In this document: in pieces, positions 1 to 64,000 of the stretch | How positions within the stretch are numbered: the stretch's first letter is position 1 | Layout of the letters: every line of letters begins with the position of its first letter | Sequence record: OR352953.1 | Direction: 5' to 3' (one strand) | Source of the DNA: Escherichia phage AV123 | DNA: 64,000 bases | Position numbers and translations under genes: made by a program | Notes under the pieces: generated by a model | What the model was told of the DNA's origin: nothing | What the model saw: the letters and a program-made list of their open reading frames with translations, nothing else | Databases searched by the model: none

Positions 1-582
1 ATAATACTCCTCAAACAGTTTAGTAAATGTTTTTACATCAACTACAAACCGATCTTTCCTATATGGAGAATTCTTATGTGCACCATTAATACCACTATTT
101 TCATCGAAGAAAGTAATGTTTTCTTCAGTTGAATACATTAGATAATGATCTGCATTTTTCCAATGTGGTTGTGGACAATGAGGATTACAAACGGAAAGCA
201 AGTAATTAATATTTTCCTCCGTGGCCTCAGTATCCAGGAAACACGTATTATGCACAGTCAGTTGTACTTTTTCAGCCATATCTTTTTCTTTATCCTCTTT
301 AGCAAGATATTCAGTACGAATAATCTCCAGAAAACCTTCAGGTGTTACTTCCATAAATGTATATTCAGGATGAAGCTCCATATATTCAAATCCACAACCA
401 TCTAATTGCTGTAGAAAGTTAGGGTAGAAGAACAAGTCATTAACACTGTGAATCAGATCATTGATTTCTGCTTCGGTTGTGTAACCAAAACTCTTGTGAA
501 TTGCTTCGTTAAGAATATGCAGGATACCCATCTCTTCTGCTGCTTTTTTAACTTCCAGTTTATTAGCGTAAAATGCAATCAT
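1..582 (-). CDS. hypothetical protein, partial (C-terminus beyond window start)
   Basis: ATG at 580-582 with AAGGAG RBS; minus-strand frame open for 194 codons to position 1. Confidence 0.55.
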   Translation of the reverse strand, partial: MIAFYANKLEVKKAAEEMGILHILNEAIHKSFGYTTEAEINDLIHSVNDLFFYPNFLQQLDGCGFEYMELHPEYTFMEVTPEGFLEIIRTEYLAKEDKEKDMAEKVQLTVHNTCFLDTEATEENINYLLSVCNPHCPQPHWKNADHYLMYSTEENITFFDENSGINGAHKNSPYRKDRFVVDVKTFTKLFEEYY

Positions 583-599
583 TATGTTCTCCTTCTAAA

Positions 600-1034
600 T
601 TAGTTTAAAATTTCTTTTGCAATGGTAGAAGCAAGTTTTCCATCATATTGATTCGGATACTCTGCTTTAAGGTGTTTCATCATATCTGGCATTTTCTTGC
701 CTGTCAAGGCAAATTCTTCAGCAATAGCTCGAAGATCATCTTCAGATAGCATTTCTGGCAAATATTTTTCCAGAGTGGTGATATCACGCATAGCTCGCTC
801 ACACTTGCTAATGGAGGCATTAACTTTCTTAAGTGAGTCTAGTTCCTCTTTAGCATGTGCAATACCAATCTTAACAATGTTAATCATAATATCGTCTTCT
901 GATTTATTCAGATTTGCCTTTTGAGTACGAGCAAGGTCAAACTCACCAATAATATTAGTTAACAAAGCAAAAGCACCCTTATCGGTTGTACGTGCTAAGA
1001 TACGATCTGCTTTCATTTGTGTCACAATAGACAT
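600..1034 (-). CDS. GatB/YqeY-domain protein
   Basis: 144 aa ORF; YLP..LSE and DGK..S motifs recalled from YqeY/GatB C-terminal domain proteins. Confidence 0.5.
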   Translation of the reverse strand: MSIVTQMKADRILARTTDKGAFALLTNIIGEFDLARTQKANLNKSEDDIMINIVKIGIAHAKEELDSLKKVNASISKCERAMRDITTLEKYLPEMLSEDDLRAIAEEFALTGKKMPDMMKHLKAEYPNQYDGKLASTIAKEILN

Positions 1035-1046
1035 TCTATTCTCCTC

Positions 1047-1619
1047 TTATTTGCTAATGCTTTGAATCTTATTTACAACACGGTTTATTGCCAGTGAAGC
1101 CCTAGGCTCCGCAATACCTGTTGCATAGATATAAGGATGACCTTTTGGAGACTCCCTCATACCGAATGAACCTAATTCTAAACCATATTCATCCTCTACG
1201 TCAACCCCAATATTAGTGGGTACTAAATATGTTTTAACTCCATAATAAGTAGAGAAGAAACAGCGCATAGAGTTAGCATACTCTTCAATTGTAGCATCAG
1301 GGTAGAACTCAATCAACTCCAATTTCAAGAAAATATTAAAATGGGTATCATCTAAATTTTCTTCTGTGCGGTAACATGGTGTTAGTGCCATATAAGGATT
1401 ACCTGCTGCAAATTCAAAACCATCCTTCTCCATTTGCAGGAAAGATTGTTCTGCACTAGCTACATAGTATTTACCGTTAGGATGCCCTAATGGGCGATCC
1501 TCTTTATTTTCTGGTAGTGTGTACGCCAGTATATCAGCATCCACGAGATATGGAACTTCCAACATTTGTGCAAACCGACCATAGTAATCAATAGCTTGAG
1601 CTATTACTGCAACATTCAT
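1047..1619 (-). CDS. class II aminoacyl-tRNA synthetase-like catalytic core protein (truncated paralog)
   Basis: 190 aa; CYRTEE...HFNIFLKLELIEFY resembles class IIb aaRS motif 2 (FRNE..H..EFT.lEfY); no anticodon-binding domain. Confidence 0.4.
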   Translation of the reverse strand: MNVAVIAQAIDYYGRFAQMLEVPYLVDADILAYTLPENKEDRPLGHPNGKYYVASAEQSFLQMEKDGFEFAAGNPYMALTPCYRTEENLDDTHFNIFLKLELIEFYPDATIEEYANSMRCFFSTYYGVKTYLVPTNIGVDVEDEYGLELGSFGMRESPKGHPYIYATGIAEPRASLAINRVVNKIQSISK

Positions 1620-1867
1620 GATCGACCTCCATTGCGGAATGCACGTTTAGTAATGTTCGACATAGTGATCAAATCTTGAAGCGTCATATCAGGAAAATGC
1701 TGTTCAAGAACACCTTCAACAGCGCCTACAATATCTGATAACTCAATAAGTTGCATCAGCTTGCAATCTTGATCAATAGCATCCTGAAGTTCATAAAGCT
1801 CTTCTTGAATTTTAGCAATAGAACCATATTCCTCTTTGCTAATCTCCTTCAAATGATACCCTGCCAC
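1616..1867 (-). CDS. small acidic helical protein, possibly MazG-like NTP pyrophosphohydrolase
   Basis: 83 aa; EE..E..D helical motif; stop/start overlap with neighbour. Confidence 0.35.
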   Translation of the reverse strand: MAGYHLKEISKEEYGSIAKIQEELYELQDAIDQDCKLMQLIELSDIVGAVEGVLEQHFPDMTLQDLITMSNITKRAFRNGGRS

Positions 1868-1877
1868 TTTAACCCCC

Positions 1878-3614
1878 TTAGTTTACCAGTTTATTTATGT
1901 CTGGTAAAAGATTTATTTCACCTAAAAAATCACCTTCACCTTCCTCTAGCCAACTCTCATATGCTTGTGCATGATTATAGTTACCATCAAAAGAATCTGC
2001 AACAAATTTTTCTACAGTTTTTCGAGATGTGCCAGCGCCAAATACACCAAGTTTAATACCATTGATCGGTAAAGTGGTACTTGTGGGTACTTTCTCTGTT
2101 GCAACACGGTTGATATCTATAATCTCCTGTACGGTTGTGTTCCATTGTAAGCATTTAACACAACGGGTATGCGCTACATACAGTAGGTTTCGCTCTGCCT
2201 CTTCCAGTCCTACCCATTCACCAGTCTTTTTATCATAGTTGGAAGGAAAATCATTAGCAACAATAACCTGATCCCACTCCAAACCTTTAGACTTGTGTGC
2301 TGTAGTCAGTGTGACTTTTGCTGTAGGAGAATTTCTATGCGTTCTAAGTGTATGTGCTATAGTGTTTGCCTTACCAGAAACTACGATGTTTAACAAGCGT
2401 TTAGCATCTGGATCAGCCTCTGCACACTCAACAAATTCATCCCAGTCTGCGTAAGGTAATACAGTTTCATGTTTTACTTTCTCAATATCTCCTCTACGAA
2501 GAGCATTAACACTATCTACCATAGAGATAAAATCCCTGGTATCTACGTTAATAATAATTTCTTCCCCATCTGCAATACGATCCATTGCCTCCATAAGCAA
2601 GGTTAAATTCTTGCGAAAGATGATAGTGTAAGGTTTTGTATAGTCTACAACATCTGATTTGTAGCTACCTACTACAGTATCAAAGCCTTTACCAACCAAA
2701 GGATGACGCAAAGGTTCTTTATCGCTTAAAATCATATTGGCAATGTTTGCCACTTTGGGGCCAAAACGGAAGCAAGCAGTTAATGGAAGCTCTGCCCCAT
2801 ATGTAGAGGTTTCCTTCATCATATTTTGGCTTCCACGGAACTGGTAGATGCTCTGATATTCGTCACCCACCACTACTACTTGTTTTGCAGATTTAGCATT
2901 TCGCAGAATAGACAAGAATGCAGGGTTAACATCCTGGAATTCATCCCCAAAAATAATGTCATAACCAAGATCAGCACCAGACAATTCAAACAATTTTACA
3001 TAGGTGTCATGCGTCATCAAAGTATCTGTATTAGGATCAATGCGCTCTCGCCACAATTGTTTTGCATACTTAACTACTTCTGTAATTAGTTTGTGTTCGT
3101 TAATACCTTTTCTTTTAATATCTGCAAGATGTACACCAGGAAAATGTTTACGGCTGATAAAAGGATCATCCGAAAATTCAAACTTACCTACGGTTTGCTT
3201 GATCATTAAACCAATCATAGCACGAGTTAAAAGTGTTTTCCCTCGCTTATCAATAAGATTATTAATCTTAAATTTCTTTGCTATTTCACTACCTGTACCT
3301 GCAACGTTAACATACTGTCCTTCTGGTCGTGACAGTTTTGCACGTAAACGATGATCCAGGAATTGATAGCAAATAGAATGCAATGTACGGCATTCTACAT
3401 TTAGTGGCATCTTACGTCGTGCTTCTTCTGCCATGCTTTTATTGAAAGCTAAGTAAAGAATGCGATCTTCTGTACTGTTAGCCAGCAAATAAAGTGTTGA
3501 CGTTTTGCCTGATCCAGATTTAGCTTGGATAGTTAAAAAGCGATGGTCTGGAAAAGCCTCCTTAATAGCTGTTTGCTCTTCTGTTGGAGTGAAGCTCAAC
3601 TCTTTCTTAGCCAT
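1878..3614 (-). CDS. UvrD/Rep-like SF1 DNA helicase
   Basis: Walker A AKSGSGKTST, DEFQD, VVVVGDEYQSIYQFRG; start reset to ATG 3612-3614 with GAGAGG RBS. Confidence 0.8.
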   Translation of the reverse strand: MAKKELSFTPTEEQTAIKEAFPDHRFLTIQAKSGSGKTSTLYLLANSTEDRILYLAFNKSMAEEARRKMPLNVECRTLHSICYQFLDHRLRAKLSRPEGQYVNVAGTGSEIAKKFKINNLIDKRGKTLLTRAMIGLMIKQTVGKFEFSDDPFISRKHFPGVHLADIKRKGINEHKLITEVVKYAKQLWRERIDPNTDTLMTHDTYVKLFELSGADLGYDIIFGDEFQDVNPAFLSILRNAKSAKQVVVVGDEYQSIYQFRGSQNMMKETSTYGAELPLTACFRFGPKVANIANMILSDKEPLRHPLVGKGFDTVVGSYKSDVVDYTKPYTIIFRKNLTLLMEAMDRIADGEEIIINVDTRDFISMVDSVNALRRGDIEKVKHETVLPYADWDEFVECAEADPDAKRLLNIVVSGKANTIAHTLRTHRNSPTAKVTLTTAHKSKGLEWDQVIVANDFPSNYDKKTGEWVGLEEAERNLLYVAHTRCVKCLQWNTTVQEIIDINRVATEKVPTSTTLPINGIKLGVFGAGTSRKTVEKFVADSFDGNYNHAQAYESWLEEGEGDFLGEINLLPDINKLVN

Positions 3615-3615
3615 T

Positions 3616-4092
3616 TCAACCTCTCTTAATTTGTTTAACAAGCATAGGAACAAAATCTCGTTTTAAAATTTGTTCAATAATATGATCAGGTAGCTGTTGG
3701 AAATTATAATTAAAAGCTACTGTCTCACCTTTAGGTGTTTCTACCCGCACATATAACATGTTACGAAGTTTATCCACTTGTGCTGTATATTCTAAACCAT
3801 GTAATTGATGCATTGCAAACATCAAATCATCAGTTTCAGTTTGTAATCTATCATTTGCTTGCATCAAGGACAAGGTAAAAGGTAGATTTTCCCTAAGAGC
3901 CACCTTCTTAGGAACTAGTGAAGGAAAATACTCACCAATAACTTCCTGTGTAAGCTGGATACACTCTTTTTCAAGTTGGTTTTGTTCCTTAAGTTCACAA
4001 ACACTTTTTTGTAAAGTGTTAACCTCTTTTTGCAAAGCTGCTAGTTGAGCACTTAACTTTCTTTTTTGATTACGACCAAAACGTTTAGACAT
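3616..4092 (-). CDS. hypothetical protein (coiled-coil N-terminus)
   Basis: 158 aa ORF tightly packed between neighbours. Confidence 0.55.
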   Translation of the reverse strand: MSKRFGRNQKRKLSAQLAALQKEVNTLQKSVCELKEQNQLEKECIQLTQEVIGEYFPSLVPKKVALRENLPFTLSLMQANDRLQTETDDLMFAMHQLHGLEYTAQVDKLRNMLYVRVETPKGETVAFNYNFQQLPDHIIEQILKRDFVPMLVKQIKRG

Positions 4093-4100
4093 ATTTCCCC

Positions 4101-4616
4101 CTAGTAAAACCCTTTAACAATCTGTATTAACTCGGCACAACGGTTGACCAACTTTTCCTCATACAATACACGTTGTGGCATATGTTGTATAATATACTCC
4201 ATTTGCTCATGCCATGTCCACTTTTCTTTTTTGTCTGGGATAACATCACTAGCACGAGAATTATCTTTTAATGTTTGTATAATCCAATTGCTTGGAAAGT
4301 GCTCTCCACCTTTCTTAAATGGTTTATAGTGGCCTAGAGTAAATTGAGAATCCCCTGTTAGAGCACCCAATTTATTTAGATGGATAATCAAACTACGAAA
4401 CACATAGTATTCATAGATGTTATCCACCGTATAGCAAGCATAATATTTCAAGATGCCCTTATCTCGCGGATACTTACCAACATCCAGATTGCACCAGTTG
4501 ACATTTTCTGGATCATAGTGGTGTTCCTTAAGCCATATTTCTCTTTCATCAAAGTCTGGATATATTACCGCTCTGCTTACAGAGTCAACAAGTGGAGATT
4601 GAGCATCAAAAAACAT
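4101..4616 (-). CDS. hypothetical protein
   Basis: 171 aa ORF. Confidence 0.55.
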   Translation of the reverse strand: MFFDAQSPLVDSVSRAVIYPDFDEREIWLKEHHYDPENVNWCNLDVGKYPRDKGILKYYACYTVDNIYEYYVFRSLIIHLNKLGALTGDSQFTLGHYKPFKKGGEHFPSNWIIQTLKDNSRASDVIPDKKEKWTWHEQMEYIIQHMPQRVLYEEKLVNRCAELIQIVKGFY

Positions 4617-4637
4617 TATATTTTCCTTATTGGTTTG

Positions 4638-5003
4638 TTAAACGTTTTCTAAATCTTTTAAGGCATTACCCAACGTTAGAACAATAACATCATTTGCTGC
4701 CTCTTCCCCATTGATATTGGTGAAATTTGGTGTTACAAAAGTAACCATATAAAACTCGTCCACCTGGAAGATAGCAATAACACCATCCATCTTAACATCT
4801 TGACGAAAGGAAAAACCAATCATCTTCTCTTGCAAAGGCATATCCCCTTCCTTCATTACTGCCAGGGAGTCTTCAGGAATGTTATATTTATCTGCTCCGA
4901 TGTAGATGTATGTAATGTTATCTTTATCGTGATGATACAGGGTTGCTTTTTCCATATCTAAACCTGACAGATCAAATACGTTAATTTCTTGTGTAGTCTT
5001 CAT
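4638..5003 (-). CDS. hypothetical protein
   Basis: start reset to ATG 5001-5003 (GGGAGGA RBS); track N-extension overlaps upstream gene. Confidence 0.55.
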   Translation of the reverse strand: MKTTQEINVFDLSGLDMEKATLYHHDKDNITYIYIGADKYNIPEDSLAVMKEGDMPLQEKMIGFSFRQDVKMDGVIAIFQVDEFYMVTFVTPNFTNINGEEAANDVIVLTLGNALKDLENV

Positions 5004-5367
5004 AAATATCCTCCCAAATCCAATAATCATCTGTGTAAGTAGGATGCCTTTTATCCCACTCTGTTCTAGCCCAAGCAACCGCTGCTACCAACACATCACC
5101 ATGACAAGGTTGAGGTGCGCAGAAGCAAACTAAGTCTTTCCCTTCTAATTCTAACAAATCCTCAAGAGTGATTTTACCACAACGAATTTGTTCCCACAAC
5201 CACTCTTTATATCTTTGTATAGTTGACCCTCGTGGTTCATCATCCTTTAACTTAAAAGGATTTGCAAACTTTGAGGCTTTTAACCCCATATGAGGCATAG
5301 CTCTGCCAATGTAAACTGCACCTTCAGGTATTACTTTACCTAAGTGGTAAAAATTTAATACTTTCAT
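4981..5367 (-). CDS. DUF4326-family protein
   Basis: YIGR...NPF...C.C.P.PCHGDVL motifs; start reset to ATG 5365-5367. Confidence 0.5.
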   Translation of the reverse strand: MKVLNFYHLGKVIPEGAVYIGRAMPHMGLKASKFANPFKLKDDEPRGSTIQRYKEWLWEQIRCGKITLEDLLELEGKDLVCFCAPQPCHGDVLVAAVAWARTEWDKRHPTYTDDYWIWEDIYEDYTRN

Positions 5368-5368
5368 A

Positions 5369-5719
5369 TTAACCCAAACACATCTGTGCAATCAAGCCCT
5401 GTATAAATTTATTAGCTTCTTTACTGTCGTAGTCAGTCTCTTCTGGATATCCATCTTCATCGTACACAACTGTACCTTCAATATACCCTGCCTCAATTAA
5501 GGCGCGGATCATATCAAATTGCCAGCATGAGTTACCAAATGGACGTTTACCATTAAAACACTCTTCTTCTCTCCATAACGTAGAGAGTAGTTGTCGGAAA
5601 TATTCCCGTACAGTGACAGTACCAAGATCTGAATCCTCAAACATAACATCCAAGGCATCAGGATTGCTTTTCTCTACATAAGGAATATATTTAACACCAT
5701 TAATAGTTACATCAAGCAT
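5369..5719 (-). CDS. hypothetical protein
   Basis: 116 aa ORF. Confidence 0.5.
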   Translation of the reverse strand: MLDVTINGVKYIPYVEKSNPDALDVMFEDSDLGTVTVREYFRQLLSTLWREEECFNGKRPFGNSCWQFDMIRALIEAGYIEGTVVYDEDGYPEETDYDSKEANKFIQGLIAQMCLG

Positions 5720-6082
5720 TTATTTCTCCTTATCATCATATTCTAGGAACATATCTGCACGATATGCTTTACGCTCTTCAAACTTAGCAGGATCTACAAC
5801 AATAAGCAATACAAGGTTAACATCTAAATACTTCTTAACAAATAGAAATAAATCTTTTCCACAGTTAAAACCTACACCAGTATAGGCATCCCCATATTGA
5901 TCTACTGATTTAATCTTCTTACTAACCGTACACTCTATGCTATTCTTTTCTTCTTGGTATAAGGCTTTCCCACCCCAATATGTAAAGAATTTAGTACCGT
6001 CAGCACCAAGTTTAAAACCCTCTGTTGCATGTCCCGCAAATGAAAGTAAACATAACCAAGTGATCATCAGGTACTTTAGCAT
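5720..6082 (-). CDS. secreted protein with N-terminal signal peptide
   Basis: MLKYLMITWLCLLSFAGHA signal-like N-terminus; ATG 6080-6082 with GGGTGG RBS. Confidence 0.55.
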   Translation of the reverse strand: MLKYLMITWLCLLSFAGHATEGFKLGADGTKFFTYWGGKALYQEEKNSIECTVSKKIKSVDQYGDAYTGVGFNCGKDLFLFVKKYLDVNLVLLIVVDPAKFEERKAYRADMFLEYDDKEK

Positions 6083-6083
6083 T

Positions 6084-6566
6084 TTAACCACCCAATTGTA
6101 AATGTTTAGAAAGAACAATATCCCATTGATCACCACAGCCGTTATCTATGCGGAACATAATGTACGTATCATCTTCTTCTACGACATATAATACCTCATA
6201 GGAATTACAACAACCTTCCCAATTTTTAACAGCCTCTGGTGTATCATGTGTAAGAATTTCATTACCATCGTATGACCAAAACAAAGGGGTAAGGTTTTCG
6301 AAGGTCAGTGAAGTAGGGTTTACTTCATCTTTAACTGCTTCCTCATATTCTTTATGCGTTTGTACTGCTTTAGTTAGTGTACTCATGTCTATCTCCTTTT
6401 CTCCTTCTTGACTATGGAGGATAGCGAACTCTCTAAACTCCACTTCACGCCATGTTTTTAGGTAGTGCTTTATAATTTTATCAACATCTGCCTGTTCAAC
6501 ATTACTTTTCAAGCAATAGTAATCATGGTCTTCGCCCATTCTACCCCATATGCTATACCTTGTCAT
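6084..6566 (-). CDS. hypothetical protein
   Basis: 160 aa ORF. Confidence 0.5.
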   Translation of the reverse strand: MTRYSIWGRMGEDHDYYCLKSNVEQADVDKIIKHYLKTWREVEFREFAILHSQEGEKEIDMSTLTKAVQTHKEYEEAVKDEVNPTSLTFENLTPLFWSYDGNEILTHDTPEAVKNWEGCCNSYEVLYVVEEDDTYIMFRIDNGCGDQWDIVLSKHLQLGG

Positions 6567-6834
6567 CTGATTGATCCTTTACATTGCTCTTGGTATACAC
6601 AGGAATAACATCGTGTTGATCTTTATTACTTTCATCTGTTAAAGCCCAAAACAACTTACCTGCTGGATGTTTAAAGATGTAGGCAATAGGTTCCTCTTCC
6701 TGTGCTTCTTTGCTACGGATACCATCCCGCCAGGCAAGCCAAGTGTAGATCATCACTTCTTGACGTTCTTCTTCGTTAGGCCACATATGTGGTGGGAAGG
6801 TTTTATCAAACCATTGCTTAAATTCTTCGGTCAT
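6553..6834 (-). CDS. hypothetical protein
   Basis: 93 aa ORF. Confidence 0.5.
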   Translation of the reverse strand: MTEEFKQWFDKTFPPHMWPNEEERQEVMIYTWLAWRDGIRSKEAQEEEPIAYIFKHPAGKLFWALTDESNKDQHDVIPVYTKSNVKDQSDDKV

Positions 6835-6844
6835 AATCTACTCC

Positions 6845-7009
6845 TTAACGTACAAAGTTAACCTCTGCTTCTTTCAGCTTTGACACTTCTACATAACCAC
6901 CATGATCATCTTTAATCCATTCTTTTCCTTTACGGATGATAACAGGGTAGGTAGAGTGAGTAAGTTTAGGTACAGATCTTTTTGTTTTAGTGATAGAAAT
7001 GTTTTGCAT
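6845..7009 (-). CDS. small hypothetical protein (54 aa)
   Basis: hand-translated ORF below track threshold; AGGAG RBS 6 nt upstream of ATG 7007-7009. Confidence 0.45.
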   Translation of the reverse strand: MQNISITKTKRSVPKLTHSTYPVIIRKGKEWIKDDHGGYVEVSKLKEAEVNFVR

Positions 7010-7069
7010 AATAATCTCCTTAGTAAACTTTACATAGAGTCTAGATTATTTAGTAGATAGAGTCAATAA

Positions 7070-7336
7070 CTAATTACTGTTAGATCTGTATTCTGTCTTC
7101 CATTCACAATGGTAAACTTCAACAGGTTCTAACTTCCAGTGTTCAGGAACTAGTTCAGGACAATATCTACAAAAGAGAAATAGATAGATAACTAAGACAG
7201 GTATTAAATAGTAAAATGGTATACGATCATAACCATACTTACGAGATAACATGTAGACATATAGATATGGTATAACAATTAAACCTATAACTATAAGTAA
7301 GAAGAGAAGTATAAACCTTAGTGTAGTAACATCCAT
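7070..7336 (-). CDS. small membrane protein
   Basis: 88 aa, two hydrophobic segments. Confidence 0.5.
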   Translation of the reverse strand: MDVTTLRFILLFLLIVIGLIVIPYLYVYMLSRKYGYDRIPFYYLIPVLVIYLFLFCRYCPELVPEHWKLEPVEVYHCEWKTEYRSNSN

Positions 7337-7414
7337 AGTATTCTCCTATACAGTAATATACTCTGTTCCTGCCCCTCCATGAGTGACAGGAACAATATCT
7401 ATAGAGAATACTAA

Positions 7415-7468
7415 CTCGCTTCGCTCGTCACCTTTCAGGTTTAGGGTAGCATGTTTTTCTGAAAAAGT
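7415..7468 (+). other. conserved intergenic element, copy 1 (CTCGCT-CGCTCG...TTAGGGTAGCATGTTTTT..GAAAAAGT)
   Basis: second copy at 34586-34638 with an 18-nt identical core; hairpin immediately upstream in both copies. Confidence 0.5.
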
Positions 7469-7500
7469 CAATACTCTCCACAAAACTTTACAAAATACTT

Positions 7501-7773
7501 TTACATAGGTACAACAGAATCTGTTTTGAAGTCGTACATATGATTTACACCTGTGATTTTTGACATAGAGATTGCACGTTTAGCACCTGCAATTACCTGG
7601 TCTGTCTTCTTAATCTCTTCACGGAACTTACGTACAGTTAAAGAGAAGAAACGATGATCCATCCATTGACGATTCACACGATCACGCTTGAAGTGACGGA
7701 AATCTTCAATCTGCTTATTGCGCAATCGGCGCAGTACATGCAATAGTTGATAGTAAGGGTGTTTATTTTTCAT
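7501..7773 (-). CDS. hypothetical basic protein
   Basis: 90 aa ORF. Confidence 0.5.
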   Translation of the reverse strand: MKNKHPYYQLLHVLRRLRNKQIEDFRHFKRDRVNRQWMDHRFFSLTVRKFREEIKKTDQVIAGAKRAISMSKITGVNHMYDFKTDSVVPM

Positions 7774-7776
7774 AAA

Positions 7777-8205
7777 TTATTCTCCAAATCGAAAATCGTC
7801 AATATCATCAAACCATACACAATGGCGAGTCCTTTCTTTTTCTGTTGCAGACATTGTTTCAACAGCTTTAGGACTAAGCACAACAGGAGTGTAACGAATA
7901 GGTCGTTCATAATAGTAGCCATACTTTTCTGTATTAGCTGCCTCAAAGACTTTACGGCGTTCTTCAAGATCTTCTATGGTGAATCCTACCATATAACCAT
8001 CATGTTTGCTACCCCATCCTTCCTCACTTTCAACAATCGGGATATAAAAGCCGTTACGCGTCCCTGACACTGGTTTTTCTTGAGCCTGAAGGCAAGCCTC
8101 CCATCCTGCTTTAAAGACGTTATAGAGCGATTTACGCACGTTATGAGTGCCGCTTTCGCTTGCTGGATAGAGTTCATTAAATTTGTCTTGAATTTGTTGT
8201 GTCAT
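7777..8205 (-). CDS. hypothetical protein
   Basis: 142 aa ORF. Confidence 0.5.
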   Translation of the reverse strand: MTQQIQDKFNELYPASESGTHNVRKSLYNVFKAGWEACLQAQEKPVSGTRNGFYIPIVESEEGWGSKHDGYMVGFTIEDLEERRKVFEAANTEKYGYYYERPIRYTPVVLSPKAVETMSATEKERTRHCVWFDDIDDFRFGE

Positions 8206-8348
8206 ACTCGCCCCTTAGTGATTATTTGACCAGCTAAACAAATAGCTTGTAGTACAATAAAGAAGTAGCCTAATTTTACACTACCTAATACCCAGAATGC
8301 AATGTTTGCAAACAAACAGAAAGCAATATTAAGTTTAAAGAATAACAT

Positions 8349-8549
8349 TTAATCCCCTTCATATTTAGGTAAAGGCATATATGCCACAATAGGAGGGTAA
8401 TCAAAGTGAAAATGATGGTTCACCACAATAATCTTACCAGACATACTTTTATGCACTTCACAATACCCTTTTTCACCATCTTCCATTACCACCACATACT
8501 CACCTAGTGGGATATCGTATGGATCTTCTACTTTTACCCATCCTGTCAT
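8349..8549 (-). CDS. hypothetical protein
   Basis: 66 aa ORF; ATG overlaps stop of upstream small ORF. Confidence 0.45.
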   Translation of the reverse strand: MTGWVKVEDPYDIPLGEYVVVMEDGEKGYCEVHKSMSGKIIVVNHHFHFDYPPIVAYMPLPKYEGD

Positions 8550-8698
8550 TTTGTAAACTCCTCATAGTAAGGTAAAGCCTTGATCAGTTGTTCTGAAGTG
8601 CCATTTTGCACCCACGTAACACCATTGTCAACAGAAACATACCCTTTTTTGTCAATAAATTTACGCAGACAACCAGTGAACTTATTTTTGTAGATCAT
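8546..8698 (-). CDS. small hypothetical protein (50 aa)
   Basis: hand-translated; stop/start overlap with neighbours on both sides. Confidence 0.4.
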   Translation of the reverse strand: MIYKNKFTGCLRKFIDKKGYVSVDNGVTWVQNGTSEQLIKALPYYEEFTK

Positions 8699-8862
8699 TT
8701 CTTCTTTCCTTTTTTGATTACAGCCCCATCACTTCCTTGCCAAACTTCCGCTCTAAATTCCATCTCAAACCACTCACCACCGCAAAAACGGCTGTGTTCA
8801 ACACGTCTATCTTCCTTCATTGCTTCTTTAGCTTCGATAGAAGTTAGTTCGATGTTTTGCAT
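8695..8862 (-). CDS. small hypothetical protein
   Basis: start reset to ATG 8860-8862 with AAAGGAG RBS; first gene of minus block. Confidence 0.45.
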   Translation of the reverse strand: MQNIELTSIEAKEAMKEDRRVEHSRFCGGEWFEMEFRAEVWQGSDGAVIKKGKKK

Positions 8863-8893
8863 TTGCTTTTCTCCTTTCATTTGGTATGCGCTA

Positions 8894-8921
8894 ATCTTAA
8901 CAAAATAAAAATGTATGTCAA
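8894..8921 (-). promoter_or_regulatory. sigma70-like promoter for the minus-strand block
   Basis: minus strand TTGACA-16-TAAGAT upstream of 8862 gene in the divergent region. Confidence 0.45.
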
Positions 8922-8980
8922 TACTTGATTTGAAATTAGTTTCTGGTACTCTGTGTGTATCGTAACAAAAGAGGTTAGAT

Positions 8981-9271
8981 ATGAACATCACACTAGCAAC
9001 TAAGAATATTACAGAAACTTTCGATGGTTTTGGCATTATTATTGCTGTTCATGGGCATAACGAAAAATGGTTAGCCTCTTTTGAAGAGGACAAAGAACGC
9101 AATGTACGTTTGAATGCACCAATCAAAGTTTTACACCAGGTAGGTGAGAATAAGAAACAATGGAGATCATACAAAGAGTGGAACATTACAAACGAATTAA
9201 TACACAAACTTGACAAAGTGCTAAACATGTTCGACAATGCACCAAGCAGTGCAAAACGTGTTTTACTATAA
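8981..9271 (+). CDS. hypothetical protein
   Basis: 96 aa; AGAGG RBS. Confidence 0.55.
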   Translation: MNITLATKNITETFDGFGIIIAVHGHNEKWLASFEEDKERNVRLNAPIKVLHQVGENKKQWRSYKEWNITNELIHKLDKVLNMFDNAPSSAKRVLL

Positions 9272-9282
9272 AGGAGAGTGAT

Positions 9283-9636
9283 ATGAAAATTGTACACGAT
9301 GAAATTCAATTTGAAGAGAGTGATCTTCTTGATCTGGATGTGACACTAAGTAAACTGATCTACAACGCACTTTCTGCATATCGTGCAAAAGTGATAGCCA
9401 CAAACAATGTTAAAATTCCTAGCGGGTTACTTCGTCGGATGTACCCACACGCTAAAGGTGACTATCTACCTTATATGGAAGAACGAGCAGCAGAACACTG
9501 GTTAGAAATTCTTGAAAAAATGGAGTCCTCTTTTAAGGATTCAACTCCACCTGAAGAAGTTAATGAAAAACAACGGCAAGAGCGTTTAGAAGGTCGTATT
9601 TTGTTTGCTAAGTATTTCCATAATTTGTGGAGCTAA
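9283..9636 (+). CDS. hypothetical protein
   Basis: 117 aa; AAGGAG RBS. Confidence 0.55.
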   Translation: MKIVHDEIQFEESDLLDLDVTLSKLIYNALSAYRAKVIATNNVKIPSGLLRRMYPHAKGDYLPYMEERAAEHWLEILEKMESSFKDSTPPEEVNEKQRQERLEGRILFAKYFHNLWS

Positions 9637-9716
9637 ACATATCTGGTAAAATCACTTATATGTTCTTAGTATACTTGTGTAAAGAAGTTATCGGTCTAAT
9701 TAATTAAGGGGAAGAT

Positions 9717-9968
9717 ATGATTCAGTTTCAAAAAGGTCAAAAGATGACAGTTCACGATGCAGAGGAAATGGAGTTTGCACTTAAACTTCTCGAAAATGCT
9801 GGGTTTGTGTGGATCAACGGTGGAGAGAAGCCTACAGCTTGGCTTCCGCATGAGAAAATAGCCAACCACACCTTCCCTGATAGTATCAATTGGCATTCTG
9901 ATGGTAAGATTTGCCGTGGAAGTTACCCAACAGGTGTTGAGTGGACTATTAAATTAGGAGGGCTTTAA
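9717..9968 (+). CDS. hypothetical protein
   Basis: 83 aa; AAGGGG RBS. Confidence 0.5.
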   Translation: MIQFQKGQKMTVHDAEEMEFALKLLENAGFVWINGGEKPTAWLPHEKIANHTFPDSINWHSDGKICRGSYPTGVEWTIKLGGL

Positions 9969-9969
9969 T

Positions 9970-10308
9970 ATGTTTAGTAAAGAAATGAGAGAAGTAATTG
10001 CCACTTTGGTAGTTGATCATGGTGTTGAAGTTGAGCGTCACGTTTGGAACGATGAACCTCCTTTCTTCGATTTGGCATCACGAGCTAAAAGTCATATGCA
10101 CCTGCTGGAAGACGGTAATGAGTTTGTTCTCCGTATGCGTTATGATCGAGAGTTTCGAATTCCGCTTGACACTGAACCAGATGGTGTAGTAATGTGGTTG
10201 GCAGAACATTTCGCATACGATGCACTACATGGAAGAAGTTTTGGTAATGAGCGTTGGGATGCCATTTGTCGTAAGCATAATATTGAACCAGAGTACGGAG
10301 TTTTATAA
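9970..10308 (+). CDS. hypothetical protein
   Basis: 112 aa. Confidence 0.5.
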   Translation: MFSKEMREVIATLVVDHGVEVERHVWNDEPPFFDLASRAKSHMHLLEDGNEFVLRMRYDREFRIPLDTEPDGVVMWLAEHFAYDALHGRSFGNERWDAICRKHNIEPEYGVL

Positions 10309-10559
10309 TGTTAAGTATCAAACCTAAAATGATAACAGCAGATGAAGCAGACTTTATTTTCAAATGTGGACGTGTATGGAGAGAATTCACAAAAGGGAAT
10401 GAAGTGGTGGTTGTTGTCGAACACAAGATATCTATCCAGGATCTGTTTGGACAATATGTTGATGTTATTAAATTAGGTATTGACAAGGGTTTAGTTGAGG
10501 TGTTAACATTAGATCAAGTTGAAGCAGAGCACCTCGACAAAGTAGTGGTTGAATTTTAA
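10308..10559 (+). CDS. hypothetical protein
   Basis: 83 aa; ATG overlaps upstream stop. Confidence 0.5.
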   Translation: MLSIKPKMITADEADFIFKCGRVWREFTKGNEVVVVVEHKISIQDLFGQYVDVIKLGIDKGLVEVLTLDQVEAEHLDKVVVEF

Positions 10560-10579
10560 AATACAGATGGGAGAAAGGT

Positions 10580-10753
10580 ATGAGTTTCTTTGTTACAGTA
10601 TTTATGGCTATCTGGATTGTAGTCTCACTCGTTCTTTTCCTGGTGGGTTGTCTGGAAGAGATTAAGAAAGCGGTTATTTGCGGTTTCTTTGGCTTTATTA
10701 TCTCTCCTGCCTGGATGTGGTTCTTCATTATGATTGGTTTCCTTAAAAGGTAA
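10580..10753 (+). CDS. small membrane protein (57 aa)
   Basis: hand-translated; GGGAGAAAGG RBS; two hydrophobic helices. Confidence 0.45.
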   Translation: MSFFVTVFMAIWIVVSLVLFLVGCLEEIKKAVICGFFGFIISPAWMWFFIMIGFLKR

Positions 10754-10767
10754 GTGAGGAATAAAGA

Positions 10768-11205
10768 ATGAGTAAAACAAACGCAATCGCAGATAAAGCA
10801 ACTGATGTACTTCTGAACATGGTTAACGTCACTATTCAAACAATGAGTGATGTTGTAGAGTTTGGAAAACAACAAATTCCAGAAGTAATTCATCAATTAT
10901 TAATGTGGAAAGCAGTATCCGCAGGTTTATGGCAACTTTTTAGTATTTGCTTTATGTTTATTACTTTTATTGTTGTGCGGAACCTCATAAAAGCAATTAA
11001 AGATAAAGAATGTCTGTGGTCACGAGATCGCTATGGTGAGGTATCTGCTTTGCCTATTGTTGGTCTTGTTGTCTGTGCTTTCTTTTTCTTTTTAGGATTT
11101 GTTATTTTCTTTTCGAATTTCGATTGGCTAAAAATTATTATTGCACCAAAAGTGTATCTGATTGAATTTGCTGCTGATTTAATTCGTTCATCTCAACAAA
11201 GATAA
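10768..11205 (+). CDS. membrane protein
   Basis: 145 aa, three hydrophobic segments. Confidence 0.55.
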   Translation: MSKTNAIADKATDVLLNMVNVTIQTMSDVVEFGKQQIPEVIHQLLMWKAVSAGLWQLFSICFMFITFIVVRNLIKAIKDKECLWSRDRYGEVSALPIVGLVVCAFFFFLGFVIFFSNFDWLKIIIAPKVYLIEFAADLIRSSQQR

Positions 11206-11217
11206 AAGGGGTTTAAA

Positions 11218-12345
11218 ATGAAATACACGATTTATGGTGATATTGTAAGTGTAAATAAAGATATGGGCGTGGAATCTAACTATCTTCCACCTGGATTCTA
11301 TACTGTTAGTCGTGATCCCCTTGGCAATTACTTTTTAAGCCGTGGTAATCTAACAGGTGTACCGGATGTTCTGTATGGTGAAACAGAAAAACGAGCAAAT
11401 CACGTTATTCGTACATTCCATCGCCGGAGTGCACAAGGTAAAAATACAGGTTTGCTCCTGACAGGCACTAAGGGCAGTGGTAAAACTATGTTAGCCAAAC
11501 TCATTAGTCGTGACCTTGTAGAAGAAGGTATTCCAACTATTATGGTTACTCAAGCCTACAGCGATGCTAATTTCATTGAACTTATTAGCAAGATCACCGA
11601 CAAAGCAGTGATTATTTTTGACGAGTTTGATAAAGTATATGAGAAGAAACAAGATCAAGAAGCACTTCTCACTTTGTTAGATGGTACTGGCAGTGGTAAT
11701 AAACTGTTTATTCTAACTAAAAACAGTGGCTTTATCTCTGAATTCTTTCTAAATCGTCCTAGTCGTGTGTTTTATAATTTTAATTATGATAAAATCTCAC
11801 TAGAAACTATGATTGACTATTTAGATAAAAACCTGGATAACAAAGCACACTTTGATAATTTCCAAAGGCTTTGGGATGTAAGTTTAGAGTTGTCCTTTGA
11901 TGTGATCCAAGGTATAGTAGAAGAACTTAATTTCTACCCTGATTTATCCTTTAAAGAATGCATCTCTATGATGGGCGTTTCTTTGGGTGGTGGTAATAAG
12001 TGGGATATCAGCAGCGTTGTTATTAATGGGAAACTTCAGAAAGTTAGCTGGGTATCTAGTTGGCATAACTTCACACCTGCAATCTTTTTAGGTGGCTCGT
12101 GCACACTAGACGTGTACTTGTCATCTCCAAGTGATGCAGACTCTAAAGAAGCCCTTGCTAATAGCTCTTACGTGGTTTTTGATGATGAAGGAGATGCTCG
12201 AATTCCATTGAATGCGACAAAAATGAAAGCAGATCTTATTACAGGCGGTAAAATCGTTGTGTTTAGTGATGATCCAGAAGATTCTTTCCGTATTGTTCTG
12301 GAACCAACTATCACCAATGGTGCAACTTTGGCAAGCGTGTTTTAA
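11218..12345 (+). CDS. AAA-type ATPase domain protein
   Basis: Walker A GTKGSGKT, Walker B IIFDEFD; 375 aa. Confidence 0.65.
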   Translation: MKYTIYGDIVSVNKDMGVESNYLPPGFYTVSRDPLGNYFLSRGNLTGVPDVLYGETEKRANHVIRTFHRRSAQGKNTGLLLTGTKGSGKTMLAKLISRDLVEEGIPTIMVTQAYSDANFIELISKITDKAVIIFDEFDKVYEKKQDQEALLTLLDGTGSGNKLFILTKNSGFISEFFLNRPSRVFYNFNYDKISLETMIDYLDKNLDNKAHFDNFQRLWDVSLELSFDVIQGIVEELNFYPDLSFKECISMMGVSLGGGNKWDISSVVINGKLQKVSWVSSWHNFTPAIFLGGSCTLDVYLSSPSDADSKEALANSSYVVFDDEGDARIPLNATKMKADLITGGKIVVFSDDPEDSFRIVLEPTITNGATLASVF

Positions 12346-12361
12346 GTAAGCCAGCAAATAA

Positions 12362-12390
12362 AAACCCGCTCCGGCGGGTTTTCTTGTATT
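12362..12390 (+). terminator. rho-independent terminator
   Basis: CCCGCTCCGGCGGG hairpin followed by TTTTCTTG. Confidence 0.6.
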
Positions 12391-12419
12391 GATGCCAGAT
12401 TTAATAAGAGGAGTAATAG

Positions 12420-13409
12420 ATGACAGCACCAAAATCATGGGAACAATATAAAGAAGAGTGTATACCAATAGCAGAGAGTAAGCAAATCCAAATCTTAGGA
12501 TGGACGGGACAATGGAAAGGGGTCCACACAAAACTTGATTTGTTGTGCCATTGTGGTTATAAATGGGATACTACAAGTATTAACAGTTTTAAATGTGGTA
12601 GCGGTTGTCCACAATGTAGGAGGAAGAATATAAGGAAGTCACAAACAATGTCCGACGATCAACATATTGCAGATTTCTTTTCTACAGGGGAATTTAAGGA
12701 AGGCACTATCTTCACTAACACAGGAACACGGGGTAAAGGATGTAGGAATATTATCTGGATGGTTGAATGTCCTGTTTGCTCTCATGATGAATATGTTCAA
12801 GCAGGTGTTTGTGATGGTAAATTTTACTCTGAAGGAGATAACCTTAAACGAGGGTATATTCCGTGTCGTTGTGGGAACTATCGGTATACAGAAGACCAGA
12901 TCACCTATAGGGTAAAAAAGGAAGTAGAAGGGAAAGGGTATGTCTGGGTAGATTGGATTACCAAACCCTCTTCTATAGGTAAGTTTAAATATCTTTGTCT
13001 TGTGCATGGTGAGCAGATAGGGAGTGCTAATAATTTATTAAGCCTCGGTCGAGGTTGTCCTATGTGTGCTGGTCATAGTCAGCAGCAGTTATATATTAAT
13101 ATTGTTAAGGATGATAATATTATAGTTGCTCTTAAGTTTGGTATAGCTAAAGATAGTGATAGGCGATTAAACATTCAAAATAGCCGTAATCTGTTTTTTA
13201 TGGAACGTATTTGTTTATATGATTTTAGCACAGTGAAACAGTGTAAGGCTGCTGAAAGAGCTATAAAGAAAAAATTAAAAACTGGTATTTTAACAGCAAG
13301 AGAGTTGAAAGACGGTCATACAGAAACAGTAAGTGTTTCTGATTTGGAAAATCTTCAAAAAATTATTACACAATATGGTGGCAAGTTAGTATACAATAAG
13401 GAGGTGTAA
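12420..13409 (+). CDS. zinc-ribbon repeat protein with C-terminal T5orf172/GIY-YIG-like domain
   Basis: four C..C pairs; C-terminal YINIV..ALKFGIAKDSDRRL fits T5orf172 pattern. Confidence 0.45.
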   Translation: MTAPKSWEQYKEECIPIAESKQIQILGWTGQWKGVHTKLDLLCHCGYKWDTTSINSFKCGSGCPQCRRKNIRKSQTMSDDQHIADFFSTGEFKEGTIFTNTGTRGKGCRNIIWMVECPVCSHDEYVQAGVCDGKFYSEGDNLKRGYIPCRCGNYRYTEDQITYRVKKEVEGKGYVWVDWITKPSSIGKFKYLCLVHGEQIGSANNLLSLGRGCPMCAGHSQQQLYINIVKDDNIIVALKFGIAKDSDRRLNIQNSRNLFFMERICLYDFSTVKQCKAAERAIKKKLKTGILTARELKDGHTETVSVSDLENLQKIITQYGGKLVYNKEV

Positions 13410-13961
13410 ATGCGGATTACTGATAAGTATGTGTTCTTCTTTTCAGCAAAAGATGAATTTAGCAACTGGTATCTATCATCTTTTATTGAACCTTTAGCAC
13501 CCAAGTATAATAATTCTATTACAAGTTCTGTTGAATTTACTTGTGTGGAACAATATATGATGTGGAGAAAAGCATGTTTGTTTTATGATTACAGTATTGC
13601 ATCTTCTATTTTAACCGGAGATCTAAGATATACAGGAGAAAAAGAACAAGCATATTATAAGCGACTAGGCAGATTAGTTAAAGATTATGATGAAGATACC
13701 TGGACTTCTTTACGGGAGAAGATTGTCAAACGTGGTTTGTATCTTAAATACACACAAAATGAAGATCTCAAAAATAAACTTATAACCTACGCAGATAAGG
13801 AGTTCGTAGAGGCAAGCCCTTATGATTCTATTTATGGTATCAAAATGGGGATGTGGGATCGTGACGTGGAAAATAAGGACTGTTGGAAAGGACAAAATCT
13901 TTTAGGAAAATGGCATACAGACCTTGCTGTTTATCTAAAAGCACAATCTGATATTTCCTGA
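13410..13961 (+). CDS. NADAR (YbiA-like) domain protein
   Basis: 183 aa; FF.S..EFSNW, VEQYMMW.KA, SPYDSIYGIKMG, NLLGK motifs recalled from NADAR/DUF1768. Confidence 0.6.
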   Translation: MRITDKYVFFFSAKDEFSNWYLSSFIEPLAPKYNNSITSSVEFTCVEQYMMWRKACLFYDYSIASSILTGDLRYTGEKEQAYYKRLGRLVKDYDEDTWTSLREKIVKRGLYLKYTQNEDLKNKLITYADKEFVEASPYDSIYGIKMGMWDRDVENKDCWKGQNLLGKWHTDLAVYLKAQSDIS

Positions 13962-14175
13962 TATTTTGAAAATTTTTATTTTTATAAAAAGGGGTGTGGG
14001 TTTCATGTACGGAAATTCACCCTCTGAATAATATATTCAGAGTAAATATTATTTTGTACTCTGTTAATAAATTATTTAATTTGTTTGTTGGATTATGATA
14101 TCTGGTTTTTAAAAGGCATACTATCTCTTAACTACTATTTATAACAGAACAGTAAAATCATTTTTATAAAAAGGA

Positions 14176-14382
14176 CAAAATTATTTAAAGTTTTTACAGA
14201 TTTTTGGATACAAATTTTGAAAATGAAAAGTTCAAGTTTGGTCAAAATTATTTAAAGTTTTTGTATGTATTTCTATCCAGATTTTGAAAATGAAAACTTC
14301 AATTTTTTAAAAATTCCCCAGTTTATTTAAAGTTTTTTTGCCTTTTTCCGTAGAAAAATCAAAAATGAAAAGTTCAATTTCG
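14176..14382. repeat. three tandem ~65 bp AT-rich direct repeats
   Basis: units at 14176, 14243, 14320 sharing ATTTAAAGTTTTT...ATTTTGAAAATGAAAAGTTCAA. Confidence 0.7.
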
Positions 14383-14400
14383 TGTTTTTATAGGTGTGTT

Positions 14401-14513
14401 AATGAGAATCATTTTCGTTTGTAAATGAGAATCATTATCATTTAACTATGTAAGTGATAATCATTCTCACTAAGAGAATGAGAATCATTAGCAAATGAGA
14501 ATTTTTCTCATTT
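14401..14513. promoter_or_regulatory. cluster of five Fur-box-like palindromes (ATGAGAAT-C-ATTCTCAT family)
   Basis: copies at 14401, 14424, 14454, 14474, 14493; one symmetric substitution from E. coli Fur core TGATAATCATTATCA. Confidence 0.5.
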
Positions 14514-14774
14514 AGAGAATAACGCGCAGGGGTGGTGTTTGTCTCGCGCTCCCGTGTCCCCTCGCCATACAATAAGAATAGCATAACCAACAACAAAAGC
14601 AAGCGATTATTTTTATCTTTACATTTCTTTACAAATTTATTTTAGACGAGCTACCAGCGATCAACCTTCCAACCAGTGCCCCCTGGTATGTTAGCCCCGC
14701 CTTTACGCCGTGGGGATGGCGCTTCCTCTTCTGTATGTAAAACAGTATAAGCCCGATCCCTGGGCTTGTCAAGA

Positions 14775-15041
14775 TTATTTTTTGTTTTCTTGCCAGGATA
14801 GGACACCTAACCAAAAATACATGTCGCCCCGCGCCCCTGGCGGGATCTTGCTTTCCCCGCCGCCACTGCAAGCCCATAGATAACCATTTGCGAACGTATC
14901 AAAATGATCTATTTCTTCCACCTTATGATCGCCCAGGTTGAGAACGGTTTCAACCTTTAAGCCCGTTGCGCTTGCTACCTGGTGCACCGTGCCGCCTTGC
15001 CAGCCTAATGAGTGCATGAGGTGTGAAGTAGTATTTGTCAT
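14775..15041 (-). CDS. hypothetical protein in GC-rich island
   Basis: 88 aa; ATG 15039-15041 with AAAGGG RBS; GC-rich unlike surroundings; overlaps a second ORF (14629-14877) in another frame. Confidence 0.35.
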   Translation of the reverse strand: MTNTTSHLMHSLGWQGGTVHQVASATGLKVETVLNLGDHKVEEIDHFDTFANGYLWACSGGGESKIPPGARGDMYFWLGVLSWQENKK

Positions 15042-15152
15042 GGTATCGCCCTTTCTTTGATGTGCGCCCTGGTTGGCGCGGTAGAAAGATAATAGCCCTT
15101 TCCTTTATAGATAGCAAGCAAAAAAGAAATGAAAAAAAGATTAAAAAAGGGG

Positions 15153-15181
15153 TTGACGGTTGGAACGATTAACGCTATTTT
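15153..15181 (+). promoter_or_regulatory. candidate sigma70 promoter
   Basis: TTGACG-17-TATTTT upstream of 15247 ORF. Confidence 0.3.
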
Positions 15182-15246
15182 GTTAGCCGTTCCAGTGTGG
15201 ATCACTGTAGCAATTGTTGTTTCAATCATTCTATAAGGCGCACACT

Positions 15247-15387
15247 ATGAGCAAGGTAATTAATCATAAAGAGTTAAACCCTACCCTTTCAATGAGTGAA
15301 TGTACCGATGGTTTTTGGCTGTATGATGATACGCGCGGTATGAATTTAGCCATGCGTGAAAAAAACAGAAGAGGCGGCGTATATTAA
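15247..15387 (+). CDS. small ORF (46 aa), possibly 5' part of a frameshifted gene
   Basis: ATG 15247; ends shortly after an A7 tract (15359-15365). Confidence 0.35.
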   Translation: MSKVINHKELNPTLSMSECTDGFWLYDDTRGMNLAMREKNRRGGVY

Positions 15388-15529
15388 AGCCCTGGGCTAC
15401 TATCAGGAGCGATTAAAGGAAGTAGAAAACAATTATAATAACCTAAAAGCAAAAGTAGATCACTTTATCAGCCAGGTAGCTCATGACGACGATGATCACT
15501 ACTGCGAACAATGTGGATCATATAGTTAA
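15356..15529 (+). CDS. small ORF in +1 frame, possibly 3' part of a frameshifted gene
   Basis: open from 15350; GTG at 15356; coiled-coil-like sequence; overlaps upstream ORF at the A7 tract. Confidence 0.35.
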   Translation: MKKTEEAAYIKALGYYQERLKEVENNYNNLKAKVDHFISQVAHDDDDHYCEQCGSYS

Positions 15530-15547
15530 AATTATCTAAAAATATTC

Positions 15548-15607
15548 TTGACAACGTTTTTTAATCTGATAAGATGTAACAAATAAGGCGGGAAGTGGTT
15601 TCCCACC
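15548..15607 (+). promoter_or_regulatory. promoter plus leader stem-loop cassette 1
   Basis: TTGACA-16-TAAGAT then GGCGGGAAGTGGTTTCCCACC hairpin, RBS, ATG 15633. Confidence 0.6.
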
Positions 15608-15632
15608 AGGCAATCAAAGAAAGGGTAACACA

Positions 15633-15995
15633 ATGAGCAAGCAAATCAATACTATCATGTTAAACCTGGTATCTTTCCGCGATGACGTGAAAAACCTTCC
15701 GCGTGATGCAGTGGATGCACGGATCGAAAGCTATCGCACACAGATCGCAACATTACCGTTAAAACGTGATCAACATGCCGCTAATATGATGCTTGATGCT
15801 ATGATTAAAAAGATGATTCAGTGTGATATTACCCTGGCTTATGAATATGCTGGCGATCTATTTGTAACATACAATAAACCCGTTCCAGGTATGAGCACAA
15901 CCGAAGAATTGCATGCCTTAAATCTGAGACAAGATGCATGGGATAACATGCGCCGTGTTATGGTATGGGTAGAAAGCGGCAAAATTTACGCGTAA
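15633..15995 (+). CDS. hypothetical early protein
   Basis: 120 aa; AAAGGG RBS. Confidence 0.6.
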   Translation: MSKQINTIMLNLVSFRDDVKNLPRDAVDARIESYRTQIATLPLKRDQHAANMMLDAMIKKMIQCDITLAYEYAGDLFVTYNKPVPGMSTTEELHALNLRQDAWDNMRRVMVWVESGKIYA

Positions 15996-15998
15996 AGA

Positions 15999-16052
15999 TT
16001 GACATTGCACTAAAACCTGATAAGCTATCTTAAAGCGGGAACTATTCCCGCT
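15999..16052 (+). promoter_or_regulatory. promoter plus leader stem-loop cassette 2
   Basis: TTGACA-16-TAAGCT then AGCGGGAACTATTCCCGCT hairpin. Confidence 0.55.
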
Positions 16053-16070
16053 TACATAGGATAAAACTTT

Positions 16071-16217
16071 ATGAAACAATATGTAATGAGTATTCACACC
16101 AAAAACGGCGCTACTGTTACGACTCCGGCACGGTTTGCACTTGTAAACCGTTGCAAAAGACTAAAACGAGAGCTAAAAAACAACCGTGCAACGGGCTTTA
16201 AACGCTGGGGAGGATAA
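16071..16217 (+). CDS. small basic protein (48 aa)
   Basis: hand-translated; AGGA RBS. Confidence 0.4.
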   Translation: MKQYVMSIHTKNGATVTTPARFALVNRCKRLKRELKNNRATGFKRWGG

Positions 16218-16219
16218 TC

Positions 16220-16480
16220 TTGTTTTTTCTAAAAGTTTTTGATAATGTGATCGCTTTTGAACATGCTACAACGTTCGACCTGGCGAGATACGCTATCAGG
16301 TTTAAAGATAATGTTTATCCCCGTGCTGGCGGCGGTTACACTATTTTTAATCATCGCAACGCGCAACTAACTGATATAACTAATCCAGATCCTGGAGTGT
16401 ATCGGATAGGCTGGCTACCGTCAAAAGATGCGGCAAGCATGTTTAAGGTATGTAAACTACTAACAGAAGAGGCGAACTAA
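16220..16480 (+). CDS. hypothetical protein (TTG start)
   Basis: 86 aa; GGAGGA RBS 5 nt before TTG; no in-frame ATG near N-terminus. Confidence 0.4.
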   Translation: MFFLKVFDNVIAFEHATTFDLARYAIRFKDNVYPRAGGGYTIFNHRNAQLTDITNPDPGVYRIGWLPSKDAASMFKVCKLLTEEAN

Positions 16481-16481
16481 C

Positions 16482-17036
16482 ATGGGGCGTGAATATGTGA
16501 TCCAGTCCTGGGTAAAGCATGATGCTAATGATCCGCGCATAATACCAGATGACATGATCGATCACATGGTAGGGTATAGCGGGGAGCAGATAGGAAATCG
16601 AGCGGCAAAGAGCAACGGCAACACCAGGACGCGATCCGTTCGCCCTGGATGGCTGGCAAATGGTAACGCTGACATTGCAAGCGCCGCAGATCCAAGCGAT
16701 GACGCTAAAAATAATCCCTTATACAGTATTGATCCGGCTTTTAAGGTGTTGGAAGAGTATCCCGCTAAATTAGCCGCACTAGATAAAGCATACGAAGAAA
16801 AACGGGTGGCATGGACTGTATACAACACCGCTAAAATGGTGCTAGATGCAAAATTGATTAAAGCCCAGGAGAAGATCAATAAACTTGTTACCATAGCGCG
16901 AGAGGAAGACCAGGACGACCAGGAGGAAGAGGAAGAAATCATGCCTAACCTGGAAGAGGAAGAGATCCAGCCATACACGCCGACAGAAGAGGAAAAAATA
17001 CAAGCCTTAAAAAATTATAAAAATTGTATTGTGTAA
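16482..17036 (+). CDS. hypothetical protein with strongly acidic C-terminus
   Basis: 184 aa; EEDQDDQEEEEEIMPNLEEEEIQ tail. Confidence 0.55.
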   Translation: MGREYVIQSWVKHDANDPRIIPDDMIDHMVGYSGEQIGNRAAKSNGNTRTRSVRPGWLANGNADIASAADPSDDAKNNPLYSIDPAFKVLEEYPAKLAALDKAYEEKRVAWTVYNTAKMVLDAKLIKAQEKINKLVTIAREEDQDDQEEEEEIMPNLEEEEIQPYTPTEEEKIQALKNYKNCIV

Positions 17037-17117
17037 GGCTTGACATATGCAAACAAGCCCCGTAATATGTACCACATAAAGCGGGGCAACGCCCCATAAG
17101 GTGAAATAAAAAATCAC

Positions 17118-17145
17118 TTGACACCTGAAATCAGTAAGCTATAAT
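17118..17145 (+). promoter_or_regulatory. sigma70 consensus promoter
   Basis: TTGACA-16-TATAAT. Confidence 0.6.
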
Positions 17146-17182
17146 GCTTATATAGATTGAAACATTACTAAGGAATAAAAGC

Positions 17183-17362
17183 ATGGCTATTATTGCAAAG
17201 ACTGAGATCGTAGGTTTAGATTCTATCATCCTGGCATATGAGGAAGCTATAGAAATGTATGTGGTTTCCTATGGTGATTATATCCGTGAATATAAATCTA
17301 TTGATCTAGCTTTTGAATGCTATATTCGCCAGGTCAATAAAGCATATGATGATTATCGTTAA
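17183..17362 (+). CDS. small hypothetical protein (59 aa)
   Basis: hand-translated; AAGGAA RBS. Confidence 0.45.
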   Translation: MAIIAKTEIVGLDSIILAYEEAIEMYVVSYGDYIREYKSIDLAFECYIRQVNKAYDDYR

Positions 17363-17457
17363 AAGTTTTAGTCTTGTGCTATTGACAACGAACGATAGTA
17401 CAAGCATAATAACTTTTATCGGGAATACTCCTAACTAATCAAAAGAGATTAAAGACT

Positions 17458-17823
17458 ATGGCTAAAAATATCAATGTTTCTGCTTATGCTACCCTGGCTA
17501 ACACTGCTAAAATTGAACTATCCAGCATTGAAGCGGTACATATTAGCGCCCGTCGCTGGTTTCAAAAGTCTTATGGTAATACTTATTTCTCTTTGATGGT
17601 TGACGTTGAGATCGGCGGTAAACTGATTGAAGTCGTTAACGTTCCGTTTCAATATGGTTATGGTGATCATTTTGATACCGTTGCCCTAGAAGAGTTTAGC
17701 AAGGTTATCAACCTGGAAGGTAAAGAGTTTTCAAATTATGCATACCTTTCCCGTTTTTGCCGTGATAATGGGATCGCTGTATACAGTCATGCAAGCGATG
17801 TTAAACGTAAAAAAGATTTATAA
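17458..17823 (+). CDS. hypothetical early protein
   Basis: 121 aa; own promoter TTGACA-18-CATAAT at 17382. Confidence 0.55.
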   Translation: MAKNINVSAYATLANTAKIELSSIEAVHISARRWFQKSYGNTYFSLMVDVEIGGKLIEVVNVPFQYGYGDHFDTVALEEFSKVINLEGKEFSNYAYLSRFCRDNGIAVYSHASDVKRKKDL

Positions 17824-17829
17824 AAAGCA

Positions 17830-17887
17830 TTGACAGCACGAATAAAAAGCATATAATACTTATATCGAGAGCGGGAATAGTTCCCGC
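17830..17887 (+). promoter_or_regulatory. promoter plus leader stem-loop cassette 3
   Basis: TTGACA-16-TATAAT then GCGGGAATAGTTCCCGC. Confidence 0.6.
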
Positions 17888-17911
17888 CTCACTGAAAAAG
17901 AGATTAACATC

Positions 17912-18151
17912 ATGGCTAAATCTAAAATGTTCTTAGGTCACAAAAACAAAACTCATTGGAATGTAAGCCTTTGGATCAACAACGATGAAGGTTTTTATAA
18001 TCTTGCGCGTGAATTTATCGCAGCTAACACCAATAAGAATGACGCAGCGCGGGATATGATGTTATTTCTTGAAAGTATGGATCAAGATAAAACGCCAGAC
18101 GGATTCAAGTTCAGTAAAACCGCGATCCGTGCCGCTATGGTTGGAATGTAA
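17912..18151 (+). CDS. hypothetical early protein
   Basis: 79 aa. Confidence 0.55.
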   Translation: MAKSKMFLGHKNKTHWNVSLWINNDEGFYNLAREFIAANTNKNDAARDMMLFLESMDQDKTPDGFKFSKTAIRAAMVGM

Positions 18152-18246
18152 AGGAGGTATAAAAATGAAACATCGTTCGACCTATCTCACAAAACGTTTT
18201 AGCTTAGATCATAAGTTAGGCTATTACGGAAGAAATAGAAAATAAT

Positions 18247-18306
18247 TTGACACTGTTTAAAATTCTGGTATAGTTTATCACATAGGGCGGGAAATGGTTT
18301 CCCGCC
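18247..18306 (+). promoter_or_regulatory. promoter plus leader stem-loop cassette 4
   Basis: TTGACA-16-TATAGT then GGCGGGAAATGGTTTCCCGCC. Confidence 0.6.
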
Positions 18307-18328
18307 AAATCAAAGAAAGGTTATCATT

Positions 18329-18556
18329 ATGGCTATCGTTATTGTTCGCGTATCCGGTACGGTTGGAAGCTCCCAGGTAGTAGCAGTTATCACAGAGAAG
18401 AAAGGGGATGATCTTCACTCCTCCTTGAATAGCTGGGCGGTCGCTAACTTTGGGCAATGGTCGAGCGTTGAGTACATCGAATCCTACCAGGTGCCAACGA
18501 TTAGCCTAACCGATCTAAATGTTGATCGCTTGTTGTGCCTGGATCAATTAAACTAA
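18329..18556 (+). CDS. hypothetical early protein
   Basis: 75 aa. Confidence 0.55.
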   Translation: MAIVIVRVSGTVGSSQVVAVITEKKGDDLHSSLNSWAVANFGQWSSVEYIESYQVPTISLTDLNVDRLLCLDQLN

Positions 18557-18564
18557 AAATAATA

Positions 18565-18620
18565 TTGACAAGATAACTAAAATCAGTAAAATGTAATGCA
18601 TAGGGCGGCAATAGTGCCGC
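18565..18620 (+). promoter_or_regulatory. promoter plus leader stem-loop cassette 5
   Basis: TTGACA-16-TAAAAT then GCGGCAATAGTGCCGC. Confidence 0.55.
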
Positions 18621-18643
18621 TCCTAGTGAGAGAGATTATCAAG

Positions 18644-18859
18644 ATGGCTAATATCCGCACACTGTTAAAAAATGCAAGTCAAGTTTTATTTTCAGATGAC
18701 GAGTATTTCAACAAAGACATTACAGGCGTGAAAAATTTAAAAGACGTGAAGGATGTTATCGGTATCCGTGGATCTTTACGTAAAGGTGACATATACGGTA
18801 ACAAGGTGCAATATAAACTGTCAAAAGATTATGATTTTACTTTGACATTTATTTCATAA
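18644..18859 (+). CDS. hypothetical early protein
   Basis: start reset to ATG 18644 downstream of the hairpin. Confidence 0.5.
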   Translation: MANIRTLLKNASQVLFSDDEYFNKDITGVKNLKDVKDVIGIRGSLRKGDIYGNKVQYKLSKDYDFTLTFIS

Positions 18860-18864
18860 AACCG

Positions 18865-18926
18865 CTTGCAATACTGCAAAAATAAAGTAAACTGTATTCA
18901 TCAAGGCGGTGGAATAGCCCACCGCC
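18865..18926 (+). promoter_or_regulatory. promoter plus leader stem-loop cassette 6
   Basis: TTGCAA -35-like, weak -10, GGCGGTGGAATAGCCCACCGCC hairpin. Confidence 0.4.
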
Positions 18927-18949
18927 TAACAAAGAGAAGAGGAAACATC

Positions 18950-19120
18950 ATGATCACTTTCGCTACCCGTGAAGCCGCTCGCAACGTTGCACGTAAAGTT
19001 AACGCCGCCAACCTGGGCGCTACGCTTAAAGCCCCGGTAAAAGATGAATCAGGTAAATGGATCTTCCCTGGTCTGCGTCACGCTGATAAGCTGGGAACGT
19101 TAACGCTAAAAAATAAATAA
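18950..19120 (+). CDS. small hypothetical protein
   Basis: start reset to ATG 18950 after hairpin; AGAGGA RBS. Confidence 0.5.
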   Translation: MITFATREAARNVARKVNAANLGATLKAPVKDESGKWIFPGLRHADKLGTLTLKNK

Positions 19121-19127
19121 AATCCGC

Positions 19128-19186
19128 TTGACAGTAGCATCATTTATAAGTAAAGTAACAACAACGGCGGGAAATGGTTTCCCGCC
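19128..19186 (+). promoter_or_regulatory. promoter plus leader stem-loop cassette 7
   Basis: TTGACA-17-TAAAGT then GGCGGGAAATGGTTTCCCGCC. Confidence 0.6.
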
Positions 19187-19206
19187 ATCAATAAAGAGAT
19201 AAGATC

Positions 19207-19566
19207 ATGAAATCAGTAAAAGCAATTAAAACTTACATTGTGTCGGCTATTTCTTTTGATGGTACTACAACCGAAAAAGAAAAGATCACCGAACTGATGC
19301 GCCGTTTTAACTCTGAATACTGGTATCCCGATAATCAAAAACGTTACAATTATAACGTGATCAAGGCGATAGCCTCATGGTTACAAGGTTTACCGTCAGA
19401 CATTAACATCGCCTTTGATTATAACGAGATTGATCATTTATTAATTGAATGGAAGTACATAAAAGAAACAAGCAAAGAAACAACCGTTACCCGTGAGCGG
19501 GAAAATTATTGGTTATATATTGCAAGCATGATCGTAATCCTGGCAAAACAGCATAACGTGGCGTAA
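19207..19566 (+). CDS. hypothetical early protein
   Basis: 119 aa. Confidence 0.55.
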   Translation: MKSVKAIKTYIVSAISFDGTTTEKEKITELMRRFNSEYWYPDNQKRYNYNVIKAIASWLQGLPSDINIAFDYNEIDHLLIEWKYIKETSKETTVTRERENYWLYIASMIVILAKQHNVA

Positions 19567-19581
19567 TTAAGAGGAAGAAAC

Positions 19582-19719
19582 ATGAACGCATCACAGCAGA
19601 TCGAAAAATTCAACCGCAGCAAGGCGCGTAAAGATTGGAACGAAGAGATCACCAAAAAAGGCGACAAGCGGAACAAAACAAAGAGAGATCGCAGCACAAA
19701 AAGATACTGGAACGAATAA
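19582..19719 (+). CDS. small lysine/arginine-rich protein (45 aa)
   Basis: hand-translated; AAGAGGAAG RBS. Confidence 0.45.
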   Translation: MNASQQIEKFNRSKARKDWNEEITKKGDKRNKTKRDRSTKRYWNE

Positions 19720-19723
19720 CAAA

Positions 19724-19747
19724 AAAGGGCGCAATAAGCGCCCTTTT
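19724..19747 (+). terminator. rho-independent terminator
   Basis: GGGCGCAATAAGCGCCC then TTTTAGC. Confidence 0.55.
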
Positions 19748-19838
19748 AGCTTATATAGAGGCTTGTTACCCATAGGCAATGGTAACGCCAGGATAAGCCT
19801 ATAAATCAACGTTAGACGGCTTTACAGGAGCTTTAAAA

Positions 19839-20021
19839 ATGAAATTAGACGAAATAAGCAAGGCACTAGCCCAGGGGCAAAGGTTATGCGCCCGATATCG
19901 TGATCAATATGGCTTCATAACTAGCGGCGTGATCCTGGGGATTGAAGGCAATAAGATTTTTATTGACACGTTGAAAAACGTTGTATATAGTGACAATATA
20001 ATCTCAATAAAACATATATGA
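19839..20021 (+). CDS. hypothetical protein
   Basis: 60 aa; AGGAG RBS. Confidence 0.45.
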   Translation: MKLDEISKALAQGQRLCARYRDQYGFITSGVILGIEGNKIFIDTLKNVVYSDNIISIKHI

Positions 20022-20029
20022 GGCAAGAA

Positions 20030-20431
20030 ATGAAAAAATTATTGATCGCTGGTTTAATCTCTTTTGGCATGGTTGGAACATCTAGCGCGGCGATATCCTC
20101 CACAGTAGCAGAATTAAGCGCCGTTGATGCAATGGAAAACGTCATGCTTATTAATAATGCGATCCCCGATGAAATCATGGAGGATTCACACATGATCGCT
20201 TATGGTGCTGTTACACAACTAACGGCAAAAATAGATAAATCTATTGTTAACGGCTTAAATGAAGATGTGCCATGTGAAATTATTACCAGTGTGCTGACTA
20301 CTCAAAATTTTACGCCGTGGTTAAAAAGTATTCAAAAAGTACACAGTACAGCCGCAGATCGTAGCAATGAAAAACTAGTGTCAGCACTTGCAACGTATAC
20401 CCTAGCAAAATGCACCGAGATAAAAGATTGA
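20030..20431 (+). CDS. secreted protein with signal peptide
   Basis: MKKLLIAGLISFGMVGTSSAA; start reset to ATG 20030. Confidence 0.55.
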   Translation: MKKLLIAGLISFGMVGTSSAAISSTVAELSAVDAMENVMLINNAIPDEIMEDSHMIAYGAVTQLTAKIDKSIVNGLNEDVPCEIITSVLTTQNFTPWLKSIQKVHSTAADRSNEKLVSALATYTLAKCTEIKD

Positions 20432-20478
20432 CAACATAGAAAGCACGTTATAAGATACACACAACAAAGGAGAACTAC

Positions 20479-20781
20479 ATGAACGGCATAGCTAAAACGT
20501 TTTTTCTTTTTTCTGGTGTAAATGATCCATCAATAAAAGTCGATAGTGTAAAAGAAAACAATACTATCACCGCTAAATTGTTTCAAGATGAAACAAATAA
20601 CGTGCTAATCATTAATCTTAAAGAAATAACGAAAGGTTATTATACTATTGCTTACCATGCAATCTATCGTGCTGGTACTAGTGAGGAAGTGCAAACAAGC
20701 AACAACGAAAGCGCGGCACTACCTGGTGATCTGGTGCTGGGCGTTATCAGTTTAATTGTCAATGATTTTTTTAAGGAGTAA
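20479..20781 (+). CDS. hypothetical protein
   Basis: 100 aa; promoter TTGACA-17-TAAGAT at 20428. Confidence 0.55.
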   Translation: MNGIAKTFFLFSGVNDPSIKVDSVKENNTITAKLFQDETNNVLIINLKEITKGYYTIAYHAIYRAGTSEEVQTSNNESAALPGDLVLGVISLIVNDFFKE

Positions 20782-20785
20782 AACC

Positions 20786-20881
20786 ATGCCCTATTTACAT
20801 TTATTTTTCGGTATCTTATTGACAGGATCTTTTTTCTTCTGTATGCTTGTTTCTATTGTAAACCACGTTTTAAGACATTAA
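20786..20881 (+). CDS. hydrophobic micro-protein (31 aa)
   Basis: hand-translated; strong TAAGGAG RBS. Confidence 0.4.
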   Translation: MPYLHLFFGILLTGSFFFCMLVSIVNHVLRH

Positions 20882-20890
20882 GGAAACAGC

Positions 20891-21010
20891 ATGAAAATTA
20901 TTCCCGTACAATATAGCGTAATAAATCCAGCATACGAGGAAGGAAGGAAAACAAGCATGGCTTTATGTTGTATTGCTACTATAGCCATGTTGTTATACAT
21001 TGTGTTTTAA
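20891..21010 (+). CDS. hydrophobic micro-protein (39 aa)
   Basis: hand-translated; AAGGAAA RBS. Confidence 0.35.
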   Translation: MKIIPVQYSVINPAYEEGRKTSMALCCIATIAMLLYIVF

Positions 21011-21110
21011 TAGGTTTTATAGTTGTACGCTTTAAAGGCTTGACAATTTTTTGTTATGCTTTAAACTATATCTTGAAAACGGCAAAGGCCGCAAACAAAA
21101 GGGTAAAATT

Positions 21111-21434
21111 ATGAAATCTGTGATCGGTGTTTATTTGGATAACTCTGATTTTTTCTATCATCGCGCGCGTTTACTTGATGCTATTGAAATGATAGAATCA
21201 GGCTTTAAAGAGTATCGCCTTGCACATGATGACCTGGAAGCATTACAGGGCAATAGTGTTTTTACATTGCAAGCGAAAGCACTATGCAAAAGCCGGATCG
21301 AGATTGCAAGTAAAAAGATACAACGCGGCATGTCCTGGTTGCGCACCGCAGAAATCAACATGGGGCAATGGTACGGCGAAAACTTAGAAAATAAACGCAC
21401 TTTTGTAAATGTAGAAAATCTTAAAGATTATTGA
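21111..21434 (+). CDS. hypothetical protein
   Basis: start reset to ATG 21111. Confidence 0.5.
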   Translation: MKSVIGVYLDNSDFFYHRARLLDAIEMIESGFKEYRLAHDDLEALQGNSVFTLQAKALCKSRIEIASKKIQRGMSWLRTAEINMGQWYGENLENKRTFVNVENLKDY

Positions 21435-21496
21435 TTGACAGCACACCTAACAGATAGTATATTGTATCTCATAGAGCGGGGAAATGGTTTCCCCGC
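21435..21496 (+). promoter_or_regulatory. promoter plus leader stem-loop cassette 8
   Basis: TTGACA-17-TATATT then GCGGGGAAATGGTTTCCCCGC. Confidence 0.6.
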
Positions 21497-21516
21497 CTTA
21501 ACAGAAGAGATAAGCT

Positions 21517-21801
21517 ATGAAGATCACAAAAGCACTTTCCAACTATGCAGCACGTCGCGGATTATGTTTAACCGTTGAAAATTTAGGGAAAGAAGATTTT
21601 TTGTGCTTTTGGGAGCTTGAGAATGATAATGAGTGGATCTTCTCTTATTCTATCTGCGAAGATCAAAACGGTTGTTTATTAACCTGGCGCGGTAATATCT
21701 ATCTACCGGAAGAAATCAAAGAAGAATTACCAGGCACGATCATGACTGAGAAACAGCTTAAGGAAGTGATCAATTTTGTAGGGCAAAACATTAAAAAATA
21801 A
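21517..21801 (+). CDS. hypothetical early protein
   Basis: 94 aa. Confidence 0.55.
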   Translation: MKITKALSNYAARRGLCLTVENLGKEDFLCFWELENDNEWIFSYSICEDQNGCLLTWRGNIYLPEEIKEELPGTIMTEKQLKEVINFVGQNIKK

Positions 21802-21802
21802 T

Positions 21803-21862
21803 TTGACACTAGGCAAACAACGTAGTAAAGTTTATCACATAGGGCGGGAAATGGTTTCCCGC
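21803..21862 (+). promoter_or_regulatory. promoter plus leader stem-loop cassette 9
   Basis: TTGACA-17-TAAAGT then GGGCGGGAAATGGTTTCCCGC. Confidence 0.6.
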
Positions 21863-21885
21863 TCACAACAGAAGAGAAACAAATC

Positions 21886-22056
21886 ATGATCCCAACTATG
21901 TTTTATGTATCGCGCAAAGGTCACAATATTTTTTGGTCTGAAGATTTAAATGAAGCCATGACGTTTGCCCGTGATCGTGTTGCTATCGGTGGCGTTAACA
22001 TTACTGTAACCGATGAAAACGGCATTGAATACTATAACGGCGACGATGAAGAGTAA
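21886..22056 (+). CDS. small hypothetical protein (56 aa)
   Basis: hand-translated; follows cassette 9. Confidence 0.45.
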   Translation: MIPTMFYVSRKGHNIFWSEDLNEAMTFARDRVAIGGVNITVTDENGIEYYNGDDEE

Positions 22057-22063
22057 TTAATAA

Positions 22064-22084
22064 GGCGGGGGAGTATTCCCCGCC
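22064..22084 (+). promoter_or_regulatory. leader stem-loop 10 (no obvious promoter)
   Basis: GGCGGGGGAGTATTCCCCGCC just upstream of RBS of 22104 gene. Confidence 0.5.
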
Positions 22085-22103
22085 GTCAATAAAGAGGTAA
22101 ATC

Positions 22104-22373
22104 ATGAAAATATCTTTGGACGTTGCAATCAAGGCCATTGAATCCGGTTACACCCTGGTAAAAGATGATAAGGCTAAAACCGTGCACCACGTTAACAAGG
22201 AAACAGGCGAAAGCATGATCACATATAAAACCGCCTATTTTCTCCAATCAGTAGCAGATCCGCGCGTACAACGCCAGGTTACGGCGGCTATTGCTAAAAA
22301 ATTATGTGCTTTACAGGGTACAAGTTTTAACGAGATCGCCCCGTGTTTTGACTGGTCGAGCTTGAAAAAATAG
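22104..22373 (+). CDS. hypothetical early protein
   Basis: 89 aa. Confidence 0.55.
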   Translation: MKISLDVAIKAIESGYTLVKDDKAKTVHHVNKETGESMITYKTAYFLQSVADPRVQRQVTAAIAKKLCALQGTSFNEIAPCFDWSSLKK

Positions 22374-22374
22374 T

Positions 22375-22430
22375 TTGACAACAATTATAAATCGGGTAGA
22401 ATGTATTTCGTAGGGCGGCAATAGTGCCGC
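22375..22430 (+). promoter_or_regulatory. promoter plus leader stem-loop cassette 11
   Basis: TTGACA-17-TAGAAT then GGCGGCAATAGTGCCGC. Confidence 0.6.
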
Positions 22431-22453
22431 TCACAACTAAAAGAGAAATCAGC

Positions 22454-22648
22454 ATGGCGCTTAAAAAACTAACAAGCAATACTCGTTGGGATGAAATCGA
22501 CGGAGAAGTTTACATTTTCGCCCGTAAACCAGGTGATCAAAAATGGTCTAAGGCTTTTACTTGCCACCCTGCAACAATAGACCTGATAAAAAGGGAAGGT
22601 TTACGTGAAGCGGTAGCAAGAAGTTTACTGATCCCTTATAAAAAATAG
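22454..22648 (+). CDS. hypothetical early protein
   Basis: start reset to ATG 22454 after hairpin. Confidence 0.5.
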   Translation: MALKKLTSNTRWDEIDGEVYIFARKPGDQKWSKAFTCHPATIDLIKREGLREAVARSLLIPYKK

Positions 22649-22649
22649 T

Positions 22650-22711
22650 TTGACAATACGCGGTTATCTGGTAAAGTGTACGACATAGGGCGGGGCAATA
22701 AGGCAACGCCC
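22650..22711 (+). promoter_or_regulatory. promoter plus leader stem-loop cassette 12
   Basis: TTGACA-16-TAAAGT then GGGCG...CGCCC hairpin. Confidence 0.55.
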
Positions 22712-22729
22712 ATTAATGAGGGTAGAATC

Positions 22730-22834
22730 ATGTTAGAGAAAATTTTCACGGTTGTAATAGTTGGCCTGGCGTTATCGGTTGGATTGGTTGCAACTATGGC
22801 TAACATGATCCTATCTTCCCACGGTATTGGATAA
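22730..22834 (+). CDS. hydrophobic micro-protein (34 aa)
   Basis: hand-translated; GAGGG RBS. Confidence 0.4.
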   Translation: MLEKIFTVVIVGLALSVGLVATMANMILSSHGIG

Positions 22835-22844
22835 GGTGAATCAA

Positions 22845-23060
22845 ATGATCACGAATAAGACAGGTAAAACAGAATTTTTACGCGGCTTGCAAATAGGTAA
22901 ACCTGAGATCTGGCATTGCACTAAATCCGCGCATAATGAAATGAAAGATTTTACCGCTACTTTACAACGTGTTAAAATATCTATCACGCAGAAAAAAGCC
23001 TTGTTAGTAGTAGAAAACGAGATACCGCAAACCATTATTATTGTCGAGCGTACAGCATGA
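22845..23060 (+). CDS. hypothetical protein
   Basis: start reset from TTG 22827 to ATG 22845. Confidence 0.45.
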   Translation: MITNKTGKTEFLRGLQIGKPEIWHCTKSAHNEMKDFTATLQRVKISITQKKALLVVENEIPQTIIIVERTA

Positions 23061-23443
23061 AAACTGAAATCATTATTGAAATCATCAACGGTTATAAAGA
23101 AGCCTTTATTTTTGCTGAATCAGCCAGGGATCATGAAGGCTATTTTATTGATAACTTAGACGATTATGATTTTTCAGATCAAGCCCATCAGCGGATCATT
23201 CATGACGTAGCGGCTTATTGTGATGCCAATGATGCTGCTATCTCTGAGGCAATGAGCGACGGCGCTACAGCAAACCAGATCGGGAATGATTTACATTTTA
23301 CCCGTAACGGTCACGGCGTAGGCTTTTGGGATCGCCCTGAAATATACACTACTAACACCGCCAACCGCCTAACAAATGCAGCTAAATTAATGCCATCGGT
23401 GCATGCTTACATTGGTGAAGATAATTTGATTTATATTGAATAA
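23057..23443 (+). CDS. hypothetical protein
   Basis: 128 aa; ATG overlaps upstream stop. Confidence 0.55.
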   Translation: MKTEIIIEIINGYKEAFIFAESARDHEGYFIDNLDDYDFSDQAHQRIIHDVAAYCDANDAAISEAMSDGATANQIGNDLHFTRNGHGVGFWDRPEIYTTNTANRLTNAAKLMPSVHAYIGEDNLIYIE

Positions 23444-23449
23444 AAAGTA

Positions 23450-23508
23450 TTGACACCGATCCCCAATATGTTATTATTTACCACGTAGGCGGGAAATGGT
23501 TTCCCGCC
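23450..23508 (+). promoter_or_regulatory. promoter plus leader stem-loop cassette 13
   Basis: TTGACA-16-TATTAT then GGCGGGAAATGGTTTCCCGCC. Confidence 0.6.
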
Positions 23509-23531
23509 AGGTAATCAAAAAGGTAAATACT

Positions 23532-23921
23532 ATGCGCAACCTGGTTTCTGTTTCTAACGTTGAAAAATTCCAATCTTTACAGGGTATCGTTAACAACGTA
23601 GCGCCTTTTTTAGTCAATGGCTTGATTGCAAAGATGAAAAATAAACATCATGCGGCATGGTCTGCTTACTGCTTTGATAATGATGAAAAAGCGGCTGAAA
23701 TGATGTTAAATATGCTGTTAGACAGTGTAGAATCATCTTTACCGGAAAACATCGCAGAAGAGATCACCTATCGTTATAATATGGCGATCACTTACCAGGA
23801 GGTTGCGCAATTTAATATGATGGATGATGACGAACAACAGGATCAGGAAATGTTCTGGGAGTATGCAGATCGTCAATCGGCTTTTGATGAAAAGTTAGCG
23901 ATGTATTATAACGAATATTAA
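23532..23921 (+). CDS. hypothetical acidic protein
   Basis: start reset to ATG 23532; track start lay inside the hairpin. Confidence 0.55.
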   Translation: MRNLVSVSNVEKFQSLQGIVNNVAPFLVNGLIAKMKNKHHAAWSAYCFDNDEKAAEMMLNMLLDSVESSLPENIAEEITYRYNMAITYQEVAQFNMMDDDEQQDQEMFWEYADRQSAFDEKLAMYYNEY

Positions 23922-23933
23922 TACACGGTAAAA

Positions 23934-23961
23934 GAAAGGGGCGCACTAAGCGCCCTTTTTT
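23934..23961 (+). terminator. rho-independent terminator
   Basis: GGGCGCACTAAGCGCCC then TTTTTTG. Confidence 0.65.
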
Positions 23962-24305
23962 GTATTCTTTTTCACAATGGAAGCGACACGTAAAGAATAG
24001 GCGTAAAGGTGGCGTAAAACCATCTAAAACCGACTGTAACCGCTTAAACAAGGTAGGAATGATTAATCACCTTACCAGGATGAAAAAGCTGTTATAAAGC
24101 TATCTAGAGCGTTTAAAGCACATAGGAAATAATTTGCTTTTTATCTTGCCTTTTATCCTGCTTTTGATTATTATTATGGAACGGGCGGCACCTGGGGACA
24201 GGGGAAGATAATCACCGGAAGATCCCGCTATATATTAATAGCTAATACCTATCAAACAACAAAACATCAAAGGAATAAACTATCAAATCTTTACAATCCT
24301 ACCTA

Positions 24306-24365
24306 TTGACACCGGATCGCCCTTATACTAAGATGTATCACGTAAGGCGGGAAGTGGTTTCCCGC
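24306..24365 (+). promoter_or_regulatory. promoter plus leader stem-loop cassette 14
   Basis: TTGACA-17-TAAGAT then GGCGGGAAGTGGTTTCCCGC. Confidence 0.6.
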
Positions 24366-24384
24366 TCAATATAGGAATCATATC

Positions 24385-24615
24385 ATGATCGAACAAATTA
24401 AACGCGCTGAAGCTATTAACGGCAATGTGATCTATTCTGTCAGCAATAACGAAAAAGGCGTACCCTATGCAGCGGTGATAGTACAGCCTGACGGTGATTA
24501 TTGGTTTACTGTATACGGATCTTATTCTTTTGGGCGTCCAGTACATGATAAAATTTTGAAAGTAGCTAATCCCACTGGGAAGAATATCACAGTAGAAAAA
24601 TTTTTTGAAAAATAA
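24385..24615 (+). CDS. hypothetical early protein
   Basis: 76 aa. Confidence 0.55.
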   Translation: MIEQIKRAEAINGNVIYSVSNNEKGVPYAAVIVQPDGDYWFTVYGSYSFGRPVHDKILKVANPTGKNITVEKFFEK

Positions 24616-24690
24616 CTTGCTTTATAGCCTCTGTTAACTTATAGTTATCGTGTAGGGCAAACAATTTTAAACGGTAAACGAGGAATCACC

Positions 24691-25074
24691 ATGAGCAATA
24701 TCATCAACCTGGCGGCTACTGTAAACGGTAAAGACTTTAACGGCGCTGTAGACCGTGATCCTATGTGGTGCTTGTCAGTGTTTAAAGGTGACTTGGTTGA
24801 AGTTAGAACAACCGAAGGGTATAGCGATGATTATAAATGCGAGATCCATTTACACAACTGGTACACGGGTAAAACTTATGCACTGAATCATGCGTTTATC
24901 GGCAAGGTTGAATATAGAGAAATGATCGACGAAGAAACGGGGCAAGATTTTAGCGAGCATGTTTATATTCGTTCAGAAACATTAGCCGAACGTTTGATCG
25001 AGAAAATGAAAGCAAAAAATAAAATTAATTTATCTCATTGGATTGATATAACAAACGATCCAGCTTATCAGTAA
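24691..25074 (+). CDS. hypothetical protein
   Basis: 127 aa; promoter TTGCTT-17-TATAGT at 24617; GAGGAA RBS. Confidence 0.55.
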   Translation: MSNIINLAATVNGKDFNGAVDRDPMWCLSVFKGDLVEVRTTEGYSDDYKCEIHLHNWYTGKTYALNHAFIGKVEYREMIDEETGQDFSEHVYIRSETLAERLIEKMKAKNKINLSHWIDITNDPAYQ

Positions 25075-25087
25075 ATAACATTTCAAA

Positions 25088-25116
25088 CAAGGGCGCTTAT
25101 TGCGCCCTTTCTTTTT
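25088..25116 (+). terminator. rho-independent terminator
   Basis: GGGCGCTTATTGCGCCC then TTTCTTTTT. Confidence 0.65.
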
Positions 25117-25321
25117 ACCTAAATAAAGATGATAGCTTTTACCTATCAAAAACGTTCACCGAAAAAAGTGAATAGATCGCGGTATCGAGCTAATCAAGGA
25201 GCAGATGAACAACCATACCATGAAGATCATAAGGCGCTTACAACGTGTTTTAGACCGCTTATTTTTAATTTCTTCATGTAATTACCTGGCAAAAACAGCC
25301 TTTTTCTTGTCTTTCCTCTTA

Positions 25322-25392
25322 AATGATAATCATTCTTATTTATAGCTGATTATTTATGCAATAAATTGCATAATGCAATAATGAGAATCATT
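25322..25392. promoter_or_regulatory. two Fur-box-like palindromes
   Basis: AATGATAATCATTCTTAT at 25322 and AATGAGAATCATT at 25380. Confidence 0.45.
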
Positions 25393-25801
25393 CTTAACTT
25401 AAGACCATCTAACCTATAAAATAATAAGTTATCTAACTAAATTAAAACTAATTATCTCACCTTTATTTATAACTTACTGTTACTATCTCATTGATAACAT
25501 TGTATTAAACAATAATAACTAATATAAATCATTACTAAGCTAAATATAATCTATCTAACCCTTAAAACTACAATTATAATCTATCGAATTGTTGCACAAA
25601 GTAACTATTAAATTGTTAGTAACATTACTAAATAATTCACATCCTATCTATTTATGATCTAATCTTTACCTTCCTATCTATTACTTAGATAATCATTTCA
25701 TACAGTAACCATTTCATGTAGTAATCATTCCATACAATAACTATAACAAGAAATATAATTCGCAAGCGTATCATTAGCAGCCTATGCCGGACACATAGGC
25801 G

Positions 25802-25948
25802 GCTAATAATAACGCAACTACACACCCCACATAATAACCATCACCGATAGTTATTATTTGTGCTTATGTAGCTTGCAACAATTGCAAGCGCAACAATATA
25901 CTAGGGTATATTGTATCCCTTACATTGTTGCGGTGCGTTATTATTAGC
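25802..25948. repeat. long-range inverted repeat with internal palindromes
   Basis: GCTAATAATAACGCAAC at 25802 versus GTTGCG(GTG)CGTTATTATTAGC at 25927; inner ACAATATAC..GTATATTGT. Confidence 0.6.
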
Positions 25949-26241
25949 TAATGTTTAGAACATTGGCTATAATATAAGCTATCCAATAATAAACATGGTG
26001 AATAATGACACTGATGATCATAATGCGCCACCCTCCAGGGGGCGCTATGTGAACACAAAGAAATCTTTCTTGTCAAGAAAAATATCACCATTATTGCGCA
26101 AAATTATTTATATCTGAATAGATGATTTTTCATACTATTGCCCCCTTGATTATTACCATTTGTTGAGCCTACTTTCTTAAAAGCGCAATAAAATAGAATT
26201 ATATTGATTTTTAGTCGGTTTTATAGTACAGAAAGTATGCA

Positions 26242-26456
26242 AATGATAATCATTATCAGCTATCTTCCACGGGTGGCACTATTTCACACCAGATCATTTC
26301 ATTTGGCAAGGTGTATATAGATGTTTAGACTTGCCAAGCCATTGATTTCCTTAGAATTTATCTGTTTTGTTGTGAGTAGTACCTTTCTTGCTTAGAAAAT
26401 AATCAAAAGTCTTATAAGTCATTGAATGATAATACAAATGATAATTATTCTCATTG
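26242..26456. promoter_or_regulatory. Fur-box-like sites
   Basis: AATGATAATCATTATC at 26242 (15/15 to Fur core) and GAATGATAAT..ATGATAATTATTCTCATTG at 26424. Confidence 0.5.
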
Positions 26457-26814
26457 ATATTTGAGGGGGACGGTCGGCAGAAATCGGGGGGTGCTGAAAA
26501 TCGCGTTAAGCACCTCTCGCAAGCGAGCAGTATTTTGCGGCAAGTTATTGATATTATTGACTTTACGCTTATGAAAAGGGGGTGTGTCGAAATAAATCGG
26601 GTATACCGGAAAATTTTTGTGGCATAGATATTTATTTGTCTATATTATGTACAAAGGGGTGTGTTAAAAATAATAGGTATATATAGAATAATTGATAGGG
26701 AATATCTATACTAATTCCTCCATTAATGATATTCCTATGCTACTGCTCTTGTAATAGATGAAAAGACGCTGTATGATGTGTGGCATGAAACGTAAACTTA
26801 TAAAGGAGTCTGAT

Positions 26815-27180
26815 ATGTGTGTTCCTCTTAGCAGTCCACTGCTGTTAGAATTTTACAAAGCATGGATGCAAGATCATTCCTCAATGCATCGTGAGAATGT
26901 TGGTTTGTGTATTTGCCTTATGGATTATCTGGCAACCACTATGTCAAAGAAAAAACCTACGCGAGAAGATATAGAACATTTCAAAATGGTTCGCAGTAAA
27001 ACGCTGGAAGAGATGAAATTGCAATTCACGTGTGCTGGGCTATCCTCCTTCCTGCCCTTTAATGATGATCTTCTGTGTTATGAAGATGAAGGTAAGAAAC
27101 ATTCTTGCCATACTAACCCAGGGAGATTGCAGTGGGTGAAAGACAGACTCGAAGATGCAAATAATGCTTGCATTGAATAG
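26815..27180 (+). CDS. paralog family A protein (copy 1)
   Basis: LLEFY, GLCICL, PFN, RLQWVKDR motifs shared with 28961 and 29953; start reset to ATG 26815 (AAAGGAG RBS). Confidence 0.6.
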   Translation: MCVPLSSPLLLEFYKAWMQDHSSMHRENVGLCICLMDYLATTMSKKKPTREDIEHFKMVRSKTLEEMKLQFTCAGLSSFLPFNDDLLCYEDEGKKHSCHTNPGRLQWVKDRLEDANNACIE

Positions 27181-27250
27181 AAATGCCTGTACACTGTGTT
27201 CCATAAGATATGCAATATCGCGCATAACAAACTACTAATGAGAGGTGTAA

Positions 27251-27568
27251 ATGAGAACCTTAGCTTTGTATATTGATCCTCACTCCATTCGAGAAATGCG
27301 AGATGTACAACAGGATTATGAATTCTACCCAGAAATTTGTGAACGCTATGAAACTATTCTTAGTTCTGTAGAAGATCCAGATACTAGTGAAACAGGTGTT
27401 TCCCACTTACTGTGGATGTTGAATGAAATTCAGGATGGGTGTAATGATATGTCTGAAACCAAACGCCATCGTTGGCTAGGCTATATTCAGGGTGTTATGG
27501 TTATGAAAAACCTTATTACAGTGAATGATGAACGTAATGCTACACGCCCCGTCTTTAATGGAGCATAA
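27251..27568 (+). CDS. hypothetical protein
   Basis: 105 aa; GAGAGG RBS. Confidence 0.55.
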   Translation: MRTLALYIDPHSIREMRDVQQDYEFYPEICERYETILSSVEDPDTSETGVSHLLWMLNEIQDGCNDMSETKRHRWLGYIQGVMVMKNLITVNDERNATRPVFNGA

Positions 27569-27569
27569 C

Positions 27570-27785
27570 ATGAAAAGCATTCAGGTGTGTATTGAAAATA
27601 ATTGTGGTTATCTGGGATTGACACATGTTGCTTTCCCTCTTATGTTAGATGCCGATATCGCTTACAGCGGAGTTGCTTATGTGTCATTCAAGACAATGAG
27701 CCAAGTACCTGGCTGGAAGTGGGAAGTAGTTGATGTTGTTGAAGGAGAAGACTATGTTTTCCTTCCACACGAATATACTGTTTAA
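27570..27785 (+). CDS. hypothetical protein
   Basis: start reset to ATG 27570. Confidence 0.5.
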   Translation: MKSIQVCIENNCGYLGLTHVAFPLMLDADIAYSGVAYVSFKTMSQVPGWKWEVVDVVEGEDYVFLPHEYTV

Positions 27786-27799
27786 AAGAGGAAAAGAAG

Positions 27800-27976
27800 A
27801 TGGATAAAGAGACTACTGTGTACTTAGTAACAAAGAATACCCCAGGCTGGAGCCAATGCAGCACTGTACCTTACAAAATCTGTGCAACACTAGAACTAGC
27901 ACAACGTGCAGAAGCAGAAGTGAATGCCATGCAATACAGCTATGGTGAAATCATTCCTTTTACTCTTGAACAATAA
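27800..27976 (+). CDS. small hypothetical protein (58 aa)
   Basis: hand-translated; AAGAGGAAAAG RBS. Confidence 0.45.
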   Translation: MDKETTVYLVTKNTPGWSQCSTVPYKICATLELAQRAEAEVNAMQYSYGEIIPFTLEQ

Positions 27977-27987
27977 GGAGTTGTGTA

Positions 27988-28440
27988 ATGTTTGAAATTG
28001 GTAAAGTGTATCGTTTTAAAAACCCATCTTATATCCGTAAGTTTGCTAACGTGTCTGAGTGCAATAGCAGGATTGCTTCTTTTTTAGGTGATTCCTATTT
28101 TCGTGTATTAGATGTGGATGATTGGTATGGTGTCACTGCTTTGCAATCCTTAGCAGGAGAACAAGAAATTATCGCTCAAAATGAAGGAGACTTTCTTCAG
28201 TGTTACACGTTGCTTGCAAAAAGTGAGTTTGAGTATTTTGTAGAAGTTTTAGAGGAAGCACCAAAAAGTAAACACGAAGAGAAATACCTGCTTGTAGTGG
28301 ATGGAGTTCCGATCATGGAAACCATCTCCCGTGAGGAAGTTGAAAAAGAGGCGAAACGTTACAAGCTGAATCGTACACAGAGTGTAGTTGAAGTCTATTC
28401 TCTTGTTGGTGTTGCAGATATTAGTGTGAACATTGTATAA
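27988..28440 (+). CDS. hypothetical protein
   Basis: 150 aa; AAGGAG RBS. Confidence 0.6.
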   Translation: MFEIGKVYRFKNPSYIRKFANVSECNSRIASFLGDSYFRVLDVDDWYGVTALQSLAGEQEIIAQNEGDFLQCYTLLAKSEFEYFVEVLEEAPKSKHEEKYLLVVDGVPIMETISREEVEKEAKRYKLNRTQSVVEVYSLVGVADISVNIV

Positions 28441-28651
28441 TATATGTGTAATGACAGATACATTCTTCGTGTATCTGATAAGTCCCCTATGTTTGACTGG
28501 CGGGCTGGTGGCTACTAGCTCCGATGCAAGGTCTGACAGACGTGGAAAAGGAGGCTTATGTGTATACAAAAGAAGAGATAGAAAGTAGCCTTTATTTGAC
28601 AGATAACATTAAGAATGGTATCTTTGAGTGTAAATTGAAAGGAGAGGAAGA

Positions 28652-28951
28652 ATGACTATTACAGAAAAACTGCGCTGTATTGCAAAGCAAAGTGGAGAAG
28701 GCTTATGGTTTCCTATTGAGGAAATTATTCAGGACTGTTATGATCAGGCTAAGACTGGCAAATACTCCAAAGCATTTAAACCATCTGTTTTCGGTTTGGA
28801 TGATTATCCAAAAAATGAACAAGCAAAGAAACGACAAGTTGATTTGATTGATCTGGCTATGGAAGCACTACGAGAGCATGGACTTAGTAAGGTGTATGCT
28901 TTAAACACCAAAGAGGGCTTTGTAGATTCAGTGATCGTAGACTGGTATTAA
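28652..28951 (+). CDS. hypothetical protein
   Basis: 99 aa; AGGAGAGGAAG RBS. Confidence 0.55.
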
Positions 28952-28960
28952 GGAGAAGTC

Positions 28961-29329
28961 ATGCAAGAGAATAGTAAAGTGTGTAGCATGAAAAGCAGCC
29001 CCTATTTGCTACAATTTTATGAGTGGTGGTTAGAACAAGAAGATACAAACTTTAGCAAAAAGCATTATGGTCTTTGCACGTGTCTTGTAGACTTCTTATA
29101 CAATATTGCTTGGATAAAAGATGTTGAGAATGTAGCAAACCTCCAGTCCTCTGTACGAGAGGAAATGAAGGAACAGTTTAAGAAAGCGGGTTTGAACCAT
29201 TTACACCCATTTAATACAGATTTCTCACATTACTTTACGGAAACAGAGTTAGGCATTGCACACCTTAACAAAGAACGTGTACAATGGGTGATTGATCGTA
29301 TTCGTGATATGGAGGAATACAATGGTTAA
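28961..29329 (+). CDS. paralog family A protein (copy 2)
   Basis: YLLQFY, GLCTCL, HPFN, RVQWVIDR. Confidence 0.6.
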   Translation: MQENSKVCSMKSSPYLLQFYEWWLEQEDTNFSKKHYGLCTCLVDFLYNIAWIKDVENVANLQSSVREEMKEQFKKAGLNHLHPFNTDFSHYFTETELGIAHLNKERVQWVIDRIRDMEEYNG

Positions 29330-29540
29330 GTTTAAAACTTTCTGTGCGATTACTGTTTGCCTTATTCTTGCATACGTGTTATTCTCTGGTATCGTTCGTT
29401 TAGGCGAGTATATGGCAAGAGAAGCTCGTGAAAGTGCAGCTAAAAAAGAACAGTGTATTGTGTTCAAGCATCAAAGAGATGCTGAAAAGTTTCTCGCACT
29501 TGATTGTAATCGCTATGTATCTTATCAAATGTATGAGTAA
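29322..29540 (+). CDS. paralog family B small membrane-anchored protein (copy 1)
   Basis: TM helix then KEQCIVFKHQRDAEKFL; start reset to ATG 29322 (GGAGG RBS). Confidence 0.5.
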   Translation: MVKFKTFCAITVCLILAYVLFSGIVRLGEYMAREARESAAKKEQCIVFKHQRDAEKFLALDCNRYVSYQMYE

Positions 29541-29549
29541 GGAGGATTT

Positions 29550-29774
29550 ATGGTAAAACGTCTGGAATGGGATGCGTGTACTGCTCACGCTTGTCACTGT
29601 GATATTGTTGAAGACCCTAATGGAGAAATGGTGTATTATGAGGATTACGAAGCATTGCATAATGCTGTGATCGCTTTACTGGATGATATTAGCTCACGCT
29701 ATCCAGGACAACAGTTTACGTGTCCACATATCCAACTGTTAGCCAAACTTACGGAGTATCCAAGTGTTCCATAG
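29550..29774 (+). CDS. paralog family C protein (copy 1)
   Basis: CDIVEDPNGEMVYYEDYEAL shared with 34910 ORF. Confidence 0.5.
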   Translation: MVKRLEWDACTAHACHCDIVEDPNGEMVYYEDYEALHNAVIALLDDISSRYPGQQFTCPHIQLLAKLTEYPSVP

Positions 29775-29775
29775 T

Positions 29776-29943
29776 ATGGGTATCCCTGAACAACTGCTAT
29801 TTATTGTAGGATTAGTAGGTTTATTGGCGGCTGGCGCTAAAGCCGCTTCTCACACGCATCACATAATGTTAAGATTTCTATTCCTACTCCCTTCTATCCT
29901 TGTATTATTAGTCATACTGATTGATAACATTTTTCACAATTAA
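29776..29943 (+). CDS. small membrane protein (55 aa)
   Basis: hand-translated; two hydrophobic helices. Confidence 0.4.
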   Translation: MGIPEQLLFIVGLVGLLAAGAKAASHTHHIMLRFLFLLPSILVLLVILIDNIFHN

Positions 29944-29952
29944 GGAGAGGCT

Positions 29953-30537
29953 ATGAGTAAAGTTATACCAAGCAGTTATGAATTATTACAGTTTTATGTG
30001 TATTATATAGACTGGGTTAGTAGATCGAATGTTAAAGACAATGCGATGTTTAGTAAAAACATCTGTTTAACAGAAAGTATCTTCCGTTACTGGCACACAG
30101 GTAGAAAGTGTACACACAGTGAAGCTATGCGCATTGTAGGAGAATATCTGGAGCAATTGCAAAAAGCAGAGCTACCTGTCCTTCACCCATTCAATGAATC
30201 TAAAGAAGAATTAGAACAAGAATGTAGGGAAGGTAAGTGCCATTTGAATGAAAAACGTATCGAATGGGTGAGGCAACGTTTAGCCGATGCAGGGAATCCT
30301 CCTAGTGACTCTGACTATACGTGGTATGATGTAGAGGGTTTAGTTCAAGGTTTTGAGGCTTGTGCTATAGGTAATACCAACTTTGCCAAAGTTTTATGCG
30401 AGGTTTATGATCTGGCAGATAAAATCCGAAATCACGGATGGAAACAAGAGCATAAAGAATCATATGAACGCCTTGACAAGATTTTCAAACAGATCTATTC
30501 TAACCACAAAGAGATGTTCCAAATGGAGGATGTGTAA
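29953..30537 (+). CDS. paralog family A protein (copy 3, extended C-terminus)
   Basis: LLQFY, HPFN, RIEWVRQR; 194 aa. Confidence 0.6.
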   Translation: MSKVIPSSYELLQFYVYYIDWVSRSNVKDNAMFSKNICLTESIFRYWHTGRKCTHSEAMRIVGEYLEQLQKAELPVLHPFNESKEELEQECREGKCHLNEKRIEWVRQRLADAGNPPSDSDYTWYDVEGLVQGFEACAIGNTNFAKVLCEVYDLADKIRNHGWKQEHKESYERLDKIFKQIYSNHKEMFQMEDV

Positions 30538-31223
30538 TGAAAGAGATTATGTTTGAAGGGCATCGTTACGAAGTTCCAGACAATGCAAATTTCATGGCTC
30601 GTGATATCACTGGAGATGTGTTCTGGTTTGAAGATGAACCTGTGTTTTCTTCGAACAAACACTGGTTTTCACAACAATCTTCTTCGGAAAATATGACTTT
30701 TGGCTACGTAGAGCCTAAAGTGCGCTGCAAAGCAGCTTCTTCTTTGGTAAAAATTTCCCAAGATGATCAAGAAAATACTCCAGATGTTGTTAGTGCACTA
30801 CTGAAATACATTGCAGAACTTGAGAATAAAATTAAAGAAGCAGAAACTAAGGTGAAAGCACGATCAGCCATCATTGAAGCTATGTCTGAACGTATCTTAG
30901 AGCTAGAAGATTTGTGTGGAGAGGCTTATCAAGTGGTCGGTGCACTGGCTTATGAAGCACAAATGTTTGAAACTTCAGAACAAGTTTCACATATGTTAGA
31001 TAATTTAAGTGAATGTAAAATGATTCATGATGATGTATTGCCATTTTGTTGCAATGTTAACAAAACAGAGCAAACAGAAGATTCAGAAACAGTTTATGTT
31101 CCGCTGATGTGTGTTCCAGATCATTTAAAAGGTGTATTCTCTTGTAAATGGTCACTGTTGAGCGTTACTAATTGTGGTGAAAACTATTCTGCCAACATTG
31201 AATTGCTAAAACACGTTAAATAA
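30537..31223 (+). CDS. hypothetical protein with central coiled coil
   Basis: 228 aa. Confidence 0.6.
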   Translation: MKEIMFEGHRYEVPDNANFMARDITGDVFWFEDEPVFSSNKHWFSQQSSSENMTFGYVEPKVRCKAASSLVKISQDDQENTPDVVSALLKYIAELENKIKEAETKVKARSAIIEAMSERILELEDLCGEAYQVVGALAYEAQMFETSEQVSHMLDNLSECKMIHDDVLPFCCNVNKTEQTEDSETVYVPLMCVPDHLKGVFSCKWSLLSVTNCGENYSANIELLKHVK

Positions 31224-31233
31224 GGAGAGTAAT

Positions 31234-31638
31234 ATGTGGTCTGTTAAAATCAAATATAATGCGCAGTATTATGGTGGAAAGCCTTACGAAGTTGTTATTT
31301 GTGACTGTATCTCTAAAGAAGTTGCACAGCTTTGTGGCACTGGTGTTAGTGAAGCTATGAACAAAATGCATAACTCGACTGTGCGTTACCTGGATCAAGA
31401 TATTCCAGAAGATGTAAATGACTATGCTTACGAAGTTATTTACAGTGAAGGTAAGAAGCTCTCTATTGAAGATGCACTTAAAGCACTACCTGCTATGTGC
31501 AGCCCAACACCAGAAGCAGTTAAAGAGATTTTACCAGAATCCAACCCCGATGAATATGCCTCTATGGTTGCTTCAGACATGTGGAATCTCTGTCGAGAAA
31601 CTATGATTAAAAATCTTGTGGAAATGGCGCATGAGTAA
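31234..31638 (+). CDS. hypothetical protein
   Basis: 134 aa; AAGGAGAG RBS. Confidence 0.6.
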   Translation: MWSVKIKYNAQYYGGKPYEVVICDCISKEVAQLCGTGVSEAMNKMHNSTVRYLDQDIPEDVNDYAYEVIYSEGKKLSIEDALKALPAMCSPTPEAVKEILPESNPDEYASMVASDMWNLCRETMIKNLVEMAHE

Positions 31639-31849
31639 AACACACTTTATACATCCGTTTGATCCAAAGAACAAGGCGGTTATACACCGCCGTTGGACTG
31701 AAACGCGCATTACAAAATGTCCTGTGCCAGCAGCACAGGAATATAACAAAACATATAAAGCAGAATTTGTGGAGTACACCTTTGTAAATAACAAAGGGAA
31801 GGAGGTTTATGTTCCAGAATACTGCCTTTGGATAAAATGGGAGGAATAA
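31631..31849 (+). CDS. hypothetical protein
   Basis: start reset from TTG 31616 to ATG 31631. Confidence 0.45.
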   Translation: MSKTHFIHPFDPKNKAVIHRRWTETRITKCPVPAAQEYNKTYKAEFVEYTFVNNKGKEVYVPEYCLWIKWEE

Positions 31850-32016
31850 TGCAAACATTTTTTATCGACAAGTTCAATAAAAGTATGAATACGTGGATGG
31901 CAACATTCACTATGCAATTTGCGTCATTTAAAGAAGCTCAAGAATGGTGCGATCAACACAAGGATTTTGATTTTTACTATCAAGTTAATGCAAACCTTTC
32001 TCCAGAGGAGAAATAA
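31849..32016 (+). CDS. small hypothetical protein
   Basis: start reset to ATG 31849 (GGGAGGAATA RBS). Confidence 0.45.
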   Translation: MQTFFIDKFNKSMNTWMATFTMQFASFKEAQEWCDQHKDFDFYYQVNANLSPEEK

Positions 32017-32017
32017 T

Positions 32018-32362
32018 ATGTTGGCTGATATTGAAATCCTTATGTACCGACAAGGTATGATCAAAATGTGGCTAGATTCTTTTAGCAACATATACTGCAC
32101 AGTACGATCAGCAGACGAGCGTAAAACGCTTATTTTATCTGCTATTGTTGACAAACAACGTTTCTTCAAAGAAGTTTTGCAAACAGGCTTCTCCGATGCA
32201 GGAGTAGAGATTGCAACGCTTAGTCTTGGAGTGCTGTCTTACTTGGAATCCGTTGTTTTATATGTCTTCTCTTTAGAAGAACACTTGCAATTCAAAGCAT
32301 TAAAACTTATCTTAGATGCTGCAATTGACATAGAACAAAATCGAATTGATTCTTTTGAATAA
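32018..32362 (+). CDS. hypothetical protein
   Basis: start reset to ATG 32018 (GAGGAG RBS). Confidence 0.5.
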   Translation: MLADIEILMYRQGMIKMWLDSFSNIYCTVRSADERKTLILSAIVDKQRFFKEVLQTGFSDAGVEIATLSLGVLSYLESVVLYVFSLEEHLQFKALKLILDAAIDIEQNRIDSFE

Positions 32363-32378
32363 AAATAAGGAGGAAACT

Positions 32379-32837
32379 ATGCAAGAGGTTAAACATTATC
32401 CACATGGTCGTAGTTTTGTAGCTGTATGGCATGTTCCTGCTCGTAATGAACTATTTTGTGCATCTTTTCATTACAAAGATGGACAATATTTCACCTATGA
32501 CGAAACGATGGATGATTTTATCCCAGAGTGCGATCATGGGTATACACCAATGTTCTTTAAACGTATGAAAGCTCGTTTCTTCGTTACAGATGTTGATGGT
32601 GAACCTACTTGGCACATCGAAGAAGATTGGCAAGATTCTGTAGATATTAAAGAAGCCCCAGAATGGGCTACATTACTGGTACACGTCAAAACCCCTACTC
32701 TTGACGTTATGGCGTGGGTTAATCATGATGATACCCATTACCAATACATAAATGGTAGCACAGAGATTTCTGGTGAGATTATTGGTCGTTGGAAGCCTAC
32801 GAATCAGGTTGCTATTGTCGGGTATAAGACAGTATAA
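32379..32837 (+). CDS. hypothetical protein
   Basis: start reset to ATG 32379 (AAGGAGG RBS). Confidence 0.55.
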   Translation: MQEVKHYPHGRSFVAVWHVPARNELFCASFHYKDGQYFTYDETMDDFIPECDHGYTPMFFKRMKARFFVTDVDGEPTWHIEEDWQDSVDIKEAPEWATLLVHVKTPTLDVMAWVNHDDTHYQYINGSTEISGEIIGRWKPTNQVAIVGYKTV

Positions 32838-32838
32838 T

Positions 32839-33033
32839 ATGAAAAATAGTGTAGATTGGGATGATTTATCCGATTTTGAAAAATGGTTCTTAGGTAGTGG
32901 TTGTTATGCAGATGGGGATCTCGAAAGAGATCCTTCTGGAAATTACATTATGCCATTAACCCAAGGTTTTTATGAGTGCTGGTGCGCAGCACAAAACAAC
33001 GTACTGAATAAGGAGACAACACAATGCAATTAA
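32839..33033 (+). CDS. small hypothetical protein
   Basis: start reset to ATG 32839. Confidence 0.45.
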   Translation: MKNSVDWDDLSDFEKWFLGSGCYADGDLERDPSGNYIMPLTQGFYECWCAAQNNVLNKETTQCN

Positions 33034-33263
33034 ACATCGGACAACCAATTTTTGATGCAGATACTGGTCAATATGCAGTGATTGTTGCTCGTATGAGCGG
33101 TGATGACCTTATTGTTTCAGAACTACTCGGATCAGATCCGCAACTGCGCGTAGTATGTGATCTATATCTTCGAGACGAAAGTGATCGCATTGCACTGAAA
33201 GAAGATGGTATGCTCTACTATACCTGGACTAGAGATCCTGGGGTAACGGAGGTAGAGGTATAA
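33024..33263 (+). CDS. hypothetical protein
   Basis: 79 aa; AAGGAG RBS. Confidence 0.55.
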   Translation: MQLNIGQPIFDADTGQYAVIVARMSGDDLIVSELLGSDPQLRVVCDLYLRDESDRIALKEDGMLYYTWTRDPGVTEVEV

Positions 33264-33562
33264 TGGTAAGGAATAGGGGTTTACATAAAAGAAGACACCT
33301 TACTTACTGGCATCGTAAAGTACATGAACCTGTATCAAAGAAAGAATGGCAATATCTGCCTTATGGGAAGGAGCGAAGAAAGTATCTGTTAGCTCACTTA
33401 AGGGTACATGGTTCTCTTCCTGTTAACAGTAAGTGGCAATTGCAAACAGCTTATGACGAAGATATGAAATATCTGTTAAAGAGAGGCATTATTTGCCTTG
33501 TTAAGATCGGACGATGGAAATCTCGTCAATCTTATATCGTACTTAAACAGGAGAAACGATGA
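33263..33562 (+). CDS. highly basic small protein
   Basis: 99 aa, K/R-rich. Confidence 0.5.
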   Translation: MVRNRGLHKRRHLTYWHRKVHEPVSKKEWQYLPYGKERRKYLLAHLRVHGSLPVNSKWQLQTAYDEDMKYLLKRGIICLVKIGRWKSRQSYIVLKQEKR

Positions 33563-33810
33563 ATATCAAAGATGTTGTAGCATACGTAGAAGATGAAGTT
33601 AAAAACCATACAAGTTTACTGAAAGTAATGGTTGTGGTTAAAGATGGTATTGGACAAGTAAACGTACAACATGTCTTATCTGACACTGTATACAATGTGT
33701 TTGAATGTAAAGAAACACCTCATGGAGTACGTGTGGTTTATATTGATAACAATTTCAAAGAATGTGTGAGACATACCTTAGAAAATGAACTAAGGATCAC
33801 AATCTTATGA
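33559..33810 (+). CDS. hypothetical protein
   Basis: 83 aa. Confidence 0.5.
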   Translation: MNIKDVVAYVEDEVKNHTSLLKVMVVVKDGIGQVNVQHVLSDTVYNVFECKETPHGVRVVYIDNNFKECVRHTLENELRITIL

Positions 33811-33980
33811 GTTATTATGTTGTACCTTATGCCAATAAGTGGAGAGTAAGAGAAACTTGTTTTCTATTCTCCTGGTGGGCTACGTTCGGAGATGGTTGTG
33901 GAAATGATACAGGAAAGCCTGTAGAGTACGACACAAAAGAAGAATGTGAACAATGGATAAAATTAACACAAAGATGTTGA
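33807..33980 (+). CDS. small cysteine-containing protein (57 aa)
   Basis: hand-translated; overlapping stop/start. Confidence 0.4.
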   Translation: MSYYVVPYANKWRVRETCFLFSWWATFGDGCGNDTGKPVEYDTKEECEQWIKLTQRC

Positions 33981-34033
33981 CACGATCTTAACTTCTTGTT
34001 AGTATCAATGTGTACTAACGATAAGGAGGGTTT

Positions 34034-34258
34034 ATGAAGTCTGTAAACAAGTTGCAACAATTTTTGTTATCAACAGCAATCTTTTTGCTTTTGTTAATTG
34101 GTATTCTGTATGGTGCATCTAACTTATACAATCTACATAGTGATGTAGAACAGAATAAAGAGAAGTGCATCATTCTAAAACACAAGAAACAAGCAGAAGA
34201 TTTCTTAAAGAATAAGTGTTACAACTACATTGATTATGAGGAGACAAACAATGATTAA
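34034..34258 (+). CDS. paralog family B small membrane-anchored protein (copy 2)
   Basis: TM helix then KEKCIILKHKKQAEDFL. Confidence 0.5.
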   Translation: MKSVNKLQQFLLSTAIFLLLLIGILYGASNLYNLHSDVEQNKEKCIILKHKKQAEDFLKNKCYNYIDYEETNND

Positions 34259-34493
34259 AGAATTAGGTATGCGAGTATACAGTGAGTGGACTCCAAGCAA
34301 TGGCCCAGGAGTTGTTGCAGCTAAATGTATCAATGGTCGTATTGAGTACCTGGAAGGGTATGAAGATAATGAAGAGTTAGTAGATTATGCTAAATCTTTT
34401 ATTGAAGATGATACAGACTTTATTGTATTATATGATACAGGAGAGTTAGAGTATGGATATGATGGAGATGGGGATATCTTTGAACTTCAATAA
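34251..34493 (+). CDS. acidic hypothetical protein
   Basis: start reset to ATG 34251 (GAGGAG RBS). Confidence 0.5.
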   Translation: MIKELGMRVYSEWTPSNGPGVVAAKCINGRIEYLEGYEDNEELVDYAKSFIEDDTDFIVLYDTGELEYGYDGDGDIFELQ

Positions 34494-34585
34494 GAGTAGT
34501 AAGTAAGGTATAAAGAGTATATAGTTAGTTATAGAGTTAGTAACATTACATATACTCTTTCCATGTATAACATGGAATATTCTCT

Positions 34586-34638
34586 ACCTCGCTATCGCTC
34601 GGTATATAAGATTAGGGTAGCATGTTTTTTACGAAAAG
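34586..34638 (+). other. conserved intergenic element, copy 2
   Basis: matches 7415-7468 including identical TTAGGGTAGCATGTTTTT. Confidence 0.5.
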
Positions 34639-34700
34639 TAAAACTGTTTATACCGATTGATAGCAGGTTTTTAATAGATTCTATCTATGAGGAGTAGAAA

Positions 34701-34919
34701 GTGTACAAATTATATAAAGGAAAAGATAAGTTTACGGGTAATACATCTGGTTTCTATGTAACACCACGTGGCGTTGCCGTATTTGATTGGATTCCTGGTA
34801 CTCCAGATCGTGAAATGATCTCTCTTGTAAAACTGTCGGAACAAGAGTACACTTACGGTGACATTACAACATTCTATTCTCGTGCAGAAAATCCAAAACT
34901 GATTGCGGAGTGGGAATAA
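34701..34919 (+). CDS. hypothetical protein (GTG start)
   Basis: 72 aa; GAGGAG RBS 7 nt upstream of GTG. Confidence 0.45.
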   Translation: MYKLYKGKDKFTGNTSGFYVTPRGVAVFDWIPGTPDREMISLVKLSEQEYTYGDITTFYSRAENPKLIAEWE

Positions 34920-35182
34920 TGGTTACACGATATGATTTAGAGGTGTACAGCCAAGGTGCTGCTGGTCAATGTGATATTGTACCAGATCCAGAAGGAGACT
35001 ATGTTCTTCTTGCTGATTACAACAAGCTAGAAGAAAGACTTCTGGCTGTGTATGCTAAAGAGAACAAAACAATCTGTCCTTATTGCAATGGAATGGGTTG
35101 GGTTGTTGCAGATGTTGGACAAATGTATGAATGTGTGCCTTGTAAAACCACAGGATTTATTGAAAAGGATACTGACAAATGA
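34910..35182 (+). CDS. paralog family C protein (copy 2) with C-terminal Cys cluster
   Basis: CDIVPDPEGDYVLLADYNKL; CPYCNG..CVPC. Confidence 0.5.
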   Translation: MGIMVTRYDLEVYSQGAAGQCDIVPDPEGDYVLLADYNKLEERLLAVYAKENKTICPYCNGMGWVVADVGQMYECVPCKTTGFIEKDTDK

Positions 35183-35427
35183 CTGTAGCAGATAAAATGA
35201 GAGAACTGGCAGAAAACGCAGAACTTAACAAAGCAAAGGAGAGTTTACAAAATATCTACGCGTATATTGAGAGAGCAGCTAAAGATGGAGACAGAGAAGT
35301 TGCTATATACACGCTTTATCCAACTTTCGCAAAAGTTAGCTTGGATGCTGAAGGTTTTTCAACTTTTATTGATACAGAAACATCTCATTACGATGAAAAC
35401 TTTACTCGAATAGTTATTCGATGGTAA
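35179..35427 (+). CDS. hypothetical protein
   Basis: 82 aa. Confidence 0.5.
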   Translation: MTVADKMRELAENAELNKAKESLQNIYAYIERAAKDGDREVAIYTLYPTFAKVSLDAEGFSTFIDTETSHYDENFTRIVIRW

Positions 35428-35532
35428 ATTTCTGATATTTATGCGCCCTGGCTACCTGGGCGTAATAAATTCAGCTTATATTTGATCCGCGCCTTCGGCG
35501 CTTAGGCAAAGCCACGCCACACAGGAGAGTTT

Positions 35533-35943
35533 ATGTTCAAATGGTTAAAAGAGTTTCTAACATCTTTGGCAGAACCTAAGCAAGATGTTATTAAAAGCTC
35601 TATCACAGGAAAACCGCTTGTTATAGTTACAGGCGGTTTTGGTCATGGGTTTTCTCTTAAACAAACAGATATAGGTTTACAGGGATCTTTGATTAGTTTT
35701 AGAATCACCCAACTAGGAGATAATAGACAAACAATCTTAGACCTTTTCAATGGGGAATTTGATGACTATTTATCCAAGAGTGGTAAAGAACGTCTGATCG
35801 AGCATATAAAACACCGCTATGAGCATGGTGGTTACTACTTAGATACAAAACGTAATGCACAAGGTGATCTTGACATAGTTCGTATAGCGTGGGATAATGA
35901 ATTTAAAACTAAACTTGGTAAACTTCTGGAGGAGTTATGGTAA
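35533..35943 (+). CDS. hypothetical protein
   Basis: 136 aa; AGGAGAG RBS; preceded by two GC hairpins. Confidence 0.55.
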   Translation: MFKWLKEFLTSLAEPKQDVIKSSITGKPLVIVTGGFGHGFSLKQTDIGLQGSLISFRITQLGDNRQTILDLFNGEFDDYLSKSGKERLIEHIKHRYEHGGYYLDTKRNAQGDLDIVRIAWDNEFKTKLGKLLEELW

Positions 35944-36119
35944 ATATTAAAACAGGTGATATTGTACGTCTTGCCAGTGAAGAAATGTTAATGACTGTAA
36001 TGGTATCTACCTATGATACTTGCGAAGTGGTATGGTTTGATGTTAATGAACAACTACAGAAAGCTACATTTGATAAACGTATGCTTCGTAAAGTTGAAGA
36101 AGTGAAGGAGGAAGAATAA
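35937..36119 (+). CDS. small hypothetical protein
   Basis: 60 aa; GGAGGAG RBS. Confidence 0.45.
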   Translation: MVNIKTGDIVRLASEEMLMTVMVSTYDTCEVVWFDVNEQLQKATFDKRMLRKVEEVKEEE

Positions 36120-36120
36120 T

Positions 36121-36333
36121 ATGACAATGTTGCTTCGTATGTTTGTGTTTCTTATGTTCTGGATTATCGTTGGTAACGGTATTGTGTTTTTGATTTTTCC
36201 TGAAGTAATGACAGGTAATGAAAATAAGGCAGTGCCTTACATTATGCTTATCGGTTACGGTATTGGTACACTTGGATTACTGTTTGCTGACTGGTTAGTC
36301 AATACTTTGTTCTCTAAGTACAGGAACAACTAA
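36121..36333 (+). CDS. small membrane protein
   Basis: 70 aa, two hydrophobic helices. Confidence 0.5.
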   Translation: MTMLLRMFVFLMFWIIVGNGIVFLIFPEVMTGNENKAVPYIMLIGYGIGTLGLLFADWLVNTLFSKYRNN

Positions 36334-36334
36334 T

Positions 36335-36607
36335 ATGTCGGAAAAATTACCTAATGTTTTCTTTTGTTTTGTAGATTGTGTTACACAAGAAATTATAGTT
36401 GACGAAGAAGGTATGTTTACTTATTTTGCATCTGAAGAAGAGGCAAAACTATCAGCTATGAAATGTATAAGCCAATTGTCAGTACCTGCTGTCAACAGGT
36501 TCGGTATTGCACAGGTGTATAAAACAGTAACAGAGTTTACACCAGATCGAAAACTAACTTTTCTTAACGTTCACTTTGTTTGTAAGTTTAGTGAACTACG
36601 ACATTAA
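36335..36607 (+). CDS. hypothetical protein
   Basis: 90 aa. Confidence 0.5.
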   Translation: MSEKLPNVFFCFVDCVTQEIIVDEEGMFTYFASEEEAKLSAMKCISQLSVPAVNRFGIAQVYKTVTEFTPDRKLTFLNVHFVCKFSELRH

Positions 36608-36620
36608 ATCAGGAGTAAAA

Positions 36621-37220
36621 ATGAAAGAATATTGGAGTGGTGAGAAGGGCTTACTAAAGCCAGGAATGCTTTTGCGAGTGAAGAACATGTTGATCACACA
36701 AGATTACATAATGCCTAATCCTGGAGCATTAGTAGAATTCCTTACTGCGCGAGATCAACCTGGGGTTGGTGAAATGTGGATAGTAACGTGGATATCTCTC
36801 GATGGTAAATTGCGCGTTGCTCCTATTGACCCAAAACACCTAGAATCTCCTTACGCCAGTATTGATCCTCGGATCATAGATTTGGCTAGAGTTTATAAAG
36901 CTCGTACTGGTGTAGAATTAAATGTGGAAATTTTAAATCAATGTATTGACTTCTTACCGGAAAAAGTGCATAATGCACAACAAGAAGGTAACGGTTTAGA
37001 AGTTGTTCTTCTTAATGATGGGATGTTCTCTGGTTTGGCATCCGTAGATTTTCCAATAACATTAAGATTGTTACCTGGAGAATATGTACTGGATGAAGAT
37101 ACTATTGCTATATCCTCTAAAATTTTAGAACTCATTCCAGGTGCAAGGTGTGTTGGTGATACATCTTCCTTGCTGTTTACTCTGAATGAAGAAGCCATTA
37201 TAGTTAAAAAGGAGAAGTAA
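36621..37220 (+). CDS. hypothetical protein
   Basis: start reset to ATG 36621 (AGGAG RBS). Confidence 0.55.
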   Translation: MKEYWSGEKGLLKPGMLLRVKNMLITQDYIMPNPGALVEFLTARDQPGVGEMWIVTWISLDGKLRVAPIDPKHLESPYASIDPRIIDLARVYKARTGVELNVEILNQCIDFLPEKVHNAQQEGNGLEVVLLNDGMFSGLASVDFPITLRLLPGEYVLDEDTIAISSKILELIPGARCVGDTSSLLFTLNEEAIIVKKEK

Positions 37221-37325
37221 ATGATGACGTTTATTGTTGGTGTTGTTGTTGGTTATTTTGGTCACAAGTACCAGGATGTTATCATCGCTAAAGTTGACGA
37301 AGTAATCGAAAAATTTAAACACTAA
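37221..37325 (+). CDS. hydrophobic micro-protein (34 aa)
   Basis: hand-translated; AAAGGAGAAG RBS. Confidence 0.35.
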   Translation: MMTFIVGVVVGYFGHKYQDVIIAKVDEVIEKFKH

Positions 37326-37333
37326 TTTTTTAA

Positions 37334-37362
37334 AAGGCTGTACTGCTGTGCAGCCTATCTTT
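37334..37362 (+). terminator. candidate terminator or RNA hairpin
   Basis: GGCTGTACTGCTGTGCAGCC then TATCTTTC. Confidence 0.35.
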
Positions 37363-37376
37363 CAAAGGAGAGTAAA

Positions 37377-37550
37377 ATGTTCAAAGATACCAATTATAAA
37401 TGTGTACATTGTGGTAAATCTTTTGGTGATCACAAAGCTAAAACATTCAATTGTCCACGAAAAGGGCGGGGTAGCTTTAAAGGTTTTAATCCATCCCACG
37501 TTTATTCTCCCAACTACGAGAAACCAGAAGAAGAAAAATTTGTAATCTGA
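37377..37550 (+). CDS. small zinc-ribbon protein (57 aa)
   Basis: hand-translated; CVHCG...NCPRKG; AAAGGAGAG RBS; track ORF 37348-37545 is the wrong frame. Confidence 0.45.
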   Translation: MFKDTNYKCVHCGKSFGDHKAKTFNCPRKGRGSFKGFNPSHVYSPNYEKPEEEKFVI

Positions 37551-37559
37551 GGAGGCAAT

Positions 37560-37847
37560 ATGGAACTAGTGCAAGAAGTTTATGAAAAACTGAAAGAAGA
37601 GAATCTTGATTGGCCTGAACATGCTCTTATTGTCGTCAAAGATACTAATGGTGAAATAAAATTCTCAAGTGTAAGTGAAGATGATGTTGTTTTAAGTCCT
37701 ACAGGATATTATATGAGAGGTGTTACGTGTCTATTCAACACCAAAGTGTATCCTGAAATTAAACTTAGTTACGGTGAACCTGATCATCCAGAAATCGTTA
37801 CACGTAATGAATATGAAAATTATTATTTTGCTCGTGAAAGCAAATAA
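37560..37847 (+). CDS. hypothetical protein
   Basis: 95 aa; GAGGAGG RBS. Confidence 0.55.
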   Translation: MELVQEVYEKLKEENLDWPEHALIVVKDTNGEIKFSSVSEDDVVLSPTGYYMRGVTCLFNTKVYPEIKLSYGEPDHPEIVTRNEYENYYFARESK

Positions 37848-37855
37848 GGAAAACT

Positions 37856-38179
37856 ATGCAAAAAATAAACACTGGTTCTCGTCATAAACAGAAGCAAACA
37901 AAAGCAAGGGTATCTTATGTTGACAACTCTTGTTATAATTTCAAAAATGTTAAAGAAGTTATCATTGATGAAAAAGAAGGTTTGATTCACATTTCATCTG
38001 AACGTTTGAAAGGTAGTGTTACTCTTCGTGAGAATGTATCTATACCTATGAAAGTTGTGGCTACACTCTGTGTTGATAAACCAGATGTTGTTAACTACTA
38101 TGTGTTCCGTGATAGTTGTATTTCATTACATAATAAGATTTTTAAATCTTCGCACGTTAAAACAAAACACATTGTATAA
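37856..38179 (+). CDS. hypothetical protein
   Basis: 107 aa. Confidence 0.55.
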   Translation: MQKINTGSRHKQKQTKARVSYVDNSCYNFKNVKEVIIDEKEGLIHISSERLKGSVTLRENVSIPMKVVATLCVDKPDVVNYYVFRDSCISLHNKIFKSSHVKTKHIV

Positions 38180-38185
38180 CACATA

Positions 38186-38208
38186 AACCCGCTTCGGCGG
38201 GTTTTCTT
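38186..38208 (+). terminator. rho-independent terminator
   Basis: CCCGCTTCGGCGGG then TTTTCTT. Confidence 0.65.
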
Positions 38209-38253
38209 GTATGTGTGTTTTTATTTGTCTTAGCATAAACAATAGGAGGTATT

Positions 38254-38475
38254 ATGTCTGTAGTTGTAGAAGGTAGTATTGGTTTCTTAGTAGATAACCC
38301 TCACCCTTTCGTGGTTAAGGTTCATATTCAAGAAAAGGTAAGCAACAATACGTGGTTGTGCTTGTTAGATAGTAAGATACACTCTTATACAGAGGTTTAT
38401 CTTCATACTTGGCAAATTGGTACGATAACAGCAGAGGATGAATTGATAATTGAATTATATGAACGAGATCTATAG
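38254..38475 (+). CDS. hypothetical protein
   Basis: 73 aa; AGGAGG RBS. Confidence 0.55.
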   Translation: MSVVVEGSIGFLVDNPHPFVVKVHIQEKVSNNTWLCLLDSKIHSYTEVYLHTWQIGTITAEDELIIELYERDL

Positions 38476-38549
38476 ATGACTTTACTAGAGAGTATCGTAG
38501 TGTTAATCATCTTTATCATTGTTGTCATAGGATATTTTACAGAGGACTA

Positions 38550-38588
38550 AAATAAAGCCCCTAGAATCACTTCTAGGGGCTTTTGTTT
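38550..38588. terminator. bidirectional terminator between convergent blocks
   Basis: AGCCCCTAGAATCACTTCTAGGGGCT flanked by A-run and T-run. Confidence 0.6.
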
Positions 38589-38650
38589 GCATTAGATAGG
38601 GAAACGTATTACTAAAATAAAAAGTGCGTTAGAATGCGTTACAGGAGGTT

Positions 38651-38908
38651 TTAGGAATGCATAAAATCTTCTTCAGGGCAGGTTGAGAGATAAGAGATGC
38701 ACGTTGGGACAACAACAACATTATCTTTAAGGTTTGCAACCAAGCCTTTTGTAATTCCAGCCACTGCTCCGTTAATATCTGCTTGACGGATACCAAAACC
38801 TTGTTGTGCGGATAGATAACAAAATCCCTCACCTTTCTGTTGATTATTATTGAAGTAATAAACGTAGTGCATCATAAAATGGTCTTTAACGATTTGTTCT
38901 GTGGTCAT
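38651..38908 (-). CDS. hypothetical protein
   Basis: 85 aa; AGGAG RBS. Confidence 0.5.
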   Translation of the reverse strand: MTTEQIVKDHFMMHYVYYFNNNQQKGEGFCYLSAQQGFGIRQADINGAVAGITKGLVANLKDNVVVVPTCISYLSTCPEEDFMHS

Positions 38909-38917
38909 AATATTCTC

Positions 38918-38945
38918 CTATAAGAAAAGGGGCTTTCGCCCCTTG
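38918..38945 (-). terminator. rho-independent terminator (minus strand)
   Basis: GGGGCGAAAGCCCC then T-run on minus strand. Confidence 0.5.
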
Positions 38946-38951
38946 GTCAAG

Positions 38952-39764
38952 TTACTTAGTCAAATGATCTTCTATCATTTTTATGAAAGCAGGATTGCTA
39001 AAAGCATCTGCTGCCTTTTCTCTATAAACAAAGACTCCTCTATCTTCGTAAAGAAGAGTTTCTTCGTAATTAATTCCTGGGTTAACAACAATCATTTTTG
39101 TACCCATAGTAAGTGCAGGGAATAATTCCCAATTAAAATTGATAACTTGGTTTGAACATCCTACTACAACAACCAAATCTTGCATGGTCAAAGTATCAAA
39201 CAAGTGAGCCATATCTGCATACAAAGGTGCAGCCTCACCAAAAAATACAACATTAGGCTTCACCCAGTTATAATCATCTATGTTTATACTATTGTAACCA
39301 ATGTCTACCAGTGTTTTGTAATCTCCAGGATGCATACGGTAAACTACTTCAGGGAGATACCCGTGCACGTGAATAACAGAATCCCTGTCCACACCTGCTC
39401 GCTCTAGTAGATCATCGACGTTTGTTGTCAAGTTTACTACTTGGTTAGGATATTCCTTAAACCACTTTGCTATTTGAATATGTGCAGCATTAGGTTGTAC
39501 ATCTTTAAGCTCAACACGTCTTTTGTTATAAAATTCGTGTGTTTTGGCATATAAGTCCATACCGTTCTCGTCTACACCACCGACCACTGGAAGATCTGGA
39601 GATGTTCTCACACGATAACCTGCTTGGAAAGCTCCAATATCGCAGACCTCTTCTAAGTCATATTCTTCCCATAAGGCACGACCACTATCTGTGTCTGTTC
39701 GGAACGTTCGAATCCCACTGTCTGCACTTAAACCTGCGCCACTAACAAAAATTACTCTTCGCAT
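38952..39764 (-). CDS. Sir2-family NAD-dependent deacylase/ADP-ribosyltransferase-like protein
   Basis: GAGLSADSGIRTFR, TTNVDDL, HVHG, VVVVGCS sirtuin motifs; 270 aa. Confidence 0.7.
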   Translation of the reverse strand: MRRVIFVSGAGLSADSGIRTFRTDTDSGRALWEEYDLEEVCDIGAFQAGYRVRTSPDLPVVGGVDENGMDLYAKTHEFYNKRRVELKDVQPNAAHIQIAKWFKEYPNQVVNLTTNVDDLLERAGVDRDSVIHVHGYLPEVVYRMHPGDYKTLVDIGYNSINIDDYNWVKPNVVFFGEAAPLYADMAHLFDTLTMQDLVVVVGCSNQVINFNWELFPALTMGTKMIVVNPGINYEETLLYEDRGVFVYREKAADAFSNPAFIKMIEDHLTK

Positions 39765-39775
39765 TCAATATCCTC

Positions 39776-40306
39776 TTAGTAATCATCATCCCAAGAAGAT
39801 GCGTCGTAACGCTCTTCCTCTTCGAAATCCCAATTAATTTCTACTCCAAAATCTAAAAACAATTTAACAATGTTTTCTGTAGAGTAGTATTTATCATAAG
39901 CATTAGCTAGTTCCCAATACTTGTCACTCAATTTTTTATATTTAGGATCATTATAGTCATAATCTACTTTATAACCATAATCATACATCTCTTGTTCAGC
40001 TTTAAGCATAGCTTCTGGTGTAAGAAGATTAGGGAACGGACGATTTCTTTCTTTTAACTTAGAAGCAATCCAGTTTGCAACATTCGCCACTTCACCATCT
40101 CGATTATCACCTAAACAACTTGCATAATCTCCATCTTCGTAAGTGCCTAAATCCCCACTAACTTCATGTACAATAGACGAATACGATCCACACGTTTCAC
40201 AATCTGAAAAAGTGTCTACTGTTGTAATATCAATAGATAAAACTGGTAAAGCCATAGCTTCTTTCACACAAGCCTCCTCATATAATAACATGTCATCAAA
40301 ACCCAT
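39776..40306 (-). CDS. acidic hypothetical protein
   Basis: start reset from TTG 40321 to ATG 40304-40306 (GGAGGA RBS). Confidence 0.5.
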   Translation of the reverse strand: MGFDDMLLYEEACVKEAMALPVLSIDITTVDTFSDCETCGSYSSIVHEVSGDLGTYEDGDYASCLGDNRDGEVANVANWIASKLKERNRPFPNLLTPEAMLKAEQEMYDYGYKVDYDYNDPKYKKLSDKYWELANAYDKYYSTENIVKLFLDFGVEINWDFEEEERYDASSWDDDY

Positions 40307-40320
40307 ATATCCTCCAGACA

Positions 40321-40345
40321 AATAAAGCCCCTGCTTGGGGCTTTG
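40321..40345 (-). terminator. rho-independent terminator (minus strand)
   Basis: AGCCCCAAGCAGGGGCT then TTATTT on minus strand. Confidence 0.5.
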
Positions 40346-40360
40346 GTTAAGTTTTACGGA

Positions 40361-40972
40361 TTATACCAGACTTTTAAGGTACTTGTCAAGGGCTTCTTGA
40401 TCACCTTGACAAACATAGCAACGGAAGTCTTGAGCAGAAGGTTCTTTGTCCTCGTCCCAATCCCAATAGACAGTACCTTTATAGCGTGAGCCTGGGAACT
40501 CGAAGTATGCCACATGAGTAATATGGTGTGGGCCACCCCAAAATTCTGTAAAAGTAAATTGAGGATACGCTGCTTTAACTGTATTCTCAAACCAAGTTTT
40601 ACGATCTAATGCTTCGTTTATAAAATAAGCATGGCGTTCCATTTCATCCCAATCTTTCCAAACGCATTTTTCATCCAGAGAAAAAACAAAATCTTCACTG
40701 TTAAAATCGTCTGTATCTGATTCCAAAATATCATAATCATGTGCACTAGGTATCCACCATCCAGCTTCTAATAGTGCTTTTGCAGGTACAAAACCTTTTT
40801 CAGCATATTGATCAAATTCTTTTACTCTACGTACAGTGCAGTATTCATCTTCACCACCAATGTCCAGTAGACAAGCACCTTTGCGTCTTGCTGCAAGACC
40901 ATGTGTATCAAAAACTACAACACTACCTTCACCGTCTTCACGATCTACTTGATATGCAACTTTTTGAGTCAT
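40361..40972 (-). CDS. hypothetical protein
   Basis: 203 aa; GGGGG RBS. Confidence 0.6.
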   Translation of the reverse strand: MTQKVAYQVDREDGEGSVVVFDTHGLAARRKGACLLDIGGEDEYCTVRRVKEFDQYAEKGFVPAKALLEAGWWIPSAHDYDILESDTDDFNSEDFVFSLDEKCVWKDWDEMERHAYFINEALDRKTWFENTVKAAYPQFTFTEFWGGPHHITHVAYFEFPGSRYKGTVYWDWDEDKEPSAQDFRCYVCQGDQEALDKYLKSLV

Positions 40973-40973
40973 A

Positions 40974-41111
40974 TTACCCCCAATGTATATGGGAAATTAA
41001 CCAAAAGATAAATTCCCAAAAACACCAACCAAGAAAAGTTAATGGAATTATAAAGGCTATCAGAGCAGTCTTCCAGCCTTTCCACAATGTTTCCACTATT
41101 CCTCCATACAT
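40974..41111 (-). CDS. small membrane protein (45 aa), tentative
   Basis: hand-translated; overlaps 3' end of methyltransferase gene by 16 nt; weak RBS. Confidence 0.3.
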   Translation of the reverse strand: MYGGIVETLWKGWKTALIAFIIPLTFLGWCFWEFIFWLISHIHWG

Positions 41112-42085
41112 TTAAGAATATGTGCAATGACAGGTATAGTCCAACCGTTACCTAACATCTTATATGCTTGTGTGTTACTACTCACTTTAAAGTAGTCATC
41201 TGGCACACCTTGCAAACGGCAACACTCTTTAACGGTTAACTTTCTATAATGTACGCCTTCACTCAATTTTTCAAAAGCATCTAAATATCTTCCAGGTGGA
41301 ATGTAAGCTAATAGTACGTCTTTCGGCACAGTCGTGAGGCAACGAGTTTTTTCACTGTCCTGAACTTCCAAACAATGTACCAAACGATCAGTTTTAGATG
41401 TACTACGTTTGCCATTTTCATTAATTCTACGCCCATATATTGCTGCTGGATAAAAAACCAGTTGTCTGCGACTCTTTTCAAAATACTGTTCTATATTGCC
41501 ACCTTTGGCATAATTTGCATCTATGCAATAAGCCTTATCTCTGTCTACAATACTATCATCTTCAATGATATCTTGCAATACTTCATTGGTAATCTCCCAG
41601 GGTTTTATTTCCCAGTTGCACCAGTATAAACGTTGTCTATTCTGTGCCGTGAAATCTGCGGAGTTAATGAATACGGGATCAACACCTAAGTAACTTGTGA
41701 TCACGTTTTCCCACTCCACTTTCATCTTAACGTTTTCAAGCATGAACTTAACATTAGGGTTAAACTTTTTAATATGTTCAAGAATTTCAACATATTCGAA
41801 GAATAGCTTAGATCGCGGATCTTGAAAGTTCAAACCCTTACCAGAAGAAGAGAAGCCTTGACACGGACTACCACCTAACAAAAGATCAATTTCTCCCCAC
41901 GGGATATCCCATTCTCTCCATTTTGTAACATCACCTAACTGAATAATATCTGGAAAATTTGCTTGGCTTTCAGCTATGGCAAATTTGTCTAATTCTGAAG
42001 CATAATATGTATCTACTTCAATACCTGCACTTTTTAGCGCAAGCATTCCTCCTGACATACCATCAAAAAGACTTAAAACTTTCAT
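41096..42085 (-). CDS. DNA cytosine-5 methyltransferase
   Basis: motif I LFDGMSGG, motif IV GGSPCQGFS, motif VI ENV; 329 aa. Confidence 0.85.
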   Translation of the reverse strand: MKVLSLFDGMSGGMLALKSAGIEVDTYYASELDKFAIAESQANFPDIIQLGDVTKWREWDIPWGEIDLLLGGSPCQGFSSSGKGLNFQDPRSKLFFEYVEILEHIKKFNPNVKFMLENVKMKVEWENVITSYLGVDPVFINSADFTAQNRQRLYWCNWEIKPWEITNEVLQDIIEDDSIVDRDKAYCIDANYAKGGNIEQYFEKSRRQLVFYPAAIYGRRINENGKRSTSKTDRLVHCLEVQDSEKTRCLTTVPKDVLLAYIPPGRYLDAFEKLSEGVHYRKLTVKECCRLQGVPDDYFKVSSNTQAYKMLGNGWTIPVIAHILKCMEE

Positions 42086-42087
42086 TA

Positions 42088-42498
42088 TTACTTCTTCTCC
42101 TTAACACTAGCTGGTAATTCTGCCTTGAGGCAGAAGTTTAAACGGTAAGCCTCATTCTCATTTAAAAGTACAGATTCACACGATAACCAGAACAAGAGAT
42201 CCTCAATACTAGGACTGTTAAGCCAACAGTGCAGAAGAGAATGTTGTTCTATATCAATGTAATTTAGTAACAAGGCTTGTAAGGCGTAACTAGTTCCTGT
42301 CGTTTTTGCTTTTTCAAGGATGATATTGTGTTTATTAACAACTTTCTTCCTAAGACCAAACCATTTATTAACAACAACAGTCTCTTCTTGTAGTTGTTTT
42401 CTTATTTTCTCACATTCTTTAACTACAATCTGCATCTTATCCACTGCTGATTGAAGTTGTTCTTTTGTTGGGTTTACAAAATAATCACTATAATACAT
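42088..42498 (-). CDS. hypothetical protein
   Basis: 136 aa; GAGGAG RBS. Confidence 0.55.
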   Translation of the reverse strand: MYYSDYFVNPTKEQLQSAVDKMQIVVKECEKIRKQLQEETVVVNKWFGLRKKVVNKHNIILEKAKTTGTSYALQALLLNYIDIEQHSLLHCWLNSPSIEDLLFWLSCESVLLNENEAYRLNFCLKAELPASVKEKK

Positions 42499-42551
42499 GC
42501 TAATCTCCTCTTCTGTTTTTCTGTAGTTTATTCGAAAAAACTGGTGTTGTC

Positions 42552-42578
42552 AACAAAAAACCCGCCGAAGCGGGTTTA
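42552..42578 (-). terminator. rho-independent terminator (minus strand)
   Basis: AACCCGCTTCGGCGGGTT then TTTTTT on minus strand. Confidence 0.65.
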
Positions 42579-42580
42579 TA

Positions 42581-42838
42581 TTATTCTACAGGAACTTCTT
42601 CACCAAAAGAAACTTCTAAACGGAATGCTTTACTTTCAATACACTCACTACCTTTTAGAAAATCAAATTGCACTATAGACTGACTTAATAGGATAGATAG
42701 AATCACATCGCAATCTTCACTAGGAGCTAGATGTTTGTATTCTTCCTTCAAGGTAACATCATAAAAACATAAATCCCCTACTCCTAGTTCATCCCATCCT
42801 TCCCACGCATCTACAAAGTTAAACTCTAAACCTTTCAT
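42581..42838 (-). CDS. hypothetical protein
   Basis: 85 aa; GAGGAGG RBS. Confidence 0.55.
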   Translation of the reverse strand: MKGLEFNFVDAWEGWDELGVGDLCFYDVTLKEEYKHLAPSEDCDVILSILLSQSIVQFDFLKGSECIESKAFRLEVSFGEEVPVE

Positions 42839-43359
42839 ACAACCTCCTCGTAGTTGTTATTGTGTTTTACTGTCTCAACATACAATAAAGATTCCATCTG
42901 TAATACATTACCAGAAATAATAAACCCATAAGCCATTTCAGATGTGTCTATATCATATGCCCCGTCTTCCGGTTTAGCAAAGTGTAAAACTATTTCATCC
43001 GGGTTTTCTTCATCCCATAGTTTAGAAATTTTCCGAACCAGAATGTTAGCTAAAATAGTTGACATTCGGGATAAAGCTGTATCCTCATATCTTTTAAAAC
43101 CTAGCCAATAGAGGTTAAGAATTTCTACTTCTTCTTGTGTTAAGTTTTTGTCTAAAGTAATCAGATCTGTAGAGCACGGCGTTTTTGTTGAACCTACTGT
43201 TACAAAACCTGGAGTGTTATGAAAAACAATCTTAACTTTATCACGTATAAAGTTTAAACCTTGTGCCTCAACTATATATTGTATTGTAGGTACAATATCG
43301 TTTGTTACATCAATAAAACTATCTTTAATGACGCTTATATTATTTCTGGACAAGACCAT
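42835..43359 (-). CDS. hypothetical protein
   Basis: 174 aa; AGAGGAGA RBS. Confidence 0.55.
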   Translation of the reverse strand: MVLSRNNISVIKDSFIDVTNDIVPTIQYIVEAQGLNFIRDKVKIVFHNTPGFVTVGSTKTPCSTDLITLDKNLTQEEVEILNLYWLGFKRYEDTALSRMSTILANILVRKISKLWDEENPDEIVLHFAKPEDGAYDIDTSEMAYGFIISGNVLQMESLLYVETVKHNNNYEEVV

Positions 43360-43918
43360 TCTCCTCTAAAATAGGCTTAATAAACTCGAAAATTTGTTTT
43401 TTACTTTTACCTCTAATATTAAAACAAGGAACATTAAACTTTTTAGCCAACATCCAAGCTGTTCTTGTACCACCTAAAGGATCTCCATTTTTATCTGTAT
43501 TTGCACAAGCTAAAAGAAAACAAGATGGTTTTGGATTCTCAAGATCTCTGCCAAGAACTTGGTGGATATTCCTTTGATGTAATTTTTTAGCACCTTGAGA
43601 TAATCTGTCCCAAGCCGGATGCAATTCTTTTGCATATTGTAAGGTTAAAGCATAGTTTACACTATCTGGTCTGTCAAGAACAATAACCTCTCCCTCTATT
43701 TCATTACCTTTAAACGAGAGCCAAGGGATGTATATTTCTTTCTTTGTATTGTTCCCACTATCATATACCCCGCATTCAAATGCGGAATCTGCACCTTCTG
43801 CTTTACCAGATCGCAAAATGAACCATGTAGATAACCATTTTGCAACAGATACCATAGTATCCCATTCTTCGTCTGTAATATCTCTGCTACCAACACCTGT
43901 GTAGAATAAATCGCTCAT
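43340..43918 (-). CDS. DprA/Smf-like Rossmann-fold (SLOG-type) protein
   Basis: GVGSRD...SGKAEGADSAFECG resembles DprA SGgA.G.D motif; start reset to ATG 43916-43918 (AAGGAG RBS). Confidence 0.4.
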   Translation of the reverse strand: MSDLFYTGVGSRDITDEEWDTMVSVAKWLSTWFILRSGKAEGADSAFECGVYDSGNNTKKEIYIPWLSFKGNEIEGEVIVLDRPDSVNYALTLQYAKELHPAWDRLSQGAKKLHQRNIHQVLGRDLENPKPSCFLLACANTDKNGDPLGGTRTAWMLAKKFNVPCFNIRGKSKKQIFEFIKPILEENGLVQK

Positions 43919-43928
43919 GGTTTTCTCC

Positions 43929-44249
43929 TTAACAAGTAATATTGGGAGTAACAATTGGATTAACAATTGGAGTAATAGGGTACGTAAACCAAGGGCTTCC
44001 AATTTCCCAAGGATTATAAGGTCTACGAGGATCAAATGGGGGAGTTACTTCAGGCTTTTTCCAAATCTCCGCTAGTTGTTTCTTCCATTTATCCCTTGCT
44101 GTCTCATTATCTTCATCCAACTGTTCATCATTATCTTTTATTTCTGGTTTTGGAAATAAAAGCTCTTTGACTAACTCAACATCTTCCGTCTCAATAGTAG
44201 TTTCTTTCGTAAGTTCTCCTACTGTTTCTTTAATTGTGATTTTATACAT
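43929..44249 (-). CDS. hypothetical protein
   Basis: 106 aa; GAGGAGG RBS. Confidence 0.55.
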   Translation of the reverse strand: MYKITIKETVGELTKETTIETEDVELVKELLFPKPEIKDNDEQLDEDNETARDKWKKQLAEIWKKPEVTPPFDPRRPYNPWEIGSPWFTYPITPIVNPIVTPNITC

Positions 44250-44992
44250 TAGTCCTCCTCTAAAGTAGAATAAAATTGTAACGTATTTGAATCATCAAAA
44301 TATGCAAAGGTTAAATTACCATTGAAGCAAGATCCTGTGTCCATATATACCCTATTACTGCTAATCACAGGTTTAGGAACATAAGAATGCCCGTGAAATA
44401 CATAATCTACTCCTGAAACCCTAGGAAGAAGAATTCCTTCAAGTGCGCAATCTATCATATCACGATCCCACATTAAAGATTCTGTGAATCGAGAAACTTG
44501 CTCTTTATTCATATTCAAACAAAATGGCAAAACTTCTGTCACTGGTAAATGTTCCAAAACTGAAGGATACCCACCGTGAATAAAGCCTAGTTTCATATTA
44601 CGATAATTGACAACAAGTACAACAGGTAAATCTTCTAGCATCAAAGCAAGAGCAGTTGCACCCTCTTCTCCACACTCGTCTAGAACTGTATGGCCTCCGT
44701 TCTGAAACCAACATTCGTAATATCGTCTATCACCTTCTAGCAACCCTTTAATCATCATATCTTCATGATTTCCACGAATACCATAACGATTTAGCTTTCT
44801 GGTGAATTCAACAACACAACGAAAATTCTGCTTGCCGCGATCTGTAAGATCTCCTAAAGATACAACAACATCTTGATCTCGGATACCTAAAGTATTAACA
44901 CCTTTCTGGTACAAATCAAAGCAACCATGTAAATCACCAATAATAAACAGGTCTTGATCATCTTTTACACTAATTTCTTGATATACTAGCAT
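44249..44992 (-). CDS. lambda-type Ser/Thr metallophosphatase
   Basis: GDLHG, GDLTDRG, GNHE motifs; start reset from TTG to ATG 44990-44992. Confidence 0.8.
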   Translation of the reverse strand: MLVYQEISVKDDQDLFIIGDLHGCFDLYQKGVNTLGIRDQDVVVSLGDLTDRGKQNFRCVVEFTRKLNRYGIRGNHEDMMIKGLLEGDRRYYECWFQNGGHTVLDECGEEGATALALMLEDLPVVLVVNYRNMKLGFIHGGYPSVLEHLPVTEVLPFCLNMNKEQVSRFTESLMWDRDMIDCALEGILLPRVSGVDYVFHGHSYVPKPVISSNRVYMDTGSCFNGNLTFAYFDDSNTLQFYSTLEED

Positions 44993-45318
44993 CAACTCTC
45001 CTCAAAATCCATAAGTATAAAGATATTAACTTTACCTTCTATATTATGTTCTACAACAAGATCTGCAAATTCTTTGTAGGCTTTTTCTTCTATTTGTTCA
45101 ATGTGAGACGCTACATCTTTGTATATAGCGTCACCATCTACTTTAACAAGGAGGAATAGAGATCTTACTTCAATCTCTTTATTTTTGCGGGGTAGAAAAT
45201 CGACGGCTTCTTGTATACGCCAGCCGAGATACCCTGGAGTCCTTTGAATATCCTCCAAATGACTTTCTAAGATTTCCCTTCCTTTGTCTATTAAAGCCTG
45301 TTCTGTCGTTATTTTCAT
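44992..45318 (-). CDS. hypothetical protein
   Basis: 108 aa. Confidence 0.5.
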   Translation of the reverse strand: MKITTEQALIDKGREILESHLEDIQRTPGYLGWRIQEAVDFLPRKNKEIEVRSLFLLVKVDGDAIYKDVASHIEQIEEKAYKEFADLVVEHNIEGKVNIFILMDFEES

Positions 45319-45328
45319 CCCCTTCTCC

Positions 45329-45901
45329 TTAATGTGTTAATGAAACTGCGTAGCTAAACACAGGTTCAGATATTACATCGGCTACAGTAATAAAAACGTC
45401 TTCGTCTTGAGTTGTTTCTACACGACATACAGTTACACCATTCACCACAAATTCAACGCAATGTGGAATATCTTCACAAACGAAGGTAGTGTAAGTAACA
45501 CCCAAAGCATCATACAAAGATTTAACAGTGTTTGCAAGTGCCGCAGTTTCTTCTTTTTCTGAGACAATGAATGCTGTAACAATAAGATTGTTTGCATAGT
45601 TTAAACTGTCCTCTATAGCCAATGATTTACAAGGTAGTAATGCAAAATATTTACCTGGTTTAATCAGACCTGCTTCCCATTGATTCAAAATTGCCTGGGA
45701 TGGTTTAGTAATATAAAACAGATTTTCACTTGGGTTATCAATATTACTTCTGGCGATACAACGTGAAGGATTATTAATATCAAATACATGATCAAAATCT
45801 ACACAAACAGGTAAACTGAAAGGTGTGAATTTTTTACCTAATAATCCTATGGCTGATAATATGTTTGCTGTGCTTATCTTCCCGTTAAAAGCTAAACGCA
45901 T
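45329..45901 (-). CDS. hypothetical protein
   Basis: 190 aa. Confidence 0.55.
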   Translation of the reverse strand: MRLAFNGKISTANILSAIGLLGKKFTPFSLPVCVDFDHVFDINNPSRCIARSNIDNPSENLFYITKPSQAILNQWEAGLIKPGKYFALLPCKSLAIEDSLNYANNLIVTAFIVSEKEETAALANTVKSLYDALGVTYTTFVCEDIPHCVEFVVNGVTVCRVETTQDEDVFITVADVISEPVFSYAVSLTH

Positions 45902-45912
45902 ACTTAACTCCT

Positions 45913-46116
45913 TTAACTAGCAACCGTAACTTCCGAACTTTCTTCTTTCGTACTGTCTACGATATGCCTGGTGGCAATATACGAGACTTGCCAGTTACCA
46001 TCTGGTGTAGTCTCAATAAGTACCCTATCTACTTCGAGAAAATGCAAAAATTCAACCATCGCTCGCTTCGATAGGAATTGTTTTTTAACAGTCTCCTCAA
46101 AAGATTGAACTGCCAT
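45913..46116 (-). CDS. small hypothetical protein
   Basis: 67 aa. Confidence 0.45.
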   Translation of the reverse strand: MAVQSFEETVKKQFLSKRAMVEFLHFLEVDRVLIETTPDGNWQVSYIATRHIVDSTKEESSEVTVAS

Positions 46117-46125
46117 GTTTCCTCC

Positions 46126-46788
46126 TTATTTAATATTCAATTTTGCACAAAGACGTTGTACCGCTTTGGCATCGAACAAACTCCCACGAATAGTTCTCTT
46201 TCCTGATTCATTCAGATGCTTTGCAATCGTCATATATGGCGTTTTACAAGCTCTGTATGCAACTAAAGAATCTTTTAAAGAAAGCGCAAACTCTCTTGAG
46301 CGTTTTGCTTCTTCCGTTTTCGTATAATCTGTTCTTTTGTATTTAGGGTTTGCTGCACCAAGAAGCGTTCCCTTCGCTTTTGCTACCTTAAGGCTCTTCT
46401 TAACACGATCAGATATTGCACGAGCCTCTTCTTCTGCCAGAACTGCTAAAATATTTATTATCATATTTTCAGCGGAGGGCATAGTTGCTATTCGTACATT
46501 AATCATCTCTAATAAGGTTGCAACAGAGGCTGTGTTACGTCCAAGACGGTCAACCTTAGCAACAACAAGTGTAGCACCTGTTTCTTTGCAAAGATTAACA
46601 GCTTTTACAAGCTCTCTACGTTGCTTCCAATCGCCTTTACCCGAATAAAACTCTGCAAAGCTACCTACAATAGTATAATTTTCTTGTGAATCCAGGAAGC
46701 GTTGAATATCTGCTTCCTGTGATTCTATACCATACTGGTTGCCTTGTTGTTTCTTCTTAGAAAGTCGATGATATAGTACAAACTTCAT
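46126..46788 (-). CDS. serine recombinase (resolvase/invertase family)
   Basis: N-terminal YHRLSKKKQ catalytic-Ser context, resolvase-like core; GGAGGG RBS; 220 aa. Confidence 0.7.
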   Translation of the reverse strand: MKFVLYHRLSKKKQQGNQYGIESQEADIQRFLDSQENYTIVGSFAEFYSGKGDWKQRRELVKAVNLCKETGATLVVAKVDRLGRNTASVATLLEMINVRIATMPSAENMIINILAVLAEEEARAISDRVKKSLKVAKAKGTLLGAANPKYKRTDYTKTEEAKRSREFALSLKDSLVAYRACKTPYMTIAKHLNESGKRTIRGSLFDAKAVQRLCAKLNIK

Positions 46789-46845
46789 AATACCCTCCTG
46801 TTCTGTTACAGGAAGTATGCACTACCTTAATGTTAAAGTCAACAG

Positions 46846-47049
46846 TTAAGTAGTGGTAATATCATCCTCTTGAATACTAGGGTCAACTTCTGCAAAGATA
46901 GCCTCTACAGGAATTTCTTCACCTGCTATTCTAGAAAGAAGCACTGAACCAATAGCTTTTGCGTGTTCTTCGGATTCCGCATAAACATTAGTTCCTGTGT
47001 CTTTTTTCTTAGTTTCGTTAAAATATACCAGATAGTAATTGTATGCCAT
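46846..47049 (-). CDS. small hypothetical protein
   Basis: 67 aa. Confidence 0.45.
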   Translation of the reverse strand: MAYNYYLVYFNETKKKDTGTNVYAESEEHAKAIGSVLLSRIAGEEIPVEAIFAEVDPSIQEDDITTT

Positions 47050-47300
47050 TATTCATCCCAATCGCCGTTACGAGCACTTTCAAGAACCTTGACAACTTCT
47101 GCATACTCTACAGCTAAACCAGCACATACTTCAGCTTGTTTTGCAATTGCTTGTTTAAAGAACATAGCGATTGCAACACTCTGTGTTGTGTGAATGTTAT
47201 CTGCTTTAGTTGATACATGAAGATCAAAATCTTCTTCATCAAAGGTGAGTTCCATAGTAACAATAAATTTCTCGGTCATAAAAATGCTCCTCTTAAACAA
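47049..47300 (-). CDS. small acidic protein
   Basis: 83 aa. Confidence 0.45.
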   Translation of the reverse strand: MFKRSIFMTEKFIVTMELTFDEEDFDLHVSTKADNIHTTQSVAIAMFFKQAIAKQAEVCAGLAVEYAEVVKVLESARNGDWDE

Positions 47301-47802
47301 AATAGAAAGGTTGAGTTAAACCCAGCCTGTTTTTTGGGTCGTAGACGTACCAAGCATATGCTGTCTTATCAGTACCACCTGCAACAAAAGATGGTCGTTC
47401 AGAAAGAACAATTAAATTTGTTGGTGGATTCTGTTTATGGAATTCCCTTCGTTTAATAGACTCTAGGAACCCAAGACGCAACAAGTATATGCAAACGTCT
47501 GCTTCTTTTAAGCTCTTTTGCAAGAACTCAAGTGCAAGTTTGAATGGGGGATTTGTGATTATAATATCCGGCTTAGTATGCCATTCGTGGTTAAAATAAT
47601 CTTTCCCTTCTTCTAACTCACAATATTCTGATCCTTCTGGAAAATGTTGATAAATTGCAGCAGCAGCGCCTTTACACGGTTCTGCAAAAATAAAACCTTC
47701 TTCTTTAAGGTTATTAAAATCTATTACACTAAATAATGCATTTATACATTTTTGTGGAGTAGGATAGTAATCAGTTGGTGGACGATCATACTTATTTGCC
47801 AC
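47293..47802 (-). CDS. DNA N6-adenine (or N4-cytosine) methyltransferase
   Basis: DYYPTP near N-terminus and NPPF motif IV; GTG start per track. Confidence 0.6.
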   Translation of the reverse strand: MANKYDRPPTDYYPTPQKCINALFSVIDFNNLKEEGFIFAEPCKGAAAAIYQHFPEGSEYCELEEGKDYFNHEWHTKPDIIITNPPFKLALEFLQKSLKEADVCIYLLRLGFLESIKRREFHKQNPPTNLIVLSERPSFVAGGTDKTAYAWYVYDPKNRLGLTQPFYFV

Positions 47803-48220
47803 TACTTAAAATCTCCTCTTTTGTGATTTCAGGGTCTTCTTCAAAAACCATAATATCTCTTAAGAACGTTAATTCTTCCATAGATACTGGTATTGTATCT
47901 TCTTCTGTTTTTCGTTTACATAAATCGTCAAGAAAGTTTTTAAAGTTTTCTGACAAATCGTAAAATTTTAACAGTTGATAATCACAGGAGGAGATCCTAT
48001 CTAGTTCTAACATTCTTTCTAAGATATTTTCTGTGTTGCCGTACAACACACGAACTTCTCCGAAAGGGTTAACTGAATATTGTGAAGTTCTGAACCATCC
48101 CTTTTTAGATACAGTGTAACGCTGTTCTGCTAAACTTTCAATAAAATTTTTAGCTCTTTTACAGTTTTGTTCTAAAGAGTAGTAGGCTTTTTCTACAAAG
48201 GTTACAGGTACTGGTAACAT
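47792..48220 (-). CDS. hypothetical protein
   Basis: 142 aa; AGGAGG RBS. Confidence 0.55.
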   Translation of the reverse strand: MLPVPVTFVEKAYYSLEQNCKRAKNFIESLAEQRYTVSKKGWFRTSQYSVNPFGEVRVLYGNTENILERMLELDRISSCDYQLLKFYDLSENFKNFLDDLCKRKTEEDTIPVSMEELTFLRDIMVFEEDPEITKEEILSSGK

Positions 48221-48231
48221 ATCTCCTCCTA

Positions 48232-48252
48232 ATAACCCCCTTGCGGGGGTTT
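48232..48252 (-). terminator. candidate terminator (minus strand)
   Basis: AACCCCCGCAAGGGGGTT hairpin; weak T-run. Confidence 0.4.
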
Positions 48253-48260
48253 ATACTAGA

Positions 48261-48914
48261 TTAATTATCAGAGGACACTTTATCAAGTTTTTCAGAGACT
48301 GTCAATACTTTTTCTTGTGATTCTTTCATTTCTGCTAAAATACTTTCAGCTTCATCACTATCAGGATCACCAGTCAACAGCATACTAATTAGTTGCTCCT
48401 TGCTGAAGTTCAGAATATCTTCCGCTGTTAACTCCAGTTGTTCTTCGATCTCTTCGATAAAAGTTTCACCGCCTGAAAAAGCATCTCGCAGTTTTGCAAC
48501 TTCCATCGCTTCTTCTGGGGTTGCCCCAGCGTCTAAAGCTGCTAAAGCAAAATCTGCCCCACTACCAACAGCATAATAATCTTCAGTTAAAGGATATGCT
48601 CGCGTTGGATTGTTACCCTCGTGCATATAAATTTTACCGTCTGGGTGAACAACTAATGCCACAAACTCTTCATCTTCTTTATCAGGATCTGACTGGATCA
48701 CCAAACCTGGGATTGTCTCTTGTGCTGCTTGGCATTGTAAGTTTTGTTCGAACCAAGAAAAGAAAGTCAGGATAGAAGACAGACGTCCTGCACCACCAAC
48801 AAGGTAATCCCCAATTTTACGCACTTTCTTGAAATTTAAAGTGTCTACACGACTACCTACTGTTACTTTACCATCAGATAGAATTTTGTTATGTGTTGCA
48901 ATAATTGTTGTCAT
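48261..48914 (-). CDS. hslV: HslV-like N-terminal-Thr peptidase with acidic C-terminal extension
   Basis: MTTII N-terminus, KKVRKI, LVGGAG, GSGADFALAA align to HslV/ClpQ pattern; about 45 aa acidic tail. Confidence 0.6.
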   Translation of the reverse strand: MTTIIATHNKILSDGKVTVGSRVDTLNFKKVRKIGDYLVGGAGRLSSILTFFSWFEQNLQCQAAQETIPGLVIQSDPDKEDEEFVALVVHPDGKIYMHEGNNPTRAYPLTEDYYAVGSGADFALAALDAGATPEEAMEVAKLRDAFSGGETFIEEIEEQLELTAEDILNFSKEQLISMLLTGDPDSDEAESILAEMKESQEKVLTVSEKLDKVSSDN

Positions 48915-49405
48915 TGTACTTCCTCCTGTAGTGTTTTAAGGACTGCTTTACCACCGCTTACATATTTACGGAGGTAATCAATAGCTCTTAGTGTTTCTTT
49001 ATCCACAAGAATTTTATTAGTTCTTGTCAATGGATGATTCAGTAAGTCACTGCAATTTCTTACTAACATAGATTTCTTGTGAAAGATACTGCTAAGAAAA
49101 AGAAGTTTAGAATCTTCTTCATCAATCAGGAGTAATTCTGAATTAGACCCAGCTACATTTATTATACACTCAAACAAGCCTTCTTGACTATCAGATAATT
49201 CCTGGTAATATTTAGTTAGCCAATCCTCTCCTTTTAACCAACTAAAAAACATCTGAACTTTTTGCAAAGTTGTCATGTTCTCTAAACGAAGAGATATTTC
49301 TTTTTCAATCTTGTCAATATAAATCTGTCTAAACTCATTCGGCTTAACTAAGCCAGCTTGATAGCATTCATCAATACCATTGCGATCAATCTCAATTAGC
49401 GTCAT
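48911..49405 (-). CDS. hypothetical protein
   Basis: 164 aa. Confidence 0.55.
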   Translation of the reverse strand: MTLIEIDRNGIDECYQAGLVKPNEFRQIYIDKIEKEISLRLENMTTLQKVQMFFSWLKGEDWLTKYYQELSDSQEGLFECIINVAGSNSELLLIDEEDSKLLFLSSIFHKKSMLVRNCSDLLNHPLTRTNKILVDKETLRAIDYLRKYVSGGKAVLKTLQEEVQ

Positions 49406-49441
49406 TTAACCTCCATAATAGGCATCCTTGCCTTGTAATTA

Positions 49442-50194
49442 TTAATATACTTCCGTGATGAACTGAGACAAACGGGAACGTTGGTTATCAGCAGTTGTCA
49501 TTTCAACATAACCAATAAAATCTACAATAGCTTCCCTTTCTCCTTCTTCGTTAATAGGAACAACACGATCTAACAAATCACCTAACCCGTTAGCTCTTCG
49601 TTTAATTGCATATGTTTGATTAACATCGCCCATAATGACAATACGTGTATTAAGACCTGCTCGCTCAAGGAGAAGTTTTACTGTGTTTGGTGACATAAGT
49701 TGAACTTCATCAATAAGAATAATGCTGTTATCCCACGTAGCACCTAGTGCATAGTTCGGAATATTAAGTTCAATTTTGCCACTTGCAATATCGTTTTCCA
49801 ATTTATTTGCAGTCATAAACTGTTGGAAAATTCTTTTAGTTGACTCGTAGTGTGCTGCTAGTTTATCAGTCTTATCTCCAGATAAGAAACCGATTTGGTC
49901 ATCACCTACTTCTGTCGGGTTTTTAAGGAAAATCAACTTTCTGAAGTCACCAGCTTTAAGCATTTGCAATGCTTTCCATAGTGCTGTTGTCGTTTTTCCT
50001 GTTCCTGCTGGGGCATTAACAATGGTTAAATCATTCCAAACCATGCTTCTTACAATAGCTTCTTGATTCCCAACAGGGGTAAATTCATCAAGACGGTAAT
50101 CATCATTTCCTACTGCTTTAGCCGCATAACGACTGGCACGTTTGTCATCATTGGCTGTTGATTGACGACGAGCCTTTGCGGTTTTATTTCCCAT
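49442..50194 (-). CDS. phoH: PhoH-like ATPase
   Basis: Walker A APAGTGKTT, Walker B ILIDEVQ; 250 aa. Confidence 0.8.
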   Translation of the reverse strand: MGNKTAKARRQSTANDDKRASRYAAKAVGNDDYRLDEFTPVGNQEAIVRSMVWNDLTIVNAPAGTGKTTTALWKALQMLKAGDFRKLIFLKNPTEVGDDQIGFLSGDKTDKLAAHYESTKRIFQQFMTANKLENDIASGKIELNIPNYALGATWDNSIILIDEVQLMSPNTVKLLLERAGLNTRIVIMGDVNQTYAIKRRANGLGDLLDRVVPINEEGEREAIVDFIGYVEMTTADNQRSRLSQFITEVY

Positions 50195-50207
50195 GTTTGC
50201 ACTCCTT

Positions 50208-50231
50208 ATAAAAGGGGCTTTCGCCCCTTTG
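50208..50231 (-). terminator. rho-independent terminator (minus strand)
   Basis: AAAGGGGCGAAAGCCCCTTTT. Confidence 0.6.
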
Positions 50232-50232
50232 T

Positions 50233-50733
50233 TTAGTTATAAGCGTCTAATGTTCCAGTTTTAAGCACCTGAATTACACGCTCTGCGCGATTAGGCGTTT
50301 GGCGATACCATTTACTTTTACGTAAATTTATAGAGGCTTGAGTATAATATGAATTACTCACTAAAGTCAAGCTATTTTTGAAAGATTCTGCACCTTTCAA
50401 TCCCATTTGAAATACCATATTAATAATAGCCATTTTACGATTAGGACTTACTTTATCGTAAATAGGAGATAATATGGTGCTTGAATGGATTTGTTGTATC
50501 GCTTTCTTTACGTCACTCTCAAAGATTCTTCTAGCTTCCGCTTCAGTAATAACTCCATTGGTTTTTCTACCTACTAAGTTATCAAGAATGCGTATAGCTT
50601 CTGCTTTATCTTTGAGTTTTGTCAGAAGGTGTCCAATACCAACTGTCCAATACCCTTCGGTATCAGGATATACAGTTAGCTTTAGTCCTTCATCAAAACG
50701 TAACATATCAAACACATCAACTACTTTAGCCAT
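50233..50733 (-). CDS. T4-type lysozyme (GH24 endolysin)
   Basis: FDMLRFDEGLKLTVYPDTEGYWTVGIGHLL matches T4 lysozyme catalytic region. Confidence 0.85.
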   Translation of the reverse strand: MAKVVDVFDMLRFDEGLKLTVYPDTEGYWTVGIGHLLTKLKDKAEAIRILDNLVGRKTNGVITEAEARRIFESDVKKAIQQIHSSTILSPIYDKVSPNRKMAIINMVFQMGLKGAESFKNSLTLVSNSYYTQASINLRKSKWYRQTPNRAERVIQVLKTGTLDAYN

Positions 50734-50745
50734 GTTTTCCTTATA

Positions 50746-50889
50746 TTAGTCGCCCTCCCCATGATCTAGCTCTTGAAACAGTAGGTGTTCAGGAGACATT
50801 TCACGTTTAGGCTTCGTCTTTTTAGTTTGGGACTTAAGCTCTGTTGCCAAAGCACGAGAAAAGATCTTACGTTTCTGTTTACCTTTCAT
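50746..50889 (-). CDS. small basic protein (47 aa)
   Basis: hand-translated; GGAG RBS. Confidence 0.4.
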   Translation of the reverse strand: MKGKQKRKIFSRALATELKSQTKKTKPKREMSPEHLLFQELDHGEGD

Positions 50890-50893
50890 ATTG

Positions 50894-51154
50894 TTACTCC
50901 GCAATCTGAGCCATGAATTCACGTAGTTCAGAAAAACCTCCTACGTGGGTTAGCTGTTCACCATCTTCCACAAAAATCTGAGGAAATGTGCGTGGTAGAA
51001 CACCTGTTTTCTCTACAACCAGATTCTGAATCTGATCTAAAGAATAGTCTTCATCTAAGGTAAGATATTTAAAATCCTGTTCACGCTGTTCTAGTAGAAT
51101 CTTAGCGTTAGTGCAGAAAGGACAATTTGGTTTACCGTAGATAATAAAATTCAT
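50894..51154 (-). CDS. glutaredoxin/thioredoxin-like redoxin
   Basis: CPFC active site; start reset from GTG to ATG 51152-51154 (AAGGAG RBS). Confidence 0.75.
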   Translation of the reverse strand: MNFIIYGKPNCPFCTNAKILLEQREQDFKYLTLDEDYSLDQIQNLVVEKTGVLPRTFPQIFVEDGEQLTHVGGFSELREFMAQIAE

Positions 51155-51156
51155 TT

Positions 51157-51987
51157 TCACTCCTTGTTTAAAAGTATAGTTAAAGTTCTTACAATACCGC
51201 TATCAACACTTCGCGGATTTAAAGTAGGATCTGTTTTTAAATAAGATGTTGCTGGTCTGACTGCTTTGGAATTATAGGTTGAAGCAGATACAGGATTAAC
51301 TGTAACAGACAAATCTACAACAAGAAATATCTTTCGTGCAAAATCATACCAAGAAATATAATCTGCACCTGCATAGTGTACAATTTTACTATTTACACCA
51401 TCTTTTACAAGTTTAAAAATTGTTTCTGCAAGATCAGGTGCATAAGTAGGACATGATAAATGATCACATACTACATTAAATTCTTTTTGACCACCGTTGT
51501 AGCGTTCCAACATAGTTTTCAAAAAGTTATGTCCAAATTCACTATAAACAGAAGCTGTTCTGATAATAAGTGCTGTAGGACAAACTGTTTGTACTAAAGT
51601 TTCACCTAATTGTTTACTGTAACCGTAGGTGTTCAAGGGGTTTGTTTTACTATCTTCTGTGCCAGCAACATGCCCATCAAAAACATAGTCTGTTGAAATA
51701 TGTACAAACTGTATCAGTAAATCATTACATGCTTTGGCAATGTTTGTTGCACCGTATGCATTAACATTTATACAGGTGTTAACATCTTCTTCAGCTTTAT
51801 CTACTGCCGTGTAAGCCGCACAATTCACAACAACATCAGGCACATGCTGTACAAGACTATTCATAACATCTTTAAAGTTGGTAATGTCTACATCACTTGC
51901 TTCAATCAAAATAACATCTTCGGGCGCAACTTTTGCCAAAGACTGTCCTAATTGACCTTTTGAACCAAAGATTAAAAATTTTGTCAA
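51157..51987 (-). CDS. rmlD: dTDP-4-dehydrorhamnose reductase
   Basis: FGSKGQLG Rossmann motif, RmlD-like length; TTG start overlapping rmlC stop. Confidence 0.75.
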   Translation of the reverse strand: MTKFLIFGSKGQLGQSLAKVAPEDVILIEASDVDITNFKDVMNSLVQHVPDVVVNCAAYTAVDKAEEDVNTCINVNAYGATNIAKACNDLLIQFVHISTDYVFDGHVAGTEDSKTNPLNTYGYSKQLGETLVQTVCPTALIIRTASVYSEFGHNFLKTMLERYNGGQKEFNVVCDHLSCPTYAPDLAETIFKLVKDGVNSKIVHYAGADYISWYDFARKIFLVVDLSVTVNPVSASTYNSKAVRPATSYLKTDPTLNPRSVDSGIVRTLTILLNKE

Positions 51988-52538
51988 AATATGATCTCCT
52001 TTAGTGTTTTGGCTTGCTGATCTTTTTGTGACAAGATAGGTTTAAAATTAATATCATTAAAGATTAAATCAAAACCCCAATCAATATTGATATCTGGATC
52101 ATTCCACGCAAGACTACACTCTGAAGTCGGATCGTAATACTCTGTACATTTATATTCAAAATCAGCAATGTCACTAATCACAACAAAGCCATGAGCGAAA
52201 CCAGGAGGAATCCAAAATTGTGTTTTATTCTTTTCAGATAAGAGAACACCTACCCATTCTCCAAATGTTGGACTACCAACCCTAATATCTACAGCAACAT
52301 CATAAACTTCACCACGAACACAACGTACTAACTTCCCTTGTGGGTTTTTCTTTTGAAAATGAAGCCCACGTAGAACTCCTCGAATAGAACGTGAATGGTT
52401 GTCTTGGACAAAGTTTTGTTTACCTATGTATTGATCATATAAAGCCTGATTAAAACTTTCTAAGAAAAAACCACGTTCATCTCCGTAAACGTCAGGTTGA
52501 ATGATCAACAAATCTTCGATTTTTGTTGCTTGAATCAT
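51984..52538 (-). CDS. rmlC: dTDP-4-dehydrorhamnose 3,5-epimerase
   Basis: GDERGFF..F and RGLHFQ cupin motifs; 184 aa. Confidence 0.8.
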   Translation of the reverse strand: MIQATKIEDLLIIQPDVYGDERGFFLESFNQALYDQYIGKQNFVQDNHSRSIRGVLRGLHFQKKNPQGKLVRCVRGEVYDVAVDIRVGSPTFGEWVGVLLSEKNKTQFWIPPGFAHGFVVISDIADFEYKCTEYYDPTSECSLAWNDPDINIDWGFDLIFNDINFKPILSQKDQQAKTLKEIIF

Positions 52539-52550
52539 TTAATTCCCCCT

Positions 52551-53420
52551 TTATTTTAATTTAAGTAAATACTTACCGTAGTCTGTTTTACTTAAAACCT
52601 CTCCAGAACTTTTTACAGAGTCTAAAGTAATCCATTCATTTTTAAAAGCAATCTCTTCCAGGCATGCAACCTTCATACCTTGTTGCTTTTCTATTGCATG
52701 AACAAATTGAGATGCTTCCATAAGACTTTCATGTGTTCCTGTATCCAGCCAAGTGAAACCTCTTCCTAGTTTACAGACACGTAAAGCCTTTTCTTTCCAG
52801 TACATATCATTTATATCTGTAATCTCTAACTCCCCTCTAGCAGAAGGTTTAACGCTTTTAGCTTTCTGTATAACAGAATTATCGTAAAAGTACAAGCCTG
52901 TGATTGCATAGTTGCTTTTTGGTGCTTTTGGTTTTTCTTCAATACTCACCACTGTACCTTCAGAATCAAACTCAACAACACCAAATCTTTCAGGATCATT
53001 TACGTGATACCCAAAAATATTAGCTCCACCATTCTTCTCAATATGTTCTTTAGCAGAATCTAAAATGCTACCAAAACTCTGACCAAAGAATAAATTATCA
53101 CCTAGCACAAGTGCTACAGAATCTTCACCAATAAAGTTCTCACCAATAATAAACGCTTCTGCTAAACCTCTTGGGCTATCCTGTATTGCATACTGTAGGG
53201 AAATACCAAAAGAGGAACCATCACCTAGAAGATTTACAAAATTAATTTGATCTTCTGGTGTTGTAATTATTAGTATTTCCCTAATTCCAGAAAGCATTAG
53301 GACAGAGAGTGGATAATAAATCATAGGCTTATCATAAATTGGTAATAGTTGTTTACTAACCCCTTTAGTAACTGGGTAAAGTCTTGTTCCACTACCACCT
53401 GCTAAGATAATACCTTTCAT
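52551..53420 (-). CDS. rmlA: glucose-1-phosphate thymidylyltransferase
   Basis: [19 protein letters not shown]-terminus; 289 aa. Confidence 0.85.
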
Positions 53421-53428
53421 ACTCCTCC

Positions 53429-54418
53429 TTAAACTTTATTTTCCCACCACTCTTTGTTATCTACATACCAATCAATGGTTGAATAAAGTTTTTCTTCAAA
53501 TGTGCCTTTAGCTTTCCACCCTAATTCCTTTTCAATCTTATAAGGATTCACTTCATATCTTAGATCATGTCCAGGTCTATCTGTAACCATCTCAATTAGG
53601 CTACAAGCATCTGTTTCAGATGGATACACCGCATCCATATAATCACAAATCATATAGATTACATCAATATTAGTTCTAGGGTTTCTGCTCCCAATATTAT
53701 ATGTTTCTCCAGATTTGCCTTTAGTTACTACTAGGTGTAATGCTTCTGCGTGATCGTCAACGTATAACCAGTCTCTTACTTGAAGACCATTGCCATAAAC
53801 AGGGATTGGTTTATTCATCAAGATATTTGTTATCGTTTTAGGTATTAGTTTTTCTGGATGATGATATGCTCCAAAATTATTTGAACAATTTGTTATAACT
53901 GTCGGAATACCATAAGTACGATGCCACGCTCTTACCAAATGATCGCTTGCTGCCTTAGATGCAGCATATGGACTACTTGGCTTATAAGGATTCTGTTCTG
54001 TAAACGGATAATCCCCTTCTTCCATATCACCATATACTTCATCTGTTGAAATATGATGGAACATTTTAAGATTTGATTTATCTCCCATTAAACGAACAGC
54101 TTCTAGGAGATTAAATGTCCCAACAATATTTGAATTTATAAAAACACTCGGTGATGCTATTGAATTATCTACGTGACTTTCTGCTGCAAGATGCATTATA
54201 TAATCTGGATTAACATCTGCCACAATCTTAGCAGTTAACTGCGCATTTGTCAAGTCAACACGACAAAACTTTACATTGGGTGTTTCTGATAAATTTCTAG
54301 GGTCTGAAGCGTAACCCCATTTATCTATAACGTAAATATCATTTTTAGTATTTTTAGCCAGGAAACGAACTACCGCACTTCCAATAAAGCCTAAACCACC
54401 TGTTACTAAGTATTTCAT
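53429..54418 (-). CDS. rmlB: dTDP-glucose 4,6-dehydratase
   Basis: TGGLGFIGS Rossmann motif, YAASKAASD catalytic YxxxK; 329 aa. Confidence 0.85.
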
Positions 54419-54612
54419 TTAGTCTCCTTCCAATTATTCCCTTCAGTAAAAATAATACCTTCATAAAACAACCATCTGGAACCTTTTTCAACAGGAACAG
54501 GAAGCTCTTCTTCAGTAAAGTTATAAACCTCTCTAGCATCTTCTAAAAGTGATGCAAATGTTTTTGGACTTACTGTTACGCGAGGAGCATTGATCAGTTG
54601 ATCTAGCATCAT
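54415..54612 (-). CDS. small hypothetical protein
   Basis: start reset to ATG 54610-54612 (AAGGAGG RBS). Confidence 0.45.
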   Translation of the reverse strand: MMLDQLINAPRVTVSPKTFASLLEDAREVYNFTEEELPVPVEKGSRWLFYEGIIFTEGNNWKETK

Positions 54613-54625
54613 TCTACTATCCTCC

Positions 54626-54952
54626 TTACCAAACGTGTTGAGAAATAATAGTTTCCGTTTCAATGTTATATTTTTCAAGAAGTTGTGCATAGGCTTCTTT
54701 TGCATTCTTATTTAGTTGCTCAAGATCTACAGCTACACTTCCTTCGCCACCTTCTAAATAAATGCCATATATGCAATAAGATTCATCAGCGTCATAGAAA
54801 GGAGAGATACGACTTAAATCAAGACCTTCTTGTAAGAACCAGTTAAAATCTCCATCAAATTCTTCTTCAATTCTAGGATCTTCTCCTACAGCCTCTTCCC
54901 ATTTATTAAAAGGCGCACCCTGTAACATACGCCATTCAATATTAGTTCCCAT
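54626..54952 (-). CDS. acidic hypothetical protein
   Basis: start reset to ATG 54950-54952 (AGGAGG RBS). Confidence 0.5.
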   Translation of the reverse strand: MGTNIEWRMLQGAPFNKWEEAVGEDPRIEEEFDGDFNWFLQEGLDLSRISPFYDADESYCIYGIYLEGGEGSVAVDLEQLNKNAKEAYAQLLEKYNIETETIISQHVW

Positions 54953-55088
54953 TATCTTCCTCCTCTTCTTTTTCTTCCGTATGAACGAAACATAAACCGT
55001 TACAATTCCAACAAGGAATAAATTGTTCCATACTAACAATAAAATTCCCAGTGCCACCACAGACAGGACAAATACTTACATCATCCAT
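54942..55088 (-). CDS. small zinc-ribbon protein (48 aa)
   Basis: hand-translated; CPVCGG...CWNC; GAGGAG RBS. Confidence 0.4.
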   Translation of the reverse strand: MDDVSICPVCGGTGNFIVSMEQFIPCWNCNGLCFVHTEEKEEEEDNGN

Positions 55089-55090
55089 TA

Positions 55091-55273
55091 TTAAAGCTCC
55101 TCAATCTTTTCTAACATCTGTTTTAACTCGTTCTCTGTTAACAGAATTTCTGTGATACCATCATAAGTTTCTACCATCAGAGTAAAACATTTTTCCCCAT
55201 CTGAACACACAAAAGCGCCACCTTCATCTTCTGTTAAGTCAGAATTAATATCTACATCAACAAAATCAATCAT
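55091..55273 (-). CDS. small acidic protein
   Basis: start reset to ATG 55271-55273 (AAGGAG RBS). Confidence 0.45.
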   Translation of the reverse strand: MIDFVDVDINSDLTEDEGGAFVCSDGEKCFTLMVETYDGITEILLTENELKQMLEKIEEL

Positions 55274-55484
55274 CTTTTTCTCCTTTGATAATTTCAAACT
55301 TGGCTACACCATTAACTATGATATGACCGCAAGACATAACTCCTAGCCAATGATCACCATTCTTTTTTAAACGTTTGCCGTAAACATCACAGAAACCATT
55401 CTGTAATTCGGAAGCCTCGTAAGAGGCTCCCTTTTCGAAAACGTCTTTGAAGTCAGAAATTAATCCAACACAAAGTAGTTTCAT
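55266..55484 (-). CDS. small hypothetical protein
   Basis: 72 aa. Confidence 0.45.
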   Translation of the reverse strand: MKLLCVGLISDFKDVFEKGASYEASELQNGFCDVYGKRLKKNGDHWLGVMSCGHIIVNGVAKFEIIKGEKDD

Positions 55485-56569
55485 TAAAAGTCTAACTCCT
55501 CGTCATCACTTACATCTTTATTTGCTGAATTCAGTTTGTAAGCTGTAATTTGGATCTCCTGTGCTGCTGCTTGAATTTGATCTGGGTTTAACCAAACATC
55601 CATCCAAGGCAGTGGACTTTTCTTCGGTGCACGGAATTTGTGTTTCATTTTCAGTCTGCGATAGATAGGTGCAGCATTGAAGTAAACCCAAAGTTTGAAC
55701 AACTCTGCGTTACCACCAACGATAACCCTTCCTTCACTAAACAGATAGTCACACCAATCTTCCTCTTGTCCAACTACCGTGTCAAGAATTTCTGTCAGAA
55801 CGTCGATATTATCTTCGTATACTTTTCTCCAAACAGGATCTTTCAGCAGTGCATCAATAATAGCATAATCCATTTTAACGTGCAATAGTTCATCCAACAT
55901 AATTTTTTGAATGAGTTTAGCTGCACCTACAAACAATTGCTGCTCTGCTAAGGCAAATGTTGCAGCAAAAGAGGAGATGAACTGAATACCTTCCAGACCG
56001 ATAAGTGCAATCATTCCTTTCAGGATCAGTAGACGAAGGTTATCATCCTTCTCAATCAGACCTAGAGCATATTTATGTCCTGCCTCTGCCAGATCACTCA
56101 TTATCTCTTCAACTATACCCATCCTCTGGAAGATTCTTTCATTCTCCATGATCTGATCGATAACTTCATTTGGATTAGGGATACACTGACGAATAATTTC
56201 AGAATATGTTAAAGCGTGTAAAACTTCCATTTCTGATTGCTTCATCATCATTGCACATGCTTCGTTGTTGCTTAAAAATGGTGCAAACAAAGTGATGATT
56301 GATTTAGCAAGTGAATCATTTTCCCATTGGAAAGATAGGTTTTTGATCATAACATCATAGTTGCTTTTAGAACAAGCTACGAAATCTTTTCGTGTCTGAT
56401 CTAAGTTTACTTCGTTTTCATCCCAATCTTGCTGTTTTTGTAGTTTGTACAGACGATGCATTTCTGGGTATGTTACGTTAATAGAATCAAAAATACCTAA
56501 CTGTTCGCCCAAAAATACAGGGTAGAAACCTTCTTTGTAAGTGTCGTTGTATAAATTAATTGCTGCCAT
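55484..56569 (-). CDS. nrdB: ribonucleotide reductase class Ia beta subunit
   Basis: 361 aa; di-iron ligand context and C-terminal acidic tail typical of R2. Confidence 0.8.
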   Translation of the reverse strand: MAAINLYNDTYKEGFYPVFLGEQLGIFDSINVTYPEMHRLYKLQKQQDWDENEVNLDQTRKDFVACSKSNYDVMIKNLSFQWENDSLAKSIITLFAPFLSNNEACAMMMKQSEMEVLHALTYSEIIRQCIPNPNEVIDQIMENERIFQRMGIVEEIMSDLAEAGHKYALGLIEKDDNLRLLILKGMIALIGLEGIQFISSFAATFALAEQQLFVGAAKLIQKIMLDELLHVKMDYAIIDALLKDPVWRKVYEDNIDVLTEILDTVVGQEEDWCDYLFSEGRVIVGGNAELFKLWVYFNAAPIYRRLKMKHKFRAPKKSPLPWMDVWLNPDQIQAAAQEIQITAYKLNSANKDVSDDEELDF

Positions 56570-56891
56570 TTAAATCCTCCACAATATCACACATTGCTTT
56601 TATTGTATCAATGTGTTCTCTCTCCATACCATTCTCTATGTAAGCCTTCTCTAATGCGTTCCATACACTCTTTGTGAGTAGTACAGTAACCTCTCCCTCA
56701 TATCTTGCCCTGGTTAAAGCATACCAGGTAGCTTCGGGATCATTGGAAGCCCATATTTCAACACTGGAAAATTGAAAACCTGCAATATGATGACAACACC
56801 AATCGAATGTAAAATCTTTACTATCTACCAGTGTATAATTGCCCCAACGCCTTTGTGGTGTTGCCCCAGGTAATACAACTAATGTAGGCAT
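56556..56891 (-). CDS. hypothetical protein
   Basis: start reset to ATG 56889-56891 (AAGGAGG RBS). Confidence 0.5.
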   Translation of the reverse strand: MPTLVVLPGATPQRRWGNYTLVDSKDFTFDWCCHHIAGFQFSSVEIWASNDPEATWYALTRARYEGEVTVLLTKSVWNALEKAYIENGMEREHIDTIKAMCDIVEDLNGSN

Positions 56892-56904
56892 ATTCCTCCT
56901 TAAG

Positions 56905-56926
56905 AAATGGGGGACAAAGCCCCCTA
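56905..56926 (-). terminator. candidate terminator/attenuator (minus strand)
   Basis: GGGGGCTTTGTCCCCC then ATTTCTT on minus strand. Confidence 0.45.
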
Positions 56927-56932
56927 GCTTCA

Positions 56933-59194
56933 TTACATCTTACAAGCCTCACAACCGGATTCTTCATCCTCTTGAGCGAGTGAGGTTGCTGATTTTGTTC
57001 GACTATTTAGATAGTACAAAGATTTACCACCAAGTTTTGCAAACTGAAGGATATATTGCATTTCTGATTTAATGGATAAACGACCACCTTCCATCTTAGA
57101 ATAGTCAATCCACTTGTCACATGATGCACCTTGATCTAAGAATTTAGTCAACAGTCCATATGCTTCAGCCATATCTTTATCTGGCGTATCCCAAGCCGAT
57201 TGGTAAATATCTTTTAGTTTATCGTAATCTGGCACAATAAACAAGACATTACCTTTTTGGCTTTGTTTATAAACTATAGTATCACGTACAGGATACACAG
57301 AGTTAGTCGTATTACTTACAAGACTACTGGACTCATTCGGAGCAATAGCTGCTAATACACTATTTCGGATACCACCTTGTGCAATTATATCTTGTCGTAA
57401 ACCTTCCCAATCCATTTTAAGTTTAAAATTGCCAATATCGTCTACAGCTTTAGCGTAGGTATCAATAGGCAACCATCCTTCAGGCCATTTGGTTTTATGC
57501 ATCCATTCTGCATTACCTTTCTCTTTTGCCAAACGAAGAGAAGCTCTTGCTAACCAGTAATAATGTCTTTCTGCTAATTCGTGAATTAGTTTTTTGCCGT
57601 AAGGATCTGAATAAGTAACAAAATTACTTGCCAGATAATGTGCCAGGTTTGTAATACCTACACCGATAGACCTACGTGCTTTAGCAGTGATTTCGTTATG
57701 TTTAAACGGATACTGCATTGTTTCAATAACATTATCAATAGTTAGAACGGTATAATATGCAACATCTTCATATTCTTCTGGTGTAACACGACCAGCTACA
57801 ATAGAAGACAGGAAACATAATGCCAATTCTTGATCTTCTGTATTCTCACCTGTGAAAAGATCAGTCATACTGTGAAATGCTTTCGTAGGCAAGAAAATTT
57901 CTTGGCACAAGTTTGACTGATAAATAACATCCTTAAACGGAGTATGCTTATTAGCATTATCCGCAAAGAACATATAAATACGTCCTGTCTCTGCTCTTTG
58001 TGTAATAATTTCTGCCAGAAGATCTCGTGCTTTTACAAACTTCTTCTTAATTCGTTTGCGACTAACTTTTTCATATACTTCTTCAAACTCTTCCTCGCTT
58101 TTATAAAGCGCCTCATAGAGTTCTGGTGCTTCGTCATAACTAACTAGCATCCAATCTTTACCTTTTGCTGCACGGCGCAGGAAAGCATTGTTTACTACGA
58201 TAGAGTAATCAAGTTTATCTACTCGTTTTTCACTAACAGTAGTTGGGTTTTTCAAACGTACCAGATCTTCAAAATCAGGTTCTAATATTGTAAACGTTAC
58301 TGTTGCACTTCCACCACGACTTGCTTGTTTTGATGCTCCAACACTTGTCTCCATCCATTTCAGATATGGTAAAAGACCACCGTGAACAATACGGTTGTTC
58401 TTAACACCTTGTCCTGTAGCACGGGTTTGGAGGTTAACACCAATACCTGCATTATTCAATGTATATTCATGAGCAAGATAGTTAGCAATTGCTAAAGATT
58501 CTGCTGTATCATCTGCTCTAAACAGACAACAAGAAGCACTACCTTTAATCTTAGTACGCAACGTTGTTAAATAAGGTGATGGTAAATTAATCTTAAGATC
58601 ACTTACGTAGGTATATAGACGTTTAATGTCTTCTACTCTGCGATCTTTTGGTTGGATTTCCATTACCTTCATTGCTACACCAATGAATAAAAATTGTGGT
58701 GATTCAAAAACCACATCATTGATCGCATCTTTCACAAGATACTTATCAACCATCTGGCGCAGTACGGAATAACCATAAGTTAGGTTTTTATCATGATTGA
58801 TAATTTTACCAATCTCAATAATTTCTTCTTCTGTATAATTCATTTTCCCCCAATAGCCTTTACTTACAGACATATTGTAGAAATCCAGGAGGGAGGGGAT
58901 ATTGTGATATCCCCCATGAGCCTGTTTATAGATCATACCAAGAAGTAACCGACCTGCCATATCACTATATGCCTGATCTTTCTTATCAATACATGCTGCT
59001 ATCATAGCTTTATGTAAATCACGAGTAGGCACACCGTCGTAACAACGTTTAACAGCTTCGAGTTCGATTTCAGACCAATTTAATTTACCAGCAGCAAACT
59101 CTGACCATTTACGAAGTTTTTCTGGATTAAATTCTTCTTTCTTGCCGTTTGTTTTTGTTACATAACGGATAGATTTGCTTAGATACTGAGTCAC
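56933..59194 (-). CDS. nrdA: ribonucleotide reductase class Ia alpha subunit
   Basis: 753 aa, N-terminal ATP-cone-like region, C-terminal CEACKM tail; GTG start with AGGAGAGG RBS. Confidence 0.85.
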   Translation of the reverse strand: MTQYLSKSIRYVTKTNGKKEEFNPEKLRKWSEFAAGKLNWSEIELEAVKRCYDGVPTRDLHKAMIAACIDKKDQAYSDMAGRLLLGMIYKQAHGGYHNIPSLLDFYNMSVSKGYWGKMNYTEEEIIEIGKIINHDKNLTYGYSVLRQMVDKYLVKDAINDVVFESPQFLFIGVAMKVMEIQPKDRRVEDIKRLYTYVSDLKINLPSPYLTTLRTKIKGSASCCLFRADDTAESLAIANYLAHEYTLNNAGIGVNLQTRATGQGVKNNRIVHGGLLPYLKWMETSVGASKQASRGGSATVTFTILEPDFEDLVRLKNPTTVSEKRVDKLDYSIVVNNAFLRRAAKGKDWMLVSYDEAPELYEALYKSEEEFEEVYEKVSRKRIKKKFVKARDLLAEIITQRAETGRIYMFFADNANKHTPFKDVIYQSNLCQEIFLPTKAFHSMTDLFTGENTEDQELALCFLSSIVAGRVTPEEYEDVAYYTVLTIDNVIETMQYPFKHNEITAKARRSIGVGITNLAHYLASNFVTYSDPYGKKLIHELAERHYYWLARASLRLAKEKGNAEWMHKTKWPEGWLPIDTYAKAVDDIGNFKLKMDWEGLRQDIIAQGGIRNSVLAAIAPNESSSLVSNTTNSVYPVRDTIVYKQSQKGNVLFIVPDYDKLKDIYQSAWDTPDKDMAEAYGLLTKFLDQGASCDKWIDYSKMEGGRLSIKSEMQYILQFAKLGGKSLYYLNSRTKSATSLAQEDEESGCEACKM

Positions 59195-59205
59195 TTCCTC
59201 TCCTA

Positions 59206-59466
59206 TTAATTGTGCATGTTTAGAACATCTACATCATAACCGCCACGCATCTCATTATATAAGCCATTTGCGTATAGAAAACCTTCAAAATGATCTATAC
59301 CTTCAAAACCTTTTGCCTTTGCTTTGCGGTCTGCTTCTTGTCTTTTTGGGGATAATCTTTTAGATGTATCAAGGATAACTGTTACATTGCAACCTAATGT
59401 TTCATCAAAATAGACTTCAATTTCACAGCCTTCATATTTATTACTTTCTGTCATTTGGCCTCTCAA
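59206..59466 (-). CDS. hypothetical protein
   Basis: 86 aa. Confidence 0.5.
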   Translation of the reverse strand: MRGQMTESNKYEGCEIEVYFDETLGCNVTVILDTSKRLSPKRQEADRKAKAKGFEGIDHFEGFLYANGLYNEMRGGYDVDVLNMHN

Positions 59467-59877
59467 TTAGAATTCAGAATCATCATCTCGTGATGGATCA
59501 TGTTCATTTCCGAAGTCTTCCATTTTGATATGAGAGCTACCCCAACCTGTAAAATCTTCTTCTCCAAAGTGCAAAATATCTACACCTTGATAGATTCGCT
59601 TATATTTATAGTCTTGTCGAACTGGGAAAGTATACAATGTAGTATTTGCAAACACCACACGTCGATTGTTGTTACTACGAATATTAACACCACGTTCTAC
59701 TGTATAATGTCCATCGGTAGACATACCAAGCATTACTAATGCTGCTCTCAATGTAGTGTTATGATACTCGTGAGGAATTTTTCCTCCGTGCTTTTTAGCC
59801 ATTTCTTTCCAGATCGGTGTAGCCTTAATGGTAGACATACTTACGGTCGCCCAAATGGTTGTATTAATTAGTGACAT
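59467..59877 (-). CDS. hypothetical protein
   Basis: 136 aa; GAAGGAGAA RBS. Confidence 0.55.
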   Translation of the reverse strand: MSLINTTIWATVSMSTIKATPIWKEMAKKHGGKIPHEYHNTTLRAALVMLGMSTDGHYTVERGVNIRSNNNRRVVFANTTLYTFPVRQDYKYKRIYQGVDILHFGEEDFTGWGSSHIKMEDFGNEHDPSRDDDSEF

Positions 59878-59899
59878 AAATTCTCCTTCTCTCTTTTAA

Positions 59900-59957
59900 G
59901 GAGAGCATAGCTCTCCTAACGTTAGCCTATACTACACGAATCTCAATTAAAAGTCAA
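59900..59957 (-). promoter_or_regulatory. minus-strand promoter with leader stem-loop
   Basis: minus strand TTGACT-17-TAGTAT followed by AGGAGAGCTATGCTCTCCT hairpin upstream of 59877 gene. Confidence 0.4.
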
Positions 59958-59974
59958 CTATAATTTTAAGTTGA

Positions 59975-60946
59975 TCACCATTTTGTATGGTTAGTCAAAA
60001 GTTGACGATGTTGAATCCAACCACAGAAGTTTCCACTCCACAAACGATGTTTACGATCCATATGTGTAATACCTTCTTCCCAAGAAGTAGGGAACGGAGG
60101 AATATTAATACCACCTTTCTGTTGTTTTAATCCTGACAAATCCATTTCTTTCATTGGTGTTGCCTGGTGTTCAAACGGAGATGCATGTACCTTCTGTCCA
60201 GACAGCAAACGAGAATAGATATCCAATGCTTTATCTTTAGTATCATTCAATTTACGATAACTTACCTGAGCGCAACAAGAAGCTGAGATAGCTTTTGCTT
60301 CATCTTCTGTCAACATTTTCTCGTTGGAGAAGGTTTCACCCAAGAAATAACGGATCATACCAGTTTCTGGATCTCGATCACGATTAACGTAAGGTGTATG
60401 CCATTCCCCTGGGAAAAGAAGATATGGTTCAGAAGATTCATACAATTTTTTAATTTCTTTAGCAAGAGCCTCAATAGTAGGATCTGCATCAGCATCTACG
60501 CGCAACCACAAGAAGTTTTCTAGCTCTGTAGTGGTTACTACAGTCTTCATACGCTGGAATGGTTCTAGTAGGCGGTTTGCAACCTGTTTATGATAACCAG
60601 CAAGGGCAAACTCTTCTGCAAAACGTGCAGCACTTAGCGCAGCCAAGTCCCACCATTCTTTTGCAGTGTAACCTGCATCAATCAGGGCATCGTGATCTGT
60701 GCCTTTATCTTGCATACCTGGTTGGTTAGCACCAAAACGATAAGGACGTGCTGGAGATTGCCGTACCATTTCAATTAGAGTTTTAACAGGGATAGCTCGA
60801 CTTGATGCGGCATTACGAGAAAACAAACGATGCGTCATCAATTCAGAGTGAATGATTCGAGGATATTCAAGTTCAAAGGTAACAATATCCTTACCTTCAG
60901 ATGTTTGAGAGTGTGCAATAATTTTTGCTGAAATAGAATTTGTCAT
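59975..60946 (-). CDS. thyX: flavin-dependent thymidylate synthase
   Basis: ThyX motif HRLFSRNAASSRA (RHR...S.R); 323 aa. Confidence 0.8.
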   Translation of the reverse strand: MTNSISAKIIAHSQTSEGKDIVTFELEYPRIIHSELMTHRLFSRNAASSRAIPVKTLIEMVRQSPARPYRFGANQPGMQDKGTDHDALIDAGYTAKEWWDLAALSAARFAEEFALAGYHKQVANRLLEPFQRMKTVVTTTELENFLWLRVDADADPTIEALAKEIKKLYESSEPYLLFPGEWHTPYVNRDRDPETGMIRYFLGETFSNEKMLTEDEAKAISASCCAQVSYRKLNDTKDKALDIYSRLLSGQKVHASPFEHQATPMKEMDLSGLKQQKGGINIPPFPTSWEEGITHMDRKHRLWSGNFCGWIQHRQLLTNHTKW

Positions 60947-60955
60947 TATTTCTCC

Positions 60956-61546
60956 TTAAGGTAGTAAAATACTTTCAATTTCTTCCCACTGATTATCTAA
61001 ACCAGTGATAATTACATTAGGAAGTTTCTTTAACTCTTCCAAGTATGGATCTTCGTAAATAGTGTTGAAATATATTTTCAACGTTTCATCTGGAAATAGG
61101 ACAAGATTTTCAGCCCTATCGTCAATAGTTACGTCGCAAGGTAATAAGTATTTTTCTTTTGTTGCGAAAAAGCCATTACCAGATGTTCTACTAAAGTCCA
61201 CTTTATCTAAAGATCGTGTTACGTGTCTATATTTAGAACTAAGGTGTCCACCCTTAGTGTGGCTTGCTATAGATATATTAGCTCCATTTGCAATTATACG
61301 ATGAACAACATCTGTACTATTAGGTACTACTCCCATAGTATCATATAGATGTTGGTTATCCCAAAAAGAGTAAGGATCTACACCAAATTGCTTTTTAAAA
61401 TCAGGAAAATATTTCGTAATATCATAATGCACAGTCTTTTGTGTCTTATCAAACTTGATATTAGATCTACTTACCGCATTTAACCAACTCAACCATTCTA
61501 CATCGGCAGGGGCTATTACTAAATCCCAATCACATACTAGACGCAT
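60956..61546 (-). CDS. HAD-family 5'(3')-deoxyribonucleotidase-like protein
   Basis: DWDLV (DxDxV) and downstream IDDRAEN motifs; start reset to ATG 61544-61546 (AGGAG RBS). Confidence 0.5.
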   Translation of the reverse strand: MRLVCDWDLVIAPADVEWLSWLNAVSRSNIKFDKTQKTVHYDITKYFPDFKKQFGVDPYSFWDNQHLYDTMGVVPNSTDVVHRIIANGANISIASHTKGGHLSSKYRHVTRSLDKVDFSRTSGNGFFATKEKYLLPCDVTIDDRAENLVLFPDETLKIYFNTIYEDPYLEELKKLPNVIITGLDNQWEEIESILLP

Positions 61547-62093
61547 TATTTCTCCTGTTATAACATTTTCTACACATTGTTTCGTAAATGTCTTCTCCTC
61601 CAATAACAATCTGTTCTTTAGAGTCGATAAGTCTAGCATTGAAAATAGCTTTTCTTCCACATTTACAAATGCTTTTCAATTCTGTAATTGAATCTGCTAT
61701 GGCTAATAACCGTTCAGAACCTTCAAACAATTCTGTAGCAAAATCTGTTTTAAGCCCATAACAGAATACAGGAATATCGTAATTATCTACCACATCTCCA
61801 AGAATGTCAACCATATCTTTAGTTAGGAATTGTGATTCGTCCACAAATACTGCATCTACTGGATTTTCTTTAAGTTGTGTATAAATTTCCAGCATATCTT
61901 CTTTTGTTTTAACTGGTTTTGCTTCCTCTTTAATACCTATCCTAGAAGCAATAGCACAACCAGATCTGGTATCTAAAGCTGAAGTTAAAAGAAGAACTTT
62001 CATATTTCTTTCTTTATAGTTCCAAGCTGTTTGTAGCAGATGTGTGCTTTTACCACTGTTCATCGGACTATATCGGAAATAAAGTTTAGCCAT
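61530..62093 (-). CDS. tdk: thymidine kinase
   Basis: MAKLYFRYSPMNSGKST P-loop, C-terminal CxxC zinc motif; 187 aa. Confidence 0.85.
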   Translation of the reverse strand: MAKLYFRYSPMNSGKSTHLLQTAWNYKERNMKVLLLTSALDTRSGCAIASRIGIKEEAKPVKTKEDMLEIYTQLKENPVDAVFVDESQFLTKDMVDILGDVVDNYDIPVFCYGLKTDFATELFEGSERLLAIADSITELKSICKCGRKAIFNARLIDSKEQIVIGGEDIYETMCRKCYNRRNNASSM

Positions 62094-62138
62094 ATTTTCT
62101 CCTCTAACGCTCCCATTTGTGGGAGCGATAATACTTTA

Positions 62139-62714
62139 TTATTTCTCTTCGTCAAGAAGAATTTTTACTATTTGTTTTCTTCGCTTACTTACTGTACTTT
62201 CTGGTGAAATTCCGCGCTTCGTTAGCCAATTTTTATCCTTTTTAGACTGGCATAAAGCTATCGCTTCCTTCTCCGCTTTTGCTTCCCTGAATGTCATATC
62301 GTGCTTGTCAGCATAAGCCAGGATAGCGTTACACTGCTTACAAACTACACGCAGGTCGTCTTCTGTTACGTACAATAAGCGTAAAACAAAACTTGGAATA
62401 TCTTCATAACAGGTTAATGTACCTGCTGCATTAATATGGTCTACTTGAAAGTCTTTCATACCTCCTGTATGTCCACACAATTCACATTTACAATTCCAAA
62501 CCTGTTTCGGTTTGCCTGTTTTCTTATCTAAGACTATATTTCCATCTTTATCCAACCTATCCGCTTTAAATCGTACAGATTGGATCTTTTTTATCTTATT
62601 CGGGTGTCTCACCCATGCTTTCCTTAAGCAACCCCTTAAATATGTATAAAAGGCTGCTTGAGTTTTCCAAGGTGTTCCATCTCCCCAAATAACTTTAGGT
62701 TCTTTATTTTCCAA
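62139..62714 (-). CDS. HNH endonuclease
   Basis: CELCGH...VDHIN...CKQCN HNH motif; TTG start per track. Confidence 0.65.
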   Translation of the reverse strand: MENKEPKVIWGDGTPWKTQAAFYTYLRGCLRKAWVRHPNKIKKIQSVRFKADRLDKDGNIVLDKKTGKPKQVWNCKCELCGHTGGMKDFQVDHINAAGTLTCYEDIPSFVLRLLYVTEDDLRVVCKQCNAILAYADKHDMTFREAKAEKEAIALCQSKKDKNWLTKRGISPESTVSKRRKQIVKILLDEEK

Positions 62715-62898
62715 TAGTGCTCACCTTTTTAGCTACATAATCTCCTGGTGGAATGTTATATTTAAAGAAAAGCATACGGTCTAAACCAGCCTTACACATG
62801 TTTTCTGGGATTGTGATTGTATATAAGAGTTTATCTCCACGTTTATTGTATATTTTATATACTTCACCCTCTCCGTATTGTTTACCGTGAGAAGCCAT
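62704..62898 (-). CDS. small hypothetical protein
   Basis: 64 aa. Confidence 0.45.
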   Translation of the reverse strand: MASHGKQYGEGEVYKIYNKRGDKLLYTITIPENMCKAGLDRMLFFKYNIPPGDYVAKKVSTIGK

Positions 62899-63283
62899 CT
62901 ACGCTCTCCTTCAATGTTTCAATAGCATCTGCTGCTTCAATATACTTACCTTTGTACATTGCTTTTAAAGCCTTACGAACAAGATCATCGTCTGTGTATA
63001 AATCAATTAGCTGATTAGCTAACTCAATTTTTACAGGATTTTTTAAGTTAGGGTAGGCTTCATACAACATATTGTAATACTTATCACTTAATTCTTTTTC
63101 AATATGAATAACGTGAATCGCTTTGTTTAGGTTGATCACACGATCACCTTTGTTTCGACAAGCATACTTAGCTAACTTAGTGAAACAAGGAGTTGCACCA
63201 ATTAGATATGCAAGTTCCAAAGGTTGCATACGCATACGTTTGTAGTGATCACCATCAATTTGAATATCCAGTGCTGTAGTCAT
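62882..63283 (-). CDS. DUF3310-like phage protein
   Basis: DHYK, KYACRNKG, NLNKAI motifs recalled from DUF3310. Confidence 0.45.
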   Translation of the reverse strand: MTTALDIQIDGDHYKRMRMQPLELAYLIGATPCFTKLAKYACRNKGDRVINLNKAIHVIHIEKELSDKYYNMLYEAYPNLKNPVKIELANQLIDLYTDDDLVRKALKAMYKGKYIEAADAIETLKESVDGFSR

Positions 63284-63294
63284 AAATCCTCCAA

Positions 63295-63322
63295 AAATAA
63301 AGGGGCTTTCGCCCCTTTTTTA
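63295..63322. terminator. bidirectional terminator-like hairpin
   Basis: AAAGGGGCTTTCGCCCCTTTTTT. Confidence 0.55.
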
Positions 63323-64000
63323 TTAAATTCCAATAACAGTGTTTACACGCTTCTCTTTGCTACGCAAATTAACACGTCCACGAGACAGGCTATTACATGA
63401 TGTGCATCTTAGCACTTGGAATGTACTAACCGCTGTTGTGTAAACCTTACCAGGAACAACTTCAAGGTGCTCTTTACCGCAACGAGGACAACGAAGTTTT
63501 TCATCGTCATAGAATGCAGATACGTTAGGATGTTGTGGAATCCATGCACGAAGTTTGATGTAAAGATCTCTAAGAGAAACAACATCACCATCATTGTATG
63601 TTTGCATACGGAAGAAGGCATGTCTATCTCCTTCACAACATGCTTTCCACAAAGGAAAACCTTCATTGTCAAGTTTAAAGTTTTCTGTATCAAAATACAA
63701 ACACATTTCTTTAAGCGCATTAGAAGGTAGTGCAAACTGCTTCTTAGCTGCCTTGAGTGTATCAATTACAACATAATGTGATGGTGGCTCCATACCGTGA
63801 AAAGCAAAACGTTGGTTAATATAAGCCTTATCAAACTTAATACCGTTGTGCGCGATCACAATATCTGCATCGTCAAGCAAGTGCCAGAGATCTTGACATA
63901 ATTCCCAATCATCTGTATGATCTATGTCAAACAAAGGGTAATTGCTAAGGTTCTTACCTTCTACTTCCCCTGTTTCTAAATCAGCAGATGAATAGGAAAG
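63323..64000 (-). CDS. DnaQ-like (DEDD) 3'-5' exonuclease with C-terminal zinc ribbon, partial (N-terminus beyond window end)
   Basis: frame open to window edge; ADLETG (Exo I) near edge, HNGIKFDKAYI (Exo II), C-terminal CPRCG...CTSCN. Confidence 0.6.
   Translation of the reverse strand, partial: LSYSSADLETGEVEGKNLSNYPLFDIDHTDDWELCQDLWHLLDDADIVIAHNGIKFDKAYINQRFAFHGMEPPSHYVVIDTLKAAKKQFALPSNALKEMCLYFDTENFKLDNEGFPLWKACCEGDRHAFFRMQTYNDGDVVSLRDLYIKLRAWIPQHPNVSAFYDDEKLRCPRCGKEHLEVVPGKVYTTAVSTFQVLRCTSCNSLSRGRVNLRSKEKRVNTVIGI

Follow-up and report, generated by a model that had tools for sequence, protein, structure and literature searches.

What kind of gene lies between a conserved AAA-type ATPase gene and a NADAR gene is the question raised by the window analysed here, a stretch of 64,000 nucleotides from Escherichia phage AV123 (OR352953.1), a Justusliebigvirus (phi92-like) E. 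coli myophage of the subfamily Stephanstirmvirinae. All features on which a sequence-only reading of this locus had been built (ATPase, terminator, multi-zinc T5orf172-like protein and NADAR) were found where that reading had placed them, on the plus strand. The ATPase gene (11218..12345; 375 aa), a homolog of phi92 gp221, flanks the insertion site on its upstream side; it is followed by an intrinsic-terminator-like hairpin (12361..12382), by the ORF in question (12420..13409; 329 aa), which encodes CapR zinc modules and a C-terminal T5orf172 domain, and by the NADAR/YbiA-like gene (13410..13961), a phi92 gp224 homolog that forms the downstream flank and begins directly after the stop codon of the ORF. 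In the following, homing endonuclease gene (HEG) serves as shorthand for ORF 12420-13409(+) and for its 329-aa product. The order ATPase-HEG-NADAR, with all three genes on the same strand, is kept in Justusliebigvirus, and the HEG is a free-standing gene in the intergenic space between the conserved AAA+ ATPase gene and the NADAR gene.

The signals around the HEG fit its free-standing position, with the terminator hairpin of the ATPase on one side, NADAR on the other and a strong ribosome-binding site of its own. The hairpin, found by scan and in the sequence, lies in the 74-nt spacer between ATPase and HEG and reads AAAACCCGC-TCCG-GCGGGTTTT (9-bp stem, 4-nt loop), followed by a T-rich tail; in the annotations of phages Paula and PATM, the hairpin 3' of the ATPase is listed as a terminator. 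HEG-less relatives also have a hairpin after the ATPase, and its type changes together with the HEG allele. The Shine-Dalgarno sequence AAGAGGAG (12407..12414, +), read directly from the sequence, ends 5 nt before the HEG start codon and is conserved in the allele alignment A4. Promoter-like matches are at chance level (17 found versus 15.1 expected), none of them convincing, and the HEG is therefore not assigned a promoter; neither a tRNA nor an Rfam family was detected anywhere in the 64-kb window.

The protein consists of an array of zinc modules followed by a nuclease domain. As a whole, it matches the CapR profile (PF21817) with 89.4 bits and T5orf172 (PF10544) with 21.5 bits, marginally above the cutoff of 20; when residues 220-329 are scanned alone, the T5orf172 match rises to 24.5 bits (E 4e-5). 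Among 50 relatives, all match CapR, 33 match T5orf172 and seven match MUG113, and the PHROG family phrog_681, named “endonuclease”, is hit at 4e-68. The profile searches thus leave the T5orf172 assignment of the earlier reading standing. Its count of “four C..C pairs” needs a minor correction: six half-sites (C43xC45, C63xxC66, C117xxC120, C149xC151, C193xxH196 and C213xxC216) make up three four-ligand zinc sites. Module 1 (residues 1-77; 12420..12650, +) is of CapR type I, with the ligands C43, C45, C63 and C66, and scores 44.8 bits alone. Module 2 (residues 78-154; 12651..12881, +) is of CapR type II, scores 47.4 bits alone and shows the canonical CapR spacing CxxC...CxC (C117xxC120...C149xC151). 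Module 3 (residues 155-219; 12882..13076, +), with the ligands C193, H196, C213 and C216, is a CapR/DUF723-like type I module, which alone reaches 21.3 bits with CapR (E 3.2e-4, below cutoff) and matches DUF723 weakly. At eleven of the 12 zinc-ligand positions, conservation among the 50 relatives is complete or reaches at least 90%: C117 and C216 are invariant, and C43, C63 and C66 in module 1, C120, C149 and C151 in module 2 and C193, H196 and C213 in module 3 are conserved to at least 90%.

The C-terminal T5orf172 nuclease domain (residues 220-329 plus stop; 13077..13409, +) has the fold of the GIY-YIG superfamily. Across an alignment of 50 sequences that extends down to ~31% identity, seven of its residues never vary: Y225, K239, G241, I242, R249, E279 and E302. 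Judged from the order of the motifs and from the predicted secondary structure, Y225, R249 and E302 are presumably the retained catalytic-type Tyr, Arg and Glu. The catalytic residues of I-TevI are R27 and E75; E302 would correspond to E75 of I-TevI and to E180 of Odn by motif position and secondary-structure order, as opposed to a printed structural superposition. Other searches with the HEG were uninformative: Foldseek with the whole model returned nothing significant, a sequence search against PDB chains gave only chance matches to antibodies, and no NCBIfam family was found for the HEG. PADLOC yielded nothing for either HEG or ATPase beyond generic P-loop noise.

The closest known system is that of the ICP1-type homing endonucleases. 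In tblastn searches, residues 27-258 of the HEG align to ORF165 (gp165) of ICP1 (NC_015157) with 32.5% identity (E 1e-26), a match in phage T5 has an E-value of 7e-7, and matches are present in 148 Vibrio phage records. Together with the T5orf172 match above cutoff, the invariant catalytic-type residues and the polymorphism of the locus among relatives (empty site, cassette replacement, repeat number), the homology to ICP1 gp165 and T5 lends good support to the earlier suggestion that the 329-aa protein is homing-endonuclease-like, and the HEG very probably belongs to the family of homing endonucleases with CapR zinc fingers and a T5orf172 domain. This family, its tandem CapR repeats and recombination between the repeats have been described before (PMC10448857; Barth, Dunham & Seed 2023). 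In the ICP1 HEGs, such as gp165 and gp174, tandem CapR-type Cys4 modules precede the T5orf172 domain, which forms the C-terminus; these genes are free-standing and adjoin conserved genes, and gp174/gp174* differ in module number by repeat recombination; in all these respects the window HEG resembles them. It differs in that it belongs to another phage lineage (E. coli Stephanstirmvirinae) and another locus, is fixed genus-wide with alleles of three to five modules at a single site, and has an array of two subtypes in a fixed plan, namely one to three type I modules, one type II module, one type I module and the nuclease. The window locus itself is not treated in the accessible part of PMC10448857.

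Three further systems are instructive, and it is from these characterised relatives (I-TevI, ICP1 Odn and PLE CapR) that a mechanism may be derived. CapR, the repressor of the Vibrio cholerae satellite PLE, has a homologous zinc-finger domain with CxxC...CxC ligands, which is needed for DNA binding (PMC8096241; Netter et al. 2021); it is a transcriptional repressor with a single DNA-binding domain and no nuclease domain (PMC8096241), whereas the window HEG has three modules and an apparently intact nuclease domain. ICP1 Odn (Gp88) supplies the proof by experiment that T5orf172 domains cleave DNA, and its catalytic Glu has been demonstrated (PMC8263062; Barth et al. 2021). It has the T5orf172 catalytic domain, including the conserved Arg and Glu, in common with the HEG, as well as the combination of a modular DNA-binding domain with a nuclease, but Odn has captured a RepA_N domain and targets the satellite replication origin (PMC8263062), whereas the HEG uses CapR modules. 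I-TevI and the Seg-type GIY-YIG HEGs of phage T4 are likewise free-standing intergenic insertions between conserved genes in which a domain of GIY-YIG fold is tethered to a modular DNA-binding region including a zinc finger. The domain order of I-TevI is reversed, its nuclease being N-terminal and that of the window HEG C-terminal, and the HEG has “KFG” in place of “YIG” and, as in other T5orf172 domains, no His/Tyr in the first helix.

The HEG is present in 55 of 55 Justusliebigvirus records, with three to five zinc modules; its alleles span 323-467 aa and begin with one to three type I modules, and the type II module is recognisable in nearly all of the 12 alleles examined. The DNA of the zinc modules is 72-98% identical between alleles or does not match at all, as opposed to 97-100% in the flanks, and dS is 0.37-0.50 in the zinc modules versus 0.07-0.12 in the flanks; the specificity-determining modules are hypervariable, and the nuclease domain is conserved. 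Over its first ~55 nt, module 1 of the window allele corresponds to module 1 of longer alleles, and from there on to module 2 of these alleles, the recombination junction being visible in the DNA alignment. The zinc-finger region is a recombination mosaic. Co-conversion tracts in the flanks are not evident, the 3' half of the ATPase gene and the 5' half of NADAR staying 97-100% identical. An additional family member lies close by in phiWec179; in the 64-kb window, local HMMs of the nuclease domain and of both zinc-module types as well as tblastn revealed no second one.

Outside the genus, the site can be empty or differently occupied. Universal conservation at the locus, which had been named as speaking against a mobile endonuclease, holds within the genus only (55/55 records) and breaks down across the subfamily: Klebsiella phage phi1_175008 and the IMG/VR contig L016, in which the ATPase is 74% identical, lack the HEG at the homologous site, and in phi1_175008 the gene directly after the ATPase is homologous to the one that comes after the HEG in Phapecoctavirus. 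The viral-contig scan with the ATPase gave four loci, too few for a quantitative survey of presence and absence. Between the Phapecoctavirus phages phAPEC8 and nieznany, the flanks are 97.6-99.5% identical, and the intergenic region and the HEG are unalignable; on this alignment, the HEG of Phapecoctavirus has been exchanged as a sharply bounded cassette, the flanks being nearly identical. The gene is also under purifying selection: in all 12 loci examined the ORF is intact, and dN/dS is about 0.25-0.42 and below 1 in every domain, for the zinc-finger region as derived from a protein-guided codon alignment; values of 0.25-0.4 indicate a functional gene.

These observations favour, with some confidence, an active homing or competition endonuclease, a reading based on the sequence and on analogy to the relatives above. 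The three zinc modules may fold independently, each around four ligands, and, like beads on a string, jointly read an extended DNA site, near which the tethered C-terminal GIY-YIG-type domain would cut using Tyr225, Arg249 and Glu302. During co-infection, a broken genome without the allele would be repaired from an allele-bearing genome, whereby the cassette, comprising the intergenic hairpin and the gene, would be copied between the conserved flanks. Recombination between the tandem zinc-module repeats could add, delete or swap modules and thereby alter specificity, which would give rise to the three-, four- and five-module alleles of the genus. The ATPase and NADAR genes would serve as conserved landing-site flanks only. 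Several observations count against this reading: the presence of the HEG in all 55 Justusliebigvirus records, and therefore the absence of a HEG-less target allele from the genus; fixation and purifying selection, which do not correspond to the classic cycle of invasion and decay of HEGs; the restriction of the empty site to a fairly distant lineage, in which the ATPase is 74% identical; flanks in which no co-conversion tracts are evident; the Foldseek search with the whole model, which gave no significant match; and the marginal T5orf172 score.

The fixation of the HEG in 55 of 55 genus members also gives a real, if minor, chance to a domesticated nuclease or regulator that has ceased to be a selfish homing element and is kept for the benefit of the phage. 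One candidate role is that of an exclusion nuclease directed against co-infecting relatives or satellites, the zinc array diversifying to track its targets as in ICP1 Odn, and another is that of a sequence-specific repressor, similar to PLE CapR or to the autorepression of I-TevI. Precedents are Odn (PMC8263062), CapR (PMC8096241) and the odn-like RepA_N-T5orf172 genes that occur in the same genus, in coliphages Inny and Muut (PMC10448857). Hypervariable specificity modules next to a conserved nuclease domain would also be in line with domestication, as would intact ORFs, a dN/dS of 0.26-0.42 and invariant catalytic-type residues, but purifying selection is equally expected for a HEG that still cycles among populations, and the exchange of a cassette between nearly identical flanks is the outcome to be expected from homing or allele competition. 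Moreover, the HEG is built like ordinary CapR/T5orf172 HEGs, without a captured foreign DNA-binding domain, PADLOC assigns no defence family, and in a search for a satellite or prophage counterpart, neither the HEG DNA nor its zinc modules matched any of 5,426 complete E. coli genomes; hence, there is no obvious satellite counterpart and no support at the DNA level for phage-satellite exchange at this locus. In a bolder form, to which only a small chance is given, the HEG would be a maintained, naturally “programmable” zinc-finger nuclease as opposed to a selfish homing element, its array being retargeted by recombination among old allelic lineages. It would then be a weapon for inter-phage exclusion or against parasites, analogous to Odn and built from CapR modules, and retargeted cleavage would act on co-infecting relatives or putative satellites. 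An inactive relic, that is, an old, fixed homing endonuclease gene that no longer cleaves and drifts towards loss, is very unlikely. Genus-wide fixation removes the targets for homing, the T5orf172 profile score is marginal, and the dN/dS of the HEG (0.25) is much above that of its neighbours (ATPase, 0.007; NADAR, 0.058), but it stays well under 1 in every domain, no frameshift or premature stop is present in 12 loci and 51 database clusters, and the Tyr, Arg, Glu and zinc ligands are invariant or nearly so down to ~31% identity.

The three genes might also form one nucleic-acid-targeting system, as the earlier reading had implied, with the ATPase as motor or regulator of the nuclease and NADAR as a partner; this is hardly credible. 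They lie on one strand with tight spacing, NADAR starting directly behind the stop codon of the HEG, and their order is conserved in the genus, but a terminator separates ATPase and HEG, two other genes lie between HEG and NADAR in Phapecoctavirus, and the ATPase occurs without HEG or NADAR in the sister lineage (loci L005 and L016, Klebsiella lineage and IMG/VR contig). The ATPase is also found in phages of Enterococcus, Bacillus, Staphylococcus and Lactococcus, which are absent among the main organism groups matched by the HEG, and the taxonomic ranges of the two overlap little beyond enterobacterial and Aeromonas phages. An ATPase that, unlike the HEG, hardly varies within the genus, evolutionary rates more than 30-fold apart, the lack of a PADLOC system match and the structural kinship of the ATPase with classic-clade AAA remodellers (Bcs1, Rpt, FtsH, NSF) likewise speak against such a module; ATPase, HEG and NADAR are neighbours and not a functional module.

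No new kind of system emerges from the HEG locus: the HEG is a typical member of a described family of selfish phage nucleases, well supported but ordinary. Its description nonetheless provides a precise annotation for hundreds of entries named “hypothetical protein” or “endonuclease” in therapeutic coliphages similar to phi92 and phAPEC8, and the locus is a compact natural case in which the modules of a beads-on-a-string DNA-binding array have been shuffled. It may be of use for studying how CapR-type zinc modules encode DNA specificity, and homing versus domestication in an easily handled E. coli system.

The flanking genes are well defined. An AAA-type ATPase with clear Walker A and B motifs had been recognised from the letters, and this is borne out by the match to Pfam AAA (PF00004; 38.9 bits, cutoff 21.2) and to phrog_2376 (E 6.6e-108). 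Walker A (G83-x-x-G86-x-G88-K89-T90) and Walker B (D135-E136) are both invariant among 61 homologs; the invariant residues comprise G83, G86, G88, K89, D135, E136, N169, R180 and R183. The AF2 model (pLDDT 90.6, pTM 0.80) finds Bcs1 (E 7e-9), proteasomal Rpt, YjoB, FtsH and NSF as its best Foldseek matches. The ATPase is a classic-clade AAA protein of the protein-remodeller type: with Bcs1, Rpt, the AAA module of FtsH, NSF and Cdc48 it shares Walker A and B, the sensor-1 Asn and the NRPxR motif of the second region of homology, at Foldseek E-values of about 1e-8 across ~250 residues. Unlike these, it carries a small beta domain of its own at the N-terminus and a beta-rich C-terminal domain (residues ~262-363), which is probably not covered by the best PDB matches, since these align only ~250 residues. 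The database names “FtsH-like protease” and “Zn metalloprotease” are misleading and are corrected here: the M41 domain is absent, no HExxH motif is found on reading the 375-aa sequence, and no peptidase family appears among the best 25 of 37 Pfam matches or among 24 NCBIfam matches. At the amino acid level, the ATPase is 99-100% identical in 54 phage records; a further record has 95-99% identity. NADAR matches PF08719 with 124.6 bits (cutoff 35.1; E 5.8e-36), TIGR02464 with 109.5 bits (cutoff 73.7) and the PADLOC profile PDC-M42C at 2.1e-34, and its amino acid identity within the genus is 98-99%.

The window belongs to the genome of an E. coli myophage of the genus Justusliebigvirus (Stephanstirmvirinae), a phi92-like phage. 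When the 3.4 kb surrounding the locus serve as query, Escherichia phage SD2 matches at 99.0%, and 54 further records reach at least 90% identity with no less than 80% of the query covered. ORF calls, Pfam and PHROGs confirm the three plus-strand ORFs that the sequence-only reading had described: (i) the ATPase at 11218-12345 (375 aa; Pfam AAA, PF00004, 38.9 bits; PHROGs ATPase, phrog_2376); (ii) the 329-aa ORF referred to here as HEG, at 12420-13409 (CapR, PF21817, 89.4 bits; T5orf172, PF10544, 21.5 bits against a cutoff of 20; PHROGs endonuclease, phrog_681, 4e-68); (iii) NADAR at 13410-13961 (183 aa; PF08719, E 5.8e-36; a PHROGs family of unknown function), whose ATG directly abuts the HEG stop codon. 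The 74-nt spacer after the ATPase contains the terminator reported earlier, a hairpin at 12361-12382 with a 9-bp GC-rich stem and a T-rich tail, and a strong Shine-Dalgarno sequence, AAGAGGAG, that precedes the HEG start by 5 nt.

When its parts are scanned alone, HEG resolves into two CapR modules (residues 1-77, 44.8 bits; residues 78-154, 47.4 bits), a weak CapR module with a faint DUF723 signal (residues 155-219, 21.3 bits, E 3.2e-4) and a T5orf172 domain (residues 220-329, 24.5 bits, E 4e-5). In an alignment of 50 relatives, reaching down to about 31% identity, all match CapR, 33 match T5orf172 (best E 3.5e-6) and seven match the sister family MUG113; with its own profile score above the cutoff, the T5orf172 assignment is correct. 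Invariant positions of the nuclease domain are Y225, K239, G241, I242, R249, E279, D298, G299, E302 and T303. Two of the 12 zinc-ligand positions, C117 and C216, never vary, and conservation is 90% or more at C43, C63, C66, C120, C149, C151, C193, H196 and C213. The zinc cysteines noticed earlier are present, but there are six half-sites instead of four C..C pairs, and together these make up three zinc sites of four ligands each.

The T5orf172 homing endonuclease lineage has been described by Barth et al. 2023 (PMC10448857). They report zinc-finger domains of the CapR, DUF723 or DUF4397 type in 87% of its members, often as tandem repeats (“beads on a string”), and in-frame deletions that arise by inter-repeat recombination (gp174/gp174*). 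CapR, a Vibrio satellite repressor whose DNA binding needs its four conserved cysteines, itself goes back to T5orf172 homing endonucleases of ICP1, from whose DNA-binding domain it derives (PMC8096241). For ICP1 Odn, biochemical work has demonstrated the nuclease activity of T5orf172 as well as its catalytic glutamate (PMC8263062). Since HEG matches this CapR/T5orf172 lineage, it is a member of an already described family, and the central “homing-endonuclease-like” interpretation was right. The family was detailed in 2021-2023, and HEG adds a new member to it at a new locus; the passages of PMC10448857 consulted make no mention of the ATPase-NADAR locus, and the gene it reports from Inny and Muut of the same genus is a different one, an odn-like RepA_N-T5orf172.

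HEG is carried by all 55 Justusliebigvirus records. The ATPase protein is 99-100% identical in 54 of these and 95-99% in one more, while HEG identity in the same records ranges from 60% to 100% and reaches at least 95% in only 10. Alleles of 323, 325, 329, 390, 396, 397, 403, 465 and 467 aa occupy this single locus, and all follow one plan: one to three N-terminal type I zinc modules (CxC or CxxH ... CxxC), one type II module (CPVC ... CRC), one type I module (CxxH ... CxxC) and the nuclease domain. The window allele, with three modules, is the minimum of the series; its first ~55 nt correspond to module 1 of longer alleles and the following sequence to their module 2, a one-module in-frame difference that stems from recombination between repeats. 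This within-genus series neatly illustrates a process that is already known; it is not a new phenomenon. Segment-wise comparison with eight genus members gave DNA identities of 97-100% for the flanking genes, 94-97% for the nuclease domain and 72-98% for the zinc modules; two zinc modules of phage PATM had no detectable match. Synonymous divergence is 0.37-0.50 in the zinc modules versus 0.07-0.12 in the flanks, so the zinc-finger region is a mosaic of old allelic lineages joined by recombination. Nei-Gojobori dN/dS is 0.007 for the ATPase, 0.058 for NADAR, 0.25-0.26 for the HEG nuclease domain and 0.28-0.42 for its zinc modules; the zinc-finger region is no decaying pseudogene, and ORFs are intact at 12 of 12 loci examined. 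Three GenBank records labelled “Campylobacter phage A150/A145/C3” (MG065639, MG065645, MG065656; e.g. locus L010) are ~95% identical to this E. coli Justusliebigvirus across the region, one of them being marked UNVERIFIED with host Campylobacter jejuni; this suggests host mis-assignment or contamination in the records.

Outside the genus, neither HEG nor NADAR is present within 5 kb in Klebsiella phage phi1_175008, whose ATPase is 74% identical. The next gene, 41 nt after this ATPase, is a homolog of phAPEC8 gp012, which in Phapecoctavirus directly follows HEG. An IMG/VR contig of the same lineage likewise lacks HEG; the site is empty in this lineage. Presence of the gene varies between lineages, but not within Justusliebigvirus, and genus-wide fixation is the one feature at odds with the classic presence/absence picture. 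phAPEC8 and nieznany share 97.6-99.5% identity in the upstream gene, ATPase, gp012 and gp011, whereas their intergenic region and HEG are essentially unalignable as DNA (394 versus 486 aa, 39% aa identity): the cassette has been sharply replaced. The hairpin after the ATPase stop codon (in the spacer 12346-12419 of the window and in loci L003, L004, L005, L006 and L016) tracks the HEG allele: the window and phAPEC8 have one type in common, the latter despite an ATPase 97.6% identical to that of nieznany, and nieznany and phiWec179 have another; the empty-site phages also possess a hairpin. Because hairpin type does not follow ATPase lineage, the mobile or replaced unit seems to include it. phiWec179 encodes an extra 317-aa ORF (L006 1657-2610, minus strand), which lies upstream of the ATPase at a distance of a few kb. 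Its C-terminal part is similar to the last zinc module and the nuclease of HEG (35% identity over query residues 152-321, E 6e-25). A counterpart is absent from the phAPEC8, nieznany and Justusliebigvirus loci, and the ORF is a second, polymorphic family member. Empty site, cassette replacement, travelling hairpin and extra member are what a mobile or competing endonuclease cassette would be expected to leave.

The best-supported reading, favoured on balance, is that HEG is a putative active free-standing homing or competition endonuclease. It may act in the following manner: the three zinc modules together would read an extended DNA site, and the tethered GIY-YIG-type domain would cut nearby. 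Recombinational repair from an allele-bearing genome would copy the hairpin-plus-gene cassette between conserved flanks, and recombination among zinc-module repeats could retune specificity. The main rival, that HEG has been domesticated as a nuclease for exclusion or against satellites, or else as a regulator, would fit both the fixation in the genus and the purifying selection; it is rather unlikely, given that 5,426 E. coli genomes hold no DNA-level counterpart and that no foreign DNA-binding domain has been captured. That HEG is an inactive relic is improbable, since its ORFs are intact, its catalytic-type residues do not vary and its dN/dS stays below 1.

Least credible of all is a three-gene functional system of ATPase, HEG and NADAR, which the co-occurrence data contradict. 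Relatives of HEG reside mostly in Escherichia, Vibrio, Klebsiella and Aeromonas phages, and ATPase relatives are found in Enterococcus, Bacillus, Staphylococcus, Lactococcus and jumbo phages; the terminator intervenes between ATPase and HEG, the empty-site lineage has the ATPase without HEG, and evolutionary rates are more than 30-fold apart. These points argue against a functional ATPase-nuclease-NADAR module, and the grouping made in the sequence-only reading is positional only.

The ATPase model (pLDDT 90.6, pTM 0.80) comprises four parts: a small N-terminal beta domain, the AAA core, its helical lid and a confidently predicted C-terminal beta-rich domain (residues ~262-363). Its best structural matches, Bcs1, proteasomal Rpt subunits, YjoB, FtsH, NSF and Cdc48, place the predicted fold with the classic protein-remodelling AAA clade, not with DNA-handling AAA+ proteins; since the best PDB alignments cover no more than ~250 residues, the C-terminal domain probably lies outside them. 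Walker A and B, the sensor-1 Asn and the NRPxR motif are invariant in 61 homologs. The ATPase has neither a peptidase domain nor an HExxH motif. Its database labels “FtsH-like protease” and “ATPase or Zn metalloprotease” are therefore unsupported and reflect nothing beyond AAA similarity. A second, weaker tblastn match in each Justusliebigvirus genome, with no second copy inside the 64-kb window, suggests a paralogous AAA gene elsewhere.

NADAR, correctly named from the start, clears both the Pfam and TIGR02464 cutoffs. It also resembles a candidate-defence model of PADLOC, PDC-M42C (2.1e-34), and shows a weak match to “DS32_2 NADAR family anti-phage protein” of NCBIfam. When encoded by a phage, NADAR could work against host defences of the DarT type, which rely on DNA ADP-ribosylation. 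The gene is followed by a gene-poor stretch of about 1.2 kb (13962-15200). This stretch holds a tandem repeat of 67 nt x2 (14176-14306), another repeat of 23 nt x2 (14397-14443) and several terminator-like hairpins, and its GC skew reverses locally. In phages muut and alia its homolog carries the annotation “repeat_region”, and it may be a regulatory or replication-related region.

Follow-up and report, generated by a model that had tools for sequence, protein, structure and literature searches.

The gene at positions 13410..13961 (+ strand) of the window, a 64,000-nucleotide stretch of Escherichia phage AV123 (sequence record OR352953.1), is identified by its sequence and synteny as the Justusliebigvirus orthologue of AdfN^Bas60, a phage factor that has already been published. 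Its product is very probably a stand-alone NADAR-fold ADP-ribosylglycohydrolase acting against DarTG1, and is predicted to be a guanine-N2 ADP-ribosyl-DNA glycohydrolase. Because the gene is orthologous to a characterised anti-DarTG1 factor, the locus represents known biology and not a new lead. An earlier note, made from the letters of this DNA with no database search, had proposed a NADAR enzyme that counters host defence by reversing the guanine ADP-ribosylation made by a DarT-type toxin. This proposal is upheld by the identity of 181 of the 183 residues to AdfN^Bas60, which has been shown to counter DarTG1 and not DarTG2 (PMC11825919).

The identity was established by pairwise comparison and holds equally for bas60_0111 (QXV83846.1) and bas61_0107 (QXV78236.1), the NADAR proteins of phages Bas60 and Bas61, both of which have the same length as the window protein and match it at 181/183 residues. 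The differences are T126A and A178T from the Bas60 protein and S62N and T126A from the Bas61 protein. Positions 62, 126 and 178 all lie outside the invariant and near-invariant columns of a family alignment (A1) that comprises the window protein and 39 homologues (40 sequences, 36-60% identity) drawn from a collection of 5.8 billion proteins. In a search of the BASEL phages, Johannesman et al. (Nat Commun 2025, PMC11825919) gave the name AdfN^Bas60 to the NADAR carried by Bas60 (PaulScherrer), Bas61 (EmilieFrey) and Bas62 (JohannJBalmer). The equation of the window protein with the AdfN^Bas60 type rests on the naming of these three phages in that paper, on the locus tags (bas60_ for PaulScherrer, bas61_ for EmilieFrey), on the sequence identity, and on the presence of a single NADAR-matching place in each record. 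The gene also has the attributes of a Bas60-type AdfN: it is a phage-encoded, stand-alone NADAR gene with no adjacent DarT, and orthology is accompanied by conserved synteny. Both the phage genus and the genomic slot, which consists of an ATPase gene, a CapR/T5orf172 gene, the NADAR gene and AT-rich repeats, are the same as for AdfN^Bas60, whereas the adjoining endonuclease gene encodes 467 aa in Bas60 and 329 aa in the window.

In the same paper, AdfN^Bas60 was found to neutralise the toxicity of DarT1 in E. coli cells that were not infected (PMC11825919, Fig. 5), and its ectopic expression brought RB69, T5 and Bas25 back to full titre on hosts with DarTG1, while DarTG2, which modifies thymidine, is not relieved. 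By transfer from this nearly identical protein, the window allele would likewise be expected to neutralise DarT1 and to rescue phages from DarTG1, though not from DarTG2. The protein was placed there among the bacterial NADARs that are neither YbiA nor DarG1, and its acquisition was taken to be independent of that of T4 AdfN. In the part of that paper available, the evidence for this clade comes from ectopic expression, and we found no deletion of a Bas60-type gene that sensitised its native phage to DarTG1 in the literature. The in vitro assays and catalytic mutants found there concern T4 AdfN, and none was found for AdfN^Bas60 itself (PMC11825919).

The open reading frame runs from an ATG start to a TGA stop (13959-13961) and encodes 183 aa. 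Reading of the sequence identified a Shine-Dalgarno motif, GGAGG, at 13400..13404 (+ strand), 5 nt before the ATG and within the 3' end of the upstream gene, whose TAA stop codon (13407-13409) directly abuts the NADAR start codon at 13410. The open reading frame of 183 codons that the earlier note had picked out on the plus strand is real and has its own ribosome-binding site, and, as was also said there, it closes a plus-strand block: the ORF list of the window places it as the final gene of the block that begins at 8981. It is followed by approximately 800 nt of AT-rich, repeat-bearing and ORF-poor DNA, a minus-strand ORF at 14775-15041, and plus-strand genes again from approximately 15214. 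A stable hairpin lies about 30 nt past the NADAR stop codon (13990..14025, + strand), where folding of 13962-14070 gave -24.8 kcal/mol (z = -3.3). This hairpin has no classical T-run and is absent from the output of the terminator scan; it may mark the 3' end of the transcript or stabilise the transcript.

The spacer beyond this hairpin has a GC content of 21-26% and features three direct repeats of about 70-79 nt at 14160-14380, followed by a cluster of palindromic AATGAGAATCATT motifs at 14381-14514. The consensus of the E. coli Fur box is GATAATGATAATCATTATC. Three motifs of the AATGAGAATCATT cluster fit this consensus with at most three mismatches and are candidate Fur-box-like sites, and a further such site, with two mismatches, is present at 26239-26257. 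In total, five Fur-box matches were counted in the window, including both strands of the palindromic site at 26239-26257, compared with 0.09 in shuffled sequences. Conservation of the cluster extends to Bas60, Bas61 and Paula, and also, although the boxes are variant there, to Phapecoctavirus tuntematon. Elsewhere in the window, a gene for a SIR2-family protein was observed at 38952-39764 (- strand). Scans of the whole window with Rfam (gathering threshold) and for tRNAs found nothing, so an RNA gene was rejected as an explanation of the locus or of its downstream repeats.

Assignment of the protein to the NADAR family is far above chance. Profile and structure comparison, the two checks on which the earlier note had staked its NADAR claim, were both positive. 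The Pfam NADAR model (PF08719) matched over profile positions 9-154 of 163 with E = 5.8e-36, and the score of 124.6 bits exceeds the gathering cut-off of 35.1; in the protein, the domain occupies residues 13-168 of 183. The NCBIfam domain model TIGR02464 was also passed (109.5 bits, cut-off 73.7), and the protein matched phrog_1017 (E = 1.3e-49), a PHROG family of unknown function. The DS32_2 NADAR family anti-phage protein model (NCBIfam NF053876) scored 26 bits, below its cut-off of 240, and the window protein is thus not a member of that family. PADLOC returned a sole match, to the NADAR component of the candidate system PDC-M42, which reflects the common domain and is uninformative on function. 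Among PDB sequences searched with phmmer, the top match was the Phytophthora nicotianae NADAR (PnNADAR, 8BAU; E = 7e-12), and E. coli YbiA (2B3W) was marginal (E = 0.11). An AlphaFold2 model built on A1 (mean pLDDT 97.2, pTM 0.91) gave two significant Foldseek matches in the PDB, namely 8BAU, which is PnNADAR with ADP-ribose (E = 9.7e-10, TM 0.77, 27% identity), and 2B3W (E = 1.3e-6, TM 0.69-0.74), with all others at E > 3. The model and these matches both display the NADAR alpha+beta fold, with core helices and small beta-hairpins at the flanks.

PnNADAR, a classical stand-alone NADAR from a eukaryote, is the nearest solved structure, and all five of its ADP-ribose-contacting residues are present in the window protein. 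The phmmer alignment to 8BAU, in which two extra N-terminal residues of the crystallised chain were allowed for, maps PnNADAR E43, K50, K75, R79 and E125 onto E47, K54, K84, R88 and E134, respectively. E47, K54, K84 and E134 are invariant across the 40 sequences of A1, and R88 is kept in at least 90% of them. The codons from E47 to K54 (13548..13571, + strand), within the motif VEQYMMWRK, correspond to E43/K50 of PnNADAR and E36/K43 of T4 AdfN, which make the contacts to the distal ribose and phosphate. The K84 to R88 codons (KRLGR) occupy 13659..13673 (+ strand) and the E134 codon (in FVEAS) occupies 13809..13811 (+ strand). In PnNADAR, K75 and R79 shield the ADP-ribose pyrophosphate and E43 and E125 bond the distal ribose (Schuller et al. 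2023, PMC11543638), while K50, the equivalent of K95 of the E. coli C7 enzyme, is essential (PMC11543638). Sub-families differ at the third acidic position: YbiA proteins have Glu there, the BC4488 sub-family and the NADARs associated with DarT1 have Asp, and phage NADARs of the T4 type have His (PMC11543638). In the window protein this residue is E134, which is the classical/YbiA state. Two insertions of the phage clade, at about residues 28-40 and 71-80, are missing from more distant family members in A1.

AdfN^T4 (T4 gp30.3), which was the first phage NADAR to be characterised as acting against DarTG1, is like the window protein an orphan phage NADAR, and it removes ADP-ribose from DarT1-modified DNA, with E36 and K43 needed for full activity (PMC11825919). 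BLASTP detected no similarity between the window protein and gp30.3 (E = 1.7), and hhalign gave a weak match with a probability of 18%, in which VEQYMMWRK (E47) falls on T4 LEGFLQGCK, the segment that holds E36 and K43. The T4 clade has His where the window protein has E134 (PMC11543638), and membership of the T4-type clade was rejected on the basis of this residue and of the two gp30.3 comparisons, which agree with the published view that the Bas60-type gene was acquired independently of T4 AdfN. The T4 and Bas60 proteins also differ in behaviour: AdfN^Bas60 neutralises DarT1 in cells that are not infected and T4 AdfN does not, the latter being fully active only during infection by T-even phages (PMC11825919).

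DarG1, the antitoxin of DarTG1 (E. coli C7, Geobacter lovleyi), shares the fold, and reversal of guanine-N2 ADP-ribosylation is the DarG1 reaction, which in the window protein is predicted (PMC11543638). DarG1 is encoded beside DarT1, has an N-terminal extension and features Asp at the third catalytic position (D171 in EcC7; PMC11543638), whereas the window protein has no DarT neighbour, has no extension (the domain begins at residue 13) and has Glu134. A domain search and PADLOC revealed no ART or DarT domain in the genes that flank the NADAR gene, which makes it an orphan antitoxin-like gene. With no DarT1 operon, no N-terminal extension and Glu in place of Asp, membership of the DarG1 antitoxins was rejected.

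Collectively, the homology suggests the following route. On infection of a DarTG1 host, DarT1 would ADP-ribosylate the N2 of guanine in the phage DNA and so block replication. The phage enzyme would bind the ADP-ribose, with K54, K84 and R88 on the pyrophosphate and E47 and E134 at the distal ribose, and would cut the N-glycosidic bond between ribose and guanine, restoring unmodified DNA so that replication could proceed. As the target would be the lesion and not the toxin, the enzyme would be expected to be effective against any guanine-specific DNA ADP-ribosyltransferase and not against the thymidine-modifying DarT2. Stripping of ADP-ribose from phage DNA is most likely how DarTG1 is disarmed. 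We infer this catalytic chemistry for the Bas60-type clade from homology to PnNADAR, DarG1 and T4 AdfN, and for the last of these PMC11825919 describes removal of ADP-ribose in vitro and no association with DarT1. In the annotated orthologous regions the gene lies within a long series of small genes without an assigned function, a setting of the kind described for phage NADARs that are expressed early (Iyer et al. 2022, PMC9503650), and we infer that it is expressed early in infection and that its own phage has need of it.

Iyer et al. (PMC9503650) proposed for most phage NADARs a different role, in which the main natural substrates are soluble ADP-ribose-derived molecules, such as immune signals or by-products of NAD+ turnover or RNA repair, and not DNA adducts. 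Certain features of the family and of this genome are compatible with such a role: homologues with ~40% identity on contigs of 350-455 kb, whose gene content was read as jumbo-phage-like, adjoin NAD+ salvage genes (a CTP_transf_like adenylyltransferase, NAPRTase/NAMPT and a phosphoribosyltransferase), and a SIR2-family, NAD+-consuming protein is encoded in the same window. No NAD+ salvage genes are next to the window NADAR gene, however, and a soluble substrate has not been demonstrated for any NADAR of the clade. The hypothesis also predates the experiments in which a 99%-identical protein was found to counter a DNA-modifying toxin in vivo (PMC11825919). We therefore consider a mainly soluble substrate very unlikely, while degradation of soluble ADP-ribose derivatives is possible as an additional activity.

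Several of the database labels point instead to a metabolic role, in which the protein would be a YbiA-like N-glycosidase that hydrolyses reactive intermediates of riboflavin biosynthesis, and its gene an auxiliary metabolic or damage-control gene. The TIGR02464 score of 109.5 bits exceeds the cut-off of 73.7, the GenBank entries of Bas60, Bas61, Bas62 and KMB37 carry the names 'putative YbiA-like N-glycosidase' and 'GTP cyclohydrolase II', and E134 is the Glu state common to the YbiA sub-family (PMC11543638). YbiA (2B3W) does share with the window protein the NADAR fold, Glu at the E134 position and the TIGR02464 match, but TIGR02464 is a domain-level model that classical NADARs could presumably satisfy as well, and pairwise similarity to YbiA is marginal: the sequence is far nearer to PnNADAR (E = 7e-12) than to YbiA (E = 0.11). 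The genomic context argues in the same direction, as the approximately 57 kb of annotated orthologous region contains no riboflavin genes, and neither fusion or linkage to RibA/RibD nor the LexA-controlled dinG-ybiB context (PMC11125620) was found in the neighbourhood or in that region. In addition, E. coli YbiA gives no protection against DarT1 in vivo (PMC11125620), whereas AdfN^Bas60, which was grouped with the non-YbiA, non-DarG1 NADARs, neutralises DarT1 in cells (PMC11825919). A function in riboflavin metabolism is thus highly improbable.

It is scarcely credible that the protein is a non-catalytic, ADP-ribose-binding inhibitor or sponge of an NAD+-dependent defence effector, as has been described for another phage NADAR that counters Retron-Eco1 (2024, as cited in PMC11825919), since PMC11825919 states that AdfNs, unlike the Retron-Eco1 inhibitor, need enzymatic activity and that the full activity of T4 AdfN, which does not bind DarT1, depends on E36 and K43, while the strict conservation of the catalytic residues in A1 suggests selection for catalysis. 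An enzyme that reverses the DarT1 modification is thus the reading that we retain.

Both of the upstream neighbours named in the earlier note were confirmed with Pfam and PHROG, as an AAA ATPase of 375 aa (11218-12345) and a Zn-finger protein of 329 aa (12420..13409, + strand). The latter features three stretches of the CapR domain (89.4 bits) and a C-terminal T5orf172 domain (21.5 bits), and belongs to phrog_681, annotated as 'endonuclease'. Proteins that combine repeated CapR DNA-binding domains with the GIY-YIG-related T5orf172 nuclease have been treated as putative homing endonucleases whose domains are modular and recombine (Barth et al. 2023, PMC10448857). The window protein shares only 80% identity with its Bas60 homologue and is 138 aa shorter, beside NADAR proteins that are 99% identical, and the ~138 extra N-terminal residues of the Bas60 counterpart are further CapR repeats. 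Annotated coordinates give lengths of 325 aa in Bas61, 390 aa in Paula and 467 aa in Bas60, compared with 329 aa in the window. In Phapecoctavirus tuntematon, two extra small genes are inserted between a 332-aa gene in this slot and the NADAR gene. Because of this architecture, a variability much higher than that of the flanking genes, the variation in length and the tuntematon insertions, we read the CapR/T5orf172 gene as probably a putative homing endonuclease, a selfish element unrelated to NADAR function, and not as a partner.

The CapR/T5orf172 gene is nevertheless probably co-transcribed with the NADAR gene. A GC hairpin that resembles an intrinsic terminator, with A/T tracts on both sides, was identified by the terminator scan at 12361..12382 (+ strand; fold -16.9 kcal/mol, z = -2.8) and separates the ATPase gene from the endonuclease-NADAR pair. 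The annotation of phage Paula places terminators on both strands at the counterpart of this hairpin. A sigma-70 scan revealed no convincing promoter between the end of the hairpin (12382) and the start codon at 12420, and promoter-like matches across the region were no commoner than in shuffled sequences. Taking together the homing-endonuclease architecture, its variability, the spacer genes of tuntematon and the terminator, a functional link of the NADAR gene to either the CapR/T5orf172 gene or the AAA ATPase gene was rejected. The hint that these neighbours matter to the NADAR gene did not stand, and the T5orf172 gene has the look of a mobile homing endonuclease.

Over the 4 kb that surround the gene, the DNA shares 98.7% identity with Escherichia phages SD2 and VEcB, and 97% with the BASEL phage Bas61 (EmilieFrey). 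These three are members of Justusliebigvirus (phi92-like phages; subfamily Stephanstirmvirinae), and the source phage is likewise a Justusliebigvirus. A tblastn search with the NADAR protein identified homologues in 716 of 50,697 phage records, including 55 at 96.7-100% identity, almost all of which are phi92-like phages. Identities of 57-64% were found in Phapecoctavirus and Klebsiella phages, and of ~35-45% in many records from Staphylococcus, Listeria, Enterococcus, Bacillus, Erwinia and Pectobacterium phages. The order of ATPase, endonuclease, NADAR and repeat region is kept in the four phi92-like relatives whose annotation was read, as well as in the sister genus Phapecoctavirus. In GenBank, the orthologues are variously labelled 'hypothetical protein', 'putative YbiA-like N-glycosidase', 'NADAR family protein', 'GTP cyclohydrolase II' and 'DNA methyltransferase'.

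This gene, which most GenBank records describe as a 'hypothetical protein' or give a wrong name ('GTP cyclohydrolase II' or 'DNA methyltransferase'), can now be annotated as adfN (anti-DarTG1 NADAR). This annotation helps to predict the host range of phi92-like therapeutic phages on E. coli strains that carry DarTG1. The result also confirms that a reading made from sequence letters alone had picked a real anti-defence gene. Some classical NADARs also process C-ADPr and RNA G-ADPr, and by analogy with these extra substrates the lesions made by DarT1 may be neither the sole nor the main natural substrate of the enzyme. It is possible, if rather unlikely, that Bas60-type AdfN, as a member of the classical Glu-type branch, is a broad-spectrum nucleic-acid de-ADP-ribosylase that also acts on cytidine-ADPr and RNA guanosine-ADPr, and the two insertions specific to the clade (about residues 28-40 and 71-80) might then tune its choice of substrate. 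If this were true, phi92-like phages would be protected against undescribed ADP-ribosylating defences or toxins other than DarT1, and the same protection would extend to the Staphylococcus, Listeria, Enterococcus and Bacillus phages and the jumbo-phage-like contigs that carry relatives of this protein.

The gene directly upstream of the NADAR gene (13410-13961, plus strand) encodes a putative homing endonuclease with three CapR zinc-finger stretches and a T5orf172 domain (12420-13409, plus strand). This protein shares only 80% identity with its counterpart in the phi92-like relative Bas60, as against ~99% for the flanking genes, and its length differs among close relatives (325, 329, 390 and 467 aa), a variation that results from the gain and loss of CapR repeats. 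A survey of public annotation showed that orthologues of the NADAR gene are labelled 'GTP cyclohydrolase II' in the GenBank records of vB-Eco-KMB37 and Shigella phage SF1-1, and 'DNA methyltransferase' in that of phage Eryne; both labels are probably annotation-transfer errors.

Homologues of the NADAR protein with ~40% identity were also found on metagenomic contigs of 350-455 kb that resemble jumbo phages in gene content (locus L007, 3026-4477; locus L009 with its 354-kb parent contig). These metagenomic NADAR genes adjoin genes of the NAD+ salvage type, encoding a CTP_transf_like adenylyltransferase, a phosphoribosyltransferase and an NAPRTase/NAMPT protein, and the L007 homologue is flanked by GIY-YIG endonuclease genes. 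AV123 itself carries a second NAD+/ADP-ribose-related gene ~25 kb from the NADAR gene, which encodes a 270 aa SIR2-family (NAD+-dependent) protein (38952-39764, minus strand; Pfam PF02146, E = 1.3e-22) that is labelled 'sirtuin family protein' in Bas61.

The AT-rich spacer 3' of the NADAR gene contains three tandem-like direct repeats of ~70-79 nt each (14160-14380), which are 71-73% identical, have the core AAATTATTTAAAGTTTTT...TTTTGAAAATGAAAAGTTCAA and lie in sequence of 21-26% GC. In the phages muut, inny and tuntematon, this stretch is labelled solely as 'repeat_region', and it could represent a promoter array or an origin. Further downstream is a GC-rich island (14520-15041; 43-53% GC versus ~35% around it), within which a conserved minus-strand ORF (14775-15041) encodes an 88 aa protein with no Pfam match. 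A near-consensus sigma-70 promoter (TTGACA, 17 nt, TATACT; 11/12) is predicted on the minus strand at 14772-14744.

This predicted promoter is oriented toward a group of AATGAGAATCATT-type palindromes clustered at 14381-14514, within the spacer. The E. coli Fur-box consensus is GATAATGATAATCATTATC, and three motifs of the cluster match it with at most three mismatches. A further palindromic site at 26239-26257 has two mismatches to GATAATGATAATCATTATC, and the whole window contains five Fur-box matches, a count that takes in both strands of this palindrome, versus 0.09 expected from shuffled sequences. The cluster is kept in Bas60, Bas61 and the related phage Paula, and also, with variant boxes, in the sister-genus phage Phapecoctavirus tuntematon; a literature search found no report of it. 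The cluster may provide an iron input, via host Fur, into phage transcription. Alternatively, a phage regulator may bind these motifs, or they may represent a replication origin.

Follow-up and report, generated by a model that had tools for sequence, protein, structure and literature searches.

Results

A two-island module underlies the G-rich word shared by two non-coding hubs

Alignment of its four plus-strand copies revealed that a G-rich 11-mer common to two non-coding hubs of this phage is the 3′ core of a module of ~40 nt, made up, in order, of (T/A)GATATT(T), a variable AT-rich stretch of 21-23 nt, an A-rich stretch, and G4-6(T/C)G. In the four copies, AT-rich sequence of 21-25 nt with an A-rich end separates GATATT from the G-run, which lies 28-31 nt past the start of GATATT. 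On present evidence, this module is a modest, ordinary-looking regulatory repeat with a putative function. We tentatively favor the possibility that its copies are tandem promoter/leader units that lack a −35 element and carry an orphan Shine-Dalgarno (SD)-like G-run.

According to megablast, the window, that is, the whole 64-kb stretch of DNA analyzed here, derives from a Justusliebigvirus (phi92-like E. coli myophages of the Stephanstirmvirinae), with a genome size of ~147 kb. Positions 12000-16000 are 97-98% identical to VEcB, SD2, and phiWec187 in these comparisons, and the segment 13800-14200 is 100% identical in VEcB and AMO3598. The complete 147,702-bp genome of VEcB, the closest relative, was used for genome-wide counts. 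Plus-strand genes span about 8.6 to 38.2 kb, and both hubs lie inside this block, each with zero or almost zero annotated genes in relatives. Hub 1 (13962-15632) is located 3′ of a gene encoding a YbiA-like N-glycosidase, and hub 2 (25075-26814) between a T4 gp30.8-like gene with a strong terminator at its end (25089-25109) and a plus-strand gene (26815..27180) preceded by the SD AAAGGAG at 26803-26809. Iteron-like 16-nt repeats, palindromes resembling Fur boxes, and an AT-rich stretch occur in the hubs, which flank a ~10-kb cluster with about 20 perfect sigma70 promoters. Within the library searched, nothing relevant was retrieved on the promoters, transcriptomes, origins, mapped termini, or ncRNAs of this group, and only a 'non-coding' box and sigma70-like promoters are mentioned in the rV5 paper.

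The exact 11-mer (AAAGGGGTGTG) was found on the plus strand at 13988-13998 and 26653-26663, and a version with one mismatch (AAGGGGGTGTG) at 26576-26586 on the same strand, which recovers the three copies that an earlier note on this DNA had placed at ~13986, ~26575, and ~26653. Taken within the window alone, this count is marginal, as three matches with at most one mismatch compare with 0.75 expected, and 3 of 100 shuffles also give three. The 8-mer GGGGTGTG and the 7-mer GGGTGTG each have four copies on the two strands of the window, all of them in the hubs, including an inverted copy of GGGGTGTG at 25821-25828 that was missing from the earlier note. In the complete VEcB genome, the exact 11-mer occurs three times versus 0.06 expected under a first-order Markov model, all four copies of GGGGTGTG are located in the hubs (2.25% of the genome), and no other gene is preceded by the motif. 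It is therefore because of its location in the hubs, and not of the window count, that we judge the motif to be real. These data confirm that it is non-random and hub-restricted; it is also embedded in a larger conserved module. The same note had proposed that a genome-wide frequency not above expectation, together with a lack of positional conservation in relatives, would speak against the motif; the first part of this objection does not hold in VEcB.

A search of both strands for GATATT followed by GGGG after 19-26 nt (GATATT.{19,26}GGGG) returned exactly four matches in the window and four in the whole of VEcB, corresponding to the same four sites, all on the plus strand and in the hubs; simulated genomes yielded a mean of 1.07. 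This pattern was derived post hoc; that its matches are all in the hubs and on a single strand is nevertheless an independent fact. The GATATT islands start at 13960 (S1), 26456 (S0′), 26550 (S2), and 26627 (S3).

The S1 module (13958..13998, plus strand) lies in hub 1, directly 3′ of the YbiA-like gene, the TGA stop of which (13959-13961) overlaps GATATT (13960-13965); a 25-nt AT-rich spacer and the core AAAGGGGTGTG at 13988-13998 follow. Eight nucleotides past GGGGTG starts the plus-strand mini-ORF MYGNSPSE (14005..14031), which is probably not a real gene. Its length is 8 codons in the window, VEcB, and inny but 14 codons in Paula and PD06, and Phapecoctavirus does not have it in this form. 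Further 3′ of S1, at 14022..14056 on the plus strand, maps a terminator-like element composed of an AT-rich hairpin (CTCTGAAT/ATTCAGAG) and a T-rich tail. Phapecoctavirus likewise has a hairpin at this site, with another stem (GGCTCCTAC/GTAGAGAGCC), and shares the conserved ATTATTTTGT tail.

The other three modules form a tandem array at the 3′ end of hub 2, within its final 360 nt, 150-360 nt upstream of the start of the 26815 gene and spaced by 94 and 77 nt in the window. S0′ (26454..26493, plus strand) contains TTGATATT, which adjoins a Fur-box-like palindrome, with GATATT at 26456-26461, and the G-run GGGGGGTG at 26486-26493; directly 3′ of it, the plus-strand block GAAAATCGCGTTAAGCACC (26496..26514) is nearly invariant in all lineages examined. 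S2 (26548..26586, plus strand) includes TTGATATTAT, with GATATT at 26550-26555, and the core AAGGGGGTGTG at 26576-26586, and S3 (26625..26663, plus strand) includes TAGATATTT, with GATATT at 26627-26632, and the core AAAGGGGTGTG at 26653-26663. A conserved AAAAATAAT.GGTATATAT.G.ATAATTGATAGG follows the S3 core.

The hub-2 modules are conserved across genera

We compared hub 2 of the window with those of the Phapecoctavirus set (SKA64, ZCKP1, TSP7_1, nepoznato, 536P1, and phiWec181), the Klebsiella phages FKP3, phi1_175008, and KP13-26, Citrobacter phage Tr1, and metagenomic contigs reached via homologues of the upstream gp30.8-like protein (55-80% amino-acid identity). Pattern scans of IMG/VR and metagenomes contributed 3 + 3 extra loci only, and a search with the gene downstream of hub 2 yielded no further loci. 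Two or three tandem modules were found at the same place of hub 2 in every hub-2-bearing lineage examined, namely Justusliebigvirus, Phapecoctavirus, the phiWec181 type, the Klebsiella phages, Citrobacter Tr1, and six metagenomic lineages. An alignment of S2 from 11 lineages leaves GATATT, one T, one A, and GGG as invariant columns, and two additional G are almost so; GATATT and the G-run are thus its only invariant islands. Variation affects the spacer, the TGTG tail, and the AT block further downstream, with GGGGGTGTC, GGGGGCGTC, GGGGGTGGC, and GGGGGCATC among the variants, and the base 3′ of the G-run is C in 4 of the 11 lineages. Distances also change, with S2 and S3 spaced by 59 nt in Phapecoctavirus and the modules of the Klebsiella phages by 91 and 127 nt.

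As for hub 1, Phapecoctavirus and the IMG/VR contig L008 retain GATATTTT without the G-run: the core reads AACAAAGGCGTCAC in Phapecoctavirus, where the G-run decays to AAAGGCGTCAC, and a more distant contig has AATACGTCAAC instead. The loss of the hub-1 G-run outside the genus thus makes the word common to both hubs a Justusliebigvirus feature. Positional conservation, the second part of the objection mentioned above, is accordingly mixed: the hub-2 G-run persists across genera, and neither the hub-1 G-run in Phapecoctavirus nor the TGTG half of the motif does. The 11-mer as originally written is not a conserved unit, but the G-run together with its upstream GATATT is. The exact 11-mer identity in both hubs is a genus-level feature rather than the conserved functional unit, and the two-island module in hub 2 is what is deeply conserved.

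This pattern bears on the possibility that the identity of the 11-mers is functionless, that is, that the hub-2 copies are leftovers of ~100-nt tandem duplications and the hub-1 copy arose by chance or was recently acquired. Such an origin fits the outcome of a repeat finder, which groups 26463, 26576, and 26653 in one 25-nt family with 72-76% identity, as well as the lack of S1 conservation in the sister genus, the variable TGTG, and the marginal window count. Nonetheless, we deem it decidedly unlikely in view of the genome-wide excess of the 11-mer, the confinement of the 8-mers to so small a part of VEcB, and the invariance of GATATT and the G-run in lineages where the neighboring protein is only 55-80% identical, which is not expected from decaying duplicates.

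The modules carry −10-like but no −35-like sequences

The region between the hubs contains about 20 perfect TTGACA-16/17-TAnnnT promoters on the plus strand, most of them followed by the conserved hairpin GGCGGGAAATGGTTTCCCGCC, which indicates that early transcription is plainly sigma70-driven. A scan of both hubs with the canonical sigma70 consensus listed none of the modules, except for a 9/12 candidate near S3, that is, a weak GTGGCA-16/18-TATATT/TATTAT just upstream of it. No −35 element at 16-18 nt of the modules is conserved across lineages, and there is no canonical TTGACA promoter between the terminator at 25089-25109 and the gene start at 26815.

GATATT itself matches TATAAT at 4 of 6 positions. 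In S0′, S1, and S2, it is part of TGATATT(T/A/G), which provides TGn followed by TATTTT, TATTAT, or TATTTG. By sequence, the extended −10 pattern (TGn directly before a hexamer with A2 and T6) fits S1 (TGATATTTT) and S2 (TGATATTAT); S0′ (TGATATTTG) has TGn without T6, and S3 (AGATATTTA) only the G at −14. This G and TATT are invariant across the 11 lineages.

The earlier note had suggested that the motif could be a promoter for a non-sigma70 polymerase, which our data do not support. The 147.7-kb VEcB genome contains four copies, three of them stacked before one gene and one after a stop codon, rather than copies upstream of many operons, and this distribution does not correspond to a temporal promoter class. 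No other gene cluster has a copy upstream. The obvious early promoters are canonical sigma70 ones, and no RNA polymerase, sigma, or promoter-recognition factor of the phage's own is annotated among the 262 VEcB features. Furthermore, the flanks of the four copies share no set promoter-like hexamer at a set distance downstream. The earlier interpretation is thus partly supported, in that the word belongs to a shared cis element; the motif is not a new promoter class.

In a related scheme, the G-run would be the −35-region box of an activator-dependent or otherwise non-canonical promoter, with TATATA or TATACC as the −10 at 15-17 nt downstream of S2 and S3. The arrangements GGGGTG-16-TATATA at S3, which recurs at S2 of the Klebsiella phages, and GGGGTG-17-TATACC at S2 are compatible with this idea, as is the lack of a canonical promoter for the 26815 gene. 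However, most lineages have GGGTA(TA)CGGGG downstream, without T at position 6 and sometimes without TATA, and neither S0′ nor S1 is followed by such a −10. Along with the scarcity of copies, their absence before other genes, and the annotation of VEcB, which lists no polymerase or sigma factor, this renders the scheme quite improbable.

The G-rich motif bears no relation to the 19-bp consensus of the E. coli Fur box (GATAATGATAATCATTATC). Fur-like boxes with 2-5 mismatches are instead its neighbors, at 14398-14492, 25319-25395, 26239, and 26434; the palindrome at 26434 adjoins the GATATT of S0′.

Several other assignments were tried and rejected. Sigma70 registers with GATATT or TTGATA as −35, with the G-run as −10, or with the G-run as discriminator next to a TATAAA, TATGAA, or TATTAT −10, as well as those on the minus strand, yield no combination of spacing and hexamers that is conserved across lineages. 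In an informal comparison with known consensus sequences, none of DnaA box, Chi, CRP, IHF, Fis, sigmaE, sigma54, RfaH ops, marbox, TyrR, oriC 13-mers, or T7-primase GTC fits all copies.

The position of the modules with respect to the promoter-packed cluster, S1 at its left edge and S0′-S3 at its right edge, could also mean that they mark the boundaries of an immediate-early block, serving processes at the DNA level such as terminase recognition at long terminal repeats or a T5-like injection stop. T5 and SPO1 carry their pre-early genes in long terminal repeats with repeat-rich non-coding DNA at the borders, and many deposited genomes of the phages studied here begin within hub 2. These record starts are nevertheless scattered, from +354 to +971 nt past a hairpin anchor, and resemble a convention of annotators more than mapped ends; no paper with mapped termini emerged from the literature search either. 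We regard a boundary role as very improbable.

The G-runs resemble Shine-Dalgarno sequences without start codons

An A-rich stretch followed by a G-run is the form of the real SD sequences of this phage, as illustrated by AAGGGG-N6-8-ATG at 9706, 11206, and 52551. Predicted pairing of S1, S0′, S2, and S3 with the 13-nt 16S 3′ tail (GAUCACCUCCUUA) ranges from −10.8 to −17.1 kcal/mol, versus −4.5 to −10.4 kcal/mol for four real ribosome-binding sites. With a 9-nt anti-SD and a cut-off of −10 kcal/mol, 55 orphan SD-like sites were counted in VEcB, four of them in hubs, and S1-S3 miss this cut-off. Hence, the SD-likeness of the modules is not statistically distinctive in this genome. No ATG, GTG, or TTG lies in reach of S0′, S2, or S3 in any lineage.

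A role of the G-runs in translation starts was rejected for these three modules; the ATG at +8 of S1 opens an unconserved ORF of 8-14 codons. Hairpins formed by the G-run in RNA were dismissed too: other lineages do not maintain the pairings GGGUG/CACCC at S1 and GGUGCU/AGCACC at S0′, and a pairing partner is missing from S2 and S3. G5...G3...G4 in S2 of many lineages called to mind a G-quadruplex or R-loop origin, but a canonical quadruplex would need shorter loops.

An inverted copy lies in the loop of a structured element

The inverted copy, hereafter M (25821..25831, minus strand), reads CACACCCCACA on the plus strand and TGTGGGGTGTG on the minus strand. It is embedded in a conserved multi-hairpin element of hub 2 (25780..25948) with 46 predicted pairs, nine of which show compensatory changes, that comprises the P1 hairpin GCCTATG-CCGGACA-CATAGGC, inner hairpins, and a 15-bp outer stem formed by 25802-25816 and 25934-25948. 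In stem P3, a CTAC is predicted to pair with GTAG; M sits just past this CTAC, in an internal loop whose ACACACCCC is predicted to be single-stranded. Wobble evidence on which strand of the element is transcribed points both ways. Hub 1 contains an ultra-conserved putative RNA at about 14700 with the conserved hairpin CGCC-A(U)CCCCA-GGCG. Rfam 15 yielded no match at gathering thresholds in the window, and permissive Rfam scans of the hubs gave sub-threshold, chance-level matches only. In our view, these nearby conserved RNA-like elements stand out more than the motif.

M and the S copies have lineage variants in common: Justusliebigvirus has GGGGTGTGT in M, S2, and S3; SKA64 and phiWec181 have TGGGGTGT and GGGGGTGT, respectively, in both M and S3; and the Klebsiella phages have GGGGTGG in both M and S2. 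When ~1 kb either side of the element was searched for duplex partners of the loop, S3 or S2 was the best one in 13 of 14 testable genomes, at −14 to −22 kcal/mol. Together, the common variants and this preference suggested pairing between RNAs of the kind known from P4 CI and P1 c4. The G-runs would then be RNA targets of a C-rich single-stranded loop, either the ACACACCCC loop or the CCCC loop at ~14700 in hub 1. The nine covarying pairs of an element that exposes its C-run in an unpaired loop, loop/S-site complementarity over 7-9 nt that is kept with different sequences in four lineages, the location of every G-run on the coding strand, and the conserved CCCC-loop hairpin of hub 1 argue for such targeting. 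On the other hand, the C-run of M is present in four lineages and absent in seven, and these seven keep both the element, with loops devoid of a C-run such as AACTACACCATTTCACTC, and the S modules. In the Justusliebigvirus variant L012, the loop has changed with no compensating change. Moreover, the loop contains only the letters C and A, so that matching a word made of G and T by chance is not rare, no more than 4-5 nt of the hub-1 loop could pair, and the strand evidence is mixed as stated. We therefore consider targeting by a C-rich loop unlikely.

The inverted copy is also relevant to the main rival of the promoter/leader reading, in which the modules would be double-stranded DNA sites for a sequence-specific protein organizing both hubs. 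A phage early regulator, a replication or packaging factor, or a host factor might read the G-run, with or without the GATATT located about three helical turns away. Genome-wide confinement of the motif to the hubs, two invariant islands 28-31 bp apart, an inverted copy whose lineage variants recur in the S copies, and the presence in the hubs of iteron-like repeats, Fur-like palindromes, and an AT-rich stretch would all be in line with protein binding. Against it count the lack of dyad symmetry, the irregular and non-conserved spacing of the modules, the gene orientation of all direct copies, which a DNA site would not need, and the missing G-run of M in 7 of 11 lineages; nor did the analysis turn up a candidate binding protein. 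On balance, we hold a protein-binding site to be somewhat unlikely.

Discussion

Our analysis converts a shared G-rich word into a defined, deeply conserved module, and the promoter/leader reading is the one we favor for it, though with clear reserve. Its appeal lies in the placement of the modules on the coding strand and between the terminator and the gene start, where no canonical promoter exists, and in the combination of a −10-like island with an SD-like island devoid of a start codon. Each module would act as a weak, −35-less unit of transcription initiation and leader formation, with GATATT/TATTTT as the −10 region, a G at −14, and a full TGn in S0′, S1, and S2; in S0′, the putative −10 would adjoin a Fur-box-like operator. 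With GATATT taken as the −10, simple arithmetic places the G-run ~16-20 nt into the transcript, where it may function in RNA as an orphan SD-like element. Binding of 30S subunits or of a regulator to the G-run could then stabilize or gate a long untranslated operon leader.

Several observations weigh against this promoter/leader reading. GATATT is a 4/6 match to TATAAT with no conserved −35, and the evident early promoters of the phage look different, with a perfect TTGACA and a 5′ hairpin. The SD-likeness is not distinctive among the 55 orphan sites of VEcB, the C that follows the G-run in 4 of 11 lineages would break an extra anti-SD pair, and conservation of the G-run in hub 1 does not extend beyond the genus. 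Finally, all the observations are equally compatible with a protein-binding site at the DNA level.

A more comprehensive scheme would unite both hubs in one RNA-based control circuit conserved across the Stephanstirmvirinae. In it, the orphan SD-like G-runs in the leaders of tandem promoters, possibly iron/Fur-gated, would be titrated or masked by C-rich loops of structured phage RNAs, the candidates being the multi-hairpin element (25780-25948) and, in hub 1, the ultra-conserved putative RNA with its CCCC apical loop, thereby setting the switch from the immediate-early to the next block. We rate this scheme as highly improbable.

Phages of the phi92-like and phAPEC8-like groups are isolated widely and serve as candidates for therapy, and their regulation is essentially unstudied. 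What was noticed as a shared G-rich word is now delimited as a deeply conserved two-island module in the untranslated stretch that separates the immediate-early block from the next operon. Should the modules be iron-gated promoter/leader units, early phage development would be linked to the iron status of the host; should they be protein sites, the operator of an unknown regulator would have been identified.

Among known systems, iterons and other origin- or regulator-binding repeats of phages and plasmids resemble the S modules in being non-palindromic and clustered in an AT-rich region, here a hub, beside further repeats and a structured element. They differ in that iterons are regular direct repeats of ~17-22 bp, whereas the S modules are irregularly spaced, conserve ~12 of ~45 positions, and have no adjacent initiator gene. 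In the P4 CI RNA, seqB pairs with seqA and seqC, and c4 of P1/P7 is an antisense RNA. The multi-hairpin element is similar insofar as its predicted unpaired stretch complements two or three sites further along the strand, and dissimilar because the C-run is absent from 7 of the 11 lineages with G-run modules and these phages are lytic and have no immunity region.

STAB-SD sequences, as in Bacillus thuringiensis cryIIIA, and ribosome standby or stabilizer sites are orphan SDs in 5′ leaders. The A-rich stretch and G-run of the S modules likewise complement the 16S 3′ end, S0′, S2, and S3 have no start codon, and the G-runs are predicted to lie early in the leader, provided that GATATT is the −10. 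In contrast, STAB-SD was defined in Gram-positive bacteria, and the SD-likeness of the putative S sites is not statistically distinctive in this genome.

In T4-type phages, PeSL (promoter-early stem-loop) cassettes are promoter-plus-leader units that recur in the early region. A PeSL-like family also lies between the hubs of this phage; unlike it, the S modules lack TTGACA and the 5′ hairpin and form a separate, hub-limited family. Tandem early sigma70 promoters of lytic coliphages, among them extended −10 (TGnTATAAT) types that can do without a −35, offer a further parallel. The S modules differ from them by the lack of a −35 and a −10 match of 4/6, yet they too are stacked on the coding strand before an early operon, and they carry an invariant −10-like hexamer (GATATT/TATTTT) with a G at −14 and, in three of four copies, a full TG. 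As in iron-regulated host promoters, one of the modules, S0′, adjoins a Fur-like operator.

Conserved elements of the two non-coding hubs

The minus strand of hub 1 (the non-coding stretch 13962-15632) carries an ultra-conserved non-coding element at 14520-14790, equipped with a promoter of its own that is close to consensus (TTGACA-17-TATACT, from 14772 to 14744). The element occurs in 234 phage records of the Stephanstirmvirinae and Vequintavirinae at 68-99% identity, its carriers including phiTE, CR9, KB57, 4MG, SalP219 and an Erwinia phage, and most of these records leave it unannotated. Its predicted structure includes a hairpin with a C-rich loop, CGCC-A(U)CCCCA-GGCG, and a TACCGG/CCGGTA stem in which one compensatory change was scored. 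A second promoter-like unit comes after these, and Rfam returned no match for the element. The 14520-14790 element probably represents a new small RNA of phages.

A second conserved structure, likewise with no Rfam match, maps to 25780-25948 in hub 2 (25075-26814). This multi-hairpin element combines a P1 hairpin, whose CCGGACA loop is invariant, with an outer stem of 15 bp that is accompanied by three inner hairpins, and 9 of its 46 predicted pairs exhibit compensatory changes across lineages. Just upstream lies a very AT-rich stretch of 360 nt (25400-25760), ending in three tandem 16-nt repeats (TAATCATTTCATACAG; 25690-25753) that share a conserved AATCATT core, an arrangement that looks like iterons adjoining a DNA-unwinding region. 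Many deposited Stephanstirmvirinae genomes, among them the records of VEcB (the closest relative) and others, start or end inside hub 2. These ends are scattered between +354 and +971 nt from the hairpin anchor and probably reflect annotator convention; the physical termini of these phages are apparently undocumented in the literature searched.

Two further non-coding blocks are conserved. In hub 1, three tandem repeats of ~70 bp (ATTTTGAAAATGAAAAGTTCAA...AAATTATTTAAAGTTTTT; 14160-14380) are kept in the sister genus Phapecoctavirus, and their counterpart is annotated as repeat_region in phages inny and alia. In hub 2, the block GAAAATCGCGTTAAGCACC (26496-26514) is nearly invariant in all lineages bearing this hub, even where the flanking sequence varies freely.

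Fur-box-like palindromes

Both hubs also contain clusters of palindromes resembling E. coli Fur boxes (AATGAGAATCATTCTCATT), located at 14398-14516, 25319-25397, 26239-26257 and 26434-26458, in which the AATCATT core is identical to that of the 25690-25753 repeats. Matches to GATAATGATAATCATTATC with five mismatches or fewer numbered 37, as compared with 7.1 in shuffled sequences; nearly all of those with at most four mismatches fall inside the two hubs, and the box at 26239 deviates at only two positions. The boxes are kept in other genera. These features suggest that iron/Fur control is at work or, alternatively, that a lytic phage titrates Fur.

Promoter/stem-loop cassettes between the hubs

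The plus strand between 15500 and 24400 displays ~20 perfect TTGACA-16/17-TAnnnT promoters with A-rich tracts upstream, most of them followed ~8-10 nt past the −10 box by a conserved hairpin (GGCGGGAAATGGTTTCCCGCC). These repeated promoter/stem-loop units call to mind the PeSL cassettes found in T4-type phages.
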